Below are positions 1-64,000 of a DNA stretch of 64,000 nucleotides, one piece after another (position 1 is the first letter of the stretch; every line of letters starts with the position of its first letter). A model generated the notes under the pieces. That model worked only from the letters and a program-made list of their open reading frames with translations. It was not told the origin of the DNA and ran no database searches. The DNA comes from an uncultured virus (IMG/VR IMGVR_UViG_3300010160_000038) (Duplodnaviria > Heunggongvirae > Uroviricota > Caudoviricetes): IMG/VR virus record IMGVR_UViG_3300010160_000038. One strand, written 5' to 3'. Position numbers and translations under genes: made by a program.

Positions 1-43
1 TCACTTAGCAGGTGGTGCTAGAAACCCTTCTAGTTTACTTTCT
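1..43 (-). tRNA. tRNA-Ser(GCT), 5' part only (runs off window edge)
   Basis: Minus strand AGAAAGT-AA-ACTAGAAGGGTTTCTAGC-ACCAC-CTGCTAA-GTGA: D arm and anticodon loop CT-GCT-AA directly after tRNA-Trp. Confidence 0.65.
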
Positions 44-48
44 ATTTG

Positions 49-119
49 CACAGATGGCAAGAATCGAACTTGCTCGACATGGATTTTGGAGATCCACCGG
101 TTACCTCAACCTCACCTGT
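49..119 (-). tRNA. tRNA-Trp(CCA)
   Basis: Acceptor ACAGGTG/CATCTGT, anticodon arm GGAT-CTCCAAA-ATCC, T arm GCAAG-TTCGATT-CTTGC. Confidence 0.9.
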
Positions 120-138
120 ATTTATCTTAACTATTATT

Positions 139-930
139 TTAATAGTTGATTTTTTTTAATATTAACTCATCTATATAAGATAATAATTCAATTATATATT
201 CTTCTTTTGATTTATTATCCATTTTTTTATAATCTGACCATCTTATTCTTATAATATCCCAACCTAATTCTTCTAAATATTTATTTCTCCTAATATCACT
301 TTGTAATATTTTAGTGTCATAATAATGTTGATCACCATCTATTTCAATATCTATCTTTTTATCAGGTATTGAAAAGTCCAACTCATATAAACCAATTCTA
401 AAATCTCTTATTATTCCTAAATTTTGTTTTTCAAAAATACTCCAAAAGTACTTCTCTGGGTAAGACTCATTTCTACTATGGTTTAACAAATAAGGTACTT
501 TATCAGGATTGTTTAATAAAAACTCTTTCCTACTTTTTGAAATTTTATTTTTTGTTTCTTCTGATAGTTTTTTTCCTTTATTTGCCATTGATAATTTTTC
601 CTTTTTCCTTTTTAATTTTTCTTCATAATTTGGATCTTTTTTACAACTATTAATATGTCCTCCCAATTTTAATCCTGAATCAAAAATTGAATGACAATAT
701 TTACATTCATGATTATTAATCTCTTTTTTTATCTCTTTCTTAATGAAAGTTTTACCACAACTTTTTTTATGTCCAATTAAAGAATGTCTTTTATCATACT
801 CTTTATTGCATTTATCACATATATATTTTTCTCTATCTGGATTTAATAAACAATATTTTTGATGCTTTAATACATCATTTTTTTTATTACCTCCAATATA
901 TTCTTTATTACAAAATTTACAACTACTCAT
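139..930 (-). CDS. Free-standing homing-type endonuclease (Zn fingers + NUMOD3-like + DUF559/Vsr-like nuclease)
   Basis: Repeated CxxC..H..C fingers, NUMOD3-like KGKKLSEETKNKISKS, C-terminal ELDF..IEIDGDQH..GWDIIRI. Confidence 0.8.
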   Translation of the reverse strand: MSSCKFCNKEYIGGNKKNDVLKHQKYCLLNPDREKYICDKCNKEYDKRHSLIGHKKSCGKTFIKKEIKKEINNHECKYCHSIFDSGLKLGGHINSCKKDPNYEEKLKRKKEKLSMANKGKKLSEETKNKISKSRKEFLLNNPDKVPYLLNHSRNESYPEKYFWSIFEKQNLGIIRDFRIGLYELDFSIPDKKIDIEIDGDQHYYDTKILQSDIRRNKYLEELGWDIIRIRWSDYKKMDNKSKEEYIIELLSYIDELILKKINY

Positions 931-1056
931 CTACTATATATAAATAAGTTGAATTCTCCTATTTTATGCTATGAGATTTTTATTTTATCCTCACATATTT
1001 AGGAACAACTATGTTGTTGTTTCAATTAAGTATTTTTGTGTGATTTATTACTACAC

Positions 1057-1162
1057 TGGTTCTGGTTTAACGGAAGGAGGTTGTTGGTCGGAACGCTCGG
1101 TTACGATCCGAGCTCTATTCCTTTTCAGGGAATCGCTTTCACCAGATTAGCTTAAACCACGA
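1057..1162 (-). tRNA. tRNA-Phe(GAA)-like gene with abnormal acceptor stem
   Basis: D arm GCTAATCTGGTGAAAGC, anticodon ATTCC-CTGAAAA-GGAAT, T arm CTCGG-ATCGTAA-CCGAG; the first 3' end (CCA at 1087-1085) does not pair with the 5' strand, a second one 27 nt further does. Confidence 0.6.
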
Positions 1163-1167
1163 TTTAG

Positions 1168-1240
1168 GGTGTATTAGGAATTTCGAAATCCCGACCTTTG
1201 GTTCCACAAACCAACGCTCTTCCTCTGAGCTAAACACACC
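1168..1240 (-). tRNA. tRNA-His(GTG)
   Basis: G-1, acceptor GTGTGTT/AATACAC, anticodon TTGGT-TTGTGGA-ACCAA, T loop TTCGAAA, discriminator C. Confidence 0.92.
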
Positions 1241-1257
1241 ATATGAATTTATAAAAT

Positions 1258-1292
1258 AAAAAAAACCCAAGTTTAAATTAAACTTGGGTTTT
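1258..1292 (-). terminator. Intrinsic terminator (attenuator 3:4 hairpin) ahead of tRNA operon
   Basis: AAAACCCAAGTTT-AATTT-AAACTTGGG followed by 8 T on minus strand, ending 18 nt before tRNA-His. Confidence 0.8.
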
Positions 1293-1314
1293 AAAAAAAA
1301 TATTTTATAAAATA

Positions 1315-1404
1315 TTAATTAATATAAAATATAATTCCAGACCCAAGTTTGTTGCTAAACCAACTTGAATTACTAAAATGTTTATTTTTATTAATTGTTT
1401 TCAT
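1315..1404 (-). CDS. Putative attenuator leader peptide, 29 aa (MKTINKNKHFSNSSWFSNKLGSGIIFYIN)
   Basis: Hand-translated ATG 1404 to TAA 1315; contains antiterminator AAACTTGGGT (1350-1341). Confidence 0.7.
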   Translation of the reverse strand: MKTINKNKHFSNSSWFSNKLGSGIIFYIN

Positions 1405-1446
1405 TATGTTATATATTAAATTTTTATTTTCCTTTTTTAATTATAT

Positions 1447-1456
1447 TGCAAATTTA
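1447..1456 (-). promoter_or_regulatory. Bacteroidota-type -7 promoter element TAAATTTGCA for leader/tRNA operon
   Basis: Matches TAnnTTTG; a TTAATATATA late-type motif also lies at about 1419-1410. Confidence 0.5.
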
Positions 1457-1492
1457 ATAAAAGTTTTTTAATATGCAATATTTTTTTATATA

Positions 1493-2179
1493 TTATTTTT
1501 TAAATTTACTTTTTCTTAACAGATTATTTAATCTATTGACACCTTCATCATCTATTTTATAATCAGATATAAATTGTTTAAAATCTTTTATTAAATCTTC
1601 AGGTATTCCATCTAATATATTTATTTCATTTGGTAAAGATAATTTAATTGGAAATATAGCTTTTATAACCTGAAAATGCTTAGAATCATCTGCCATATTT
1701 TCTACATCACAACCAATATTAGTTAATTGTTTTATAACTTGTTTAATAGCTATAGATAATTTTTCATCTATATCAATTGGTTTAAAATCATTACTTGGGT
1801 TTGTATATTGATAATTTACTTCTAATCTAATATCAGTAAATCTTCCTTTTCTAATTTTATTTAAAAGTTTTTGAGCATATTTTAAATCTGATTTTAAATC
1901 ACCATAATCTTCTTCTACCATTCCAAGATAATCCCACCATGATTTTTGATGTATATCAAATCCTATCACTAATTTTTGACCATTTTTATATACAAGTAAA
2001 GAATAACAAGGGACAACATCATGTCCTAGTATATCTGAAATTTCATACATAACATCATCAATATCGAAAATAATAGGATTATCTTTTGATATTATTTCCA
2101 TTAGATGATCACCAAATTCAAATTGTTTATCAACTATTTTACTTTCTGTTATGAGGTTAAAATTTTTTAAATGTTTCAT
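1493..2179 (-). CDS. Hypothetical protein with CTS-like leader (MKHLKNFNLITES)
   Basis: ORF; TTAATATATA upstream. Confidence 0.7.
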   Translation of the reverse strand: MKHLKNFNLITESKIVDKQFEFGDHLMEIISKDNPIIFDIDDVMYEISDILGHDVVPCYSLLVYKNGQKLVIGFDIHQKSWWDYLGMVEEDYGDLKSDLKYAQKLLNKIRKGRFTDIRLEVNYQYTNPSNDFKPIDIDEKLSIAIKQVIKQLTNIGCDVENMADDSKHFQVIKAIFPIKLSLPNEINILDGIPEDLIKDFKQFISDYKIDDEGVNRLNNLLRKSKFKK

Positions 2180-2218
2180 ACTTATAATATATTTTTATTT
2201 ATATATTAAATTATTAAA

Positions 2219-3055
2219 TTATTTTATTGGATATCTTTGTTTCCAACCTATTTCACCTACTTTGTAAACATTTAAAAAATTAGTTTTATTATAACCAGCA
2301 TTTACTATATCTTTTGCCATGTTATAAACATAACCATTTCCTTTACTACCTTCTATTCCAGGTATGTGTAAGAAAAAAGCACCATGTCCTAAAAATTGAG
2401 AAATAGATGGTGAATCTTCCCATTGGTCATCACCTGAACTAGCACAGTTAACACCGAATGTTGATGAATGTAATAGTTTAATATTATAATCAGCTCCTAC
2501 TTTTTCAGGAAATTTATTCATATAATACCCCATTGCAATTTGATCATCATTGATATTTCCATCATTTACCCAATTTATACACCAATTATACATTTCTAAT
2601 AAATCTTTAGCTTTTCCTATAATAAGTCCTGTGTTTACAAATTGTCTTTTAGGTCTTGTAGGTAGTTCATTAGAATAATAGTACCAATAATCATTTAATT
2701 CTACACAATTCCCACCTTCATTAAATTCAATAAATCCATTGCATAAAAGTTCCATACTAACAACAATTGGCTTATTAAATTCATTAAAACCAGTTTCAAA
2801 AGCTAATGGTGATCTAACACATAAAACATCTCTACCATCACAAGTAACACATAATCTATTAGGGTCGATTGTTTCTAAGTATTCAGCATACAGTTTCATT
2901 TTTGTAATAAAACCTTCCCATTTAACACCTTCTCCTATTAATATATTATCCCAACCATTATTATCTAAAGTTTTTAATAAAACTTCTGTATTTTTTGTTG
3001 GGTTTGTATCAGCAACTATTGCTAATGGTTTTTTACCAGGGTATATTATATTCAT
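2219..3055 (-). CDS. PLOD/procollagen-type glycosyltransferase domain protein
   Basis: W.GF..K, DGRDV, FVNTGLIIG, DDQ motifs resemble the GT domain of lysyl hydroxylases. Confidence 0.65.
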   Translation of the reverse strand: MNIIYPGKKPLAIVADTNPTKNTEVLLKTLDNNGWDNILIGEGVKWEGFITKMKLYAEYLETIDPNRLCVTCDGRDVLCVRSPLAFETGFNEFNKPIVVSMELLCNGFIEFNEGGNCVELNDYWYYYSNELPTRPKRQFVNTGLIIGKAKDLLEMYNWCINWVNDGNINDDQIAMGYYMNKFPEKVGADYNIKLLHSSTFGVNCASSGDDQWEDSPSISQFLGHGAFFLHIPGIEGSKGNGYVYNMAKDIVNAGYNKTNFLNVYKVGEIGWKQRYPIK

Positions 3056-3067
3056 AAAATTATATAT

Positions 3068-3958
3068 TTATTTTAAATTTTTAAAAATGTGTGTAATGAC
3101 ATCAACTGTCCACCCATTTCCTAACATTTCATATCTTTTAGAAGAAGAAACACCAGATGTATAATCGATTGGAACTCCTTGTAATTTTTCTACTTCATTT
3201 TCAGTTAATCTTCTAATCATCCCATTTGGTAGATATGTTTTTGTTAAATGTCTAGCTGCACCATGTGATGAGGCTGATAAACAACACATTATACCATCAT
3301 GTCTATATACATTATCTTGTTGGTGTTTACCTGCTTTGTGTCTTATTATTTCATTTTCACTCCATTTATAGTTTAAATCTAAAGCTGATAATTGTTTATC
3401 AGTTAGATAATATTCATCACTTGCTTGTTCTAGGATATCATTTAAACAATGGTTATAAGTAGTAGGTATATTTTCAACTTTTATATTAGTCCAATATAAT
3501 CTTGGTCTATTTTGTGGTACAAATACTTTTGAATTAATTTCAATTGGTTCTACACCTAAAGCTTCTGTTATAATATCTTTCCATTCTTTTCGCATTTTTA
3601 CATTCTCTAAAAGAAACAATATATTTGGATTTGATTTTTTCAAATCATTTAAAACACGAACATATTCCCAGAATAAACCACTCTTGCCATTAAATCCATC
3701 TCCTTTACCAGAGTTGCTAAAACTTTGACAAGGACTGCCACCAATTAATAAATCTATTTTTGGTAAATTTTCCACATTGATATCTAAAACATTGCCTAGA
3801 TGGATTGTATTTGGATAATTTTTTTTTGTGACTTTAATAGATGAATCTTCAATTTCAGAAGCAAAATAATTATCATATTCTATACCTATTTTATTTAAAG
3901 CTATTTGACCACAAGATATGCCATCAAATAAACTTAAAACATTTTTAATTTTACTCAT
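3068..3958 (-). CDS. DNA (cytosine-5) methyltransferase
   Basis: LSLFDG, GGSPCQ, ENV, QNRPR, GNGWTV. Confidence 0.95.
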   Translation of the reverse strand: MSKIKNVLSLFDGISCGQIALNKIGIEYDNYFASEIEDSSIKVTKKNYPNTIHLGNVLDINVENLPKIDLLIGGSPCQSFSNSGKGDGFNGKSGLFWEYVRVLNDLKKSNPNILFLLENVKMRKEWKDIITEALGVEPIEINSKVFVPQNRPRLYWTNIKVENIPTTYNHCLNDILEQASDEYYLTDKQLSALDLNYKWSENEIIRHKAGKHQQDNVYRHDGIMCCLSASSHGAARHLTKTYLPNGMIRRLTENEVEKLQGVPIDYTSGVSSSKRYEMLGNGWTVDVITHIFKNLK

Positions 3959-3962
3959 ATTG

Positions 3963-5036
3963 TTATTTTAAATTTTTAAAAATGTGTGCTATGACATCAA
4001 CCGTCCACCCATTTCCTAACATTTTATATCTTTGGTTATCTGAAACATAATTAGTATAATCAATCGGAACTGTTTGTAATTTTTCACATTGATTTGGTGT
4101 TAATTTGAAAAGTTCTTTACCATTTGTTATATTCATTTTATTTCCGGAGTTTGTGGTTAATGTTGGGTGTTTACCATCTATATGATAGAATCTTTTGCTC
4201 ATATCAAAAGTTGATAATTTGTATTCAAATTCTGTTATTTTATTATCAAATTTATCATTAGTTATATTTAAACACTCCTTTAGTTTAAACCAATATTCAG
4301 CATCAGGTATTGAAAAACTATTATCTAATCTAAACCAATGTTCAACCATTGTTTTAGGTGCATTGCAATAATTAGATATTTCTTTTATAGTTTTATTTTT
4401 ATGTTGTCTTAAAAAAATTCCTAATTCTTTTTTATCTATTTCATATTTTCTGACTTTAACTTCAACATCAGATTTATTCATTATAATTTTATTAGTTCTT
4501 TGATTTATTATATTTAAACCTAAAACATCTGCAATAGTTTCATTTGATGAGGGTAGTTTTGATAAATCTACATTTATATTAGTCCAGTATAATCTTTTTC
4601 TTTGTTGTGCTGAAAATCTGCTACTGCAAATTTCAATTGGTTCTACACCTAATTCTTTTGTGATAATATCTTGCCATTCTTTTTTCATTTTAACATTTTC
4701 TAAAAGAAAATATTTTGGCTTAACTTCTCTTAAAATTCTAACATATTCCCAAAATAAACCAGATTTACCATCAAACCCCTTACCATTGCCTGCTTTTGAA
4801 AAGGATTGACATGGTGAACCTCCAAATAATAAATCTATTTCAGGTAAATCATCAGTTTTTAACTTGGTAATATCTCCTAATTGGATTGTATTTGGAAAAT
4901 TATTTTGTGTAACTATTATTGCATTTTTATCAATTTCAGATGCATAATAGTTTTTGTATTTTATAGATAAATTATTTAAAGCAATTTGTCCACAAGATAA
5001 ACCATCGAATAAACTTAAAACATTTTTTATTTCCAT
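3963..5036 (-). CDS. DNA (cytosine-5) methyltransferase with extra insertion in variable region
   Basis: LSLFDG, GGSPCQ, ENV, QQRKR, GNGWTV. Confidence 0.95.
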   Translation of the reverse strand: MEIKNVLSLFDGLSCGQIALNNLSIKYKNYYASEIDKNAIIVTQNNFPNTIQLGDITKLKTDDLPEIDLLFGGSPCQSFSKAGNGKGFDGKSGLFWEYVRILREVKPKYFLLENVKMKKEWQDIITKELGVEPIEICSSRFSAQQRKRLYWTNINVDLSKLPSSNETIADVLGLNIINQRTNKIIMNKSDVEVKVRKYEIDKKELGIFLRQHKNKTIKEISNYCNAPKTMVEHWFRLDNSFSIPDAEYWFKLKECLNITNDKFDNKITEFEYKLSTFDMSKRFYHIDGKHPTLTTNSGNKMNITNGKELFKLTPNQCEKLQTVPIDYTNYVSDNQRYKMLGNGWTVDVIAHIFKNLK

Positions 5037-5038
5037 TA

Positions 5039-5959
5039 TTATTCAATATTTTTAAAAATATGTGCTATGACATCAACAGTCCACCCATTACCTACCATTT
5101 TTCTTATTTGAGAATCAGATATTGTATTTGGGAAATAATCATCTGGTATAGTTTGTAATCTACAATATTCTTTAATAGTGTAATATCTAAATGGGAGATT
5201 ATCTTTAAAGGCATTTGGGTGTCTACCAATTGGCATAGTTGTCAACACATTATCTTTTGAAACAGTTGTTAAACAGTTTGATTTATCAACATTACTTGCC
5301 CTTACTTCTAAACATTGTGTAATAGGAATTTCTTTATTATAATCTTCTCTTTTACCATTTGAATTTAATCTTCTTCCTAATATAGTTGCTTTATTTAATT
5401 TCCTACCTCTTATAGCCGATGGATTTAACATATCATCAGTTTCTAATATATCAATCAATTTTATATTTCTATCAATTGGTTGAACTACATTTGGTATATT
5501 AGTCCAGTATAAACGAACACGATTTTGTGCGCTTACTAAAGAAGAATTTATTTCAATTGGATCAACACCAAGTTCTTCTGTTATTATATCTTGCCATTCT
5601 TTTTTCATTTTAACATTTTCTAAAAGAAATAAAACATCAGGGTTTACTTTTCTAACATCATTTAAAACTCTGACATATTCATAAAATAAACCAGATTTGC
5701 CATCAAAACCAGTTCTTTTACCAGCTGATGAAAACGATTGACAAGGTGAGCCACCAAATAGTAAATCAATTTTAGGTAAAATATTAGTATCTAATTTAGT
5801 AATATCACCTAATTGTATTGTATTTGGAAAATTGTGTTGAGCAGCTTTAATTGCATGTTTATCAATTTCACTTGCATAATAATTTAAATATTCTATACCA
5901 GCCCTATTAAGAGCAATTTGCCCACAAGATAAACCATCAAATAAACTTAATACATTCAT
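5039..5959 (-). CDS. DNA (cytosine-5) methyltransferase
   Basis: LSLFDG, GGSPCQ, ENV, QNRVR, GNGWTV. Confidence 0.95.
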   Translation of the reverse strand: MNVLSLFDGLSCGQIALNRAGIEYLNYYASEIDKHAIKAAQHNFPNTIQLGDITKLDTNILPKIDLLFGGSPCQSFSSAGKRTGFDGKSGLFYEYVRVLNDVRKVNPDVLFLLENVKMKKEWQDIITEELGVDPIEINSSLVSAQNRVRLYWTNIPNVVQPIDRNIKLIDILETDDMLNPSAIRGRKLNKATILGRRLNSNGKREDYNKEIPITQCLEVRASNVDKSNCLTTVSKDNVLTTMPIGRHPNAFKDNLPFRYYTIKEYCRLQTIPDDYFPNTISDSQIRKMVGNGWTVDVIAHIFKNIE

Positions 5960-6000
5960 AGATTATATATTTTAATTTTGTTTATTTGTTTTAAAAATTA

Positions 6001-6010
6001 TATATTTGTA
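6001..6010 (+). promoter_or_regulatory. Bacteroidota-type promoter element TATATTTGTA
   Basis: TAnnTTTG just before rnhA; also seen before genes at 8211, 10505, 32826, 34944, 20104(-) and 59764(-). Confidence 0.55.
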
Positions 6011-6012
6011 TT

Positions 6013-6477
6013 ATGAATGAAAAAATAATAGAAATTTTTACGGATGGCGCATCCAAAGGTAATCCTGGTAAAGGAGGATATGGTATATTAATGAAATTTA
6101 ATGGAAAGGAAAAGGAAATATCAGGTGGATATAAATTAACAACTAATAATAGAATGGAATTGATGGCTGTTATTGTGGCATTAGAATCTATTAAAAGAAA
6201 TGACTGTCCTGTGCATATTTATTCAGATTCAAGATATGTTTTAGATTCTATTACAAAGGGTTGGGTTTATAATTGGGTTAGAAAGCCTAATTTTGCAGAT
6301 AAAAAGAATAAAGATTTATGGTTAAGATTTTTAAAAATAGAAAAGAATTTTAATGTTAGATATACTTGGGTCAAGGGTCATAATGGTCATGATGGGAATG
6401 AAAGAGCTGATTTATTAGCAAACACTGCATCTCAAAGTAGTGAATTGAAAATAGATGTTGGTTATGAAGGAGTTTGA
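6013..6477 (+). CDS. rnhA: Ribonuclease HI
   Basis: FTDGA..GNPG.GG, TTNNRMEL, SDSRY, KNKDLW, WVKGH.G..GNERAD. Confidence 0.97.
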   Translation: MNEKIIEIFTDGASKGNPGKGGYGILMKFNGKEKEISGGYKLTTNNRMELMAVIVALESIKRNDCPVHIYSDSRYVLDSITKGWVYNWVRKPNFADKKNKDLWLRFLKIEKNFNVRYTWVKGHNGHDGNERADLLANTASQSSELKIDVGYEGV

Positions 6478-6676
6478 AAATGGTGATGATGTAATATTTA
6501 CAACAAAAGATAAGTATATTTTTGAAGCTAAAATTGAAAAAATATATCGTTCTTCTTTTTATATATCTTATCTTAATGAAGATGGTAAATTAAAGTATGC
6601 GACTGTTTTTGAAAAACAGATAAAATTCAATTATAAAAAACATAGAAATAATAGATTAAAGGAATTAGGTATATAA
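6464..6676 (+). CDS. Small hypothetical protein with RNNRLKELGI tail
   Basis: ORF, ATG at 6464 overlapping rnhA end. Confidence 0.6.
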   Translation: MKEFENGDDVIFTTKDKYIFEAKIEKIYRSSFYISYLNEDGKLKYATVFEKQIKFNYKKHRNNRLKELGI

Positions 6677-6720
6677 TTTTTTGTTTAATTAATTTAATAT
6701 ATAAAAATAAAAATTAAATT

Positions 6721-6897
6721 ATGAAAATTAGAAAATTTAGTGAAATTAATGAGGCTAAAAAAGATGATAAAATTGAAAAAATAGAATCTTATATTAGCAA
6801 AAATAAAAAAAACAAATCATCTTATGAAATGTATAATGAATTAAGAGATGAGTTTTCAGAGAAAGATTTGAAAAAATATTTTTATGATAACTATTAA
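6721..6897 (+). CDS. 58-aa protein with CTS-like leader (MKIRKFSEINEAK), below ORF-track cutoff
   Basis: Hand-translated; TTAATATATA about 20 nt upstream. Confidence 0.65.
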   Translation: MKIRKFSEINEAKKDDKIEKIESYISKNKKNKSSYEMYNELRDEFSEKDLKKYFYDNY

Positions 6898-6913
6898 AAA
6901 ATAATTATAATTT

Positions 6914-7510
6914 ATGTTTAGCAAATCTAAAGAAATTGGAAAAATAAATTTACCAGATTATAGAGGTGATCGTGTTTATATGCATGAATTCCTTATTGAA
7001 AATCCTAAAATGCCTGAAGGATATGAAAGATGGAATGAAACTTTGAAAGAGATTATATCACATTCTCCTAAAAAAACTGGTAAAGCCTACATAACTATTG
7101 ATGAAAAATTAGTTAAAGCTGGGAAATCTCATAGAAGAGGTGGTGCTCATGTTGATGGTAACTACCTATTTGGATGGGGTGGCGGCGGCGGCTGGTTAAC
7201 TGGTGAAGATGGTAGAGTTTTACCAAGAGAAAAACATGTTCAACAATATTGTTCTGATAAAGGGGGTATGTTGATAATTTCATCATATGAAGCATGTAAA
7301 GCTTGGAATGGTAAATTTGAAGGTGAACCAAATCAAGGTGGTGATTGTTCACATATTGATCTTTCTAAAATGGAAAGTTACAATCTTAAACCAAACACAT
7401 TATATTGGGGAAATAGTACTTTTATTCATGAGTCTTTGCCAATAGAAAAAGATGTTGAGAGACAGTTGGTAAGAATTACTTTACCAGCAGATTCTGAAGA
7501 ACTTCTATAA
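6914..7510 (+). CDS. Putative 2OG-Fe(II) oxygenase-like protein
   Basis: HRRGGAHVDG (HxD), distal IHESLP and RQLVRI. Confidence 0.6.
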   Translation: MFSKSKEIGKINLPDYRGDRVYMHEFLIENPKMPEGYERWNETLKEIISHSPKKTGKAYITIDEKLVKAGKSHRRGGAHVDGNYLFGWGGGGGWLTGEDGRVLPREKHVQQYCSDKGGMLIISSYEACKAWNGKFEGEPNQGGDCSHIDLSKMESYNLKPNTLYWGNSTFIHESLPIEKDVERQLVRITLPADSEELL

Positions 7511-7540
7511 AAAAAGCCACTTTAAAAGTGGCTTTTTTTT
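7509..7540. terminator. Bidirectional terminator AGCCACTTT-A-AAAGTGGCT
   Basis: Hairpin flanked by A and T tracts between convergent genes; copies at 21877 and 60422. Confidence 0.85.
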
Positions 7541-8154
7541 TAATATTTAATTTCTCTCCATTCAAAATAAACAGATTTATCAACTTGGTTTTCAATATAA
7601 CCTTCTGGATTATATTGTTCATTATTTAATATTACTAGATATTCATATCCAATGTGGAAAGATTTGATTCCAGGATAATCATCATTGTTTTCAATTTGTT
7701 TTTTATTATAAAATGAAAATTGATCATTTTTAATATCTAATCCTAATTCTTCTTTAATACCTCTTACTAAAACTTCTTTATGGTCTTCTCCAGATTTAAA
7801 TTTTTCTGCCGCTGAATATGGCATATTCTTTCTTTCTCTAACACGACCATCTTTGAAAACTTGTTTAGCTTCATAAAGTCTAATCCACTTACCATCTAAT
7901 TTATATAAAATTCTAGCACCAACGAATTCTACTTTTCTAACCAAACCACCATTTTCTTCTGATAAATTTGTTTCACCCTCTTCTATTTCATGGTATAAAT
8001 GTCCTAGTGTTTTAAATGTACCAGTACCATATAATGATGTATTAATGTTAAATTTTTTCAACATATCTAAAAATTCTAAATAAGAATTTGGTATTATAAC
8101 ATTCTCATTGATAACAGAATGAGAATATTCATTAAATAATTTTAAATTTTTCAT
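7540..8154 (-). CDS. Nudix-fold-like protein with CTS-like leader
   Basis: GEDHKEVLVRGIKEELGL resembles the Nudix box. Confidence 0.55.
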   Translation of the reverse strand: MKNLKLFNEYSHSVINENVIIPNSYLEFLDMLKKFNINTSLYGTGTFKTLGHLYHEIEEGETNLSEENGGLVRKVEFVGARILYKLDGKWIRLYEAKQVFKDGRVRERKNMPYSAAEKFKSGEDHKEVLVRGIKEELGLDIKNDQFSFYNKKQIENNDDYPGIKSFHIGYEYLVILNNEQYNPEGYIENQVDKSVYFEWREIKY

Positions 8155-8210
8155 AGATTATATATTAATATTTAAAATTAATTTTTTATATTTGTGTAAA
8201 ATTTTAAAAT

Positions 8211-9812
8211 ATGGAAAAACTGAAATTCTCAAAAGAATTAATGAATATCTTTTTGACAATGAAAGATAACAAAATTTCAAAAACACTTATTAGTATAGTA
8301 AATACTGAAAGTGTTATTAAACATAATTATATTGATATTGGTAAAACAAAGGATTTTTTAACATTCACACCTGTTGATAAAGCAAATGAAATAATTTCTA
8401 AAGGTAATCAATTATATGTAGTTGAAAATGATAATAGAAGATTGATTATAAATAGTGATAAGAATATAAATATCTTTGAAAGACTTGGTTTTGATAATAC
8501 TTCACCATTGGCATATAATGTTTCAAATGGTGAATATGGATATATTTTAGCTGAGGCAAAATCTAATATATCAGATAATGTTTATATTCTTTTTAAAAAT
8601 GAGGGAACTGGTAAACTTGGTGTTATAAATAAAGAGGGTGTTTATAAGGTTTATAATGAAAACACTGTCAAATCAAGTATTTGGTATGATTCTAATTATA
8701 CACCTATTGATGTAAATTTCAATAGAAATAATATTAAAATTGGTAAATTGATTAGAATATTACTATCTAGTCAAATAAGTGTTAGTGATTCAGAATTAGA
8801 AGAGTTTGTAAATCTATATAAATCAACTTATGATATTGTTTCTAATGTTATGTCAAGATTTGATGTAGTTAGTGGTGATGATATTAAAAAGTGGTATAAA
8901 AATGAAAATTATTATGATAATGAATCATCCGGAACATTGAACAACTCTTGTATGTCTAAATCACCAGATGATTATTTTAACATTTATTCTAATAATTCTA
9001 ATGTTAAAATGTTAATTCTTTATGCTGATGGTGGTGAAATCATTGATGGTGTTTATAAATCAGATAAAATTAAAGGAAGAGCTATTTTATGGGATTGTTT
9101 ATTAGATGATGTTCCTGGTAAATTTATGGATAGAATTTACACAAGATATGACAGTGATGTGAAGTTGTTTAAAAATTGGGCTGAAGAAAATGATTATTGG
9201 GTTAAAGAAGACCAAAATACACACACAGGTTGTAATTTAATAAAAGGTGGTAAAAAGATAAAACCAATTATTGTAGTAAAATTAGAAAATGCTAAATTGG
9301 ATTATTACCCATATATGGATACACTTTGTTATGTTAATATTGATAATAATACTTGTTCTAACAGTACAAGAACCATTAGAACAACTAGAAATACAAATGG
9401 TAGATGGGAAAATTATTATGAAGAAGTTGGTCAATATGAAGAGGAAGAGAGTGAACCGGAACCATTTCCAGGATTAGAAGAAATCAGTGAAGTAGAAATG
9501 CCCAATGACCCACTAATTCAAGTTGGACGTAGATTGAGAACAAGAAGCTATGGTGTAAATTACCACACATATGGGCATATTTATCAAGAAGATAATGACA
9601 TTTTAACTGATGGGGGTAGAGAAATTAATCAAGCTGAAGAAAATATTTCAGACTCTGAACAATTTGGAAATGGTAATGACGTTTTAACTGATGTACTACA
9701 ACGCTACATTTCTGTAGATATGGGTGTTTCTGAGCCTATGAATGATGGTAATGTTGTTCAGAATCAAAATGAAGAAGAGGATAATCTTTCAGACGAGCTG
9801 TTATCATTTTAA
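8211..9812 (+). CDS. SCM/GRA.LW/MDRIY/YPYMDT family protein, copy 1 (acidic tail)
   Basis: GTLNNSCM, GRAILW, FMDRIY, YPYMDT shared with three other ORFs in the window. Confidence 0.8.
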   Translation: MEKLKFSKELMNIFLTMKDNKISKTLISIVNTESVIKHNYIDIGKTKDFLTFTPVDKANEIISKGNQLYVVENDNRRLIINSDKNINIFERLGFDNTSPLAYNVSNGEYGYILAEAKSNISDNVYILFKNEGTGKLGVINKEGVYKVYNENTVKSSIWYDSNYTPIDVNFNRNNIKIGKLIRILLSSQISVSDSELEEFVNLYKSTYDIVSNVMSRFDVVSGDDIKKWYKNENYYDNESSGTLNNSCMSKSPDDYFNIYSNNSNVKMLILYADGGEIIDGVYKSDKIKGRAILWDCLLDDVPGKFMDRIYTRYDSDVKLFKNWAEENDYWVKEDQNTHTGCNLIKGGKKIKPIIVVKLENAKLDYYPYMDTLCYVNIDNNTCSNSTRTIRTTRNTNGRWENYYEEVGQYEEEESEPEPFPGLEEISEVEMPNDPLIQVGRRLRTRSYGVNYHTYGHIYQEDNDILTDGGREINQAEENISDSEQFGNGNDVLTDVLQRYISVDMGVSEPMNDGNVVQNQNEEEDNLSDELLSF

Positions 9813-9814
9813 AT

Positions 9815-9845
9815 AAAAAAAGATAGCTAAATGCTATCTTTTTTT
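9815..9845. terminator. Bidirectional terminator
   Basis: AAAGATAGC-TAAAT-GCTATCTTT with A/T tracts. Confidence 0.8.
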
Positions 9846-9985
9846 ATGTTTTTTAATTTTAATTTGTTTTTATTATCAATTTTATTGATAATTTTCATTT
9901 TAACATTTTCTTTACCAACTGAAACCAATTCTGGACCACAAGATGAAACTGAAAATATAATTAAGGTGAATAATAAATTTCTCAT
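9827..9985 (-). CDS. Small lipoprotein, 52 aa (MRNLLFTLIIFSVSSCGPE...)
   Basis: Hand-translated; hydrophobic signal then lipobox VSS-C. Confidence 0.6.
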   Translation of the reverse strand: MRNLLFTLIIFSVSSCGPELVSVGKENVKMKIINKIDNKNKLKLKNIKKDSI

Positions 9986-10003
9986 ATGTTAATTTATTTT
10001 TTT

Positions 10004-10417
10004 TTAAATAAAGATAATTGCTATATTAATAACTTTATCTTTTTTAATATTATTTAATTTTCTTTGCCAATTTGATATAGATGATTTTTCACTATTTAAA
10101 TCATTTCCTGGTTCATATTCATAAGTTATTATTATTAAATCTAATTTTAATTTTAATTTTTTTTCAATATTTGTTATGGCATCATCTAATTCATTTTCCA
10201 TCTTATTATTAATTTCAAAAGATGGTGTTATATTAAAACCACTTAAAGAAAATTCTTCACCTAGATTTATATCAATTCTGATAGAATTATCTTTAGTGTC
10301 TGATATATTTACTAAATATTTTTGATCTATATCAAAGCAATCTAAAATATCTTTATCAATAATTTCTATTGATTTACTTTCTTTTATAAAGGAATTATAT
10401 TTTTTAACATATTTCAT
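10004..10417 (-). CDS. Hypothetical protein with CTS-like leader (MKYVKKYNSFIKES)
   Basis: ORF; TAATATATA upstream. Confidence 0.65.
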   Translation of the reverse strand: MKYVKKYNSFIKESKSIEIIDKDILDCFDIDQKYLVNISDTKDNSIRIDINLGEEFSLSGFNITPSFEINNKMENELDDAITNIEKKLKLKLDLIIITYEYEPGNDLNSEKSSISNWQRKLNNIKKDKVINIAIIFI

Positions 10418-10504
10418 AAAGTATATATTATATTTTTATATTCATTTATATAAACAATTAAAAAAAATTAACTATATTTGTTATATAAATATAAAAAAAA
10501 AATT

Positions 10505-12070
10505 ATGAACTTTTTAGAAATTTATTATACAGATGTGTATAAAACAGGGCATAAACCAATGTTGCCAGTTGGTAGTGTATTAATGCAATCAAATTTCACA
10601 CCTAGAAGTGGTAAACATAGTAACTGTCCAAACAATGGTAAAGTTGTTTCTATTGGTCAACAAATGATGGTGCGTAAAATGAAACACGATTGGGATGTTA
10701 ATTTTTTCCAGAGACCTATTGAAGAAATTGATCAATTTGGAAAAGATTTAACAGATATGTTAATGTTAAGTGAGCCATTTAATGTTGATCATTTTAAAGA
10801 ATTGCACAAATTGGGTTATTTGCCAATTGAATTTAGAGCAATAACAGAAGGTGAGAGAATTCCTTATAAAATTCCATTATCAACTATTGTAAATACTAAA
10901 CCATTGAATGGTCAAGTTTTTGATTGGTTAGTTAACTATTTGGAAACTATTAATTCTGCTGAATCTTGGCAGGCACCAACTTCAGCTACATTATCTTATT
11001 CTTTAAGAGAGTTGTCTAAAAAATGGATTACAAAAACTGATCCTGAAAATTTATGGTTTGTTGATTATCAAAATCATGATTTCTCAATGAGAGGAATGGG
11101 TGGAAAATCTTCTATTGTTAATAGTGGGTTAGGATTTGCTTCTTGTTCTAGAGGTTCTGATACATTGCCAGTTATACCAGCAGCAAGAATGTATTATGAT
11201 GAGAAAGAGGTTTGTATTAATTCTGTGATTGCTTCTGAACATGCAATTATGTGTTCATTAACAGGTTTCTTCATTAAAACTAAAGATGGTTCTTGGGATA
11301 AGATTGGTAATTTCGAGGTTGAAACTTTTAGATATTTATTAAAAACTTTCCCAACTGGTATTTTATCATTAGTTTCTGACACTTGGGATTTATGGAGAGT
11401 TCTTACTGAGTATTGTCAAGTATTAAAAGAGGAAATTCTAGCAAGAGATGGTAAATTGGTAATTCGCCCTGATTCTGGTGATCCTGTTGATATTATTTGT
11501 GGGAATTCTCATACATTTGGAGAAGGTGATTCATATGAGGCTAAAGGTGTGATTGAATTGCTTTGGGATATCTTTGGTGGAACAACCACTTCAACTGGAT
11601 ATAAAAAATTAGATTCTCATATTGGGGCAATTTATGGCGACTCGATCAACTATACAAGAGCTGAAAATATTTATGAAAGATTGTCACAAAAAGGTTTTGC
11701 CACTACTAATATTGTCTTAGGAGTAGGTTCATATTCACTGCAGATGGTAACAAGAGACACACATGGTATGGCACAAAAAGCTACATATATTGAAATTGAT
11801 GTTAATGGTGATGTTGAAGGTATTAATATTTTTAAAGATCCAATTACTGATGATGGGACTAAAAAATCAGCAACTGGTTTGATTAAAGTTGTTAAGCAAG
11901 ATTGTGGATTTATTTTAAAGGATAGATGTTCTTGGGATGAAGTAAATTCTGATGATAATGAATTAAAAGTAATCTTTAAAGATGGTGAGTTTTTTAATCA
12001 AACTACATTAACTGAAATTAGAACTAGATTGGAAAATAAAGTTGAAGAAAAAGAATATTCTATTGCATAA
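10505..12070 (+). CDS. nadV: Nicotinamide phosphoribosyltransferase (NAMPT/NadV family)
   Basis: TDVYKTGH, HDFSMRG, GSDT, ASEH, VSDTWD, VIRPDSGDP, IYGDSI, TRDT, KDPITDDGTKKS; ATG 10505 preferred over TTG 10478. Confidence 0.93.
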   Translation: MNFLEIYYTDVYKTGHKPMLPVGSVLMQSNFTPRSGKHSNCPNNGKVVSIGQQMMVRKMKHDWDVNFFQRPIEEIDQFGKDLTDMLMLSEPFNVDHFKELHKLGYLPIEFRAITEGERIPYKIPLSTIVNTKPLNGQVFDWLVNYLETINSAESWQAPTSATLSYSLRELSKKWITKTDPENLWFVDYQNHDFSMRGMGGKSSIVNSGLGFASCSRGSDTLPVIPAARMYYDEKEVCINSVIASEHAIMCSLTGFFIKTKDGSWDKIGNFEVETFRYLLKTFPTGILSLVSDTWDLWRVLTEYCQVLKEEILARDGKLVIRPDSGDPVDIICGNSHTFGEGDSYEAKGVIELLWDIFGGTTTSTGYKKLDSHIGAIYGDSINYTRAENIYERLSQKGFATTNIVLGVGSYSLQMVTRDTHGMAQKATYIEIDVNGDVEGINIFKDPITDDGTKKSATGLIKVVKQDCGFILKDRCSWDEVNSDDNELKVIFKDGEFFNQTTLTEIRTRLENKVEEKEYSIA

Positions 12071-12088
12071 TTAAATTATATAATAGTT

Positions 12089-12119
12089 AAAACCCTAGTT
12101 TTTCAGACTAGGGTTTTTT
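12089..12119 (+). terminator. Intrinsic terminator
   Basis: AAACCCTAGT..ACTAGGGTTTTTT. Confidence 0.8.
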
Positions 12120-12147
12120 ATTTTAAATTATTTTTAATATATATCAT

Positions 12148-12714
12148 ATGAAAAATATAAAATCATTTAGTGAATATTCAGAAGAATTAAATTATCATTT
12201 GGATAATTTTCTACCAATTACAGAAAATATATTTAGATCAGGTTCGGATAAATTTTTATCTGTTATAAAAGAAGCTAGAGAGAATTTTGATAATAAAAGT
12301 ATAAAACTGTCTGATGTAGATTTTAAGTTGTTTAAATCAACTGATATAGGTTTATTTGAAGAGTATAATGGTGAATTAGTACCATTAGATTTACCATTTG
12401 AAGTTATTGAAAATTTAAATGAAGCTGAATATAAAGGTAAAGAAGTTGAATTAAATCATCCAATGAGAGGTGGTTCTAAAAAATACTATGTATATGTTAA
12501 AAATCCAAAAACTGGTAAAATTAAAAAAATATCATTTGGTGATGTTCATGGTGGATTAAAAGCAAAAGTTTCTGATCCAAAAGCAAGAAAAGCATTTGCT
12601 GCTAGGCATCAATGCCATTTGAAGAAAGATAAAATGACCAGTGGTTACTGGGCCTGTCGTTTAAACCGCTATGGTTATCTATTTAATAATAAGACATATC
12701 CAGGATATTGGTAA
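12148..12714 (+). CDS. Conserved phage protein with CTS-like leader
   Basis: KKYYVYVKNP, ARKAFAARH.C, GYWACR motifs. Confidence 0.75.
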   Translation: MKNIKSFSEYSEELNYHLDNFLPITENIFRSGSDKFLSVIKEARENFDNKSIKLSDVDFKLFKSTDIGLFEEYNGELVPLDLPFEVIENLNEAEYKGKEVELNHPMRGGSKKYYVYVKNPKTGKIKKISFGDVHGGLKAKVSDPKARKAFAARHQCHLKKDKMTSGYWACRLNRYGYLFNNKTYPGYW

Positions 12715-12724
12715 TCAGATAGTT

Positions 12725-12994
12725 ATGAATAATATTTTACCATTTAATGAAAAGGAAATATCTAATAATGTTTTTATTAGAGAATTTTCTCAAAATATAA
12801 ATAGTCAAGATTTGACATGGCATATTGATCCAGAAGATAGGATTATTGAGCCATTATATGAAACAGATTGGTTATTTCAATTTGATAATGAATTGCCAAT
12901 TAGAATATTTGAACAGATTAGAATACCAAAAGGTGTCTATCATAGAATTATAAAAGGTTCGGATAATTTAGTTATAAGGGTTATAAAATTATAA
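12725..12994 (+). CDS. Small cupin-like protein
   Basis: WHIDPEDR..WLFQFDNELP..IPKGVYHRIIKG; ATG 12725. Confidence 0.65.
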   Translation: MNNILPFNEKEISNNVFIREFSQNINSQDLTWHIDPEDRIIEPLYETDWLFQFDNELPIRIFEQIRIPKGVYHRIIKGSDNLVIRVIKL

Positions 12995-12995
12995 T

Positions 12996-14411
12996 TTAAC
13001 TACAATTAGGGCAACTAACATAACGATTTCCACCACAATCACTACATTCTTCAGAACCATCACCACCACATCTATTACATTCTAAATCACCATCACCATT
13101 ACATTCACTACATTCTTCACCATCAACTTTACCAGAGCCATTGCAATCATCACAATCTACTCTACCTCTTCCATCACATTCTTCACATTCAAAATAACCA
13201 TTCCCATCACAATTTTGACACTCAATTTCACCATCACCACCACATTCAACACAAGTATGATATCCTTCTGTTGATTCTAAAGTATAACATCCATAAAGGG
13301 ATGATAATCTTCCAGAATTTGGGTCATAATACTTTAATGTATCCATATATGGGTAATATTCAAAATAGCAATTATCTAAAACAACATATATTTCATCTCT
13401 ATATTGTGATAAAATTTCACCTTTATATTCAACTCCATTATTTAATTTATAGGCAAAATTGTTTTTTCTAGCATATTCTAAAAATAATTCTTCATCCGGT
13501 GAATTATTTACATAAATTCTATCCATAAATTTACCATCGATAGATCGAAAGTTCCCATTGGATGATGATTTTGCATTCCACAATAAAGCTCTACCACATA
13601 TTTTAGAAGAATCTTCATCTGATCTTAATATTAATAATTTTACACTATCTGGATTATCAACATATATATCTAAATATTCTTGACAACCATCATATCTCAT
13701 GCAAGAATTTCCAAGAGTGTGTTTTTCAGATTCATAATTATCTTTAAGGTAGTAGTGTCTAATATCTTCCCCTTCTACTAATTCAAATCTTGAAAAAACA
13801 TTACCTAGTTTAGAAACTTCAGTTTTGTATTTATTTACAAATTCTTCAATTTTAGTATTATCTAATTTATTATCAGATTTATCTAAAAGTGATTTCACAA
13901 ATCTACCAACTTTTAAATTGGTTGGTTTTAATATATCTTTACCAAATTCTAAAGATTCTTTATTTAATATTGCATTATATGTTTCACCATCTTTTCTCCA
14001 CTCTAATAAAAAAATTTCTGTTTCAGTATAAAAATGTTCTTTAGTAGTTCTTTTATCTATTATCTTAACAATTAAACCTTCTTCTAATTTTCCAAAATTT
14101 GTTTTATGATTTTTAAAAAAGTTTTCAAAATGTTTTGATAAATTGTTAACATATAAAACTTTAGCATAATTATTTATTTTATCATCAGGTCTATAAGTTA
14201 TCATATCATTTTTATCACGATTGATATCAATATAATTTGTATTTACATCAACATCTTTATCAACCAAATCTAATAATATTTTACTTATAGGAGAATCTAT
14301 ATTAGTTAAAACTTCTTTAAATTTAGCTGAGAAGTTAATTTTAGCTTCTAATAAAATATCATATTTTTCACTTACTGATTCTAAAAAATCATTATACTTT
14401 TTTAATTTCAT
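12996..14411 (-). CDS. SCM family copy 2 with C-terminal CxxCxGxG zinc-finger repeats
   Basis: LGNSCMRY, GRALLW, FMDRIY, YPYMDT; about 7 CxxCxGxG-type repeats; CTS-like leader. Confidence 0.8.
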   Translation of the reverse strand: MKLKKYNDFLESVSEKYDILLEAKINFSAKFKEVLTNIDSPISKILLDLVDKDVDVNTNYIDINRDKNDMITYRPDDKINNYAKVLYVNNLSKHFENFFKNHKTNFGKLEEGLIVKIIDKRTTKEHFYTETEIFLLEWRKDGETYNAILNKESLEFGKDILKPTNLKVGRFVKSLLDKSDNKLDNTKIEEFVNKYKTEVSKLGNVFSRFELVEGEDIRHYYLKDNYESEKHTLGNSCMRYDGCQEYLDIYVDNPDSVKLLILRSDEDSSKICGRALLWNAKSSSNGNFRSIDGKFMDRIYVNNSPDEELFLEYARKNNFAYKLNNGVEYKGEILSQYRDEIYVVLDNCYFEYYPYMDTLKYYDPNSGRLSSLYGCYTLESTEGYHTCVECGGDGEIECQNCDGNGYFECEECDGRGRVDCDDCNGSGKVDGEECSECNGDGDLECNRCGGDGSEECSDCGGNRYVSCPNCS

Positions 14412-14414
14412 AAT

Positions 14415-14822
14415 TTAATTTAATTTTAGTTTAAAATTTAAAAACCATTTTATATGTTCTTCCAAATCTCGATTGTATTTACCAAATGTTCCTTTGTTTA
14501 ATTCACGGAAATTAGTCCATTTAACAACACCTTTTTCATTAGTTGATATAATCCCTTCCCATTTTGTTATTAGATAAACCATGGCAAAATATTCGTTATC
14601 TTCTTTATAAAAAAAAGGAAATCCTTCTTTTATTATAAGACCAGTTTCTTCATAAACTTCTCTAACCATTCCATTATACAATGTTTCACCTTGATCAATT
14701 TTGCCACCTGGCATTCCCATATCATTAGGATTGTCTTTTCTTGAGACACCTAACACTGGTGAAGTGAATAAGCCATCTTTATATATCAAAGCAATTGCTG
14801 CTAATTTACTAGTTCTAGTCAT
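14415..14822 (-). CDS. Nudix hydrolase
   Basis: PGGKIDQGE..REVYEETGL Nudix box. Confidence 0.9.
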   Translation of the reverse strand: MTRTSKLAAIALIYKDGLFTSPVLGVSRKDNPNDMGMPGGKIDQGETLYNGMVREVYEETGLIIKEGFPFFYKEDNEYFAMVYLITKWEGIISTNEKGVVKWTNFRELNKGTFGKYNRDLEEHIKWFLNFKLKLN

Positions 14823-14865
14823 TTGGTTTTTTAAACTTTTATAGTATATATATTATATAAATAAT

Positions 14866-15120
14866 ATGGTTTTTGGAAAAATATTAAATTCACTCACTAT
14901 AAAAGCAGATAAAGCTAATCATTTTATATGGGGTTTAATTGTTTTTTATATAGGAGTTTTTATAACTAATATATTTTATGGTGCTATTATCTGTGTAGTG
15001 ATTTCTTTTTTAAAAGAAGTATATGATTATTATTCACCTATTCATAAATTTGATTGGTTGGATTTTATTTGGTCTATAATAGGTGGTATTTTTGGTTTGA
15101 TAGGAGTTTATATAAAATGA
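14866..15120 (+). CDS. Small membrane protein
   Basis: DKANHF, hydrophobic helices, KEVYD, FDWLDF. Confidence 0.65.
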   Translation: MVFGKILNSLTIKADKANHFIWGLIVFYIGVFITNIFYGAIICVVISFLKEVYDYYSPIHKFDWLDFIWSIIGGIFGLIGVYIK

Positions 15121-15863
15121 AAATATCAGTAATAATGCAGTCATATTTATATGACTATCCAGGTTCAAGAAGTAATCCAGAATATAAATTTATAAGAGCT
15201 GTTAATAGTTTTTTAGAACAAACTTATATAGATAGTGAATTAGTAATAGTTTCAGATGGTTGTGATATAACCAAAAGATTATACAATGAAAACTTTTATA
15301 AAAATTCTAGAATAAAATTCTTTTATATTGAAAAAAGTGAATCACATATGTATAAAAGTGATAATAATTCTATTTATTATAGAGGATTTCCAAGACAAAT
15401 TGGTAGATTAAATTCAACAGGTGAAATTGTTACTTATATGGATTCAGATGATTTTATAATTCCTGAATATTTAGAGAATTTAATGTATTATTGGAATAAT
15501 AATTCTAGTTTAGATTGGATTATTAATAAAATGTGGTATGATAATATTTATATTAAAGAAAATCCAACTTTAGGCTATTATGATATATGGGAAACACATG
15601 AAACAGTTATACCAATTAATATAGAAGGTTTAGATAGTTTGTGGTTATCAAGTAAAGTTAAAAATGGTGTTGTTATGTCACCAGCTTTGTTATCACATAA
15701 AAATAATTGTTTAGTTCAATGGAATGATGTTTTATCTAATGGAACTATCAGTGAAGATAGTGATTTTAATAAAAAATTAAGAGAAATGTATCCAACAACA
15801 GGGGCTTTGATTGAATATCCAGGATATGTTAGATGTCATCTAAAAGATAGATGGGATTTATGA
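15117..15863 (+). CDS. Glycosyltransferase family 2
   Basis: ISVIM, ELVIVSDG, YMDSDD, SEDSDF; ATG 15117 overlaps the previous stop. Confidence 0.85.
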   Translation: MKISVIMQSYLYDYPGSRSNPEYKFIRAVNSFLEQTYIDSELVIVSDGCDITKRLYNENFYKNSRIKFFYIEKSESHMYKSDNNSIYYRGFPRQIGRLNSTGEIVTYMDSDDFIIPEYLENLMYYWNNNSSLDWIINKMWYDNIYIKENPTLGYYDIWETHETVIPINIEGLDSLWLSSKVKNGVVMSPALLSHKNNCLVQWNDVLSNGTISEDSDFNKKLREMYPTTGALIEYPGYVRCHLKDRWDL

Positions 15864-15909
15864 TTTAAAATATTTAAATATTATTACAAAATAATACCCA
15901 TATATGCTT

Positions 15910-17183
15910 TGATAAAAGTATAAAAAGTTATAAATAATTATAACTCTAATAAACTTTTAACTCATTCATTTTATTGAACAATAGATTCTTTATAGAATCT
16001 TGGGTTAAGCAAAAACCCGACTTTTTTAAAATATTAATACAGGAATTTATATCTCTATCGATAATCATGTTTTCATAAACAAATTCTCGATTATTTAAAG
16101 AACTATCAAATTCTATATTTCCTGTTAAACAATTTATTTTAGATGTATATGCTTCATTTACTAAAATAAATTCAATACCTACATTCTTGGATTTATACTC
16201 CAAGAATGTTTTAAATCTACCTAATCCAGTGGTTGATTTACTTAATCCATTTATAAAATAGTTACTTTCTTTAATTATTGATTTTACATTTATATCACCA
16301 ACAATTAATTTACCTATATTATTTTCTAAACAAAAATCTACTACTTTTTTACTTGATTTATGTAAAAAATCTTTTTGTTTATTAACTAATTTAGATTTTT
16401 TTCTTTTTAATTTACTATTAATCTTTTTATATTTTCTAGAACCTTTCTTATATTTATCTCTATTTGCTTGTAGTTTAGATATATAATTATTTAATTTTTT
16501 TTGTTTATAATTATTTATAATTATATTTTCTTCCATTGAAGAACCAGTCAATAACCTGGAATAACCTAAATCAATACTTAAAAAATTATCTTTATTCAAT
16601 TCTTTAATTTCATTAACTTCTTGGTAAACAAATATTAAGTAATAATCATTATCTTCTTTTTTAAAAGTTATTGTTTTAATATTTTCATTTGAAATATAAT
16701 TAACATAATCTGGTAGATTGAAAATGACTTTATTTTTAGGATTATTTAAATTCAACTCAAGTGTTAAACCTTTTATTTTAAACCCCCCACAACCATTGTT
16801 ATAATCAAGCATAAAAGATGTAAAATATTTATGGCTTTTAAATTTATTAGGAAATCTAGCAGATTTATCTTTTTTCTTTAATGATAAGTAAGATTTTATA
16901 TTGTTTATAAGACTAATTGATGTATTTTGAGCTGATTTACTATTAATTGTTAAATTATTTACTGATCTGAAAAGTTTATAATTTTCGTTAATTGATTTAA
17001 AATCAAGATTATCTTTAACCTTTTCAAGTAAAAAATTATATAACAAACGATGTTCATTGGATAATGTTTCTAATATTAATTGTTGATTATAATTTAAAAA
17101 TAATTTAACTTTCTTACTTAACATAATAGTATATATTAAGATTAAGAAATTATTTTTCAACTTTTTTATAGTTTTTTATATCA
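15910..17183 (-). mobile_element. Non-autonomous TnpB-only (IS200/IS605- or IS607-related) element
   Basis: tnpB flanked by imperfect inverted ends 15910-15939 and 17148-17183; no transposase nearby. Confidence 0.5.
15946..17124 (-). CDS. tnpB: RNA-guided endonuclease TnpB family
   Basis: RLLYN, FP.KFK, SIDLG (RuvC I), DFLHK.S, IVGD (RuvC II), EAYTSK, DRDINSCINI (RuvC III); ATG 17124. Confidence 0.88.
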   Translation of the reverse strand: MLSKKVKLFLNYNQQLILETLSNEHRLLYNFLLEKVKDNLDFKSINENYKLFRSVNNLTINSKSAQNTSISLINNIKSYLSLKKKDKSARFPNKFKSHKYFTSFMLDYNNGCGGFKIKGLTLELNLNNPKNKVIFNLPDYVNYISNENIKTITFKKEDNDYYLIFVYQEVNEIKELNKDNFLSIDLGYSRLLTGSSMEENIIINNYKQKKLNNYISKLQANRDKYKKGSRKYKKINSKLKRKKSKLVNKQKDFLHKSSKKVVDFCLENNIGKLIVGDINVKSIIKESNYFINGLSKSTTGLGRFKTFLEYKSKNVGIEFILVNEAYTSKINCLTGNIEFDSSLNNREFVYENMIIDRDINSCINILKKSGFCLTQDSIKNLLFNKMNELKVY

Positions 17184-17305
17184 TCAGAATCTAATTTCTT
17201 AATGTTTATTTAGAAACATTAATTAGTTCAGAGAGTTTAATATTATAAAATATTATAAATATTTACTTTTATATATAATTTTTTATATTTTCTTATAAGA
17301 TTTTA

Positions 17306-17608
17306 TTAACAGTTTATTAAATTAAAATATCCAGATTTTATCTTTTCTTCTATTATTAGTTTTGATTTAACTTTTATTAAAAACTTAAATTCTTGATCTT
17401 TTACAATCATTGGTAATCTAATAATACCTCCAATTGGATAATCTAGTTCATTACTAGTTTCTAATATTTTAACATCTGTTAAATGCAATGTTCTATTTGG
17501 AGCCCATTCAAATTCAACAATTTCAACTTTTAAATTATTGTGAATATTATCATTAGAGATTTCTAATTTAACAATATCACCTTCTCTGTAATTGTTCCAA
17601 TCAATCAT
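17306..17608 (-). CDS. Hypothetical protein
   Basis: ORF with upstream TTAATATATA. Confidence 0.55.
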   Translation of the reverse strand: MIDWNNYREGDIVKLEISNDNIHNNLKVEIVEFEWAPNRTLHLTDVKILETSNELDYPIGGIIRLPMIVKDQEFKFLIKVKSKLIIEEKIKSGYFNLINC

Positions 17609-17674
17609 AATCTATATATTAATATGTAAATATAGTTAAAATAAACTTTTAAACCTAAAAATATTATAAATAAT

Positions 17675-18337
17675 ATGGAAAATCAAAAATGGAGTTATAA
17701 AAAAGCAGAAGATGCTTGGCAAGTTCTTAGAATTCAGGGTGAATTTATTAAAGGATTTGATGAATTATCAGAATTAGTACCTTGTATTGCTGTATTTGGA
17801 TCAGCTAGAACTAATTCTAATGATAAATATTATTTAGATGCAGAGAATTTGTCTAAATTAATTGTTAAAAATGGTTATGGTGTTATAACAGGTGGTGGTC
17901 CAGGTATTATGGAAGCTGCTAATAAAGGTGCATTTGATGTGGATGGGGTTTCAGTTGGTTTGCAAATTGAATTACCATTTGAAGCAAAGCCAAATGATTA
18001 TATAAATAAATTAGTAAATTGTAGATACTTCTTTACAAGAAAAGTTTTCTTTTTAAAATATTCCCAAGCCTTTGTTGGATATCCTGGTGGTGTTGGGACA
18101 TTAGATGAATTGTTTGAAACAATTACATTAATGCAAACTGGCCATATTAGAAAAGTTCCAATTGCTTTAGTTGGTAAAGATTATTGGAGTGGATTAATTG
18201 AATGGATTAAGAATACTATGTTAGTTGATGGTAAAATATCTAAAGAGGATTTAGATTATTTTAAGATTTTTGATTCAGGTGAAGAAGCAATTGATTATAT
18301 TTTAGAAAAAATGAATGATAATAAACCTAATTTTTAA
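17675..18337 (+). CDS. LOG family nucleotide phosphoribohydrolase (TIGR00730-like)
   Basis: VFGSAR, TGGGPGIMEAANKGA, FFTRK, PGGVGTLDE. Confidence 0.93.
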   Translation: MENQKWSYKKAEDAWQVLRIQGEFIKGFDELSELVPCIAVFGSARTNSNDKYYLDAENLSKLIVKNGYGVITGGGPGIMEAANKGAFDVDGVSVGLQIELPFEAKPNDYINKLVNCRYFFTRKVFFLKYSQAFVGYPGGVGTLDELFETITLMQTGHIRKVPIALVGKDYWSGLIEWIKNTMLVDGKISKEDLDYFKIFDSGEEAIDYILEKMNDNKPNF

Positions 18338-18339
18338 TA

Positions 18340-19947
18340 ATGATTAAACACATATTAACAATATTATTAATATTTCTAGCATTTAATTTGAATGCTACAA
18401 ATTATTATATTTCGACAACAGGTAATAATGCAAATAATGGATTAACATCTGGAACAGCTAAAGCAACTTTGGCAAATATTTTCTCATCTTTTAATTTAGC
18501 CGCTAATGATACAGTTTTTGTTTTAGCGGGTACATATACGGAAACCGGTATAACAGTTGGTACTAATGATGAAGGTTTTATTATATATGGTGTACCATAT
18601 TCATATCCAAGTGGAAGTCCAACATCTATATTTGATGCCACTTCAACTTCAAGATGGTTATTATTAAATAATACAAATAATGATAATATTACTATCCAAA
18701 ATTTAACTATAAAGGATTATAAAAATTCAGATGGTGGTTCACCTGGTGGTGGTGGTGCAATTAAAGTTATTGCTGGTTGTATTGGACTAACAATTAATTA
18801 TTGTATTTTTAACAATTGTGATACTAGAACTGCATCTTTAAATCATAGAGGTGGTGCTATATATTCAGCTGAAGCTATTACTGTTAAATATTCAAGTTTT
18901 TATAATTGTGATTCAGAATATCATGGTGGTGCTATTTCAGTTGAATTATCACCAGCTGGAAACTCATCTATTAGTTATTGTAAATTCTATTCAAATAATT
19001 GTTCTAATTATGGTGGTGCAATTTATTATGATATTACTACTAGTAAATCATTAACACTTACTAATTGTTTATTTTATGAAAATAATAATACAAATGGTCA
19101 TGCTGTTATAGTTTGTACTGGTTCAACTAGTATAATGAATATAATAAATTGCACGATTACAAAAAATGGAAATGTTAGTAATGGGACTGGTGGTGTTTTG
19201 GCATTAGCATCAGGTAAAATATATCTAACAAATACTATTGTATATTCTAATATAGGTACTACATATAATGATATTTATAATAATACATCAACTATTACAT
19301 TGACTAATTGTTGCTATGGTAGTGCATCTGAAATAAATTCAATAAATACAAATACTTCACCACTTGTAGCAAATCCATCTTTTACAGATGCTACTAATGA
19401 TGATTATACATTATCTAGTTCATCAAGTTGTAAAAATGTTGGAACATCAACTGGTGCACCAAGTGATGATATTTTAACATATTTAAGAGATGGATTAATT
19501 GATATAGGGGCTTATGAATATGGTGCTATACCTTTACCAATTGAATTATTATATTTTAGTGGTGTTAGGTATAATGAAAATAATTTTATATATTGGTCAA
19601 CAGCTTCAGAATATATAAATGATTATTATGAAATAGAAAAGTCTAGTGATGGGTTAGATTTTAGAACAATATCTATAATAAATGGTTGTGGTAGCTGTAG
19701 TTATACTAACAAGTATAATATTATAGATTATAATGTTGATAATATAATTAACTATTATAGAATGAAGCAAGTTGATATGGATGGTAAATATGTTTATTAT
19801 GATATTATTTCAATCGATAATAGGAATAATGGATATATTGAATATAAAACTTATAATCTATTGGGACAAGAAATAGATGAGAAAAAATCAACAGGTGTTA
19901 TATTATATAAATATTCAAATGGGAATACTATAATGTTGATGAAATAA
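18340..19947 (+). CDS. Secreted parallel beta-helix protein with Bacteroidota T9SS-substrate-like C-terminus
   Basis: Signal peptide, YYISTTGN, GGAI repeats, IDIGAYE, PLPIELLYF..W.TASE..YYRMKQVD.DG, YNLLGQ. Confidence 0.8.
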   Translation: MIKHILTILLIFLAFNLNATNYYISTTGNNANNGLTSGTAKATLANIFSSFNLAANDTVFVLAGTYTETGITVGTNDEGFIIYGVPYSYPSGSPTSIFDATSTSRWLLLNNTNNDNITIQNLTIKDYKNSDGGSPGGGGAIKVIAGCIGLTINYCIFNNCDTRTASLNHRGGAIYSAEAITVKYSSFYNCDSEYHGGAISVELSPAGNSSISYCKFYSNNCSNYGGAIYYDITTSKSLTLTNCLFYENNNTNGHAVIVCTGSTSIMNIINCTITKNGNVSNGTGGVLALASGKIYLTNTIVYSNIGTTYNDIYNNTSTITLTNCCYGSASEINSINTNTSPLVANPSFTDATNDDYTLSSSSSCKNVGTSTGAPSDDILTYLRDGLIDIGAYEYGAIPLPIELLYFSGVRYNENNFIYWSTASEYINDYYEIEKSSDGLDFRTISIINGCGSCSYTNKYNIIDYNVDNIINYYRMKQVDMDGKYVYYDIISIDNRNNGYIEYKTYNLLGQEIDEKKSTGVILYKYSNGNTIMLMK

Positions 19948-19976
19948 AACCTAACTTTTATAAGTTAGGTTTTTTT
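19946..19976. terminator. Bidirectional terminator
   Basis: AAAACCTAACTT..AAGTTAGGTTTTTTT. Confidence 0.8.
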
Positions 19977-20104
19977 CTGTTATCAATTACAATTCTTTTA
20001 CAACCATGGCATACAATAATTGGTCCTTTTGGTGTCATTATTGGTTCTTTATCACATTTGGATTCACATCTTTTAGTTCCGGCTGGTGCATATTTATCAT
20101 TCAT
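19958..20104 (-). CDS. 48-aa Cys-rich protein (CESKC...CHGC)
   Basis: Hand-translated; TATATTTG upstream. Confidence 0.5.
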   Translation of the reverse strand: MNDKYAPAGTKRCESKCDKEPIMTPKGPIIVCHGCKRIVIDNRKKPNL

Positions 20105-20166
20105 ATCATAATATTTTAAACAAATATACAAAAAAAAATATAAATTATAAATAAATTATAAAAAAT

Positions 20167-21009
20167 ATGAATGTATTAAGTCTTTTCGATGGAATATCCT
20201 GTGGACAAATAGCTTTAAATAAGCAAGGAATTAAATATAATAAATATTATGCTTGTGAAATTGATCAACCAGCAATTAATATAACACAACATAATTACCC
20301 TGAAACAATCCAATTGGGTGATGTTACAAAAGTGAGTGCTTCTGATTTGCCTAAAATTGATTTAATTATTGGTGGTTCCCCATGTCAATCATTTTCAGCT
20401 TTGGGTAAAGGTGAAGGTTTTGATGGTAAATCTGGATTATTCTTTGAATATGTTAGATTATTAGAAGAAGTGAGAAAAGTAAATCCAGATGTTTTATTTT
20501 TACTTGAAAATGTTAAAATGAAAAAAGAATGGAGAGATGTTATAACACAACATATGGGTGTTGAACCAATTGAAATTAATTCATCTTTAGTTTCGGCTGC
20601 TAAAAGAACACGTTTATATTGGACAAATATTAAAGGTGTTACTGTTCCTAAAGATAAAAATATATCATTTGATGATATTGATGATGGTACTAGAAATTGG
20701 ATTGAAGATGAAAGAATTGCTAAAATTGCAGCTTGGAAGGCTCAACAAAAACCTTTGAAAAATGCTACAACAATTGGTTCTAGAGGTAAATTGCCTTGTT
20801 TAACAGCAAGAGGTTATAATCAATATCATTCAGGAATGATTCTTATAACAGATGGTCAGAATTATAGATATTTGACCAATGAAGAGGCAGAGAAAGCTCA
20901 TAACTTACCAGTAGGTTATACATCAATTGGTAATGATAGAGAGCGTTCACATGCTATTGGTAATGGTTGGACAGTTGATGTTATAGCACATATATTTTCA
21001 CATATATAA
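20167..21009 (+). CDS. DNA (cytosine-5) methyltransferase, fourth paralog
   Basis: LSLFDG, GGSPCQ, ENV, KRTR, GNGWTV. Confidence 0.95.
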   Translation: MNVLSLFDGISCGQIALNKQGIKYNKYYACEIDQPAINITQHNYPETIQLGDVTKVSASDLPKIDLIIGGSPCQSFSALGKGEGFDGKSGLFFEYVRLLEEVRKVNPDVLFLLENVKMKKEWRDVITQHMGVEPIEINSSLVSAAKRTRLYWTNIKGVTVPKDKNISFDDIDDGTRNWIEDERIAKIAAWKAQQKPLKNATTIGSRGKLPCLTARGYNQYHSGMILITDGQNYRYLTNEEAEKAHNLPVGYTSIGNDRERSHAIGNGWTVDVIAHIFSHI

Positions 21010-21038
21010 AAAGTGATTATAAAATTAATATATAGATA

Positions 21039-21596
21039 ATGAAAATTAAAAAATATATTGATTTTATAAAAGAGGATTTAAATGATGATTTTAATAAATA
21101 TATAGAAGATAATCCTTGTATTGGTGCTAATAATTCTAATTTAAATAGTGTTATTGTAAATTTAGTAGAAACTTTACCATTAGATATTGCTGGTGAATTT
21201 AAATACAGGTTATCTGATGGTGAAGATGTCTCTAAATTGATAAAAGAAATATTAGTTAAAGCTAACAATAAAAAAACAACATTTATTGGTAATATAATAT
21301 TGAATGCTTTAAAAGAACCTTTAAGTGAAGATGATGTTAAAAAAATAAGAACCACTGAACAAATTATCCGTCATTATGAGATGAATAAAAATAATTTAAT
21401 AGAAGAATTTTCAAACTTGAATGATTATGAAGAATTGGAAAATGTTTTAAAATATTCTATTGATTATTATAATGAAGAAGATGATAACTTTAATAGAACA
21501 TTTTCATCTAAAAGAAGAATGAATTCATTTAAAATAAAGACTATAAATAATATTTTAAAATTAATAGAAGAAATAAAATCTAAAAAGGGTTTTTAA
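21039..21596 (+). CDS. Hypothetical protein with CTS-like leader (MKIKKYIDFIKE)
   Basis: ORF; TTAATATATA upstream. Confidence 0.7.
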   Translation: MKIKKYIDFIKEDLNDDFNKYIEDNPCIGANNSNLNSVIVNLVETLPLDIAGEFKYRLSDGEDVSKLIKEILVKANNKKTTFIGNIILNALKEPLSEDDVKKIRTTEQIIRHYEMNKNNLIEEFSNLNDYEELENVLKYSIDYYNEEDDNFNRTFSSKRRMNSFKIKTINNILKLIEEIKSKKGF

Positions 21597-21635
21597 TTTA
21601 AGAAAAAATACTATCTTTATAAAAAAGATTAAAAG

Positions 21636-21830
21636 ATGGAAAATATTAAAAATTATTTCGAAAAGAAAGTAGTTAAATTAAAAAGTGAACACCCCGTTGT
21701 TTCTGAAATTTTAGAAAAGATTAATGAGATTGAGCAAACTAGACAATTGGATTTAATCTCTGGGTTAAAATTAGAAAAAGAAATCATAAAATATGAAGAA
21801 ATTAGTAAAATTATAGACAGATATCTATAA
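21636..21830 (+). CDS. Small hypothetical protein
   Basis: ORF. Confidence 0.55.
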   Translation: MENIKNYFEKKVVKLKSEHPVVSEILEKINEIEQTRQLDLISGLKLEKEIIKYEEISKIIDRYL

Positions 21831-21876
21831 TTTTATTATATTTGTAGAAAAATGATTGCTGAAAATAAATTATAAT

Positions 21877-21906
21877 AAAAAAGCCACTTTAAAAGTGGCT
21901 TTTTTT
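21877..21906. terminator. Bidirectional terminator, same stem as 7509
   Basis: AAAAAAGCCACTTTAAAAGTGGCTTTTTTT. Confidence 0.85.
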
Positions 21907-22135
21907 ATTTTTTAAATTCTTTTAAATTACTAAATGTTAAATTTAAAAGTTCCTTTTGATAATCATAAAAAAGATTTGTAGTTTTAACTGTATTAATATA
22001 CATTTTACTAAATATATCTTTTGTTAAATTATCATCATAGTTAAATACACCAGTATTTAACTTAAAAAATGCATCTGACCAACTCTTAGTTAATTTTGTT
22101 TGCATTTCAATCATATCATTAAAAACATTCATCAT
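21905..22135 (-). CDS. Small hypothetical protein
   Basis: ORF. Confidence 0.5.
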   Translation of the reverse strand: MMNVFNDMIEMQTKLTKSWSDAFFKLNTGVFNYDDNLTKDIFSKMYINTVKTTNLFYDYQKELLNLTFSNLKEFKK

Positions 22136-22164
22136 ATTTTTTTTATTTTTTTTTATTGAAAAGT

Positions 22165-23961
22165 TTAAGATTTAACCCATTTTTTTAATTCATCTAATCT
22201 AGATTTAAAAATTTCCAATTTCTGTTCAAAGAAATCTTCAAAATTTGATTTTTCTTTACCACTAACTATATTTTCCAATTTATTTTCAATTTCTTTTATT
22301 TTCAAAATATATTTTTCAATTAAAGGTTTTACATCTAATGAATAATTATATGCTAAACTATCTGTATTAAAAGCTTTACCTGGTTTTAAATTTAACACTT
22401 CACAATCTTCTTTGGTATAATTGCCTTTTTCAGTTTCATATAATGTTATTGATAATTCATCAATATAATATTTGCTAGATTTGTTAGAATAAACTAATAT
22501 GCTACTAGCAAAATCTAAATCTACATTATTATGTTTTAAATACTCTTCACAGTCCATAAAAGATATTGAAACTGTTTTATCATAATATTTAGAAACTTCA
22601 TCTGTAACATGTGAAAAATTATCTATAGATTGTGTTAAATTATCATTAACCCAAACTATAATAGTTGTTGCATCTTCACTATAAAAATCAGCTTGAAGAA
22701 ATTCTGACCAAGTTGCATCAGATGTATATATATATTCATCTCTAAAATTATCAAAATAAACATCATCATGATCATCTGGGTATGGACCATGTCCTAAAAC
22801 ATTTATTGAACTTCTAGAATATATATATGAATTTACACCAGGTGACCATATAGCCTCCTCTTCAGGTATATATTCCCCATAATATCTTGAATATAAACCA
22901 GAATAATCTTGATATGAGCCATCTGTTTGTGTCAATCCATAAGAATTTTCATCTGTTTCTTCATCATTATGTAATACACCTTCTTCAACATCTAATCTTT
23001 TAAAAGTATCCATATATGGATATGATTCAAATTTAAATTTATCTAATTTTATATTAATTTTATAATCTTCAAACTCTTCACCTCTCCATTGGAAATCTTT
23101 ATATTGGTTAAAGCTAGAACTTAATCTATACATATAATCATTTTCTTCTGCATATTGTTCAAATTTAGTTTTAGTTGAATCATCAATTGTATAAATTCTA
23201 TCTAAATAAAAGATTGGTTTTTCTTTATCCTTTTCTACTTCACAATCATTATTTAATTTCCATAAAAGTGCTCTACCTAATAATTCATCTGAACTATTTG
23301 TTAATATTAATAATTTACATATTTCAGGATTTTTAATATAAATATTAAAGTAGTCTTGACAACTTTCATATCTCATACAAGAATTTCCTAAATCACCACT
23401 TTCTTCTAGATAATTTTTTTTATTATACCAATGTTTAATTTCTTCCCCTTCTACTATTTTAAAAGTTGAACCATTATTAGAATATGATTTGAATAAATTT
23501 ACAAATTCTTCAATTTCTTTATCGCTATATTTATTTTTAAATATTTGTTTAACTAATTTTCCAATTTTTATTTCATTTCTTGGTCTAGTTGTAAAGTTAT
23601 CAATTTCACTAAAATGTTTAATAACAAATGGTCTACTGTACAACGAATTTTCTACATTTTCACCTTCTATTTGTTTTAAAAAAATATCAAATTCATCATT
23701 TCCATAATATTCTTTCTCATCATTCCATTTTTTTAATATTTCTAATGCTTTTTTCATTTGTGAAAATTTAACATAACCTTCCTTATCAGATAGATTTATA
23801 AAAGATATATCTTGTTTTATATCTTCTTGTTCAATATTTAATAAATCTTTGGCTATATTATTTTTCTTAGAAATTTTAATTATCATTTTTCTAAAATCTG
23901 TGGTATAATATAAGAAAGATTCATTTATAGCTTTTTCTAATAAAAATTCTTTATAATTCAT
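22165..23961 (-). CDS. SCM family copy 3 with D/Y-rich repeat tail
   Basis: GDLGNSCMRY, GRALLW, YLDRIY, YPYMDT; CTS-like leader MNYKEFLLE. Confidence 0.8.
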   Translation of the reverse strand: MNYKEFLLEKAINESFLYYTTDFRKMIIKISKKNNIAKDLLNIEQEDIKQDISFINLSDKEGYVKFSQMKKALEILKKWNDEKEYYGNDEFDIFLKQIEGENVENSLYSRPFVIKHFSEIDNFTTRPRNEIKIGKLVKQIFKNKYSDKEIEEFVNLFKSYSNNGSTFKIVEGEEIKHWYNKKNYLEESGDLGNSCMRYESCQDYFNIYIKNPEICKLLILTNSSDELLGRALLWKLNNDCEVEKDKEKPIFYLDRIYTIDDSTKTKFEQYAEENDYMYRLSSSFNQYKDFQWRGEEFEDYKINIKLDKFKFESYPYMDTFKRLDVEEGVLHNDEETDENSYGLTQTDGSYQDYSGLYSRYYGEYIPEEEAIWSPGVNSYIYSRSSINVLGHGPYPDDHDDVYFDNFRDEYIYTSDATWSEFLQADFYSEDATTIIVWVNDNLTQSIDNFSHVTDEVSKYYDKTVSISFMDCEEYLKHNNVDLDFASSILVYSNKSSKYYIDELSITLYETEKGNYTKEDCEVLNLKPGKAFNTDSLAYNYSLDVKPLIEKYILKIKEIENKLENIVSGKEKSNFEDFFEQKLEIFKSRLDELKKWVKS

Positions 23962-23993
23962 AATTTATATATATTAAAAATAATATTTTAAAA

Positions 23994-24161
23994 ATGAAAA
24001 AATATAAAATAAAAGCTGTTAAAATTATTTATTATGAAACAGAAGTTGAAGCAGAATCTAAAGAAGATGTATATAAAATAGCTATAGAAAAAAATGATTT
24101 TAAGATATATAATGAAAGTGAAATTTCAATTTTAGAAAATACAATTAGAAAAATAAAATGA
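23994..24161 (+). CDS. 55-aa hypothetical protein (YETEVEAESKED)
   Basis: Hand-translated; ATGA overlap with next gene. Confidence 0.55.
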   Translation: MKKYKIKAVKIIYYETEVEAESKEDVYKIAIEKNDFKIYNESEISILENTIRKIK

Positions 24162-24550
24162 GAATATCAATAGGTATTGTAATAATTTCTAGAACAACTA
24201 ATAAAATTTTATTAGTGGAAAGAAATGATTATAATAAATATTGGTCAATGATAACAGGTGGTTTTGAAAAAAATGACTTAACACATCTGAATACTATTAA
24301 AAGGGAAATGTATGAAGAATTGGAATTAGATTATAATTTAGTTAATATAAAAAGGGGTTCTATTGAATTTTTAAAAGATAAAAATATGATTTTCAAGTGG
24401 TATATTGGTTTAGTTGATTATGAATTTGATCCAATATTGTGTAATGAAAATTTATCATATGGATGGTTTGATATTAATGAAGTGCCAAATAATTTATATC
24501 CAAATTTAATGGATAAATTACAACAAAGTTTTAAAAAAATATATAAGTAA
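24158..24550 (+). CDS. Nudix hydrolase
   Basis: KILLVER, WSMITGG, KREMYEEL, NENLSYGWF. Confidence 0.8.
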   Translation: MRISIGIVIISRTTNKILLVERNDYNKYWSMITGGFEKNDLTHLNTIKREMYEELELDYNLVNIKRGSIEFLKDKNMIFKWYIGLVDYEFDPILCNENLSYGWFDINEVPNNLYPNLMDKLQQSFKKIYK

Positions 24551-24551
24551 T

Positions 24552-24902
24552 ATGAAATTGAAAATTAATAAAGTGGGTCTTGTTAAATTTGAAAAAAATA
24601 ATAATAAATGGACATGGGATCACACTAAATATAGTGCAAATCAAAACTTATTAATATTAGAATTAATATCTTCTAATATTATAGACTATCCAGAAGATAT
24701 TGCAAAGAAAATATCAGCAATGGTTATTGATTTGAATAATATAAATGGGTTTAAAGTTAAAAGTTATTATAAATGGGATAGTAATTTGCCAACTATCATG
24801 CCTGTTATTGGTATTAAAATAGAAAGTGAGATTAAAAGTTGGATAGAAGGATTGCTTTTATTAAATTATGATCAAAAATTAAGAAAAGAATGGTTAAGTT
24901 AA
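24552..24902 (+). CDS. Hypothetical protein
   Basis: ORF in operon. Confidence 0.55.
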   Translation: MKLKINKVGLVKFEKNNNKWTWDHTKYSANQNLLILELISSNIIDYPEDIAKKISAMVIDLNNINGFKVKSYYKWDSNLPTIMPVIGIKIESEIKSWIEGLLLLNYDQKLRKEWLS

Positions 24903-24910
24903 ATTATTAT

Positions 24911-25444
24911 ATGAGGTATTTTGTTTTTATTTTATTTTTTTTATTTTCTTGTGAAAAGGAAGATATTAATGGTTATACAACATTTAAAATTAAAAAAGAT
25001 AGTCATAAGTCTAATTATTCTTTAAGATTCACTAATAAAAATAATTTAATATTTTTAGTTCAATTTGATTCATCAGCTATTTATAAAACAGTTAGTCCAG
25101 TAAACCAGTGGGATGTTAATAAATTAATAGGAGTAAGTGATGGTGGTTTTCATGGTGCAAACTCTGCAAGATTTGGATGGAGATATGTTGATGGTAATTT
25201 AGAGTTATTGGGTTATACACATTATAAAGGAAAATTTAATTTTGAAAAAATTAAAAATATAAAAATAGGAGAGGTTTATACATTAAATTTATTAATAAAT
25301 GAAAAATATATGTTCATTGTTGATAAAGACACTGTTATTATGGATAGATATCCAAATTATTATTCAAAATCTTATTATCTGTGGCCATATTTTGGTGGTG
25401 ACGAAGTTGCCCCACATGATATAACAATTAAAATTAAATATTAA
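24911..25444 (+). CDS. Lipoprotein
   Basis: MRYFVFILFFLFS-C lipobox followed by EKED; ATG 24911. Confidence 0.7.
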   Translation: MRYFVFILFFLFSCEKEDINGYTTFKIKKDSHKSNYSLRFTNKNNLIFLVQFDSSAIYKTVSPVNQWDVNKLIGVSDGGFHGANSARFGWRYVDGNLELLGYTHYKGKFNFEKIKNIKIGEVYTLNLLINEKYMFIVDKDTVIMDRYPNYYSKSYYLWPYFGGDEVAPHDITIKIKY

Positions 25445-25445
25445 A

Positions 25446-25865
25446 ATGAAAAAAACATTATTAACTTTATTTTTATTGTTGACATTAAATGGTTTAACAC
25501 AAAAACAAAAAAACCGTTTTAATTTCAACATAATGGGTTCATCACCTTTATTTGGTATTTCTTATGAAAGACAATTTTATAATTTTGGCTATGAATTTGG
25601 TATAGGTATTATATCTACTAATACAGGATTAAAATATTATATTTTAAATAATGAATATAACAAAATAAAACCTTATGTGTCAATATATCACATTTTAAAT
25701 TTTAGATCATTAGACGCTGGTTGGAAAACTTATATACCAGTTGGTATAATGTATGATAAAAATAATTGGGGTTTATCTTTAGAAGCTGGTTTAATGGCAA
25801 ATTGGTGGGATAGAAAACCGTATAACAATATTGGTTTTGGTTTAAAATATGGATTTAAATTTTAA
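25446..25865 (+). CDS. Putative small outer-membrane beta-barrel protein
   Basis: Signal peptide, alternating strands, C-terminal GFGLKYGFKF. Confidence 0.65.
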   Translation: MKKTLLTLFLLLTLNGLTQKQKNRFNFNIMGSSPLFGISYERQFYNFGYEFGIGIISTNTGLKYYILNNEYNKIKPYVSIYHILNFRSLDAGWKTYIPVGIMYDKNNWGLSLEAGLMANWWDRKPYNNIGFGLKYGFKF

Positions 25866-26311
25866 GATTTAAGATTTATTATTTCTTTTAAAATAACAGC
25901 TCTTTCATAATCTTCATTATCTAATGCATATTTTAATTCTATTTCTAATTGCTCAATAGATAATGTGTTATAATCTATATGTGGGTTTCTTAAAACATCA
26001 ATTAAATTTGAAATATCTTCATCTTGTATTCTTACACTAAAACCAGATGGTTTTATATTATACATTATATCCAAAAATGGTCCATATACATCCATTATAT
26101 AATGTGGATTATTAACATCTATCCTTCTAAGAACTGAGAACATACAACCTGTTATAGTATCTATATAAGCATATTTATAAGCTATTTTAAGCATCATTAA
26201 CTCATCTAAATTTAAATAGTCAACTGGAATATCATATTCAACTAAAAATGTTTTTATATCATCTTTATTTTCAAATTTATCCAAATCTATACTTACTAGG
26301 TCGAATCTCAT
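25862..26311 (-). CDS. Protein with C-terminal UVR (UvrB/UvrC) motif
   Basis: LEIELKYALDNEDYERAVILKEII. Confidence 0.7.
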   Translation of the reverse strand: MRFDLVSIDLDKFENKDDIKTFLVEYDIPVDYLNLDELMMLKIAYKYAYIDTITGCMFSVLRRIDVNNPHYIMDVYGPFLDIMYNIKPSGFSVRIQDEDISNLIDVLRNPHIDYNTLSIEQLEIELKYALDNEDYERAVILKEIINLKS

Positions 26312-26313
26312 TT

Positions 26314-26844
26314 TTATTTATTATTTATAATATCCCTTAAAACTATTGCTAATTCAAAATCTTCATTTTTTATAGCATCATTTAATTTTTTATTCAATTC
26401 ACTTAAAGTAAGTGTTGAATAAATTTTATATTTATCATTTTCTTGAATATAAGTTTTTAAATATTTCAATTCATCTTTTGTTAATGAATCAATACCATAT
26501 TTATCAATTCTTTCCATTAGATAATTATAATCATATTTTACACTTCCTAATGGTTTCTCAATGATTATCCTAGATAATGGTGAAAAAGGTGGGTGATAAA
26601 ATAAACTAGAAAGTTCCATATTTTTATTATTAAAATATTGTTCTAAATCATTCTTTCTAATACCAAAAATCATTTCATTTGAAATTATGTCCCAGTAAAT
26701 GAATTTAAACCCTTGTTCTTTTAATTTCATTATTTCATTTGGTATAAATTTATCTAATGGTAAGGAATGCATTGTTGCATATGTATGTATCATATTTGTT
26801 TCAAAAAATATGTCCAAATCAATTTTAATAATATCAAATTTCAT
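26314..26844 (-). CDS. Paralog with DUF6576-like and UVR motifs
   Basis: IDKYGIDSLTKDELKYL; LNDAIKNEDFELAIVLRDII; N-terminus MKFDII similar to neighbour MRFDLV. Confidence 0.7.
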   Translation of the reverse strand: MKFDIIKIDLDIFFETNMIHTYATMHSLPLDKFIPNEIMKLKEQGFKFIYWDIISNEMIFGIRKNDLEQYFNNKNMELSSLFYHPPFSPLSRIIIEKPLGSVKYDYNYLMERIDKYGIDSLTKDELKYLKTYIQENDKYKIYSTLTLSELNKKLNDAIKNEDFELAIVLRDIINNK

Positions 26845-26867
26845 ATATTATATATTAAATAATAATA

Positions 26868-27572
26868 TTAAAATTGATAACCAAATCTTATTTGGTATAA
26901 AAATGTAGGTGTAAAATGACCATTCATATCATTATATACTTGAATACCACCTAATGGTGTTATTGTGAAATAATTTCTATAATTAGTTTTTTCTGGACCT
27001 ACTAATACTTTATAACCTAGATCAATACCAGCTCCAAATGTATTAAATCTATCTTTTAATTGAATATTATTAAATTGTCCACCACCAGCTCTTAATTGTA
27101 TAAAACAACCTTCTCCAGATGAATTTGGAACAAAATAATATCTACCAAATGCTTCTATTTTATAACCTTTATAATATTGATTAAGAGTATATAGATGTAA
27201 TATACCACCATAAGTTAAATTTTCAGTTTTTGTTTCATTTTCAAATTCTAATCTTATTTTAGAAATTCCAAAATTTACTAAACTTATCCCAGTTGAACCA
27301 GATATGTGTGTTATAAAATTTTTATCTCTAATGTAATTTACATTATAGATAGAATCCATTATTCTAGTTGTATCAGGTATTTTAGTTGGGTCAATTATTT
27401 TAATTGGGTTATATATATTATCTTGTGAGTAAAAACAAGATAAAGGTAAATCTTTTTTTCCAAAATTTTTTATAGGTGATCTGTATATTTCATTGTTGTT
27501 TGGTTCGTATGTTATTACAAAACCTAGTATAATAAATGACAGTATGATGAATGAGTTTATAATTTTTTTCAT
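26868..27572 (-). CDS. Putative outer-membrane beta-barrel protein
   Basis: N-terminal hydrophobic segment, GRYYF, GIDLGYK, C-terminal RFGYQF. Confidence 0.65.
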   Translation of the reverse strand: MKKIINSFIILSFIILGFVITYEPNNNEIYRSPIKNFGKKDLPLSCFYSQDNIYNPIKIIDPTKIPDTTRIMDSIYNVNYIRDKNFITHISGSTGISLVNFGISKIRLEFENETKTENLTYGGILHLYTLNQYYKGYKIEAFGRYYFVPNSSGEGCFIQLRAGGGQFNNIQLKDRFNTFGAGIDLGYKVLVGPEKTNYRNYFTITPLGGIQVYNDMNGHFTPTFLYQIRFGYQF

Positions 27573-27681
27573 GACTAGATTTTTAATTTTCTTTTTTAAT
27601 ATATATTATATTGAAAATATATTTTTTTAAATTAAACCCTTATTTTAGAGCAATTTAGATAATTAAGAAATAAAAAAAATT

Positions 27682-27951
27682 ATGAAATATATAAAAACAT
27701 ATGAAGCTTATAACGATATTAATCAATTCACATGGGATGTTGTTGATTTATTATATAAGTATTCTATAAATTCATCAGATATAAATAAGTATATAGAATT
27801 CTATTCTGATGAAATAGTTAATTACTACAATGATGGTAAAATGCCTAGTGATTTTGTAACCAAAATTGTAAATGATTTAGAATTGGGTGAAAAAAGTGGT
27901 TTACCATTTTACACATTAAAAAAACAATCAAATGTTATAACATATTTATGA
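27682..27951 (+). CDS. Hypothetical protein with CTS-like leader (MKYIKTYEAY)
   Basis: ORF. Confidence 0.6.
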   Translation: MKYIKTYEAYNDINQFTWDVVDLLYKYSINSSDINKYIEFYSDEIVNYYNDGKMPSDFVTKIVNDLELGEKSGLPFYTLKKQSNVITYL

Positions 27952-27954
27952 TTT

Positions 27955-27984
27955 AAAAAACCCCACTAATTGTGGAGTTTTTTT
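27955..27984. terminator. Bidirectional terminator
   Basis: AAAAAACCCCAC-TAATT-GTGGAGTTTTTTT. Confidence 0.7.
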
Positions 27985-27986
27985 AT

Positions 27987-28571
27987 TTATTGTTCTTTTG
28001 ATTTTTTATCCAAGAAATCTTTTTCATCTTCAGATAATGATGAAATACCATTCCTATTAATTTTATCAAGAATTTCATCGATATTAAGTGATATATCTTC
28101 TTTAAAATCTTTTTGGATATTATCTTTTATGATTTCCACTGAAACAATAGAATTGTCAACTTCTGGAATTGTATTTTTGATATAATCATATCCATGATAT
28201 TCATATTCTAGTAACATTCTGACTTTTGTTATTTCAGCAACTGTTTTATAAACAACATCTGGTATAAAACCTTTTTGAAATCTATCACTTATGGTAAGGT
28301 ATCCCATTCTCAATGTAAGACTAACTCTTACTTTAGATAATTCATGGTCTAATCTTTCATTATATTCCATTTGGAACATTTTCCCAAGTGATTCTTGATA
28401 ATCCTCATTATATTTTTTATTTACAAATGAGCCATAAGAGTAATAAAACTTTAATTTAGTTTCATCTATGTCATCTTTTCTAAGTGAAAGTGATTTCACC
28501 TTTTTAACCCATTTCTTAATTTTGGGAAAGTTCTTTTGAACTTCATCATAACCAACTTCAATAGTCATCAT
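27987..28571 (-). CDS. Hypothetical protein with C-terminal DUF6576-like motif
   Basis: IDEILDKINRNGISSLSEDEKDFL. Confidence 0.7.
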   Translation of the reverse strand: MMTIEVGYDEVQKNFPKIKKWVKKVKSLSLRKDDIDETKLKFYYSYGSFVNKKYNEDYQESLGKMFQMEYNERLDHELSKVRVSLTLRMGYLTISDRFQKGFIPDVVYKTVAEITKVRMLLEYEYHGYDYIKNTIPEVDNSIVSVEIIKDNIQKDFKEDISLNIDEILDKINRNGISSLSEDEKDFLDKKSKEQ

Positions 28572-28605
28572 AATTTATTATTTAATTATTTTAAATATTA
28601 TAGAT

Positions 28606-29022
28606 TTAATTGACGCTATTGTTTAAAATTGTTTTTTCTATTTTGCTAATTTTATCAATTCCAACAAGTGAAATTCTATCTAAAACATCATCTGGTGATA
28701 TATTATCAATCATCCATTTATCCATAATGCTTTTTATATCAGCTATTTTTTCAGGTATTTTAAAATAAGTTTCTGTATGATTAATAACTGTGATATTAAA
28801 ATATAATTCTAATATATCAATTAATTTTATATAAATATCAGATTTAATCCAAAACCAATCAACTATTCCACCCTTTTTATAATATGAGTGTGATATTGTA
28901 TCATTTTTTAAATTAGATATATAATTATAATCATCTGGCATGATTTCAGTTATAAGTTCTTTAAAATCTTTTAAAGAATGATTATATTTAATTTTTATTA
29001 GTTTATATTCTGTTATATCCAT
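28606..29022 (-). CDS. Hypothetical protein with C-terminal DUF6576-like motif
   Basis: DDVLDRISLVGIDKISKIEKTIL. Confidence 0.65.
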   Translation of the reverse strand: MDITEYKLIKIKYNHSLKDFKELITEIMPDDYNYISNLKNDTISHSYYKKGGIVDWFWIKSDIYIKLIDILELYFNITVINHTETYFKIPEKIADIKSIMDKWMIDNISPDDVLDRISLVGIDKISKIEKTILNNSVN

Positions 29023-29474
29023 TACACTTCTATTATATGAACTTTTAATTTTCCAACTTTTTTATCACATATTTTTTGAAAAGCCACTGGTGATAAATCA
29101 ATATTTCTATTTTTAGTTTTATGCATACGATCAATAACTTTAACAATTATTGATTTGTCATTATTAGGATTTATAACTTTTAATAAAGTTCCAAATTTAT
29201 AATGGTTAGAAGCGGCTGTTAATGAATCTTTATGATATCTAACACCTGAAGCTGTTTTCTTTCCATGGAATTTGTTATTATAAAAAGATGCAGTTAAAAC
29301 TTTATGTTTTTTCTCTTCTTTTATTTCAATAAATTCATCATATATTGGATCATCTTCATATTTTTGTTTTATTCTAAAATTATTAAGATTGTTGTATTTG
29401 TTTATATTTTGGTTTTTACTATATTTTGCTATGAATATAATAAAGATTAGGAATAAAAATATTCTTTTTTTCAT
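29022..29474 (-). CDS. RlpA-family lytic transglycosylase (DPBB)
   Basis: ASFY..FHGKKTASG..LTAA..FGT..VIDR..IDLS..AF; N-terminal TM. Confidence 0.88.
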   Translation of the reverse strand: MKKRIFLFLIFIIFIAKYSKNQNINKYNNLNNFRIKQKYEDDPIYDEFIEIKEEKKHKVLTASFYNNKFHGKKTASGVRYHKDSLTAASNHYKFGTLLKVINPNNDKSIIVKVIDRMHKTKNRNIDLSPVAFQKICDKKVGKLKVHIIEV

Positions 29475-29504
29475 TTATTTTATATTATTTTTAATATGTA
29501 ATGT

Positions 29505-30245
29505 TTATTGTGGTGTTAAATTAGGTTTATAACTATTTGGGTCTTTATCTAAAAATTTAAAATCATCTTTTGTTAATTTAAATTTATTAGACATTCTATT
29601 AAATAAATTTACTAAGTCTGTAATAGTTGTATCATCAAATGCGAATATAGTTTCTTTATCATATAAAGAATTAAAAGATGTATAATGATTAACTTTTACT
29701 TTATTAGGTGCTTCTATTGTAAATTCTGACATCATAGCATCTCCATATGTTATATCAACATTTAATTTTAATGTATCTGGATTAGCTTCTTTACCATCAT
29801 TTACTTTAACTAAATGAATATCAATTTCCAGATAATCAGGCTCACCATCTGATAATGGGTCATTTGATTTTGAAACTGTATTTTGGTAATAAGGTATTTG
29901 GATTAAATCACCATTTAATATTAAATCAGTTTTATTCAAATCAAATCTACCATTATGAGTTATTAAATTTAAACACTCTGGTAATAATTTTTTCCATTCT
30001 TGTGAAAAAATTGAAATAGAATGTTCATTAAATTTTTTTAAATGCTTCATTTTAGTATATATTAAATTGTTGCTTTCCTTCAATCTGAATTTCAAAAGTG
30101 GTTTATCATTTATTGTTATATCACCTTTTTTATTCTTTCCAATTTTCTTAACTATTGTTTTTTTATTTTTAAAGCGTCCACCATAAATAACATCACCAAT
30201 ATTAATTGGTATGATAATATCTTCAAATTTTTTTAAATGTTTCAT
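29505..30245 (-). CDS. Apparent fusion of two CTS-leader proteins (second start ATG 30050)
   Basis: MKHLKKFE at start and internal MKHLKKFNE preceded by TTAATATATA. Confidence 0.7.
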   Translation of the reverse strand: MKHLKKFEDIIIPINIGDVIYGGRFKNKKTIVKKIGKNKKGDITINDKPLLKFRLKESNNLIYTKMKHLKKFNEHSISIFSQEWKKLLPECLNLITHNGRFDLNKTDLILNGDLIQIPYYQNTVSKSNDPLSDGEPDYLEIDIHLVKVNDGKEANPDTLKLNVDITYGDAMMSEFTIEAPNKVKVNHYTSFNSLYDKETIFAFDDTTITDLVNLFNRMSNKFKLTKDDFKFLDKDPNSYKPNLTPQ

Positions 30246-31399
30246 GATATATCTGTGTTATTTTCTTTATCTGGATTGTTATAAGATAAATCATCCAATC
30301 TATTTGTCCAACCATCTATGAAATCAACTCTGCCTTTTTTATATCTTTCTAATCTATAATCTTTTATTATATCAAATAATTCTTCACTATCTCTGTTTGA
30401 TAGGTCATTTACATCATATATTAATTCATTATGAAAATCGTTCCAAGTTTCAACTTCATTACTATTTATATCAACATCGTTTAAAGATTTTTTCAATATA
30501 GTTAGAGTTGCAGATGGACCTTGATTTACACAACCATCGTATAGAATATTAGCAATAGATTGATTTTTAAAATTTGACAATTTTTGAGCATCCCAATAAT
30601 CTTTTTTATAAATATTTAAAGCTGTTTTATGAGAAAGGTTTTCCATATCTGCTTTAGAAGGTGTCCCCAAGTTATTATTTTTATAATAATTAACTAATGT
30701 TGGTGCTGCAATACCATATTTAGTTCCTAATAATCTACCAGAACCTATTTCATTACCTGTCCAATTCCCTTTATCATTTCTGTTATCAGTATAACCACCT
30801 TCTATTTTAGCAACACTATTATGTGCTATTTCAAATTTAGAATAACTTTTTTTAACATCTTTATTTATAGGTTTACTAGAAGCAACTATTTCTGTTTTAA
30901 CATCATTTAAAACAGGTGTTTTTTTAATATCATCATTTGATATTAAATCATTTATAGGTATGTATAATAAAAATACAAAAGTTAATTTAATTAAAAGATT
31001 TTTTTTAACATTATATGGTAAAGATTTTAAATCTTCTAATAATCTATAAAAGTATGCTTTTATTTCTTCTTTATTTTTTAATTTTTTTAAAAAATCTTTT
31101 ATAGCATCTAATAATGGGTGGTTATAGTCTATATGAATATTATCAACTTCTGGATCTTGAATCCAATTTAAAAATTTAGTTTTTGCATTTTTAATATCAT
31201 TAACTAATTTGTCAAATTTATTTCTTTTTTCAAAATCCCATTCCATTGTAGTTGGTTGGATTCTATCTGATAAATCCCATTCAATAATAGGAGATTTCAC
31301 ATCTCTATATGTTTCATTTTCAACTACTTTTAATAAAAGATATAAAATATTATTATACTCCTTTTCTAAAATAAAATTATTGTAACTTTTTATTATCAT
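30242..31399 (-). CDS. Glycosyl hydrolase 108 lysozyme with long N-terminal extension
   Basis: IEGGY..D.GN..GTKYGI..IYKKDYW..YDGCVNQG..GWTNRL; CTS-like leader. Confidence 0.85.
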   Translation of the reverse strand: MIIKSYNNFILEKEYNNILYLLLKVVENETYRDVKSPIIEWDLSDRIQPTTMEWDFEKRNKFDKLVNDIKNAKTKFLNWIQDPEVDNIHIDYNHPLLDAIKDFLKKLKNKEEIKAYFYRLLEDLKSLPYNVKKNLLIKLTFVFLLYIPINDLISNDDIKKTPVLNDVKTEIVASSKPINKDVKKSYSKFEIAHNSVAKIEGGYTDNRNDKGNWTGNEIGSGRLLGTKYGIAAPTLVNYYKNNNLGTPSKADMENLSHKTALNIYKKDYWDAQKLSNFKNQSIANILYDGCVNQGPSATLTILKKSLNDVDINSNEVETWNDFHNELIYDVNDLSNRDSEELFDIIKDYRLERYKKGRVDFIDGWTNRLDDLSYNNPDKENNTDIS

Positions 31400-31416
31400 A
31401 TAATATATATTAAAAA

Positions 31417-32394
31417 TTATTTTTCAAAAAAACCTTTAATATCTCTTATTCTATCTGGTATATTTAATATCTGTTTTCTAGCATTTTCAATCATATATTT
31501 ATAAGTTGATTTTCTTGAATCAGACATATCGCTTTTATCTTTATCATGTATTATAACTTGTAATCTTAAATATTTATGAAGAGGTAATTGTTTACATTCA
31601 TAATCAACAGATTTGGAAGTTGCTTGTAACATTAATGTTGCTATATTACTAGCCCATTTTATTATACCCCATTTTTCAGTATTTTCATATCCCAAAAATT
31701 CTGAAAATAAACCAGTTCCTAAAGATAATAATTCAATATCCTCTACCTTAACATCAAAAGAATATTTATTATTTAAAACATCTACTATACCAGCCATTGA
31801 TGGATTATTTATATATGTCCCACCATCAATGCAAACTCTATCACTACCACCAAAATTTATTTTATAAGAAGGTAGATATTTCGGTGAAGCAGAAGTTGCC
31901 ATGCATATATCCTTTAATTTTGCATTATAAGTTGGTAAATTTGCCTTTCTAGATTTGAACATTAAAACTTCATTATGTTTTATATCATAAGATGTTAATA
32001 TAATGGGTTTTAATGTATCTTTTAGTGTTAAATCGCCAAAATATTTATCCAAATGGTTATACAATTCTTTGTTTGAGAAAATTGGTCTAAATAATGTTTT
32101 AACACTTCTATAGGATTTAGTAAAAATATTATTAGAACTAGGAAATATTTTTTCACCATTTGTTGTATATAAGTTTATCATATCATTTATTGATAAACAA
32201 GGATTTATACCATCTTTTGTTGCAGTTAAACCAGTTGCAATTATACCACCAGTTGATGTTCCTATTATAACATCAAATAATTCATGTATTTTTTTACCAG
32301 TCATTTTTTCAATTTTATCTAAAATTATAAGTGGAATTATTCCTCTAAGTCCACCACCATCAATTGAAAGTATTTTAATTTTCCTTTTCTCCAT
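31417..32394 (-). CDS. Patatin-like phospholipase
   Basis: LSIDGGGLRG, GTSTG nucleophile, ATSASP, DGG..NNP, LSLGTG. Confidence 0.93.
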   Translation of the reverse strand: MEKRKIKILSIDGGGLRGIIPLIILDKIEKMTGKKIHELFDVIIGTSTGGIIATGLTATKDGINPCLSINDMINLYTTNGEKIFPSSNNIFTKSYRSVKTLFRPIFSNKELYNHLDKYFGDLTLKDTLKPIILTSYDIKHNEVLMFKSRKANLPTYNAKLKDICMATSASPKYLPSYKINFGGSDRVCIDGGTYINNPSMAGIVDVLNNKYSFDVKVEDIELLSLGTGLFSEFLGYENTEKWGIIKWASNIATLMLQATSKSVDYECKQLPLHKYLRLQVIIHDKDKSDMSDSRKSTYKYMIENARKQILNIPDRIRDIKGFFEK

Positions 32395-32764
32395 TTTCGT
32401 TCTTTATTTTTTTAAAACTCGAAGGTAATATATGATCATTTAATTTAAATATCTTAATTAATGTAAAAACAATTATCCCACCAGGTAATATTGCTAATGA
32501 TGTTATCCCTAATAACTTAAATACATCACCAGTTTGTTCAACTATTTGTTTTATTTCATTTTCTGATAAATCTCTCTTTTTACCATTTTCATCTTTTAAT
32601 TCACCTCTAGAAGCTTTTAATATCAAATCAAAAGCTGCTTTTGTTTCATTATTTTCATTTTTAATTTTTATTACAAAATCATTAAAATTCTTTTTTAAAT
32701 TGTTAGTAAAATCACTTACAATTCTTTGGTATTTTTTAGATTTTAGAAGATATTTCATATTCAT
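32375..32764 (-). CDS. Hypothetical membrane-associated protein
   Basis: Hydrophobic LGITSLAILPGGIIVF..LPSSF. Confidence 0.6.
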   Translation of the reverse strand: MNMKYLLKSKKYQRIVSDFTNNLKKNFNDFVIKIKNENNETKAAFDLILKASRGELKDENGKKRDLSENEIKQIVEQTGDVFKLLGITSLAILPGGIIVFTLIKIFKLNDHILPSSFKKIKNENGEKEN

Positions 32765-32825
32765 ATATATTAAAAAAAATAATGATGTTTTAAACTTTTT
32801 TATTATTTTTGTATAAAAAAATATT

Positions 32826-33584
32826 ATGAGATTATTTTATTTAGGGGATATACACGGTAATTTTAATTTAGTTAGTTCTTATGTCAAAAAATTTGATATA
32901 AAGGATTCTATTATTATACAAGTTGGTGATTTTGGGGTTGGGTTTAAAAAAATTGAAAAAGAAAAAAGAGAATTAGAAATGATTCATACTTTATTGGTTA
33001 AAAATAATGTAACTTTATATGCATTTAGAGGAAATCATGATTATAAACCATATTTTGATAATGACCCATTTGATTTATCTAATATAAAATTATTACCTGA
33101 TTATTCTATTTTAAATATAAATGATAAAAATGTTTTATGTGTAGGTGGGGCTGTTTCTGTTGATAGAATGTATAGATATACTAAAGCACAGAGACAAGGG
33201 CAATTTATTATTAAAAATGGTAATGAATCCTGGTGGCCAGATGAAGTTTTTAATTTAGATATTGATATTGTTTCCAAAATGAAGGATATTGATATTGTTT
33301 TAACACATACATGTCCTGGTTATTGCCCACCTGATAATACATTTTCTTTTGGTCCTTTTGTAGAAGGATTAATTAAAGATACTGGTGATGTTGATTTGAA
33401 GACTGATTTAAACTTTGAGAGACAACAAGTTAGTGAGTTATTCCATATTTTAAAATTGAATGGTAATGATATCAAATATAACTATTATGGACATTTCCAT
33501 GCAAGTAATTCTACAACAATTGATGGTTGTATATACCGTATGTTGGGAGTTGGTGAATTATGGGAACAAAATTTTGATTTTTAA
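32826..33584 (+). CDS. Calcineurin-like metallophosphoesterase
   Basis: GDIHG, VGDFG, GNHD, THTCP, GHFH. Confidence 0.92.
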   Translation: MRLFYLGDIHGNFNLVSSYVKKFDIKDSIIIQVGDFGVGFKKIEKEKRELEMIHTLLVKNNVTLYAFRGNHDYKPYFDNDPFDLSNIKLLPDYSILNINDKNVLCVGGAVSVDRMYRYTKAQRQGQFIIKNGNESWWPDEVFNLDIDIVSKMKDIDIVLTHTCPGYCPPDNTFSFGPFVEGLIKDTGDVDLKTDLNFERQQVSELFHILKLNGNDIKYNYYGHFHASNSTTIDGCIYRMLGVGELWEQNFDF

Positions 33585-33586
33585 TT

Positions 33587-33790
33587 ATGCCTACTATTAA
33601 TACAATTATATTTTTAAGGTGGAAGTTAACTGGAAGAATTGAACACTTTGCAAACCTAAATAGTGTTTATAAATATTATGATGATGGTGAGCTTGGTGTT
33701 AGTATTTATACTTTGTATAAGAAGAATTTAAAAGAAGGATATCAAAATGACACAATTCAGATAATGAAATGTGAATTGAAATATTTTTAG
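33587..33790 (+). CDS. Small hypothetical protein
   Basis: ORF in operon. Confidence 0.55.
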   Translation: MPTINTIIFLRWKLTGRIEHFANLNSVYKYYDDGELGVSIYTLYKKNLKEGYQNDTIQIMKCELKYF

Positions 33791-33817
33791 AACATTATAA
33801 AAATTAATATATAATAT

Positions 33818-34144
33818 ATGATTTTAGATATATCTTGGACTTTATTTATTTTTTATATATGGTTTGAAACTGATTTTACAATATCATATTCTAAATTATT
33901 TGGATTTTATGAAAAATTTAAAATAAAGGAATATGATGAATGGAGAATCACACACCCAAGAGTTGATTATTTTGATTTTTTGAGGATTAAATATCCTAGT
34001 TTTATAGTTAAGTTGATAACTTGTAAACACTGTTTATTATTTTGGATTTCACTTTATATTGTTATATTATCTAATAATTTATATGAATTGCCAATAGTTT
34101 ATATGGTGACATATATTCTATATAAAATAATAAAAAAAATATGA
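33818..34144 (+). CDS. Membrane protein with C.HC..FW motif
   Basis: KLITCKHCLLFWIS between hydrophobic segments. Confidence 0.6.
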   Translation: MILDISWTLFIFYIWFETDFTISYSKLFGFYEKFKIKEYDEWRITHPRVDYFDFLRIKYPSFIVKLITCKHCLLFWISLYIVILSNNLYELPIVYMVTYILYKIIKKI

Positions 34145-34398
34145 ATATTGTTGTAACAAATCCTTTAGAATTATACCAATTATTGGAAAGTCAAGAAGGT
34201 TATTACAAATCCAACCAAAAGGTAGTTGAATTTATGGATAGAGCATTTATATATTTAAATGGGTGTAAATGTTCTGAAATAGAAAATTATGATGAACTGG
34301 AAAAATCATATAAAATAATATATTCCGAAATAGATTTTATAATATCTGTATTAAAGATTGAAAGATTTTTAAATCTAGAACAATTGATTTTAAAATAA
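34141..34398 (+). CDS. Hypothetical protein (GCKCS)
   Basis: ORF, ATGA overlap. Confidence 0.6.
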   Translation: MNIVVTNPLELYQLLESQEGYYKSNQKVVEFMDRAFIYLNGCKCSEIENYDELEKSYKIIYSEIDFIISVLKIERFLNLEQLILK

Positions 34399-34425
34399 AA
34401 AACCCTCTTTATAAGAGGGTTTTTT
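34397..34425. terminator. Bidirectional terminator
   Basis: AAAAAACCCTCTT-TAT-AAGAGGGTTTTTT. Confidence 0.8.
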
Positions 34426-34427
34426 AA

Positions 34428-34874
34428 TTAAGCTTGTGTTTCAGTTTCAGGTGTTTCTTCGATTACTTCTAAAACTTGGATTTCAAATGTTAAATCTTCA
34501 CCAGCTAATGGGTGATTACCATTGATTACAACAGTATTTTCTTTAACTTCAACAACTTGAACTCTAATTGGTTGACCTTGATCAGTTTGAGCTTCTAAAA
34601 ATTGACCAGATTCAACAGGACCAGGCATATTTTCCAATGGAACTTCAACAATTAAATCTTCTCTTAATGGACCATAAGCTGTTTCTGGTGTAATAGTTGC
34701 AACAACTGTTTCTCCAACTACTTTACCTAAAATTGCATTTTCAAAACCTGGGATAATTTGGTTTGTACCAACTACAAATTGTAATGGTTCTCTACCTTCT
34801 GAAGTATCAAAAACTTCACCATTTGATAATTTACCAGTGTAATGAACACTTACTGTGCTACCTTCTTTAATCAT
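34428..34874 (-). CDS. FKBP-type peptidyl-prolyl isomerase (SlyD/SlpA-like)
   Basis: VHYTG..GEVFDTS, IIPGFE, AYG, NHPLAG.DL.F. Confidence 0.95.
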   Translation of the reverse strand: MIKEGSTVSVHYTGKLSNGEVFDTSEGREPLQFVVGTNQIIPGFENAILGKVVGETVVATITPETAYGPLREDLIVEVPLENMPGPVESGQFLEAQTDQGQPIRVQVVEVKENTVVINGNHPLAGEDLTFEIQVLEVIEETPETETQA

Positions 34875-34943
34875 AAATATATTTGTTTTTTTATTTATAT
34901 ATACTTAATTAAATTTAGTTTAAAAAAATTATTATATTTGTAT

Positions 34944-35351
34944 ATGAGTTATAAAGTTTCTTTCGATTATGATGGGACATTGGATAGAAAAGATGTTCAA
35001 GAATTTGCAATTAGTTTAATAGACAGTGGATATGATGTTTGGATAGTTACTAGTAGATGTGCAACTGAACCTGCATTAGCAAAGGGTTGGCATTGGGTAG
35101 AAAGACAGAATAAAGAATTATATGATGTTGCTGAAAAATGTGGAATCCCAAAAGAAAAAATAGTTTTCACTGAACATGTTGATAAAATAGAATATCTTGA
35201 AGGTAAAGAATTTCTATTTCATTTGGATGATAGTGTAGATGAATTAATAGAAATTTTTAAAAGTAGTGATCCTTGTGAGCCTTTCAATGTTGAATTTTTT
35301 GAATGGAAAGAATTGGTAATAAAGTTTTTAAAAGAAAAAACCACCATTTAA
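34944..35351 (+). CDS. HAD-superfamily-like protein
   Basis: SFDYDGTL, IVTSR, HLDD; ATG 34944 after TATATTTG. Confidence 0.75.
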   Translation: MSYKVSFDYDGTLDRKDVQEFAISLIDSGYDVWIVTSRCATEPALAKGWHWVERQNKELYDVAEKCGIPKEKIVFTEHVDKIEYLEGKEFLFHLDDSVDELIEIFKSSDPCEPFNVEFFEWKELVIKFLKEKTTI

Positions 35352-35364
35352 TGGTGGTTTTTTT
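35335..35364. terminator. Bidirectional terminator
   Basis: AAAAAACCACCAT-TTA-ATGGTGGTTTTTTT. Confidence 0.8.
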
Positions 35365-35369
35365 ATTTA

Positions 35370-37592
35370 TTATTGATTTTTAAAATCTTCAAATTTTGCA
35401 ATTATTTTTTTATTTTTTATATCAATTGTCATTCCACTTTTTTTACCAGTTTTCATTCCTTTACCAACACCAGCTTTTAAAAATTCTTCTCTTGAAACTG
35501 AATTGTGAACACCTGTTGATGGATCTACAATATTATAATCAAAATCTGAAGTTGTTTGGATAGTATTTGTTATTTCAGTAGGAATTTCAGTTGGTAATGC
35601 ACTTAAATCACCTAAATCATTTAACTCTTGGCTTTCTTTTATAAATTCTGAAAAGCTAACAACTTTCTCGACAATAGTTGTTGTCAAATCAGGTGTCAAA
35701 TCTTCTTCTGAATATTTTTTAGACCCGATTGTTTCTTTTTCTAGATCAATCATTTTAGATAGTTCTTCTACAAATATTACTTGCATTAATTTTAATAGTT
35801 GGACATATTTACTACCTGTTTTACCATTCTTATCAACTTTAGGTTCTGGTAATTTTTCAGCAAATAAATCACCAAAAGCTTCTTGAATACTTTCATTACA
35901 ACCTTGTAGATTTTGGAAACCTGACATATTTGTAATTGCTTTATGACCACCAGAAGATTTTTTAATTAAATCATATGCATTAACTTTTATTTTAGATAAA
36001 GTTTCTTTTTCATCTCTGTAAAGGTCTTTATGGTATTTATTAGCAATTCTTTGAACTTTTTCCAATAGATTTGAATCGGTATCATCTAATGGCTTATATT
36101 TGCTAATTGATGATGAATTTACTAATTCTATCACAAATGAACTATTTTCTAAATCAAAATTTGTTAAGTTTTTAACTGAAAATTCAACTAATTTATTTAT
36201 TTTTTGTTCTAATGCCCAATCTTTAAATATTCTAACTTTAACTTTTTTACCACCATTTGTTAAATAACACTCAACATTTTCTAATGTAATTTCATCATCT
36301 GAAATTCCATTATTTTTTAATATTGATTTAACTGTTTCAAATTTAACTTTTGAATAATTGTTTGTTATATTATTAGAAGAATTTCCTTTATCAACAAATA
36401 AATTTATTTTTGTTTCATCAAGATCAACATCTTCATCTTTACTAAAAGAAGTTAAAAATCCAGTTGATATAGAATCCCATTTATAACCAATTGCATCTAT
36501 ATTTTCTTTTAATTCACTTTCTGAAACTCTTTTAATAGTTTCTAAATTTGTCCAAACTTTAGATAGTCTATCTTTTTGACTATCAACAATATCTCTCATA
36601 ATTTGTCCTAAATCAATATCTGGAAACATTTTTTGTTTAAATGGGTTACAACTAACTTGTAATAATCCCATTGGCCATGCAATACTTAAAAATATAGATT
36701 CAGGATATAATTTAAAAGGTGTATATCTATTATACGAACCGGTTTTTATCATTGAACCACCACCTTATTGAACTATAATACCTCTTTCAGCATCATATTT
36801 AACATTCTCACTTCCTTTTTGTTTATTTACATAATCAGAGTGGTGTTTTGAAATGGTTTCACCACTATCCCAACCTTCTTCTTTAGCTACTTTTTGTATC
36901 ATTTGGTACATAGCAACTAAACTAGCAGGACATTCTAAAACTAATTTATTTAAAAGATAACCTTTATTTGATTTATCGGATTTATCTGCTTTATTTTTAT
37001 AAGCTAATAATAATCTATTAGTTACATTAGCAATCATTATTCTATTTTTAGTAATACCACCTGGTGTTCTTCCTGATTTTACATCAGTTAAAACAGATTG
37101 TGTTACCTCTTCTGGTGATATTTCATGTTTTAAATATGCTGCACTATCAATCATTGATATTGCATCTAAATCTTCCTGTGGGAAAGCTGAATTTTTAGCA
37201 ACTATTCTATCTAAAGTTTCAACATTAGATGGAGATGTTCTTGTAGATGTTGCTAAACTTTTATCAAAATCTGTTTGTCTGTCATGATGATCAGTTGCAA
37301 TTGTAAAATAAGGTGAACCTTGTGCAAAATCAACTAAAACCATCATTGTATCATCTGCCCAAGGTTTAATATCATTAGCAAATGTTCTAGGTCCATATTG
37401 AGTCCATTCTGCTCCAATAGTTTTTATACCATAGGATTTTAAATATTCTCTAATAGCAATTGCAGATGCAACACCATCCATATCTTGATGATAATAGATA
37501 ACACATTTTTTATATTTTTGTGCTAATTTGTTAATATTCTGTAAACCAGCTTCTTCTAAAATCATTTTTTTTAAAGATTTAATCTTTTTCAT
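35370..37592 (-). pseudogene. DHH/DHHA1 phosphoesterase-like gene interrupted by one in-frame TAA (36767-36765)
   Basis: HQDMDG, VDF, TDHH in ORF 36765-37592; SGGHK (DHHA1-like) in ORF 35370-36752; junction reads IIVQ*GGGSMIKTG in one frame. Confidence 0.7.
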
Positions 37593-37644
37593 ATTAATTG
37601 TTAATTTTTATTATATATTATTTTATAATTACCATTTTTTGGTT

Positions 37645-39036
37645 TTATTTATCTAAATCCTTACCAAATCCAAATATTTTACCTTCTTTATCACCTTTTC
37701 CATCTTCATCATCATATTTAGTATCAAAGAAATTTCCATTATCTTTTACTATTTTAACATTAGAATCCATTGATGCATATGGTCCTAACTCACCTGACCT
37801 AAATACACCACCAATCATATCACCATTCAATAATCCTTCAACAAAGTAGCATTCAGTTATATTAGATTGTTCTACTTTACAACCTAATAATTTAGATTTT
37901 AAAGCATCACTATGTTGCAATTTACAATGTTTCATTTGTGAATTTTTAATATCACATCCTACAAAAAAGCAATTTTCAAAAATACCTTCTAATGTACAAT
38001 TTATAAAATCCAAGTTTGAAACTGATGATGATAATTTAACATTAGCATCAACTATTTCAAATAGTTTAGTTTGTGTTACATAATTTATTATACATTCTTT
38101 TAAATCTATTGTAGAATCTAAAATATTATATAAATCTTTCCAAATTGAGTAGTAATAAGTTTCAACTATATCATAATTACTATTTTGATCAATTTGTAAA
38201 TGTATAGTTGGATTCTCTATTATAAAATTTTTATATTTAGATATATTATTATATGATTTTATATTATCTTCTAAATAATCACTTAATATTTCGACATCTT
38301 CATTATTAAAACCAGTATCAATAGAATCCCAAGAATTTATTATGAATTTTTCCATGAAATAAATTAATTGACCTATATTTTTTTCATAATTTTTACCACC
38401 TATATATCTATATTCTAATCGTTGAGTCTTTTTATCATTTGTTATATTTGTAAAATTTATACCATAATATTTATTATTAGGTAATCTCATATTATTTTTA
38501 ATAACTTCTATTTGAATATTGAAAAAATTATATTCTTTATATGGTATTATTTTTTTAACAGAATTTGCATAAACATTGTTTTTTCTACTTGGATAACAAT
38601 TCCATATTTCATCTTCATCAGTATTTAAAATTAATTTTAACACATTTAAATCATTTAAATTTTTATCTTCATCATTAAAAGATATATTAAAATGTATAGA
38701 AGATTTATCATTGGTATATCCATTCTCTTGTATCCATTTAGAAATTTTTATTAGATAGTGTTTAGCATTAAAATAATCTAATGGTCCAGTTACAAGTTCT
38801 ACTAGATAAGAACCACCGGAGATATCAGGTTCAATCTTAAAGTTATTTTGATCAGGTGTGAAATCGGAGTGATATTTTCTAAAACCCCATACTTTAACAG
38901 GAGCTAAATATTGATTTAATATTTCTAATGTTTTATAGAATGATATATCATTTGTATAAAATTCAAATTCCATACCAATGATAGCATTTTTCAATTTATG
39001 TATTTGATTTATAAATTTATCAGAATATTTTTCCAT
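37645..39036 (-). CDS. Putative amidoligase (COOH-NH2 ligase) with beta-helix-like tail
   Basis: GMEFEF, EPD.S, ELVTGP, SSIHFN, KYYGIN, LEYR. Confidence 0.75.
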   Translation of the reverse strand: MEKYSDKFINQIHKLKNAIIGMEFEFYTNDISFYKTLEILNQYLAPVKVWGFRKYHSDFTPDQNNFKIEPDISGGSYLVELVTGPLDYFNAKHYLIKISKWIQENGYTNDKSSIHFNISFNDEDKNLNDLNVLKLILNTDEDEIWNCYPSRKNNVYANSVKKIIPYKEYNFFNIQIEVIKNNMRLPNNKYYGINFTNITNDKKTQRLEYRYIGGKNYEKNIGQLIYFMEKFIINSWDSIDTGFNNEDVEILSDYLEDNIKSYNNISKYKNFIIENPTIHLQIDQNSNYDIVETYYYSIWKDLYNILDSTIDLKECIINYVTQTKLFEIVDANVKLSSSVSNLDFINCTLEGIFENCFFVGCDIKNSQMKHCKLQHSDALKSKLLGCKVEQSNITECYFVEGLLNGDMIGGVFRSGELGPYASMDSNVKIVKDNGNFFDTKYDDEDGKGDKEGKIFGFGKDLDK

Positions 39037-39133
39037 AATCTATATATTAAAAAATATTTATACATTTTATCAATGGGAGATATACTATTTAATATATAAT
39101 TAAACCTTTTAGGTTAAAAATAATTATTATGTA

Positions 39134-39523
39134 ATGAACTTTTTTTGTGTATATGTAAAAACTCGTAAAAAAATTGATAAATATATAAAGGTTAATAAAA
39201 TAAGAAACAAATATATAATTGATTTAAAAAAAATTATAGAGGAAGAGGAATTACAAGATTCTGATGATAAAACTTATTTAAAAATATTAATTTTTAATAA
39301 AATTCAAAAAGCAATTGAAAAGAAAAAGGATATATATTATATACCTGATTTTGATAATGATTTTTCAATTGATAAGTTATTAAACTTGAAGAAAATATTA
39401 GGTGATAATAATTTTAATGTTTTAGTTTTCTATAATGAATTTAGAAGAGAAAATAATATTTTAGATCCTTTATTTGAGAACTTATCGAAATTTACATCTT
39501 CACAAATACTAAGAGATTATTAA
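39134..39523 (+). CDS. Hypothetical protein
   Basis: ORF. Confidence 0.6.
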   Translation: MNFFCVYVKTRKKIDKYIKVNKIRNKYIIDLKKIIEEEELQDSDDKTYLKILIFNKIQKAIEKKKDIYYIPDFDNDFSIDKLLNLKKILGDNNFNVLVFYNEFRRENNILDPLFENLSKFTSSQILRDY

Positions 39524-39554
39524 TTAATATATAGTTAAAAATTAAGTTTTTACA

Positions 39555-41414
39555 ATGGCAATATTAGGTGGATCGCCACTAGGTTTAATAGGTTTAGCAA
39601 GTAGACCAACAAATGGAACTTCTGGTTTTAATGGTGGTAAAACTCGTAATGTTAAGGTTAGTGATTATAATAACTCAAAGGCTGGTACTTTATTCACAGG
39701 TAGAAGATATCTTAGAGCATATCCTAATATCAATTCAACAGAAGGTGGTTATGATACATTAGGGACTAATGATGTTGATTATGAGGGTATTAAAAAGGGA
39801 ACAAGTAAAGATTTATTTACTAGAAAAGCCTTACATTCAAATAGTATATATGATACTAGTATATTGAATATAATTGAAAAATTAGCACCAACTAAAGCAG
39901 CTTTAAGACCAGCAGATTTTGCATATTTAAAATATGTAGGAGTTTATCCAAATAATAGATTAATGATTGCTAGAAGATTTGCAACACCAACACAAGATAA
40001 TATAATGGTTAAGAAGAACTCTAAAAATGATATAGCATCACTTGCTACTATGATTTCATGGGTTAAAGAAGGTGATGATTTCTTAGATATAAGTTTTGGT
40101 GAAGAATGGGAACCAGCTGAAGCTGATTTTAAAAATATTTTAAATTCATTTGGTGAGGATTTTAATAAAAAAGGTCTAGGTGATTTAGCTGGAGGTGGAG
40201 GTGGATTAATACCTCTTCCTGGTTTTACTGAAATTTTCCAAAGAAAATTTCTTTCTAATTTAGGTGTTATGGATGATAATGCAGCAGCTTCAATTCCAGC
40301 TGGTAATCCTAATTTAATTAAAGAAGCTAAACAGAGAAAAACTGTTGGGTATGAACAAGCAGGTGCTGGTTTAAAGTGTAAAATATCTATAAAAATGGAA
40401 TGTGTCTATGAATTGAAATTCATAGCTGGTATGGATCCCACTATTGTGTGGATGGATATTTTGGGAAATATAACAAGATTTGGAACATCTAAAAGTGACA
40501 CTTATGGTTTGAGTAAAAGTTTCTCTTCTAAAATAGAAGGTTGGTCCAATAATCCTAGTAGAATGATAGATGATATATTAACTGGTTTGACAAAAGCTAT
40601 AAAAGGGGTTGTTGAAGAATTGAAAAAAATAGTTGATAGTTTTCAAGAAGCAGTAACTAGTGCAATATCTAATCCAGCAGCAGCATTGCAGGCTAAAAAA
40701 ACTGCAACAAATATATTATTGGATAACATAAAAAAAGGTGCTAGTGAAGTTATAAGAGCGCAAATAATGAAATATAGAATTAAAGTTTTAGGAATTGTTC
40801 ATGCATTATCAGGTTTACCATCAACACCATGGCATATAACAATTGGTAATCCAATGCGTCCAGTATTTTGCTCAGGTGATATGTTAGTTGAAGATGTTAA
40901 TTTAAAATTAGGACCAACTTTAGCATTTAATGATTTACCTTCTAATATAACTGCTGAATTTACAATTACAAATGCTAGGAGTTTAGGTTTACAAGAAATA
41001 ATGGCAAAATTTAATAGTGGATATTTAAGAACTGTTGATGTTTCAAAATCAATACATGAAATAAATATAAATATTGGTGATGGTAAGATTTCAAATGATG
41101 CAATTGGTATTTTAGATACTGAATCTACTATAAAAGCTGGTGTTAATATAACTGAAAGCCCAACTCCAATACCAGAGCCAAAAAGACAACAAATAGGGAA
41201 TAGTGGTAAATATTTCAATTCAAATGATGCTAAAATTCTTGAAGATGATGGAAAAGGAACTAAAAAAATTCAAGTTAAAGCTGAAGATGGATTTACATAT
41301 ACACTTTTAAGAGATCCTGAATCAGGAACCTATTCCAAAGTAGATTCTAAATCTTCTTCTTTAAATGGCAAGATTATAAATAAAGATGCAAATAGTAAAA
41401 AAATAGCTAAATAA
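39555..41414 (+). CDS. Probable baseplate / tail-tube-initiator protein
   Basis: PNNRLMIARRF, PWHITIGNPMRP, FNDLP; baseplate context. Confidence 0.55.
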   Translation: MAILGGSPLGLIGLASRPTNGTSGFNGGKTRNVKVSDYNNSKAGTLFTGRRYLRAYPNINSTEGGYDTLGTNDVDYEGIKKGTSKDLFTRKALHSNSIYDTSILNIIEKLAPTKAALRPADFAYLKYVGVYPNNRLMIARRFATPTQDNIMVKKNSKNDIASLATMISWVKEGDDFLDISFGEEWEPAEADFKNILNSFGEDFNKKGLGDLAGGGGGLIPLPGFTEIFQRKFLSNLGVMDDNAAASIPAGNPNLIKEAKQRKTVGYEQAGAGLKCKISIKMECVYELKFIAGMDPTIVWMDILGNITRFGTSKSDTYGLSKSFSSKIEGWSNNPSRMIDDILTGLTKAIKGVVEELKKIVDSFQEAVTSAISNPAAALQAKKTATNILLDNIKKGASEVIRAQIMKYRIKVLGIVHALSGLPSTPWHITIGNPMRPVFCSGDMLVEDVNLKLGPTLAFNDLPSNITAEFTITNARSLGLQEIMAKFNSGYLRTVDVSKSIHEININIGDGKISNDAIGILDTESTIKAGVNITESPTPIPEPKRQQIGNSGKYFNSNDAKILEDDGKGTKKIQVKAEDGFTYTLLRDPESGTYSKVDSKSSSLNGKIINKDANSKKIAK

Positions 41415-41415
41415 A

Positions 41416-41892
41416 ATGGATATAAAATCTTTAGTAGAAATGACAATTACAAATGGAACTTGGAATATAGGTTCACCATCTTTTGTTTATAACAATGTAG
41501 ATTTTTATGTTTATGTTGTTCAAAAAGGAGAAGAAATGAGAATAGATTTGGTAATACAATCTATATATGATAATTATTCATTAGAACATTTAGATGTTAT
41601 TTTATACATAAATAGTATAGATAATCCTTTGAATATTAGAGAAGGTATGACTATATTCTACCCACCATATGAAGAAATAAATTCTTTTAGATATTATAAC
41701 CAAAATGGTGATGTTGTTTCAAATGAAGATATTAAAACACAAATTGCTATACCTAATAAAACTAAAAAAATAGATAATAATAGAAAAGAGTTTATTAAAA
41801 ATGGATATTCATTACCACCTGTTGTATTGGATAGTAGTAACCCTAGTGTAACTGTGAATGGTGATAAAATAAATGTTGGTGGTATTAAATAA
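41416..41892 (+). CDS. Baseplate wedge protein, gp53/LysM-like
   Basis: YVVQKGEEMRIDL..ILYINSIDNPLNIREG..P. Confidence 0.75.
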   Translation: MDIKSLVEMTITNGTWNIGSPSFVYNNVDFYVYVVQKGEEMRIDLVIQSIYDNYSLEHLDVILYINSIDNPLNIREGMTIFYPPYEEINSFRYYNQNGDVVSNEDIKTQIAIPNKTKKIDNNRKEFIKNGYSLPPVVLDSSNPSVTVNGDKINVGGIK

Positions 41893-41903
41893 TAAATATT
41901 AAA

Positions 41904-43523
41904 ATGGAAAATAAAGCTGTTAGAATCAGACCAAAAGGAATTAGTGTTACAGATTTTGATATAAGAATAAAATGTGTTATTACCACAGATGACGATAATG
42001 ATGGTAATGATATAATAAAATATACATTAACTGGTTATACTGATTATGAAGTAAGTGATGGTAAAGGAGGTTTTCAACGTAATATAAAATTAGTTTGGAA
42101 AAATTCTGTTTATATTAGTAATGATAAATATACAGATTCTGATACTGTTATAAAAGATTTTATTAAAGTTAATTCATTATTAAATGGTAAGTCAGAAGAT
42201 TATTGGGAAATAATTCAGGATCCTTGGCTTAATAAACCACCTAGTAAAAGAAATTATGGAAGAGACCCATATTATTTGAATAATGGTTCATTTATTATAA
42301 TCGAGTGGTTAGATGATAAAAATAATTCAATTAATGTGATAGGTGAAGAAGGAATTGGAAAAGATGAGCCACTTATCCCATCAACATTGACAAAATGTAA
42401 AAATAAAAAGATTTTAATAGTTTTAAATAAAGATGTTAAAATAATAATTGATAATAATGAATTTAAAGAATCTAATATTTCAACTGCATTTAGTTATAGC
42501 AATAATAGTGATGTGAGTATAATAGAAAGGGTTATTTTTTTATGGAAAAAGATAGTACCAAATTATAATTTAGAACTATGCAATCCATCTAATACAGGAT
42601 ATTCTAATATAGAATTAATAAATCCTATAAATAAAAATAACGAGAAAGTTAATTCTAATATACCAGAAAAAAAGGAAGATATTATTTCAAAAACTATTGA
42701 AACACCAACCAATAATAATAAAATAAAAATGGTTTTAAGTGGTATAAGTGAAACTTATGATATAAAAGTTTTAAATAAACTACCTGCATTTAAAGTTTTT
42801 GTGGGTGATATCCCTGATGAGGAAAATCCTAATATTGACCAGAATAATAGTGATTCATTTAATCCTACTGGGGAAAATGAATATGTGGAAAATATTTACC
42901 AAGGTGAGGAAGAAGTACCAATGGAATTAATAGGTTCAGAGGTTGCTATATCACAAATTGATTGCACAGATCCATCTAATATGGGTCCAGTTGGTGCACC
43001 AGTTGATATACAACCTGTTGGTAGTTTTGATGAATTATTAAAATTAGCTGGTAAGTGTGCTAGGGCATTGGGTAAAAATCCAAGAGTTAAATATGAAAAC
43101 TTGAGACAAGGTTATATAAGTGGTGTTCATGGATTGTGTCCACAAGGAACTCAAGCTGTTTTATATGCATTGACTGGTGTAAAAGGATTAGGTATGTTAC
43201 CTGGTAATGCTGATTTCTTCACATTTAAATATGGTGGTGGTAAAACAAATTTCCCATCTGAATATTTCAATGATAAGATAAAAGTGGATATTAGCTATTG
43301 GAATGATAAAACTAGATGGCAAATAGGTGATGTTATTGCAGTTGGATATACAGGTGGTAAATTATATGGTCATATACAAGTATGGACTGGTGTAAATTGG
43401 ATGAGTGATTTCAAACAAAATGGTTTACAACGTTCACATGTAGATTGGGACACTGCTGCTTTATGGAGATTAAATAGTAAAGGTGTTGCTGCTGTTAAAA
43501 AACAATCTGGAACTATAGCTTAA
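41904..43523 (+). CDS. Virion protein with C-terminal CHAP/NlpC-like peptidoglycan amidase
   Basis: GLCPQG, GNA, QIGDVI, YGHIQVW..WMSDFKQ (Cys-His). Confidence 0.7.
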   Translation: MENKAVRIRPKGISVTDFDIRIKCVITTDDDNDGNDIIKYTLTGYTDYEVSDGKGGFQRNIKLVWKNSVYISNDKYTDSDTVIKDFIKVNSLLNGKSEDYWEIIQDPWLNKPPSKRNYGRDPYYLNNGSFIIIEWLDDKNNSINVIGEEGIGKDEPLIPSTLTKCKNKKILIVLNKDVKIIIDNNEFKESNISTAFSYSNNSDVSIIERVIFLWKKIVPNYNLELCNPSNTGYSNIELINPINKNNEKVNSNIPEKKEDIISKTIETPTNNNKIKMVLSGISETYDIKVLNKLPAFKVFVGDIPDEENPNIDQNNSDSFNPTGENEYVENIYQGEEEVPMELIGSEVAISQIDCTDPSNMGPVGAPVDIQPVGSFDELLKLAGKCARALGKNPRVKYENLRQGYISGVHGLCPQGTQAVLYALTGVKGLGMLPGNADFFTFKYGGGKTNFPSEYFNDKIKVDISYWNDKTRWQIGDVIAVGYTGGKLYGHIQVWTGVNWMSDFKQNGLQRSHVDWDTAALWRLNSKGVAAVKKQSGTIA

Positions 43524-44318
43524 TTATTTTGGTTTTTTATCAATAACAACTTCTTGGTATGCATTTGACCAATCATTTTTAGAAGCTATTGTATAAGTAA
43601 AACTATTACCATATAATTCTTTATGTTTATTACATAAATCAAAAAACTCTTTCAAATCTTCATTATTTGAAAATGTTTGATTGCAATCATCAGTCCAATT
43701 ACCACTAACTTGTTTACCTGGGTTTCCTTGATGAATTCCAATTCCAAAATTTGACGAATTATTATCATTTTTTGTATAAGGATTGTTATAATTTTTTGGT
43801 TTAAATTCTGTTGTTGTAAAATCAGAATCTACCCAAACCATTTGATTTGATTTTTCATTTGTAAGCATTGCTGGTAAACCACCCCAATTTCCAATATAAT
43901 ATACATCTTTATATTGAGCAGGTGGTAGTATAATCAAACCATCTATATTTTTAATTGGTTTATTAGTTGAATTTTTATTATTAGTTGAACTAATATTTGT
44001 TGAAGTTGCACTAATTATGTTATTAGTTAAATTAATAATATTATTTACAGATGATTGAGTTGAACTAATTTTATTGTTAATAGAACTAATTAAATTATTA
44101 GTTGTTATATTATTGAATATATTACTAACAGTTGCAGTTATATTATTTAAAAATGTAATATTATTTAAAGTCGTTGTTACTGATTTTAAAGTAGATGTTT
44201 TATCTATTATATCATTAGGGTTAAACGAATTTAATATATTACTAACATTGTCAGTTTTTATATTTGTATTATCATTTACAACTTTTAAAATATCTTGTAT
44301 GAATTTCTTTTTAGCCAT
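43524..44318 (-). CDS. Low-complexity N-terminus plus C-terminal half of a putative peptidoglycan hydrolase domain
   Basis: T/N/S-rich stretch then ILPPAQY, FGIGIH, NWTDDCNQ, FTYT. Confidence 0.6.
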   Translation of the reverse strand: MAKKKFIQDILKVVNDNTNIKTDNVSNILNSFNPNDIIDKTSTLKSVTTTLNNITFLNNITATVSNIFNNITTNNLISSINNKISSTQSSVNNIINLTNNIISATSTNISSTNNKNSTNKPIKNIDGLIILPPAQYKDVYYIGNWGGLPAMLTNEKSNQMVWVDSDFTTTEFKPKNYNNPYTKNDNNSSNFGIGIHQGNPGKQVSGNWTDDCNQTFSNNEDLKEFFDLCNKHKELYGNSFTYTIASKNDWSNAYQEVVIDKKPK

Positions 44319-44322
44319 AATA

Positions 44323-45552
44323 TTAATTTTTATTTAAATAACTATAGTAATCTTTTAATGTTATTTTCTTACCAACCATTGATAACCAATAATTACTATT
44401 TTCAAATTTTTTCTCTTTTAACCAAGAGTTAGTAACTTCAAATTCAACACCTGGAACAGATGAAAACATATATTTTTTAACATTCCAATTATCTTTATCA
44501 TCTTTATATAAAAGGTATATTTGATCAACAAATTGATCTGTATATTTATCACCTATATTAACACATTGATTTCTAATTGTAACAATATTCATTTCATATG
44601 GTCTAGTGTATAAAGTATATTTTTTATCACTTATAATTTTTAATAAAATATCAACATCAGGATTTTTTTCAACTTTAGTTTCAGGTGGTAATAAATCTGT
44701 TTTAGTAGGTGGTGTAGTTGTTTGAACAGATGGTTTATCAAATGTTTGTGTTGATGTTCCTTCAATTGGTTTAAAATCTACTTTTTCAACCGTTGTTATT
44801 TTATTATCTTCAACTGTTGATTTCCAAACATCTCCTTTTTGACCTTCTGCTATTCTATCCAATTTCTCTACATTCTCATTATCAACTAAATAAACATTTT
44901 TTGATAATATTTTAGGATCTTTGATAGCTTGTAAAAGCTGAATCTGTGCCATTAATGCAGGTGATGCTATAACTGGTGCACCAAGATTTCCTAAAAAAGG
45001 CCCACCTTTATCACCCATTAATATATTTAAAAAATCCATTAACCAATCCATAAAGTGATTACCTAATATAGCTTGTTGTGTTGAATTATGTGTTCCAATA
45101 TTTACTTTACCAAAATTATCTTTTAAATTTAAATCAATACTATCTTCTTTAACATTTACATTGTTGAATTTATGATCTAACTTTAAACCTTCACTATCAT
45201 TAACATAAATTTGGGTTTTATGGTCAAATAATAATGATTTCATTGATAAATAGTCATTATTATTTAATTGTGAAAGTTTTTTTTCTAAATTTGAATTAAA
45301 GTGATCAGATGATATATATTCTGGTTTATCTTTATTCCCACTATCAAATGTAACTATAACTACTTTTCCTTTATCTGGTAAATTAAAAGAATTTCCATTT
45401 AAATCTTTCCAAGGTGTAGCCCAAGGAATATCTTCTAATTTTAGACTTTCATATATATCCATAACACGGACTTTAACTCTACCTAATTTTTTAGGATCAT
45501 TATTATCCTCTACTACTCCTATATAAGTTTTACTACTATCAACATTTGGCAT
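44323..45552 (-). CDS. Baseplate hub/spike, T4 gp5-like OB fold
   Basis: YIGVVEDNNDPKKLGRVKVRV, IPWA, P..G..V.V.F, QAILGN. Confidence 0.85.
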   Translation of the reverse strand: MPNVDSSKTYIGVVEDNNDPKKLGRVKVRVMDIYESLKLEDIPWATPWKDLNGNSFNLPDKGKVVIVTFDSGNKDKPEYISSDHFNSNLEKKLSQLNNNDYLSMKSLLFDHKTQIYVNDSEGLKLDHKFNNVNVKEDSIDLNLKDNFGKVNIGTHNSTQQAILGNHFMDWLMDFLNILMGDKGGPFLGNLGAPVIASPALMAQIQLLQAIKDPKILSKNVYLVDNENVEKLDRIAEGQKGDVWKSTVEDNKITTVEKVDFKPIEGTSTQTFDKPSVQTTTPPTKTDLLPPETKVEKNPDVDILLKIISDKKYTLYTRPYEMNIVTIRNQCVNIGDKYTDQFVDQIYLLYKDDKDNWNVKKYMFSSVPGVEFEVTNSWLKEKKFENSNYWLSMVGKKITLKDYYSYLNKN

Positions 45553-45581
45553 AAAGTATATATAAAAATACTATGTTTCTA

Positions 45582-47360
45582 TTAAGATTTGCCCAAGAAA
45601 TTCTGTAACGAGTTTATAGTTTTTATTTGACTATTAATATTACTATTGCTATTATTATTTTTTGATTTTGATAATATTTGAACAGTTTTAGATAATAGTT
45701 GTAATCTACTTTGAGATTTCAACAATTGTACTTGTGAAACTTTATTTTGAATTTTATTTATAGAATTTGTAATTTGTTGAATATTTGCATTAAAAAATGG
45801 GCTAGGTTGTCCAAGTGTTATATTTAAATATTTCAAATCTTGAAATTTAGAATTAGCTTTTGATAAAAAACTATCTTTACCTAATATTTTATCAAGACCT
45901 TTGCCAATAGGTGTATTACCAGAGTTTGTATTAAAAAAAGGTGATGTTTTATTTAAAACTGAATTTGTTCCCAATATTGAACCTAAAAGTGGTATTTTTG
46001 TTGAATTTATACCTGGTGTTGAAACAACAGTAGTTAATCCTTTTGTAGTGGGTGCATTCATTCCAGTTTGACCTGTAACTGGCATATCAGTTGTTTTTAT
46101 ATTATTCTGGTTTAAACTATCTGAAATAGCACTTGATGGATTATTACTGATTGTATCTAATATTGCTGGTGATTTTACACCATTATTATTAAATGTATTA
46201 TCCTTACTTGTATAGAATTTTGGCAATGAAAAATCACCATTTGAACTTCTAGCACCTTGATTACCTATTTTCCATAATGAACCATTATTATAACCAATAT
46301 ATTTTCCAAAATTATTTGTATCTGGAACCCACTTTTCAAATTTAACAGTTGAATATTTGTAATCGAAAGATATATCATAAGATTCATAAACAGTTGGGTT
46401 TCCCATATCTATTGATTCATTATGTGCCATTTTATCAAAATAAAATTGACATTCTTTTAAAGAATAAACATGTCTAGAAACATTATCTTTTATTTCTTCC
46501 AAATTACCGGTTGATATAGATTTTCTAACTCTTTTATAATTTCTTATTTCAGAAACTATAATATCACAATTAAATCTTAATAAATTTTCAGGTATTAGAT
46601 TTTTACCATTTGGTCTAGACCAATATAATAATTTATATAAATGTGCTAATGTTGACATTGTAGATGAAACATCTTCAAAAAATGAAAGTTTTATAACATC
46701 TACATTATAATCAACTAAAAAACTTTTTTTATCAGATGTATTAGTTTCTATTAATTTACCAAGACCATCTATTTTTTGTAAATAGTAACCCATATATGAT
46801 GAGCGATTTGGATCATTTACAAATGAATTATTAGTAGAATCTGCATATGAATTTCCTTGTTTTGATAATTTATCAACTGATGTTTCATTTACATTCAAAT
46901 TAGCATTTGTTTTAAATAATTTTTTAAATTGTTTTTTAAAATCTGCTATAACATCTTTTTTAGAAGATATTTCTGAAATTGCAGAGAATTGTGTTATAAA
47001 ATCTTCAACAGAACCATTTAAAAGTGGTGATGATATTGAATCTATTATTATTTGAAAACCAAAAATAACAGGATCATTATTTTCATATGGTGTTCCTTTA
47101 TATGTTAAGTAACTAAAAGGATTTTGTTGGTCTATTTGTCCATCAATAAGAGGTGAATATCCATCAATATACAAACCATGTTTAAAATAATCACTTAAAT
47201 TATCATCAAATATATGATAATAATCTCTAGTGGAATAATTATTAACACCTGGATTTATTTTATGTTCATCAAAAAATTGTTTGGTAGATAATTTCTTCAA
47301 ATTATTACTTATTATATTACCATACCAAAGTGGTGTTGCATTTGTTCCTTTAAGTGCCAT
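45582..47360 (-). CDS. Probable baseplate/tail structural protein
   Basis: ENNDPVIFGF, IPENLLRF; baseplate context; late motif upstream. Confidence 0.5.
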   Translation of the reverse strand: MALKGTNATPLWYGNIISNNLKKLSTKQFFDEHKINPGVNNYSTRDYYHIFDDNLSDYFKHGLYIDGYSPLIDGQIDQQNPFSYLTYKGTPYENNDPVIFGFQIIIDSISSPLLNGSVEDFITQFSAISEISSKKDVIADFKKQFKKLFKTNANLNVNETSVDKLSKQGNSYADSTNNSFVNDPNRSSYMGYYLQKIDGLGKLIETNTSDKKSFLVDYNVDVIKLSFFEDVSSTMSTLAHLYKLLYWSRPNGKNLIPENLLRFNCDIIVSEIRNYKRVRKSISTGNLEEIKDNVSRHVYSLKECQFYFDKMAHNESIDMGNPTVYESYDISFDYKYSTVKFEKWVPDTNNFGKYIGYNNGSLWKIGNQGARSSNGDFSLPKFYTSKDNTFNNNGVKSPAILDTISNNPSSAISDSLNQNNIKTTDMPVTGQTGMNAPTTKGLTTVVSTPGINSTKIPLLGSILGTNSVLNKTSPFFNTNSGNTPIGKGLDKILGKDSFLSKANSKFQDLKYLNITLGQPSPFFNANIQQITNSINKIQNKVSQVQLLKSQSRLQLLSKTVQILSKSKNNNSNSNINSQIKTINSLQNFLGKS

Positions 47361-47378
47361 TATCTATATATTAATTTT

Positions 47379-49976
47379 TTAAGTGCTTCTGATACCTATT
47401 AATTTTGCTATTTTCTTAACATCATGTGTTATTAATGTAATATTTCTAGAAAGTCTATTATTCAAATCCATTATTATCAAATCTTCTATGTTTGTACTAA
47501 TATTATATGATTTTTTCAATTTTTCAGCATAATTTTTAAAATGCCCTGGTCCATTCCAAACTGCTCTAAACCACATAAATTTAAACCTGGCATCACTTAA
47601 TATAATTGTCTTCAATGGATGTGAGCCAAAATAAGTATCTAACCATTTTGATAAATTATCATTAGCATATTTAGTAAATGAATTCAACATTAAATCATAT
47701 CCTTTTGTTGATTTTTTAGGACTAAAATTATATTTCCATGTATTTCCACCAGCTGGGTATTTTGAGAAATCCCATTGACCAGTTTTTGTTTTAGAACTAT
47801 AACCAGTTTTACCACCTGTTTTATTTCCATAACCTGATAATTCATCAACAGTATTCCAAAAATCATAGCCATAGCTAGATTTTGCCATATTAACACGGTC
47901 TAATCCCCATAATGTTTCACCACTAGTTTTATATAAATTTTTAGAGTTTGAATCAAAATTAGAAGAATGTCCTGGATAATAATATCCACCTTCTATATAT
48001 TGAACCATTATTTGTAATATTTTATCATCTGACATATTTTTACCAATAATACCAAAACCTGGTCCAGAATCAGCTGTTGTGTTTAAATGACCTTTGATAT
48101 ATTCACCAGTTTCTGAATAATTAGAATCTGATAAATCTCTTTCACTATCAGCAATTTCTAATAATGACATTTGAACTTCATCACTTTGTGGGATAAATGG
48201 CATTTCTTCTTCACCTTCATAAACATTTTCTGTGAATTCACTTGGTGTATTAGTTAAATCCTCATCTGGTAATAAAATATCTTGATTTGGAATATTCTCT
48301 GAAACAACTAATAAATTTTCATTAATAGATTGTGTTCCATTTGGTATAATAGATTGTGTTATACCTCTATTAGATGTGTCAATAATTTGTTTATCAGTTT
48401 GTGTAGGTGGTGTATTTTTAACTTCTTCAGGTGTCTTACCAATTTCTTTTCTATATAATTTTATTTTTTGAACTAATTTATTACTTTCCCATAAATATTC
48501 AATATTTGATATAATCCACTCTCCTGTTTTATTCCAATGGAATGGATCAGGCATTGAAACAGTTGGAACATGATTTACAAAATTTAAATTAACTTTTTGA
48601 TATTTATATAAATTAAAATTTGGATTTGGTAAAACAATATCCACTATCAATTTTTTTAAATTATCTAAATTTATTTTATTTTGTGTTTTTGCATAATTGT
48701 AATCTTTATGAACATTATCAACATCTATTTTACCAGCATATGTTGTTGTTAAATTCTTATCATATAATTCATTGTCATTAGTATCTCCCTTTAATATGAA
48801 AGTTTTATCACCTTGTGATGTTGTAGAATCTACATCAAAAACTAAAAACTGTTTAGTAATACTATCATATGTTTTGGTTCTTTTCTTATACCCTTCAGTT
48901 AAGGAAACTTTAGTAGAATTGTTTATAAATCTTTCTTCTTTAAAATAAAAACTACTACTATTTAAACTGTTATCATCACTTAATGATATTGGTACTAATC
49001 TATCAAAATCAGTTGTTTGTTCATTTCCTAATGATCCTGTATCTATCCCTTTATCATTTGAAATATCTCTATTTGCTTCCTTTTCAACATCAATATAATT
49101 GAAACAATAATAATAATCAATATAACCCGTCATATAAGAATCATCAGATATATAAGAGTGATGTATGATTTTATCCATAAATTTATGTTGACGATCTCCA
49201 ACATTCCTCCAAACCATTGAATCATTTGTTTTCTGTATATTAGAATTATAACCTAAAGATAGTTCTTTACATATATCTCTTAAAACTTCAAATGAAGTTC
49301 CATTATATGCTTTAAATTTTATTAAATATAAATCAGAAATGTCTAATGCTCCTAATATCTTGTATTCACCTTCACCCATATCTTTAAAATCTTCAACTTT
49401 AAATTTTAAATGTATAGATTTTAAATTTGGTGATCTTGAATTTAAAAAAAATTCAAATTTAGTATCATCTTTAGGGAACCCCTTACTTTTAATTAACCCA
49501 ATACTATCCTTAAATAAAAAACTAATTTTTGGAACTATACCCTCATGATATAATTTAAGAATAGATATATCTCTATCATTTATAATAATAGAGCCATTAT
49601 ATCTTATAAATGGTGTTACTCCAATGCTACCAGCTACTAAATTTGTATCAGTTTTATCAGATGATGCTGTTATTTCCATTGGATCCAATTTAACAGTGGG
49701 TGGATCAATTTGTGTTATTATAGGACGTGGCAATTCATCTGGTTTAACATCTGAATTTTTAGTACTAGTTTCTTCAACATTTAATACATTTATTGTTATA
49801 TCTTTACTCTCAATTAAATTGTTTGTTGAAGAAAGGGTTAATACATATTTACCTGGAGTATCAAATGATAAATCATCAAATTCAACAAAACCACCTTTGA
49901 TGTCTAATTCATTAATTCCTAATAATAAACCAGGTCCTTCTTTTATAGATATAATAATTTTACCTTCCAAATCCAT
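47379..49976 (-). CDS. Probable baseplate hub protein with C-terminal lysozyme-like domain
   Basis: YIDYYYCFNYID, TGEWII hub-like region; C-terminal IEGGYY..SGETLWGLDR..WNGPG. Confidence 0.65.
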   Translation of the reverse strand: MDLEGKIIISIKEGPGLLLGINELDIKGGFVEFDDLSFDTPGKYVLTLSSTNNLIESKDITINVLNVEETSTKNSDVKPDELPRPIITQIDPPTVKLDPMEITASSDKTDTNLVAGSIGVTPFIRYNGSIIINDRDISILKLYHEGIVPKISFLFKDSIGLIKSKGFPKDDTKFEFFLNSRSPNLKSIHLKFKVEDFKDMGEGEYKILGALDISDLYLIKFKAYNGTSFEVLRDICKELSLGYNSNIQKTNDSMVWRNVGDRQHKFMDKIIHHSYISDDSYMTGYIDYYYCFNYIDVEKEANRDISNDKGIDTGSLGNEQTTDFDRLVPISLSDDNSLNSSSFYFKEERFINNSTKVSLTEGYKKRTKTYDSITKQFLVFDVDSTTSQGDKTFILKGDTNDNELYDKNLTTTYAGKIDVDNVHKDYNYAKTQNKINLDNLKKLIVDIVLPNPNFNLYKYQKVNLNFVNHVPTVSMPDPFHWNKTGEWIISNIEYLWESNKLVQKIKLYRKEIGKTPEEVKNTPPTQTDKQIIDTSNRGITQSIIPNGTQSINENLLVVSENIPNQDILLPDEDLTNTPSEFTENVYEGEEEMPFIPQSDEVQMSLLEIADSERDLSDSNYSETGEYIKGHLNTTADSGPGFGIIGKNMSDDKILQIMVQYIEGGYYYPGHSSNFDSNSKNLYKTSGETLWGLDRVNMAKSSYGYDFWNTVDELSGYGNKTGGKTGYSSKTKTGQWDFSKYPAGGNTWKYNFSPKKSTKGYDLMLNSFTKYANDNLSKWLDTYFGSHPLKTIILSDARFKFMWFRAVWNGPGHFKNYAEKLKKSYNISTNIEDLIIMDLNNRLSRNITLITHDVKKIAKLIGIRST

Positions 49977-50003
49977 ATAACTATATATTAAAAGAAAGTT
50001 CTT

Positions 50004-50346
50004 CTAAAGATTTATCTTTACTTCTTTATATGGATATTTTCTTTTAATATAAAATCCTTCTCTCTCTTTATAATGTCTATAAAATGCATTATTCATATCA
50101 TTAGCATCAAATATATCAACTAAATCATATATAACAACCTTTTGTTTATCAAAATGTAATCTAAGCCCTCTCCCGATAGATTGAACAATCGTCGACTCAC
50201 TTTTAAAAGAGTCAGTAAAAACTATATTAAATATAGCTCTAATGCTGACTCCTGTCGATAATGTTCCATCCTCAATATGAGGCAACTAAAACTTTAGTTG
50301 CCTCATCTTCTCTAATTTCTTTTCTTTTGTCTATTATTCTAGCCAT
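50004..50346 (-). CDS. UvsW-like helicase C-terminal fragment, frameshifted at 50274-50268
   Basis: ATG 50346 gives MARIIDKRKEIREDEATKVLVASY then TGA; after 7 nt GTLSTGVSI..QSIGRGLR..IYDLVD (motifs V and VI). Confidence 0.75.
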
Positions 50347-50349
50347 TTA

Positions 50350-51822
50350 TTATTTATTTCTTTTTTTATTTAAAAAATTATCATCAATGTCATCATTACT
50401 ATCAATATCTTTAGCAAATTTCCAATCACCATTTGTTAATAGTATTTTATCATTTGATTTAAACTCCAATTCATAACTTCCAAAATTTAAAATAGTATAT
50501 TCCACCTTAACCTTTGTTTCTTCCATTAGTTTTTTTATTTCTTCTCTTTTCTTACCACTAACTTCACCATCTATATAATAGAATTCTTTATCTGGTATTT
50601 CTTCTTTTAATTTATTTAAAATCCTTTGACCATTTTCAATAGAATGGAATAGAACTAATGTATTTCCTTGACATTTATCAACAAGTTTTTTTATAAAATC
50701 TAATCTTTTTGTAGATTGTTGGATATATAATTTTTCATAATCAAATGCTGCTTTACCATCCCCTTTTCTAATTATTTTCAACTTTTCATAATAATTATTA
50801 TCATTATGATTTAATAAAACCACTTTAATTTCCATAGGTGTTATTATACCTTTCTGTTTTAATTCATGAGCACTAACTTCTGTTATTTTGGGTCCTAAAA
50901 CAGATTGTATAGTCATATATTCACAACTCTCATCAGGTGGAAATGTTCCAGAAACACCAAATCTATATTCAGCGTGTTTAAAAGTTCTTTCTAATATAGT
51001 AATGATTGTTTTTGCTTTTGCTTGGTGACTTTCATCACAAGCTACTGTGTAAAATTGTTCAAAGAATTCTTTTGGCCATTTTTCTAATGATTGATATGTC
51101 CCAATATAGATATTGGGATCCTCTGTTCCTGAAAACTTTCTAGGTCTATCAGACATGACTTCTTCAACTTTTAAATTTAAAGGTTTATGACCACTTGATA
51201 AAATCTCTGTCTTTTTTTCTTTAACTTCTGCCAAGTTGTTTAATCCCCAATTGTATTCTATCATATCATCATACATTTGAGTTACTAGTGTAATAGATGG
51301 TACAATTAATAAAAATTTAGCATCTGGATTTACATTTTTTAAAATATAAAAGAAAACAATTGATAAAATAAGGGATTTACCACCTGATGTAGCAACTTCT
51401 GCTAAACAGTAACGATTTTTTAATATTTTATAAGCAGCATCTATTTGGTGATCATATGGTTTAAATGGAATCCATTCACCATCTTTGTTTCTAACTTTAT
51501 GTGTTTTAAAATGTTCATTGCAAAAATCTATAACTTTTTCAATTGTAACATCTCTGTTTAATGGGAAATCTTCTTTATTTTCTATTTTAAATGGAACTTC
51601 AATTTGACGACAAGCAATTAAGGCTTCTCTCCATAAACCTAAATTTATTTTACCATTTCTAAAAAAAGTCATTGAACCATCCCAAGCTCCAATTTTAACA
51701 AGAGGATGGAATTTCCAATTTTTAACTTTTCTTGTTAACCATAATGTAATTTGATGATATTCTATTCTGGTAGCTTCACTTACAATTAATTCTTCATTTT
51801 CCTTATCATATCTAAAAACCAT
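50350..51822 (-). CDS. uvsW: UvsW-like SF2 helicase N-terminal fragment
   Basis: PYDHQ, ATSGGKS (Walker A), IVPSITLV.Q, DESH, GVSGT, IDGEV; ends in a Hint-like tail before motif V. Confidence 0.88.
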   Translation of the reverse strand: MVFRYDKENEELIVSEATRIEYHQITLWLTRKVKNWKFHPLVKIGAWDGSMTFFRNGKINLGLWREALIACRQIEVPFKIENKEDFPLNRDVTIEKVIDFCNEHFKTHKVRNKDGEWIPFKPYDHQIDAAYKILKNRYCLAEVATSGGKSLILSIVFFYILKNVNPDAKFLLIVPSITLVTQMYDDMIEYNWGLNNLAEVKEKKTEILSSGHKPLNLKVEEVMSDRPRKFSGTEDPNIYIGTYQSLEKWPKEFFEQFYTVACDESHQAKAKTIITILERTFKHAEYRFGVSGTFPPDESCEYMTIQSVLGPKITEVSAHELKQKGIITPMEIKVVLLNHNDNNYYEKLKIIRKGDGKAAFDYEKLYIQQSTKRLDFIKKLVDKCQGNTLVLFHSIENGQRILNKLKEEIPDKEFYYIDGEVSGKKREEIKKLMEETKVKVEYTILNFGSYELEFKSNDKILLTNGDWKFAKDIDSNDDIDDNFLNKKRNK

Positions 51823-51857
51823 TTTAGTTATTTATTTTTAGTATTTATCATAAATAG

Positions 51858-51892
51858 TTATATCCCCTTGTATAAAATACAAGGGGATATAA
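51858..51892. repeat. Perfect 16-bp inverted repeat
   Basis: TTATATCCCCTTGTAT-AAA-ATACAAGGGGATATAA, 36 nt upstream of helicase ATG. Confidence 0.85.
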
Positions 51893-51945
51893 TATTATTG
51901 TTGATAACTTATCATGATAATTATATCATTAACTATTAATTAAGT

Positions 51946-52647
51946 TTAAAATGATTTAGATAATATATCTACTATTTTTTTCATACCAATTGTAGCTGGT
52001 TCTTTTATGTGGGTAATATCTAAACCATAATTATCTGCCCAATCGTTTTCAGATGGATCAACATAGTATATTTTACAAGTATTTTTAACCAAGGTTGGTA
52101 ATAAATTGGCAGGTGCTACTTGCATAGAAGTGCCTACTATAATAAGTATATCACAATTTTCTGCTACACTTTCTGCTTTATTTAATAAATCATAATCTAA
52201 ATTTTCACCAAACCAAACCACATCAGGTCTGACTTGAGAACCTCTTGAACATTTATCACCCATCTTTATATCGCCCATTTGAACAAATTTTTCATTTGAA
52301 CCAGGGAATGATGATTTAGATTTCAATAATTCACCATGCAAATGTATTACATTAGTAGAACCGGCTCTTTCATGTAGATCATCAACATTTTGTGTGACTA
52401 AATTTACATTATAATCTTTTTCTAAACCTGCAATTATTTTATGTGCATCATTTGGTTGAACATCTTTTAACTGTTTCCTACGTTTATTATAAAAGTCTAA
52501 AACATATTCTTTATTTTTTCTCCAACCGTATAAAGTAGCAACATCTTCTATTTTATAATTATCCCATAAACCATCTGAATCACGGAATGTTTCAATTCCT
52601 GATTCTTTAGAAACACCAGCGCCTGTAAAAATTAATATATTTTTCAT
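51946..52647 (-). CDS. cobB: Sir2/CobB NAD-dependent deacylase
   Basis: TGAGVSKESGIETFR, PNDAH, TQNVDDLHERAG, HLHG, RPDVVWFGE, GTS. Confidence 0.95.
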   Translation of the reverse strand: MKNILIFTGAGVSKESGIETFRDSDGLWDNYKIEDVATLYGWRKNKEYVLDFYNKRRKQLKDVQPNDAHKIIAGLEKDYNVNLVTQNVDDLHERAGSTNVIHLHGELLKSKSSFPGSNEKFVQMGDIKMGDKCSRGSQVRPDVVWFGENLDYDLLNKAESVAENCDILIIVGTSMQVAPANLLPTLVKNTCKIYYVDPSENDWADNYGLDITHIKEPATIGMKKIVDILSKSF

Positions 52648-52716
52648 AATTATTTATAATATATAAATATAAGAAATAAAATCTATTTAATGTTTTATTT
52701 CTTATATTATTTTAAT

Positions 52717-53727
52717 TTATTTTTCAACAGTTGTAAAGTTTTCAATTATAGTATTTGCAATTTCAATACCAATTCTATCTTGAGCCTCACCTGTAGCAGC
52801 ACCAATATGTGGAGTTGTTAATATTTTAGAATTTGATAACAATTCTTTATTTGGATTTGGTTCATTTTCAAAAACATCTAAAGCACATCCTGAAACAATT
52901 CCATCTTCTATAGCTTTTAATAAATCTTGTTCATTTACAACACCACCTCTAGCAGCATTTATAATTCTAACACCTTTTTTCATCAAAGAAAATTCTCTGC
53001 TATTTATAACTGAATTTCCATTTTCTTGCTTAGGAACATGGATAGAGATATAATCACATATTGGTAATATATCATCTAAATCAGTTTTAACAATAACTGG
53101 AATACCAATTGAATGTGTATTTGTTTTAATTTCATTATCTAATTGTGAAAAATATGTAATAGGAAATTCTAATGGTACCACAATAGTTTTTTCCTCAATA
53201 TCAATGGCAACAACATTCATTCCTATTCCAATTGCATAAGATGCTAATGATTGACCAATTCTACCAAAGCCCACAATTCCTAAAGTTTTACCTCTTAATT
53301 CAACACCATTAGCATATTCTTTTTTCAATTTATTGAAATCACCATTTTCCATATTTTTAGAAGAGTTTCCTATAAATCTAGATAATGAAAACATTTGACC
53401 TATTACTAATTCTGCAACAGATTGTGATGAAGATGCTGGTGTGTTAAAAACCATAATTCCCTTTTCTCTTGCATAATTAACATCAATATTATCCATTCCA
53501 ACACCACCTCTTCCAATAAATTTAATATTTGGACAAGAATCAATAATATCTTTTCTAATTTGAGTTGCACTACGAACTAATATACCTTCATAGTTTTCAC
53601 TATTTATTTTTTCAATTAAATTTTCTTGATTTACTTTATCAGTGATTACAGTAAATCCATTTTCTTCTAAAATTTGTTTGGCATCATCTGAAATACCATC
53701 ATTTGCTAAAATTTTCATAATTTTCAT
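52717..53727 (-). CDS. serA: D-3-phosphoglycerate dehydrogenase (short Bacteroidota-type)
   Basis: KILANDG, VRSAT, GVGMDNID, GFGRIG, NAARGG, DVFENEP, TPHIGAAT.EAQ. Confidence 0.88.
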   Translation of the reverse strand: MKIMKILANDGISDDAKQILEENGFTVITDKVNQENLIEKINSENYEGILVRSATQIRKDIIDSCPNIKFIGRGGVGMDNIDVNYAREKGIMVFNTPASSSQSVAELVIGQMFSLSRFIGNSSKNMENGDFNKLKKEYANGVELRGKTLGIVGFGRIGQSLASYAIGIGMNVVAIDIEEKTIVVPLEFPITYFSQLDNEIKTNTHSIGIPVIVKTDLDDILPICDYISIHVPKQENGNSVINSREFSLMKKGVRIINAARGGVVNEQDLLKAIEDGIVSGCALDVFENEPNPNKELLSNSKILTTPHIGAATGEAQDRIGIEIANTIIENFTTVEK

Positions 53728-54350
53728 ATTATTTTTTCTATTTTATAATTTCTTAAATGTGTTTTAAATTTTGAAATAAAATAATCCTTTGCAGTTTCTT
53801 TAGAATTTTCAAAATTTATAATTATACCATTTAAAAATTGTTCTGGTGTTTTATTTGTAGTTAGATTGTTTATATTCAAACCTTGTCCCAAATATCTATT
53901 AAATATTTGCAATATGTTAGTAGAATTATAGACTCTTTCATTTTTTGATAACATATCCTTTTCAATGTCTAAATATATTTTTTTAACCAATTCGATTGTT
54001 TCTTTATTACTTTCTAATAGTTCAACATCAAAAGTATTACACTCGTGTAGTTTTACCCAAAATGATGTTCCACCATATTTAATATTATGTGGGAATTTTT
54101 CTTTATCTGCTTTTGTTTTAACACTAGGACAATTAAATGTTAGAGAACTATATTGTGAATTTCCTTTTCTAATATAAATTCTATCAACTTTTAATAATAA
54201 ACCTTTTGGTAGAGTTATTATAGTAGATATTTTTTTATCCAAATCCAAAGCTTTAAATAATTTATCATTTCTATATTCAGAATATAGTGTGATATCTATA
54301 TCTTTATTTAAAATAAATTTTGTTCCAATTTCTGGTATAAATAATTCCAT
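53724..54350 (-). CDS. Hypothetical protein
   Basis: KVDRIYIRKG..SSLTF..FWVKL; RNYKIEKII tail. Confidence 0.65.
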   Translation of the reverse strand: MELFIPEIGTKFILNKDIDITLYSEYRNDKLFKALDLDKKISTIITLPKGLLLKVDRIYIRKGNSQYSSLTFNCPSVKTKADKEKFPHNIKYGGTSFWVKLHECNTFDVELLESNKETIELVKKIYLDIEKDMLSKNERVYNSTNILQIFNRYLGQGLNINNLTTNKTPEQFLNGIIINFENSKETAKDYFISKFKTHLRNYKIEKII

Positions 54351-54351
54351 A

Positions 54352-55002
54352 TTATTTTTTATCTTTTACAATTTCATCAATCATTCCATAATTCAATGCT
54401 TCTTGTGCAGTCATCCAATAATCTCTTTCACTATCATTATGAACTTTTTCATATGATTTACCTGTTTTATCAGCAATGATGTCATAAAGTTCTTTTTTTA
54501 AAGAGTTCATTTCTTTTGCCTCTATTTCTATATCAGCAGCTTGAGCATAAGAAATATAAGTACTTGGTTGATGGATCATCGTTCTACTTCGTTTAAGTGC
54601 TTTTCTCTTCCCATTTGATCCTGCACATAAAATAACAGCCGCCATGGATGCAGCTAATCCTGTATTTACTGTTATAATATCTGGTTTAACAAAGTCCATC
54701 ACATCTAATAAACCTAATCCTGAGTAGATTGAACCTCCTCCTGAATCTATATATATTTTTATATCTTTATCACTTTCTGATTCAAGATATAGAAGTTGTG
54801 CTTTTATCATATTACAAACATAATCATCAACTTCTGTTGATAAAAATATAATTCGATCATCTAATAATTTAGAAAAAACATCAACTGGAAGACCTTGACC
54901 ATCATACATAAAGTTATTGTTATATTTTGAAACTTTTTTAAAGTAATCATCATATATAGAACTTGATATATTATGATCCTTTGCAAATTTTTTAAATTCC
55001 AT
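54352..55002 (-). CDS. clpP: ATP-dependent Clp protease proteolytic subunit
   Basis: DRIIFL, AQLLYL, YIDSGGG, GLAASM (Ser), MIHQP (His), RDYWM (Asp). Confidence 0.95.
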   Translation of the reverse strand: MEFKKFAKDHNISSSIYDDYFKKVSKYNNNFMYDGQGLPVDVFSKLLDDRIIFLSTEVDDYVCNMIKAQLLYLESESDKDIKIYIDSGGGSIYSGLGLLDVMDFVKPDIITVNTGLAASMAAVILCAGSNGKRKALKRSRTMIHQPSTYISYAQAADIEIEAKEMNSLKKELYDIIADKTGKSYEKVHNDSERDYWMTAQEALNYGMIDEIVKDKK

Positions 55003-55094
55003 ATTTAAATTTTATTTTATTCTTTTATTAGAAAATATGAAAAAGTTATAAAAAAGAATATGTCAATTTAATATATAAAAGAAAAAATTATAAT

Positions 55095-55394
55095 ATGAAA
55101 ACTAAAATCGAAGTAAATGGATATGAGATTGCAATTGAAGAAGTAAATGGTGTTATTTCTGTTATTGCTACTAAAGATGAAGAGGTAGTTGAGGAATTCT
55201 CAATTGAAACTGAAGAAGTTCAAGAAGGTGAAGAGTCACAAGATGGTGAAGATCTTAAATCTTTTGATAAATTTGGTAAAGAAGAGGAAGTAGATTTTGA
55301 AGAAGGAGAAGAAGAAATTGAAGAAGAAATGGAAGATTTAGAAGAATCTAAATTGGTAACATTTGATGCATTTTTAGAAAAAAATAATAAATAA
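55095..55394 (+). CDS. Highly acidic small protein
   Basis: E-rich; ends LEESKLVTFDAFLEK. Confidence 0.65.
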   Translation: MKTKIEVNGYEIAIEEVNGVISVIATKDEEVVEEFSIETEEVQEGEESQDGEDLKSFDKFGKEEEVDFEEGEEEIEEEMEDLEESKLVTFDAFLEKNNK

Positions 55395-55396
55395 TA

Positions 55397-56425
55397 ATGA
55401 TTAAAAAATTTTTAGAATATTCTGATTCTGGAACATTAAAATATTATGCTTTTGATTGGGATGATAATGTTTTAATGATGCCAACTGTTATACACATGGA
55501 GCATTTAATAGATGGTGAATGGACACCTGAAGACGTTTCAACTGCTGATTTTGCAATTGTTAGAAAAGATTCTGAGAATTGGAGAATTTTAAAAAATGAT
55601 CCTAATGAAGCTTTTTCAGAGTTTAGAGATTTTGGACCAAGAGGGGATAAAGCATTTTTAGAAGATGTTAAAAAAGCAGTTTCTATGGGCAAATTGGGAC
55701 CAGCTTGGGATGATTTCATTGAATGTTTAGTAAATGGTTCGATATTTGCTTTAATTACCGCTCGAGGCCACGAAATTCATCCAATGAGAATGGGAGTTGA
55801 ATTTTTAATTGATAATTTAGAAGAGGATAATAAAAATTTAATGTATAATAATTTGTTAAAATTTGCTTATTTATTTAAAGAAGAAGGTGAATTTGATAGA
55901 ATATTAAAAACCAAACCAAGTGAAAATCCACTTGTTAAACTTTATTTAGATAAATGTGATTTTATTGGAGTTTCTTCACCTTCTAGGGGTGGTTCACCAG
56001 CTAATCCAGAAAAAGCTAAAGAAGATGCTTTATTATATTTCAAAGATAAGATAAATAGATTTGCTAAATCTGTTGGTGTTAAAGCAGAGATTGGTTTTTC
56101 AGATGATGATTTATCAAATGTTAAACACATAGAAGATTTGGTTGATAGTATCCATAATGAGCAATTCCCAGAAATTAGCCATATGTATGTTAAAGGGACA
56201 AATGATCCGGAAAATATTACAAAAAAGGTTAGAGTTTTTGAACATAATGACCCATTAGCTTCTAGTGTATTACCATTTACACAATTTAATAATATGACTA
56301 ATAGACTTTATCCAACTGATATGGCAACTAGTCAAGATGATTATTTAAATAAATTTAGAAGAGAAGTTAAATATTTAGCAAAAACATCAAAAGAAGCTAA
56401 ATTAAAAGAGAAAAAGAAAAAATAA
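55397..56425 (+). CDS. HAD-like phage protein
   Basis: AFDWDDN, ITARGH, GFSDDD..N; CTS-like leader. Confidence 0.7.
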   Translation: MIKKFLEYSDSGTLKYYAFDWDDNVLMMPTVIHMEHLIDGEWTPEDVSTADFAIVRKDSENWRILKNDPNEAFSEFRDFGPRGDKAFLEDVKKAVSMGKLGPAWDDFIECLVNGSIFALITARGHEIHPMRMGVEFLIDNLEEDNKNLMYNNLLKFAYLFKEEGEFDRILKTKPSENPLVKLYLDKCDFIGVSSPSRGGSPANPEKAKEDALLYFKDKINRFAKSVGVKAEIGFSDDDLSNVKHIEDLVDSIHNEQFPEISHMYVKGTNDPENITKKVRVFEHNDPLASSVLPFTQFNNMTNRLYPTDMATSQDDYLNKFRREVKYLAKTSKEAKLKEKKKK

Positions 56426-56426
56426 T

Positions 56427-58298
56427 ATGAAGTTATATAGATATCATGATTTTTTATTAGAAAAAAATGAAGATAATTATTCTAGGGTATTTATTTCTGA
56501 TAAATTTCTAACAATTATTAGAGAGATATTAAAAAAGAGAGAAAGAATGGATGAAAATATCCAACTAATTTATGATATATATGTTTCTTTTGATAATGCT
56601 CGTTATAGTGATATTATAACTTTAATTGATACTACTGATAAAAATGATAGAATATCATATACACAATCTAATAGATTGGTAAAATATTGTAAAGATAATA
56701 ATATAAATTCCGAATATATAGATAAAAGATTGGATAAATATTGGAATATTCCTAGAACACCAAATTATAGTTTTGGTAGATGGGTTAGACATTATTTAAA
56801 AGATGTATTAAACTTGACATTTAATGATAAAGATGTTGAGGAACTAGTTAATGATTATAAATCAATATATGATATTATCTTTTCTAATAATTATGAATTT
56901 AAATTGGTAAAAGGTGAAGAAATAAGAGAAAATTATTTAGTTAAAAATTATTTATTAGAATCTGGACAATTGGGAAATTCATGTATGAGATATGAAAAAT
57001 GTCAAAAATATTTAAACATATATATTGAAAATCCAAATGTATGTTCTCTTCTTGTTATGAAAAGTGGTGATAAAGTTAAAGGTCGTGCTTTAGTTTGGAA
57101 ACTTGAAGATGGTAAAACATTTATGGATAGAGTATACACTATTTATGATAGTGATGTTAAATTATTTGAAAATTGGGCTTCTACTAATAATATAGATTTA
57201 AGTAGATCGAGCTTCACTTCTAATATAAGTGTTAAATTGGAAAAATCTAATTTTGATTTTTATCCATATATGGACACTTTAAAATATTTAAATAGGGATG
57301 AAAATACATTATCTAATACAGTTTTATATGATGAAAAATCAATTGTCAAATTAGAGGAAACTACTGGACATTTTACCGAAATGGCAGGTGATGATAGTGT
57401 ATGGTCACATAGAGATAATTGTTATTATAATGAAGAGGATGCTAGGTATTGTTCAGATATTGATGATTATTTACATTATGATGATACTACATATTTAGAT
57501 TATAAAGATGAATATGTTTCTAATAGTGCTGATATTGTTTATAGTGAATACAAAGATGGTTATTATTATCTAGAAGATGTTTATAAATCTGAATATTTGG
57601 GTGATTTCATACCAGAAGATGAAGTAGTTACGGTCATAATGAATGAAAATGGTGATACTGATTACTTAACAAGTTATTATGATTATTTATATATTAGAGA
57701 AGATGATAAATTTTACTTTAAATTGAATTATAAATATAATCCTTATACTAAAAAATATGGGTTTATAGATCGTGAAACTATAACAAAATTAAAAAAAGAA
57801 TTTAGTATTTATAAAAAAGATGGTGATTTTGATTTTGAAAAATTTAGAAATGATTTATTAGAAATGTTGGAAAAAAATATTCCTGATGTAATATATGAAA
57901 AATTTATAAATTATACAACAGGGAATAGATGGTCTGATAGAACATTGAAACAAATAGCACATAAAGATAATATAGATGAGGTGAAACTTTATTATAAACC
58001 TTTAATATTAGCATGGTTTACAAAAGATTTTTTAATTGATAGACATGATGGAACACTTTCATATCAAATAATTGAAAAATTTGGTAGGCTTATTAAAAAT
58101 ATTATTGGAAAAATAAAATATGATTCTGAAGTGAATCCAGATGATGTTGAAAAATTCTATCATGATTATTTTAGATACACTAATATTGTCATAAATTTTT
58201 CAATTAAAGTTATGTTAAAAACAGAACTTAATGTATTTAATGATGATATTTCTAAAAGAATATTATTTCTAGAATTAGTTGATGAAGATAAAATTTAG
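56427..58298 (+). CDS. SCM family copy 4 with D/Y-rich repeat tail
   Basis: GQLGNSCMRY, GRALVW, FMDRVY, YPYMDT; CTS-like leader. Confidence 0.8.
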   Translation: MKLYRYHDFLLEKNEDNYSRVFISDKFLTIIREILKKRERMDENIQLIYDIYVSFDNARYSDIITLIDTTDKNDRISYTQSNRLVKYCKDNNINSEYIDKRLDKYWNIPRTPNYSFGRWVRHYLKDVLNLTFNDKDVEELVNDYKSIYDIIFSNNYEFKLVKGEEIRENYLVKNYLLESGQLGNSCMRYEKCQKYLNIYIENPNVCSLLVMKSGDKVKGRALVWKLEDGKTFMDRVYTIYDSDVKLFENWASTNNIDLSRSSFTSNISVKLEKSNFDFYPYMDTLKYLNRDENTLSNTVLYDEKSIVKLEETTGHFTEMAGDDSVWSHRDNCYYNEEDARYCSDIDDYLHYDDTTYLDYKDEYVSNSADIVYSEYKDGYYYLEDVYKSEYLGDFIPEDEVVTVIMNENGDTDYLTSYYDYLYIREDDKFYFKLNYKYNPYTKKYGFIDRETITKLKKEFSIYKKDGDFDFEKFRNDLLEMLEKNIPDVIYEKFINYTTGNRWSDRTLKQIAHKDNIDEVKLYYKPLILAWFTKDFLIDRHDGTLSYQIIEKFGRLIKNIIGKIKYDSEVNPDDVEKFYHDYFRYTNIVINFSIKVMLKTELNVFNDDISKRILFLELVDEDKI

Positions 58299-58336
58299 TT
58301 TTTAAACTATAAAGATTATTTTTGATATAAAAACTT

Positions 58337-59527
58337 ATGGATAAAGAATATATTAAAAATCTTCTTCAAAGGATAATTAACAAAGAATTTAGTAATGCAA
58401 CTAAAAGGCGTATAAATGATTATACAGATAGGTTAAATTGTGCTTGTCCTTGTTGTGGTGATAGTGATAGAAATGTTGGTGCTAAACGAGGTAATCTATA
58501 TCTAAATAAATTATTGTACATTTGTTTTAATTGTGGAATAACAATGAGTTTTGATAAATTGTGTAAACGATTTAATGAACAAATTGATCCTGAAAAAAAA
58601 TTAGAAATGATACAACATTTAGATAGTGTTGTTTCATATAAAGATTATGAAAATAATCTAACTGAAACAAATTTTTCAGATCTAATAGATATGGTTGATA
58701 TAGAAACAGTTCTTAACAACAATTCAACACAATTTAGTGATTTTACACCTATAAAAGAAGGAAGTGGAGTATTTAAATATCTAGAGGCTAGGGCAATACC
58801 ATCATTTTTACATACTAATATATATCAAGCGAAATATTGGAGAAATGAAGATGAATTTGAATGGGTTATATGTATGTTGAATAGAAGAGGTTCTAAGATA
58901 TTAGGTATGCAAGTTCGTAATTTAAAAGTGGGTAAACGTAGATGGTTTAAAATCTATAATTATGAGAATTTATTGGAATGGGTTAATATAATTAAAGAGG
59001 ATAAGATTGAAATAGATATAAACCAAATGGTTCTTTATAATAAATTATCTTATTATTTTAATATTTTAAATATTAATGTTTCTACTAAAATAACTGTTTT
59101 TGAAGGATATTTAGATTCTCTATTTTACCCAAATAGTATTGGATTAGTTGGAACTAATACTGATGCTAAATTAATTGAAAATAATGGACTAGATATTCAA
59201 TATTTTTATGACAATGATTCTGCTGGTGATAAGAAGTCGCAAGAAAAAATTAGAATAGGAATTCCAGTTTTTCTTTGGAATAAACTATTTGAAGATATAG
59301 TTAATAAAAAAAATTCAAGTGATCCTTATAAACTATTACATAGAGTTAAAAAGGTTAAAGATTTAAACAAATTAGCTGAATTAGTCCCAAATCCATATAA
59401 AAAATTGAGTTTGGATGATTTTTTCAGTCAAGATATTTTAGATATTAAATGGATTCCTAAAGTTAAATGGAAAATAGAAGAAAAGGAAATTGATTATAAT
59501 AAAAAATTTGACAATTTAAATCTTTAA
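58337..59527 (+). CDS. DNA primase, T4 gp61-like
   Basis: CPCCGDS..RGNLY..CFNC zinc ribbon, Q.R, VFEGYLDS and YDND TOPRIM, KDLN. Confidence 0.88.
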   Translation: MDKEYIKNLLQRIINKEFSNATKRRINDYTDRLNCACPCCGDSDRNVGAKRGNLYLNKLLYICFNCGITMSFDKLCKRFNEQIDPEKKLEMIQHLDSVVSYKDYENNLTETNFSDLIDMVDIETVLNNNSTQFSDFTPIKEGSGVFKYLEARAIPSFLHTNIYQAKYWRNEDEFEWVICMLNRRGSKILGMQVRNLKVGKRRWFKIYNYENLLEWVNIIKEDKIEIDINQMVLYNKLSYYFNILNINVSTKITVFEGYLDSLFYPNSIGLVGTNTDAKLIENNGLDIQYFYDNDSAGDKKSQEKIRIGIPVFLWNKLFEDIVNKKNSSDPYKLLHRVKKVKDLNKLAELVPNPYKKLSLDDFFSQDILDIKWIPKVKWKIEEKEIDYNKKFDNLNL

Positions 59528-59764
59528 GATATAATTTATATTTTCCATTCGTTTATAATATTTAGTAATCTTATCTTTATTTGTATTGAACCATATTGAA
59601 TAATCACAATAATAATAACAAAATTGTATAATATTATTATTATCATCTAGTTCTGCATAACAACCTTGTCCAAACATAAATGATTCAAAACTTTTTTTAA
59701 AATATTTTGGTATATCACAATCTTTTATATCCTCACCTTTGTTATATAGTTCTATTAAATTCAT
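59516..59764 (-). CDS. Small hypothetical protein
   Basis: ORF; TATATTTGTA directly upstream. Confidence 0.6.
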   Translation of the reverse strand: MNLIELYNKGEDIKDCDIPKYFKKSFESFMFGQGCYAELDDNNNIIQFCYYYCDYSIWFNTNKDKITKYYKRMENINYILKI

Positions 59765-59795
59765 AATACAAATATATAAAATAAAAAATTAAATT

Positions 59796-60134
59796 ATGAG
59801 AAAAATAGAAAAATTTAATGAATTTTTATTCAACAATGAAGAGAAAATAATTATTGAAATGATTGAGAAAGCAGAGTCTAGCCCATCAAGTGATTTAAAT
59901 TTAATATCCAATAGAAAAGAATATAAAGATGTTATTAAAATAGGTATAAAAGTTATACCTTATTTATTAGAGAGAAATTTAATAATATGGTCTAATGGAT
60001 TATCAGAATTAACAGGTAATAATATATCTAGTTCAGAATATTCATCTTCTGAAAGAGTTGAATATTGGAAAAAATGGGCATTTGATAATGGATTTCAGAA
60101 ATTAATATATAAAAGAAAAAATATTAAATTATGA
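59796..60134 (+). CDS. Hypothetical protein with CTS-like leader
   Basis: MRKIEKFNEF; helical IG..VIPYLL..W..W. Confidence 0.6.
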   Translation: MRKIEKFNEFLFNNEEKIIIEMIEKAESSPSSDLNLISNRKEYKDVIKIGIKVIPYLLERNLIIWSNGLSELTGNNISSSEYSSSERVEYWKKWAFDNGFQKLIYKRKNIKL

Positions 60135-60418
60135 AAAAGAAACACTTTTTTGGTTGGGATAATATCAAATGGGCATTTAGAGAATTACTGAATATTTATT
60201 CAAATAAAAATTCATATTTTTCTAAAAAAAGAATTGAATCTGGTATTGGGTTTATAATAGCAGAATGGGGTATGATTTATTTTTTAGTTAAAAAATTACC
60301 TACAATGACTACATCTGATTTTGCAATTTGGGCAGCAATGCAATTTGTAGTGGCTGGTTATATGATTAATCAGATTCAAAAAGAAAAGAAGTCTAATCAA
60401 ACTGATGAAACTAATTAA
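60131..60418 (+). CDS. Small two-TM membrane protein (holin-like candidate)
   Basis: YFSKKRIESG, two hydrophobic helices, charged tail; late motif upstream. Confidence 0.5.
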   Translation: MKKKHFFGWDNIKWAFRELLNIYSNKNSYFSKKRIESGIGFIIAEWGMIYFLVKKLPTMTTSDFAIWAAMQFVVAGYMINQIQKEKKSNQTDETN

Positions 60419-60421
60419 AAT

Positions 60422-60452
60422 AAAAAAAGCCACTTTTAAAGTGGCTTTTTTT
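60422..60452. terminator. Bidirectional terminator, same stem as 7509
   Basis: AAAAAAAGCCACTTTTAAAGTGGCTTTTTTT. Confidence 0.85.
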
Positions 60453-60453
60453 A

Positions 60454-61029
60454 TTATTTTCTATTATGTTTTGATTTAAACTTTCTAGTAAATTTATAGC
60501 TTTTAGATTCTGGAATATTTTCCAAATCAACAACCTCTCCTTTTTGTGCTTGTGCTTCTGGATCCAAACCTGTTTCAGTTTTTGCTTGAACTTGAGATTG
60601 TGCTCTTCTTTGTGCCATTCTATCTCTTTTCTTTTGAGCTTCAGCTTGTGCTTTAGGATTGTTTAAATAATCTACAACTTTATTAACATCATTTGTTTTT
60701 AAATCATGGCCATCAACTCTAAAATTACCAGTTTCAGATGGTAGATCAATTTCATAACCATTATAATAAACAACATTTCCTTTAATTTCTGAACCTTCTA
60801 AAACATCATATAATGCATTTAAATCACCACCTTCAATTGGTTTTTCATCATATTTAGCCAATGGTTCATCTTCAACAGATGGTCTTTCAGTTGGAACAAC
60901 AGAAGGTCTAACTGGTCTAGGTGTTTCTGTTGGTGTTGGAGTTGTAACTGGTGCAGGTTTTACCTCACCCATTTGAAACTCTTCATTTGTTTTAACAAAA
61001 TCATTGTATCTTTTAATAACTTTTTTCAT
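60454..61029 (-). CDS. Pro-rich hypothetical protein with CTS-like leader
   Basis: MKKVIKRYNDFVKTNEE; PTPTETPRP. Confidence 0.7.
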   Translation of the reverse strand: MKKVIKRYNDFVKTNEEFQMGEVKPAPVTTPTPTETPRPVRPSVVPTERPSVEDEPLAKYDEKPIEGGDLNALYDVLEGSEIKGNVVYYNGYEIDLPSETGNFRVDGHDLKTNDVNKVVDYLNNPKAQAEAQKKRDRMAQRRAQSQVQAKTETGLDPEAQAQKGEVVDLENIPESKSYKFTRKFKSKHNRK

Positions 61030-61062
61030 TTTTATAAATTATTTTTTATTATATATTAAAAT

Positions 61063-61524
61063 TTAATTTCCGTTTTTATTTTTAATTTCTGATATTACTA
61101 AATCTATAAAATCATCTAATTCATATTCAATCCCTTCACAAAAATCAAATATATCATACGGTTGTTTTTGGAAATCTAATATCACTTGTCCATTTTCATA
61201 TTCAATTATACAACCTGATAATCTACCCTTTATAGTTTTTTTACCACGTTTGATATCTGGGGCATATATTATGCCATAATATTTAATACAATCACTATCT
61301 TTTATTGTTCTTTCCCATTCAAATTTAAATAAATCATCATATATAATTTTATCTTCTTTATTTAATTTATCATGTTCTCTATCACCATCACCATTAGAAT
61401 ATGCATTTAAAAAATTCAATTCTTGTTTTGTAAGTGAATCCATGCCATATTTAGAAATCTTATCTAAGATTGTATTTAATCTATCATCTGATGTAAATTC
61501 TTCAAACATATAAAGATGTTTCAT
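61063..61524 (-). CDS. Protein with CTS-like leader and DUF6576-like motif
   Basis: MKHLYMFEEF; ILDKISKYGMDSLTKQELNFL. Confidence 0.7.
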   Translation of the reverse strand: MKHLYMFEEFTSDDRLNTILDKISKYGMDSLTKQELNFLNAYSNGDGDREHDKLNKEDKIIYDDLFKFEWERTIKDSDCIKYYGIIYAPDIKRGKKTIKGRLSGCIIEYENGQVILDFQKQPYDIFDFCEGIEYELDDFIDLVISEIKNKNGN

Positions 61525-61545
61525 TTTAATCTATATATTTTTATA

Positions 61546-61875
61546 TTAAACTATATTTTTAGGATTAAATTGCCAAAATCCATTAAAATCAAACATTCTA
61601 TTTCTGATAGTTTTATATATTATATCTAAATCACCATTTGTTTGGTATATAGCTATATAATTATTATTTATTTCCATTGGATTAAAGTCAATTCCACTAT
61701 TTGTTAATTTATTTATTTTGTTAATTCTATTCCATTTTTTAACTTCTTTTATAAAATTATCAACAAAAAATATTAAAAAATCATTATTATCATGATTTGA
61801 TATTAGATTAAAATCAATTCCATCATAAAATTTAATATTTATATTGGATTTTTTAACTTCTTCAATTAGCCTCAT
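61546..61875 (-). CDS. Hypothetical protein
   Basis: ORF in operon. Confidence 0.55.
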   Translation of the reverse strand: MRLIEEVKKSNINIKFYDGIDFNLISNHDNNDFLIFFVDNFIKEVKKWNRINKINKLTNSGIDFNPMEINNNYIAIYQTNGDLDIIYKTIRNRMFDFNGFWQFNPKNIV

Positions 61876-62060
61876 AAAATTGATTTAATTTTTAAATGTC
61901 TTTTTAATTTTAAATCTTTATTATATTTAATTTTAAATTTATTAAAATAATCTTCTGATATTTTAAATAAATGATATTGATTTTTAGTTATTTCACCTTT
62001 AATAATTCTCTCATTTAAAAAAATTAAAAATACATTATATAATGGATCTTCCTTTATCAC
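61872..62060 (-). CDS. Small hypothetical protein with RHLKIKSIL tail
   Basis: ORF, overlaps neighbours. Confidence 0.55.
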   Translation of the reverse strand: MIKEDPLYNVFLIFLNERIIKGEITKNQYHLFKISEDYFNKFKIKYNKDLKLKRHLKIKSIL

Positions 62061-62857
62061 TTTTTAGATCTTTTAGGATTATAATTAAAAACTATAGTAT
62101 TGTTGTCAATTATATTCATTTTATCTTTTTGTTTATCGAATAGAATATGGCTATCTTTCTCAGGTGATGTAAATATGAAATAATCAACTGGTTTACTTTT
62201 TAGTGTTCCAATATTATAACTTTTTACTTCCCATTTATTATCTGATAATTTTTTAAAATATTTTAATGGTTTTGCTTGGAAATAAATCTCTTTTCCCGTT
62301 TTTTTATTGGTTGCTATAAAATCAATTCCAATTCTATCTTTGGTTGAACCTGGTAAAAAACCATCACTTATATCAAATCCTATATTAAATAATTCTTTTA
62401 TGATTTTATGGGCTTTACGTTCATTTAAAAAACCATTTAATAGACTATTACCATTTATTTCTAAAAGCTTACCAAAATGGCTATTTTTATCCTTAAATAG
62501 TGAATATTTATTATCCCAGACCCAAGTTTCAAATTCTTTTATATTATCAACTGGTTTTCCATATATTTCCTTTATATATTTTATAACCATTGGATTTGTA
62601 TCAAAGTAGTTAATAACAGACCAATCACTACCATCTTCTTCAAAATCATTAATTCCATTAAACTTCATAAGTTCACCTAATGTATATACACCAACAACAC
62701 CACCTCTTCCTCTATTACCTAATGATGAATCAGATTTCCAATTATTATTATAGTAATATCTTAAACATCTAAAAACTATTTGTTTAAATTTTAAACTAAA
62801 TTTTGAATCCTCAACTACACTTTCTGTTATATACTCTAAAAATTTTAATATATTCAT
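62057..62857 (-). CDS. Putative PD-(D/E)XK-like nuclease with CTS-like leader
   Basis: G..NE, KDRIGIDF, YFQAK. Confidence 0.5.
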   Translation of the reverse strand: MNILKFLEYITESVVEDSKFSLKFKQIVFRCLRYYYNNNWKSDSSLGNRGRGGVVGVYTLGELMKFNGINDFEEDGSDWSVINYFDTNPMVIKYIKEIYGKPVDNIKEFETWVWDNKYSLFKDKNSHFGKLLEINGNSLLNGFLNERKAHKIIKELFNIGFDISDGFLPGSTKDRIGIDFIATNKKTGKEIYFQAKPLKYFKKLSDNKWEVKSYNIGTLKSKPVDYFIFTSPEKDSHILFDKQKDKMNIIDNNTIVFNYNPKRSKK

Positions 62858-62883
62858 AAGGTATATATTAAAATTTATATACT

Positions 62884-62909
62884 AAAAAACCCAACTTTAA
62901 GTTGGGTTT
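62884..62909 (-). terminator. Intrinsic terminator
   Basis: AAACCCAACTT-T-AAGTTGGGTTT with T tract on minus strand. Confidence 0.7.
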
Positions 62910-62912
62910 AAA

Positions 62913-63161
62913 TTATTTTATAGAATGACAAGTAATTTTAACATCTTGTGTATTCCAAACATCATCGATATAACAATTATCTAAAAATTCTCCTAAAGTT
63001 TTTTCAGTATCCCAATCTTCTTCTGATAAATCCCAAGTATTTTGAATATGAGTTTTATCTAATAAATATGGTTTTGAACTTCTACCTGATTTATCTAAAA
63101 CTTTAAAATATTTTTCTTCTTTACTTTCTGTGATAAATTCATTAAATTTTTTAATGCTCAT
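62913..63161 (-). CDS. Small protein with CTS-like leader (MSIKKFNEFITES)
   Basis: ORF. Confidence 0.65.
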   Translation of the reverse strand: MSIKKFNEFITESKEEKYFKVLDKSGRSSKPYLLDKTHIQNTWDLSEEDWDTEKTLGEFLDNCYIDDVWNTQDVKITCHSIK

Positions 63162-63208
63162 AATATGGTTTTTAATTTTTATTATATATAAATATTAAAA
63201 AATGAAAA

Positions 63209-64000
63209 TTATTTAAATCCTGAAAATATATCCATAACAACTGATAATCTTTCTGTTATAGCAGGCATACCCAATGGTTCAATAATAGAATTAATAGGTG
63301 ATAAAATTGATTTAGAAAATTGAAGATCAAAATTTATTTCAGGTCCAAATTCTATTGGGTATGAACCTCTTATATATGCAAATATATCACCATTTTTAGT
63401 ATTTTTACAATAATAGTATTTAATCTTTGTTCCAGATTTAATAGATTCATACTTATCTAAATATTCTTTATTAGTATTTAATAAATAATTATAATAAGCA
63501 GCAGCTTTAACTGCAAAGTGTGCTCCTTGAACAAATTGTAAAGGTAATACTTTATCATTAATTACTTTTGCTTCATAATTTGAACATGATGACTGTAAAG
63601 AAATATCATCTATATCAGCTAATTCAAATTCTTTTCTAAGTGTTTTAACAAGTTTTAATAATTCTTTAATATTGAAATCATCAGGATGTGTAAATAAATA
63701 TTTAACAATATCTACAATTTTTTCCCTTGCAAATGCTGGTGTTGATGATCTAACTAACTCTACTCCTTTAGGGAAAATATATTTAAATCTATCATAAGGT
63801 ATACCATCTTCATAAACAATATGTTGTATATATTTTTTCTTTGCTAATGATATAATAGATTCAGATATTCTTTCTAATTCAAAATCTTCTTTATTTTCAA
63901 CTCCAAAACTTTCAGCATAATCTGCTAAACATTTTTTAAAATAATCACAATATCTAAAATAATCAACACCTTGGATAAAGTCTACTTCTCTTGTCCAATT
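63209..64000 (-). CDS. Family B DNA polymerase, C-terminal part (5' truncated, absent from ORF track)
   Basis: Hand translation: FELERISE..AKKKY..KGVELVRSSTPAFAR..KAAAYYN..KIKYYY; TAA at 63211-63209. Confidence 0.9.
   Translation of the reverse strand, partial: NWTREVDFIQGVDYFRYCDYFKKCLADYAESFGVENKEDFELERISESIISLAKKKYIQHIVYEDGIPYDRFKYIFPKGVELVRSSTPAFAREKIVDIVKYLFTHPDDFNIKELLKLVKTLRKEFELADIDDISLQSSCSNYEAKVINDKVLPLQFVQGAHFAVKAAAYYNYLLNTNKEYLDKYESIKSGTKIKYYYCKNTKNGDIFAYIRGSYPIEFGPEINFDLQFSKSILSPINSIIEPLGMPAITERLSVVMDIFSGFK

Follow-up and report, generated by a model that had tools for sequence, protein, structure and literature searches.

Predicted ribosome-mediated attenuators in front of the tRNA genes of large phages with Bacteroidota-type promoters

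Leader-peptide attenuators are known from the trp, his, pheA, thr, leu and ilv operons of enterobacteria. Some attenuators are multivalent: the thr leader responds to Thr and Ile and the ilvGMEDA leader to Ile, Leu and Val. T-box riboswitches are untranslated and bind one uncharged tRNA directly. Two roles have been discussed for the tRNAs encoded by phages, help with codon usage and the replacement of host tRNAs that defence nucleases have cut, and to our knowledge the control that phages exert over their own tRNA genes is largely unknown. In searches of the open-access literature, PMC2965389 included, we came across no account of attenuation ahead of tRNA genes, be it in phages or in bacteria. 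The mechanism class itself is known, and the gating of phage tRNA genes by codon-matched leaders covering several amino acids appears to be undescribed.

We analysed a 64-kb stretch of DNA from an uncultured virus (IMG/VR record IMGVR_UViG_3300010160_000038; the window, in the following, is this whole stretch). Sequence comparison and folding models make it quite likely that a ribosome-mediated (leader-peptide) transcription attenuator is located in front of its tRNA genes. As in the enterobacterial attenuators we found a short leader rich in control codons, here predicted to be translated, together with 1:2, 2:3 and 3:4 pairings that are predicted to exclude one another, of which 3:4 and a U run form an intrinsic terminator, and a stalled ribosome is predicted to favour the antiterminator. 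Unlike in those systems the regulated genes are tRNA genes and not biosynthetic enzymes, and the product would feed back on the sensor. The control codons are also mixed: three to nine amino acids are represented, usually by one to five codons each, and there is no run of a single amino acid. Furthermore, the phages carry Bacteroidota-type promoters. For positions 1-3000 of the window and positions 4600-8684 of its contig (L001) we obtained no match at E <= 1 to the Rfam leader families (His_leader, Trp_leader, Thr_leader and others) or to the T-box. With the multivalent attenuators the locus shares the sensing of several amino acids by one leader, but here up to nine codon families are involved, and which ones they are follows from leader to leader the tRNA genes located downstream. 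T-box riboswitches likewise use a terminator/antiterminator leader that reports tRNA charging and controls translation-related genes, whereas the signal here consists of frame-specific codons in an ORF.

The window has a G+C content of ~25% and encodes a baseplate spike domain, a GH108 lysozyme and an NAPRTase; it is phage DNA. For one large protein the nearest cultured phages infect Flavobacterium and Chryseobacterium, and the top matches overall were two published huge-phage genomes with 43% identity. A TAnnTTTG-type box, which we take to be the Bacteroidota promoter consensus, sits 12-40 nt upstream of seven gene starts in the window, and a Shine-Dalgarno sequence close to the start was absent from every window gene that we looked at. 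Given the box, the absence of Shine-Dalgarno sequences and the nearest cultured phages, we took the host to be a member of the Bacteroidota.

The proposed attenuator lies on the minus strand downstream of a 228-aa gene that ends at 1493. The gene is followed by a promoter-like site (1449..1478), which consists of TTG at 1478-1476, a 19-nt spacer and a TAnnTTTG-type box at 1456-1449, and the same arrangement of TTG and TAnnTTTG precedes the leaders that we found in other phages. Downstream of the box an ATG opens the leader ORF (1315..1404, 29 codons plus stop). The 29-aa leader of the initial annotation is thus present, and its promoter was recovered as a promoter-like site. Codons 5 to 19 of the leader (1392-1348) are Asn, Lys, His, Phe, Ser and Trp codons. 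The nine codons at its core, codons 9 to 17 (1354..1380), read His, Phe, Ser, Asn, Ser, Ser, Trp, Phe and Ser.

Behind the leader we identified a terminator hairpin with a 14-bp stem (1292-1262) and a 3-nt loop, followed by a run of eight Ts that ends at 1258 (1258..1292 in total). Folded alone it reaches -16.0 kcal/mol. Its 5' arm, segment 3, occupies 1279..1292, and segment 4 (1258..1275) comprises the 3' arm at 1275-1262 and the T8 run at 1265-1258. Segment 1 (1358..1369) forms the 5' strand of a leader hairpin and segment 2 (1341..1353) can pair with either segment 1 or segment 3. The local hairpin of segments 1 and 2 has a folding energy of -8.2 kcal/mol, and in the minimum-energy fold segment 1 is lengthened by A/U pairs up to about position 1396. 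The minimum-energy fold of 1410-1250 contains both the 1:2 hairpin and the terminator (z = -5.2), and none of 200 shuffled sequences folded as well. The core of segment 2 (1350-1341), which lies inside the leader ORF, is letter-identical to segment 4 (1274-1265) over 10 nt. If the complement within the hairpin itself is set aside, only a single further exact copy of this core exists on both strands of the 64-kb window, at 62520 in an unrelated location. For the duplex of segment 2 and the terminator 5' arm we computed -14.3 kcal/mol compared to -7.4 ± 1.9 for shuffled upstream sequence. This pairing was equalled by 0 of 300 shuffles in one run and by 1 of 300 in another.

We also compared the alternative structures of the region directly. 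Between 1356 and 1255 the fold with the 2:3 pairing enforced (10 bp) has -20.4 kcal/mol and the terminator fold -22.2 kcal/mol, so the terminator is predicted to be somewhat more stable than the antiterminator at this locus. For transcripts that end before segment 4, the 2:3 pairing wins over 1:2 even without a ribosome. As the antiterminator forms without a ribosome in most of the truncated-transcript folds, these equilibrium folds do not support the presumed role of the 1:2 hairpin, which rests on a kinetic assumption. Sequence and full-length folds bear out the structural claims that had been made from the letters of the sequence, namely a terminator with U8 ahead of tRNA-His, a 1:2 hairpin, a segment 2 that copies segment 4 and can sequester segment 3, and the four-segment layout as a whole. 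The same logic recurs with different sequences in the other modules described below.

The terminator stem is followed after 23 nt by the first tRNA gene. This spacer has no TAnnTTTG box, and tRNA-His must therefore be reached through the terminator. The initial annotation had listed tRNAs for His, Phe, Trp and Ser behind the leader. Those for His and Trp were called, whereas the other two turned out to be atypical. The tRNA-His(gtg) carries an encoded G at position -1 (1167..1240 on the minus strand, with the tRNA itself at 1239-1167), was called by ARAGORN and scored 52.4 bits with Rfam. The next element (1096..1152, minus strand) resembles a tRNA-Phe(GAA) and gave a partial Rfam tRNA match of 29.3 bits across model positions 9-63 of 71 but no ARAGORN call, relaxed settings included. 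Its D, anticodon and T arms are intact and it retains a 3' acceptor strand with an encoded ACCA, but its acceptor stem is broken, the 5' strand being unable to pair with the 3' strand after the T arm. It is homologous to a called tRNA-Phe of the contig L053, with which it shares an unusual T loop. A 263-aa ORF with a DUF559 / MTES_1575 endonuclease-like C-terminus (139..930, minus strand) lies between the Phe-like element and a tRNA-Trp(cca) called by ARAGORN (48..119, minus strand); this ORF inside the tRNA unit is likely a homing endonuclease. Finally, the start of a Ser(GCU)-like cloverleaf occupies 1..43 (minus strand) and crosses the window edge; on the window's own contig, whose plus strand corresponds to the minus strand of the window, the whole element spans 6137-6224. 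Its minimum-energy fold has the five arms of a class-II cloverleaf, with GCU in the anticodon loop and a bulge in the stem below it. In L001 it was called neither by ARAGORN, relaxed settings included, nor by Rfam at E <= 1. The relaxed ARAGORN settings recovered none of the Phe-like, Ser-like and Tyr-like elements, the last of which belongs to a second module on this contig.

How well the leader fits its own tRNAs depends on which of these elements are counted. With the tool-called tRNAs (His and Trp) only 2 of 28 leader codons match, which places the window's own set at rank 14 of 20 tRNA sets, and the window module is the poorest fit to its own called tRNAs among the modules that we compared. 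If the Phe-like and Ser-like elements are included, 8 of 28 codons match. The earlier statement that seven of the nine core codons are read by the four tRNAs accordingly holds only if both atypical elements are counted. Compared with homologous units in other phages, the leader fits their tRNA sets better than its own, with 13, 11, 10 and 8 codons. In addition, the Asn and Lys tRNAs that had been predicted beyond the window edge did not appear in the 2.5 kb past it. An orthologous module in L053, with a leader ORF that aligns to that of the window, does carry two Lys tRNAs: its leader is followed by His, Phe, Lys(ctt), a weak CCA-loop tRNA and Lys(ttt). The leader core, the terminator and tRNA-His are conserved between the two modules, and the endonuclease gene of the window occupies the spot where its L053 orthologue carries the Lys tRNAs. 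With its broken Phe gene, the endonuclease insertion and the absent Lys tRNAs the tRNA unit of the window phage looks partly eroded; its His and Trp genes remain intact and the Ser-like element is atypical.

Alternatively, the family could be real while this particular member has become a relic that now functions mainly as a leaky terminator before tRNA-His and tRNA-Trp. Such a reading would account for the fact that the tools call just these two genes, for the non-pairing acceptor stem of the Phe-like gene, for the endonuclease-like ORF in place of Lys tRNAs, for the lack of Asn and Lys tRNAs within 2.5 kb past the edge and for a leader that suits other phages' tRNA sets better than its own. 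We nevertheless consider it unlikely, given that the leader ORF, the identity of segment 2 and the terminator are all intact, that the leader contains both His and Trp codons and that the Ser-like element folds as a full cloverleaf.

The contig of the window, which is 142 kb long, contains a second module. Past the Ser-like element we encountered an 83-aa ORF, ~1.5 kb of genes on the opposite strand, a promoter box and a tRNA-Met, followed by a 28-codon leader ORF (L001 8115-8201) and a terminator (L001 8223-8248). The tRNAs start 16 nt past this terminator and comprise Glu, Ala, a weak Tyr-like element, Ile(tat) and Gly. Codons 4 to 17 of the second leader read Ile, Ile, Asn, Ile, Glu, Ala, Ile, Gly, Tyr, Ala, Tyr, Glu, Ala and Gly. 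The first 13 bases of the two leaders are alike except for one, and the terminators are of one style; we therefore regard the two modules as paralogous, with different control codons.

We searched for related loci in several ways. The 228-aa gene has 40 protein relatives, and we compared nine metagenome loci of such relatives. Apart from the window's own contig none of the nine loci had tRNAs near the gene, and in the relatives a topoisomerase-like gene comes next after the homologue. Because the relatives have no tRNAs nearby, they provide no conservation test. When IMG/VR was scanned for exact copies of the terminator or of part of tRNA-His, neither pattern gave a match, and protein-guided scans of IMG/VR found nothing. 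Among GenBank phages DNA similarity was restricted to methylase or tRNA matches.

A degenerate pattern of the leader start shared by the two L001 modules, run against IMG/VR, was more productive and returned 37 loci. At ten of these, on nine contigs, an ORF of 27-29 codons is followed by tRNAs of matching amino acids, and the N-terminus of the window leader is common to all ten leaders. They represent three combinations: a leader rich in Phe, Glu, Asp and Ala stands before tRNAs for Phe, Glu and Asp, one rich in Leu, Val and Cys before Cys, Val and Leu, and one rich in Ile, Glu, Ala, Gly and Tyr before Tyr, Glu, Ile, Gly and Ala. The other 27 loci were rejected as ordinary long ORFs or as frames of 8-16 codons without a tRNA in the locus. 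We read seven of these 27 and observed the layout of leader, terminator and tRNA in none; two of them (L012 and L021) have in-frame stops. Run against bacterial and archaeal genomes, the leader-start pattern gave 59 loci, none with a tRNA module. Ordinary proteins of Bacteroidota commonly begin with this N-terminus, and beyond it the leader peptides are wholly different between modules.

In a second survey we inspected the small ORFs before each tRNA that follows a gap of >130 nt, across 11 loci that included L001, L047 and the tRNA regions of five of the nine contigs. A leader was present in 22 of the 59 tRNA-preceding gaps, and the remaining 37 had no recognised leader. This survey added, besides the L053 orthologue, a leader rich in Pro, Gln, Tyr, Thr, Gly and Lys before tRNAs for Pro, Gln, Tyr, Thr and Gly, a leader rich in His, Met, Ser, Ile, Asn, Trp and Arg before His, Trp, Ser, Ile, Asn and Arg, and a leader rich in Ser and Arg before Arg. 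In two of these contigs the Lys pair has a short leader of its own. ORFs of 13 codons rich in Lys and Arg precede tRNA-Lys pairs; we found no terminator for them, and one was kept as a candidate in the counts given below.

Modules of the same build also occur in a cultured phage. In Cellulophaga phage phi4:1 (NC_021788.1), which has a Flavobacteriia host, three of them split the tRNA array, and a stretch of 11 consecutive codons in the first leader serves every one of the seven tRNAs that follow. Past the first residues these leaders show no sequence relationship to that of the window. In the GenBank record gp075, annotated as a hypothetical CDS, overlaps only one of the three leaders, and none is annotated as regulatory. 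By DNA similarity among GenBank phages, these modules were found only in the records of phi4:1 and phi17:2. In the two published huge-phage genomes the Glu/Tyr and Ile/Gly/Ala tRNAs form separate units with their own leaders, and the leaders are split alike: Glu and Tyr codons abound in one, Ile, Gly and Ala codons in the other.

In order to quantify the match between leaders and tRNAs we compiled 20 non-redundant modules, from which six near-identical duplicates had been removed beforehand (three from L053-L055, two from L056 and one from L054). We counted all leader codons except the start and used the ARAGORN-called tRNAs of each module as its set; the null distribution was obtained by randomly re-pairing leaders and tRNA sets. 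The leader ORFs had been chosen by eye with the tRNAs known, and in one case a GTG start was preferred over the annotated start. Several of the 20 modules are relatives of one another and hence not independent. At the amino-acid level 233 of 547 leader codons match the module's own tRNAs compared to 106.7 ± 14.2 after re-pairing, for ORFs that were picked knowing the tRNAs. At the codon level with strict wobble rules the 20 partly related modules gave 195 of 547 matches compared to 85.8 ± 12.7. The observed value was reached in none of 200,000 re-pairings at either level, and an earlier run with 14 modules gave the same picture. The co-variation of leader codons with tRNA content in related phages, which the initial annotation had proposed as a check, is therefore strongly positive in this sample. 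Coverage was similarly high: for 103 of 108 tRNAs the leader of the same module contains one or more cognate codons, where permutation gave 59.0 ± 6.3 with a maximum of 84 in 5,000 permutations. The five uncovered tRNAs are three Met(cat), one Val(tac) and one Lys(ctt).

The location of the cognate codons within the leaders is informative as well. They cluster at codons 4-17, where 144 of 276 codons are cognate, compared to 47 of 231 from codon 18 onwards (20 modules). They are also specific to one frame: cognate triplets make up 195 of 547 in the ORF frame compared to 54 of 527 and 67 of 527 in the other two. The leader triplets are complementary to the anticodons of the downstream tRNAs, as would be expected if the leader RNA sensed these tRNAs directly by codon-anticodon pairing in a T-box-like manner, but an enrichment in the frame of the start codon alone, the fixed distance from stop to terminator described below and the lack of a T-box or other Rfam match in window 1-3000 and L001 4600-8684 make this very improbable. 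The same low probability covers the idea that the small peptide is the functional product, against which the wholly different sequences beyond a generic N-terminus argue.

The structural elements recur throughout the 20 modules. In 19 of them a hairpin of -11 to -20 kcal/mol with a T run starts 19-31 nt past the leader stop; the sole module without a terminator is that with the 13-codon Lys/Arg leader. From the terminator to the first tRNA we measured 6-23 nt in 11 modules and 64-858 nt in eight, and long gaps (e.g. 197-858 nt) hold extra promoter-like boxes or endonuclease ORFs. The best partner strand of the terminator 5' arm, corresponding to segment 2, is located inside the leader at codons 14-26, past the control codons, and its sequence varies between modules in step with the terminator. 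The 2:3 duplex was matched or beaten by at most 9 of 300 shuffles in 11 of the 19 modules. In the other eight, the second L001 module among them, between 11 and 208 of the 300 shuffles did as well. We then applied a crude ribosome model, in which the transcript is masked to 13 nt past the A-site codon and ends before the 3' arm of the terminator. With the modelled ribosome on early codons the terminator 5' arm pairs upstream in 18 of 19 modules. Once the ribosome has reached the stop codon, all 19 lose this upstream pairing (at most three arm bases paired).

The least probable explanation is that the hairpin is the ordinary terminator of the upstream gene, that the small ORF arose by chance and that the tRNAs are transcribed by unregulated read-through or from a promoter of their own: terminators of the same style do stand directly behind many genes of this phage, an open frame of 29 codons is not rare at ~25% G+C and the block is absent beside the relatives of the 228-aa gene, but a promoter-like box separates that gene from the ORF, the 10-nt identity to the terminator arm was matched by at most one of 300 shuffles, the ORF is conserved in the L053 orthologue, the codon-tRNA match is family-wide and frame-specific, and tRNA-His follows the terminator closely with no promoter box between them.

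Thus the attenuator interpretation proposed at the outset is supported by the co-variation and by the recurring four-segment logic, as far as sequence and folding models can tell. Under this interpretation transcription would start at the promoter near 1450 and the 29-codon leader would be translated. A freely moving ribosome would cover or pass segment 2, segments 3 and 4 with the U8 run would form the terminator and RNA polymerase would stop 23 nt before tRNA-His. A ribosome that is delayed within the first half of the leader, at an Asn, Lys, His, Phe, Ser or Trp codon, would leave segment 2 free to pair with segment 3; the terminator would then not form and transcription would enter the tRNA genes. 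We infer the translation of the leader, the direction of the switch and its physiological trigger from codon content and predicted structure. As the leader is spelled in the codons of the downstream tRNAs, the circuit would supply these tRNAs on demand and would switch itself off when enough of them had accumulated. Expression of these tRNA genes is probably limited to times at which the ribosomes lack the tRNAs in question.

On a more tentative level, large phages with Bacteroidota-type promoters might split their tRNA arrays into blocks that are gated separately, each by a small 'test gene' that probes for each codon family whether the infected cell still decodes the phage messages, and thereby sense the loss of host tRNAs and supply the missing ones. 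We consider such a sensor possible though less than probable. The causes of tRNA loss that come into question in this reading are anticodon nucleases, host shut-off and a mismatch in codon usage. A triggering of the read-through by host nucleases in particular is purely conjectural.

For practical purposes the leaders offer a readout, from sequence only, of which tRNAs share one transcription unit, and they may flag atypical tRNAs that are missed by gene finders. If the attenuator interpretation is true, a textbook mechanism would gain a new class of target genes and would reach phages with Bacteroidota-type promoters, and a codon-matched attenuator of this kind would amount to a demand-driven and self-limiting supply of tRNAs. 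If the more tentative reading as a sensor of host tRNA loss also proved true, the modules would constitute a counter-defence circuit and the first known case in which the decoding activity of tRNAs feeds back on their own genes.

The tRNA genes of the window's phage include atypical elements. The Phe(GAA)-like tRNA on the minus strand (1096-1152, with flanks to about 1060) keeps its D, anticodon and T arms intact and encodes an ACCA; the pairing partner of its 5' acceptor strand is instead a segment lying 26 nt farther 3'. Its unusual T loop is shared with the called tRNA-Phe of L053, the phage contig which carries the orthologous unit. At the window edge we found a class-II cloverleaf that resembles tRNA-Ser(GCU) and has a bulge in its anticodon stem (minus strand, 1-43, corresponding to positions 6137-6224 of L001, the longer locus on the window's own contig); neither ARAGORN nor Rfam called it. 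The second module of L001 includes a Tyr(GTA)-like tRNA of 67 nt that lacks a long variable arm (8425-8491; Rfam 29.4 bits). In huge-phage contigs ARAGORN reported four-base-anticodon tRNAs and one CTA-anticodon tRNA (L049 3706, L054 7442, L056(-) 9148 and 12410). TGA or TAG codons occur in frame in some unrelated matches to the leader pattern (L012/L021) and may be a sign of recoding.

Short ORFs were also observed next to other tRNAs. In two phage contigs a 13-codon Lys/Arg-rich ORF lies directly 5' of a tRNA-Lys pair (L050 2872-2913 and L055 1795-1836); we found no terminator for either. They may reflect another mode of control that works without a terminator, or they may have arisen by chance. 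On L001 a small ORF starts 4 nt past tRNA-Gly and runs off the locus end (8656-8684), and this may be a third leader.

Elsewhere in the window, three C5-cytosine DNA methyltransferase genes occur in tandem (3068-5959, minus strand), two scored with Pfam and the middle one assigned by eye. A TnpB-like ORF with OrfB_IS605 and Cas12f1-like TNB domains lies within the phage genome (15946-17160, minus strand).

In the metagenome relatives L002-L006 a topoisomerase-like gene directly succeeds the homolog of the 228-aa gene, behind a conserved promoter-like motif. This gene order indicates that in the window's phage the whole tRNA/leader block is an insertion at this junction. Inside the unit, a 263-aa ORF (139-930, minus strand) combines Cys/His-rich repeats with a DUF559/MTES_1575 endonuclease-like C-terminus. 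As Lys and Trp-like tRNAs occupy its position in L053, it is likely a homing-endonuclease insertion. Two other phage contigs carry an endonuclease-like ORF between the leader/terminator and its tRNAs (L048, about 2110-2955; L056(-), about 15268-15520), one of them with an HNH motif. The leader/terminator/tRNA modules seem to be hot spots for insertion.
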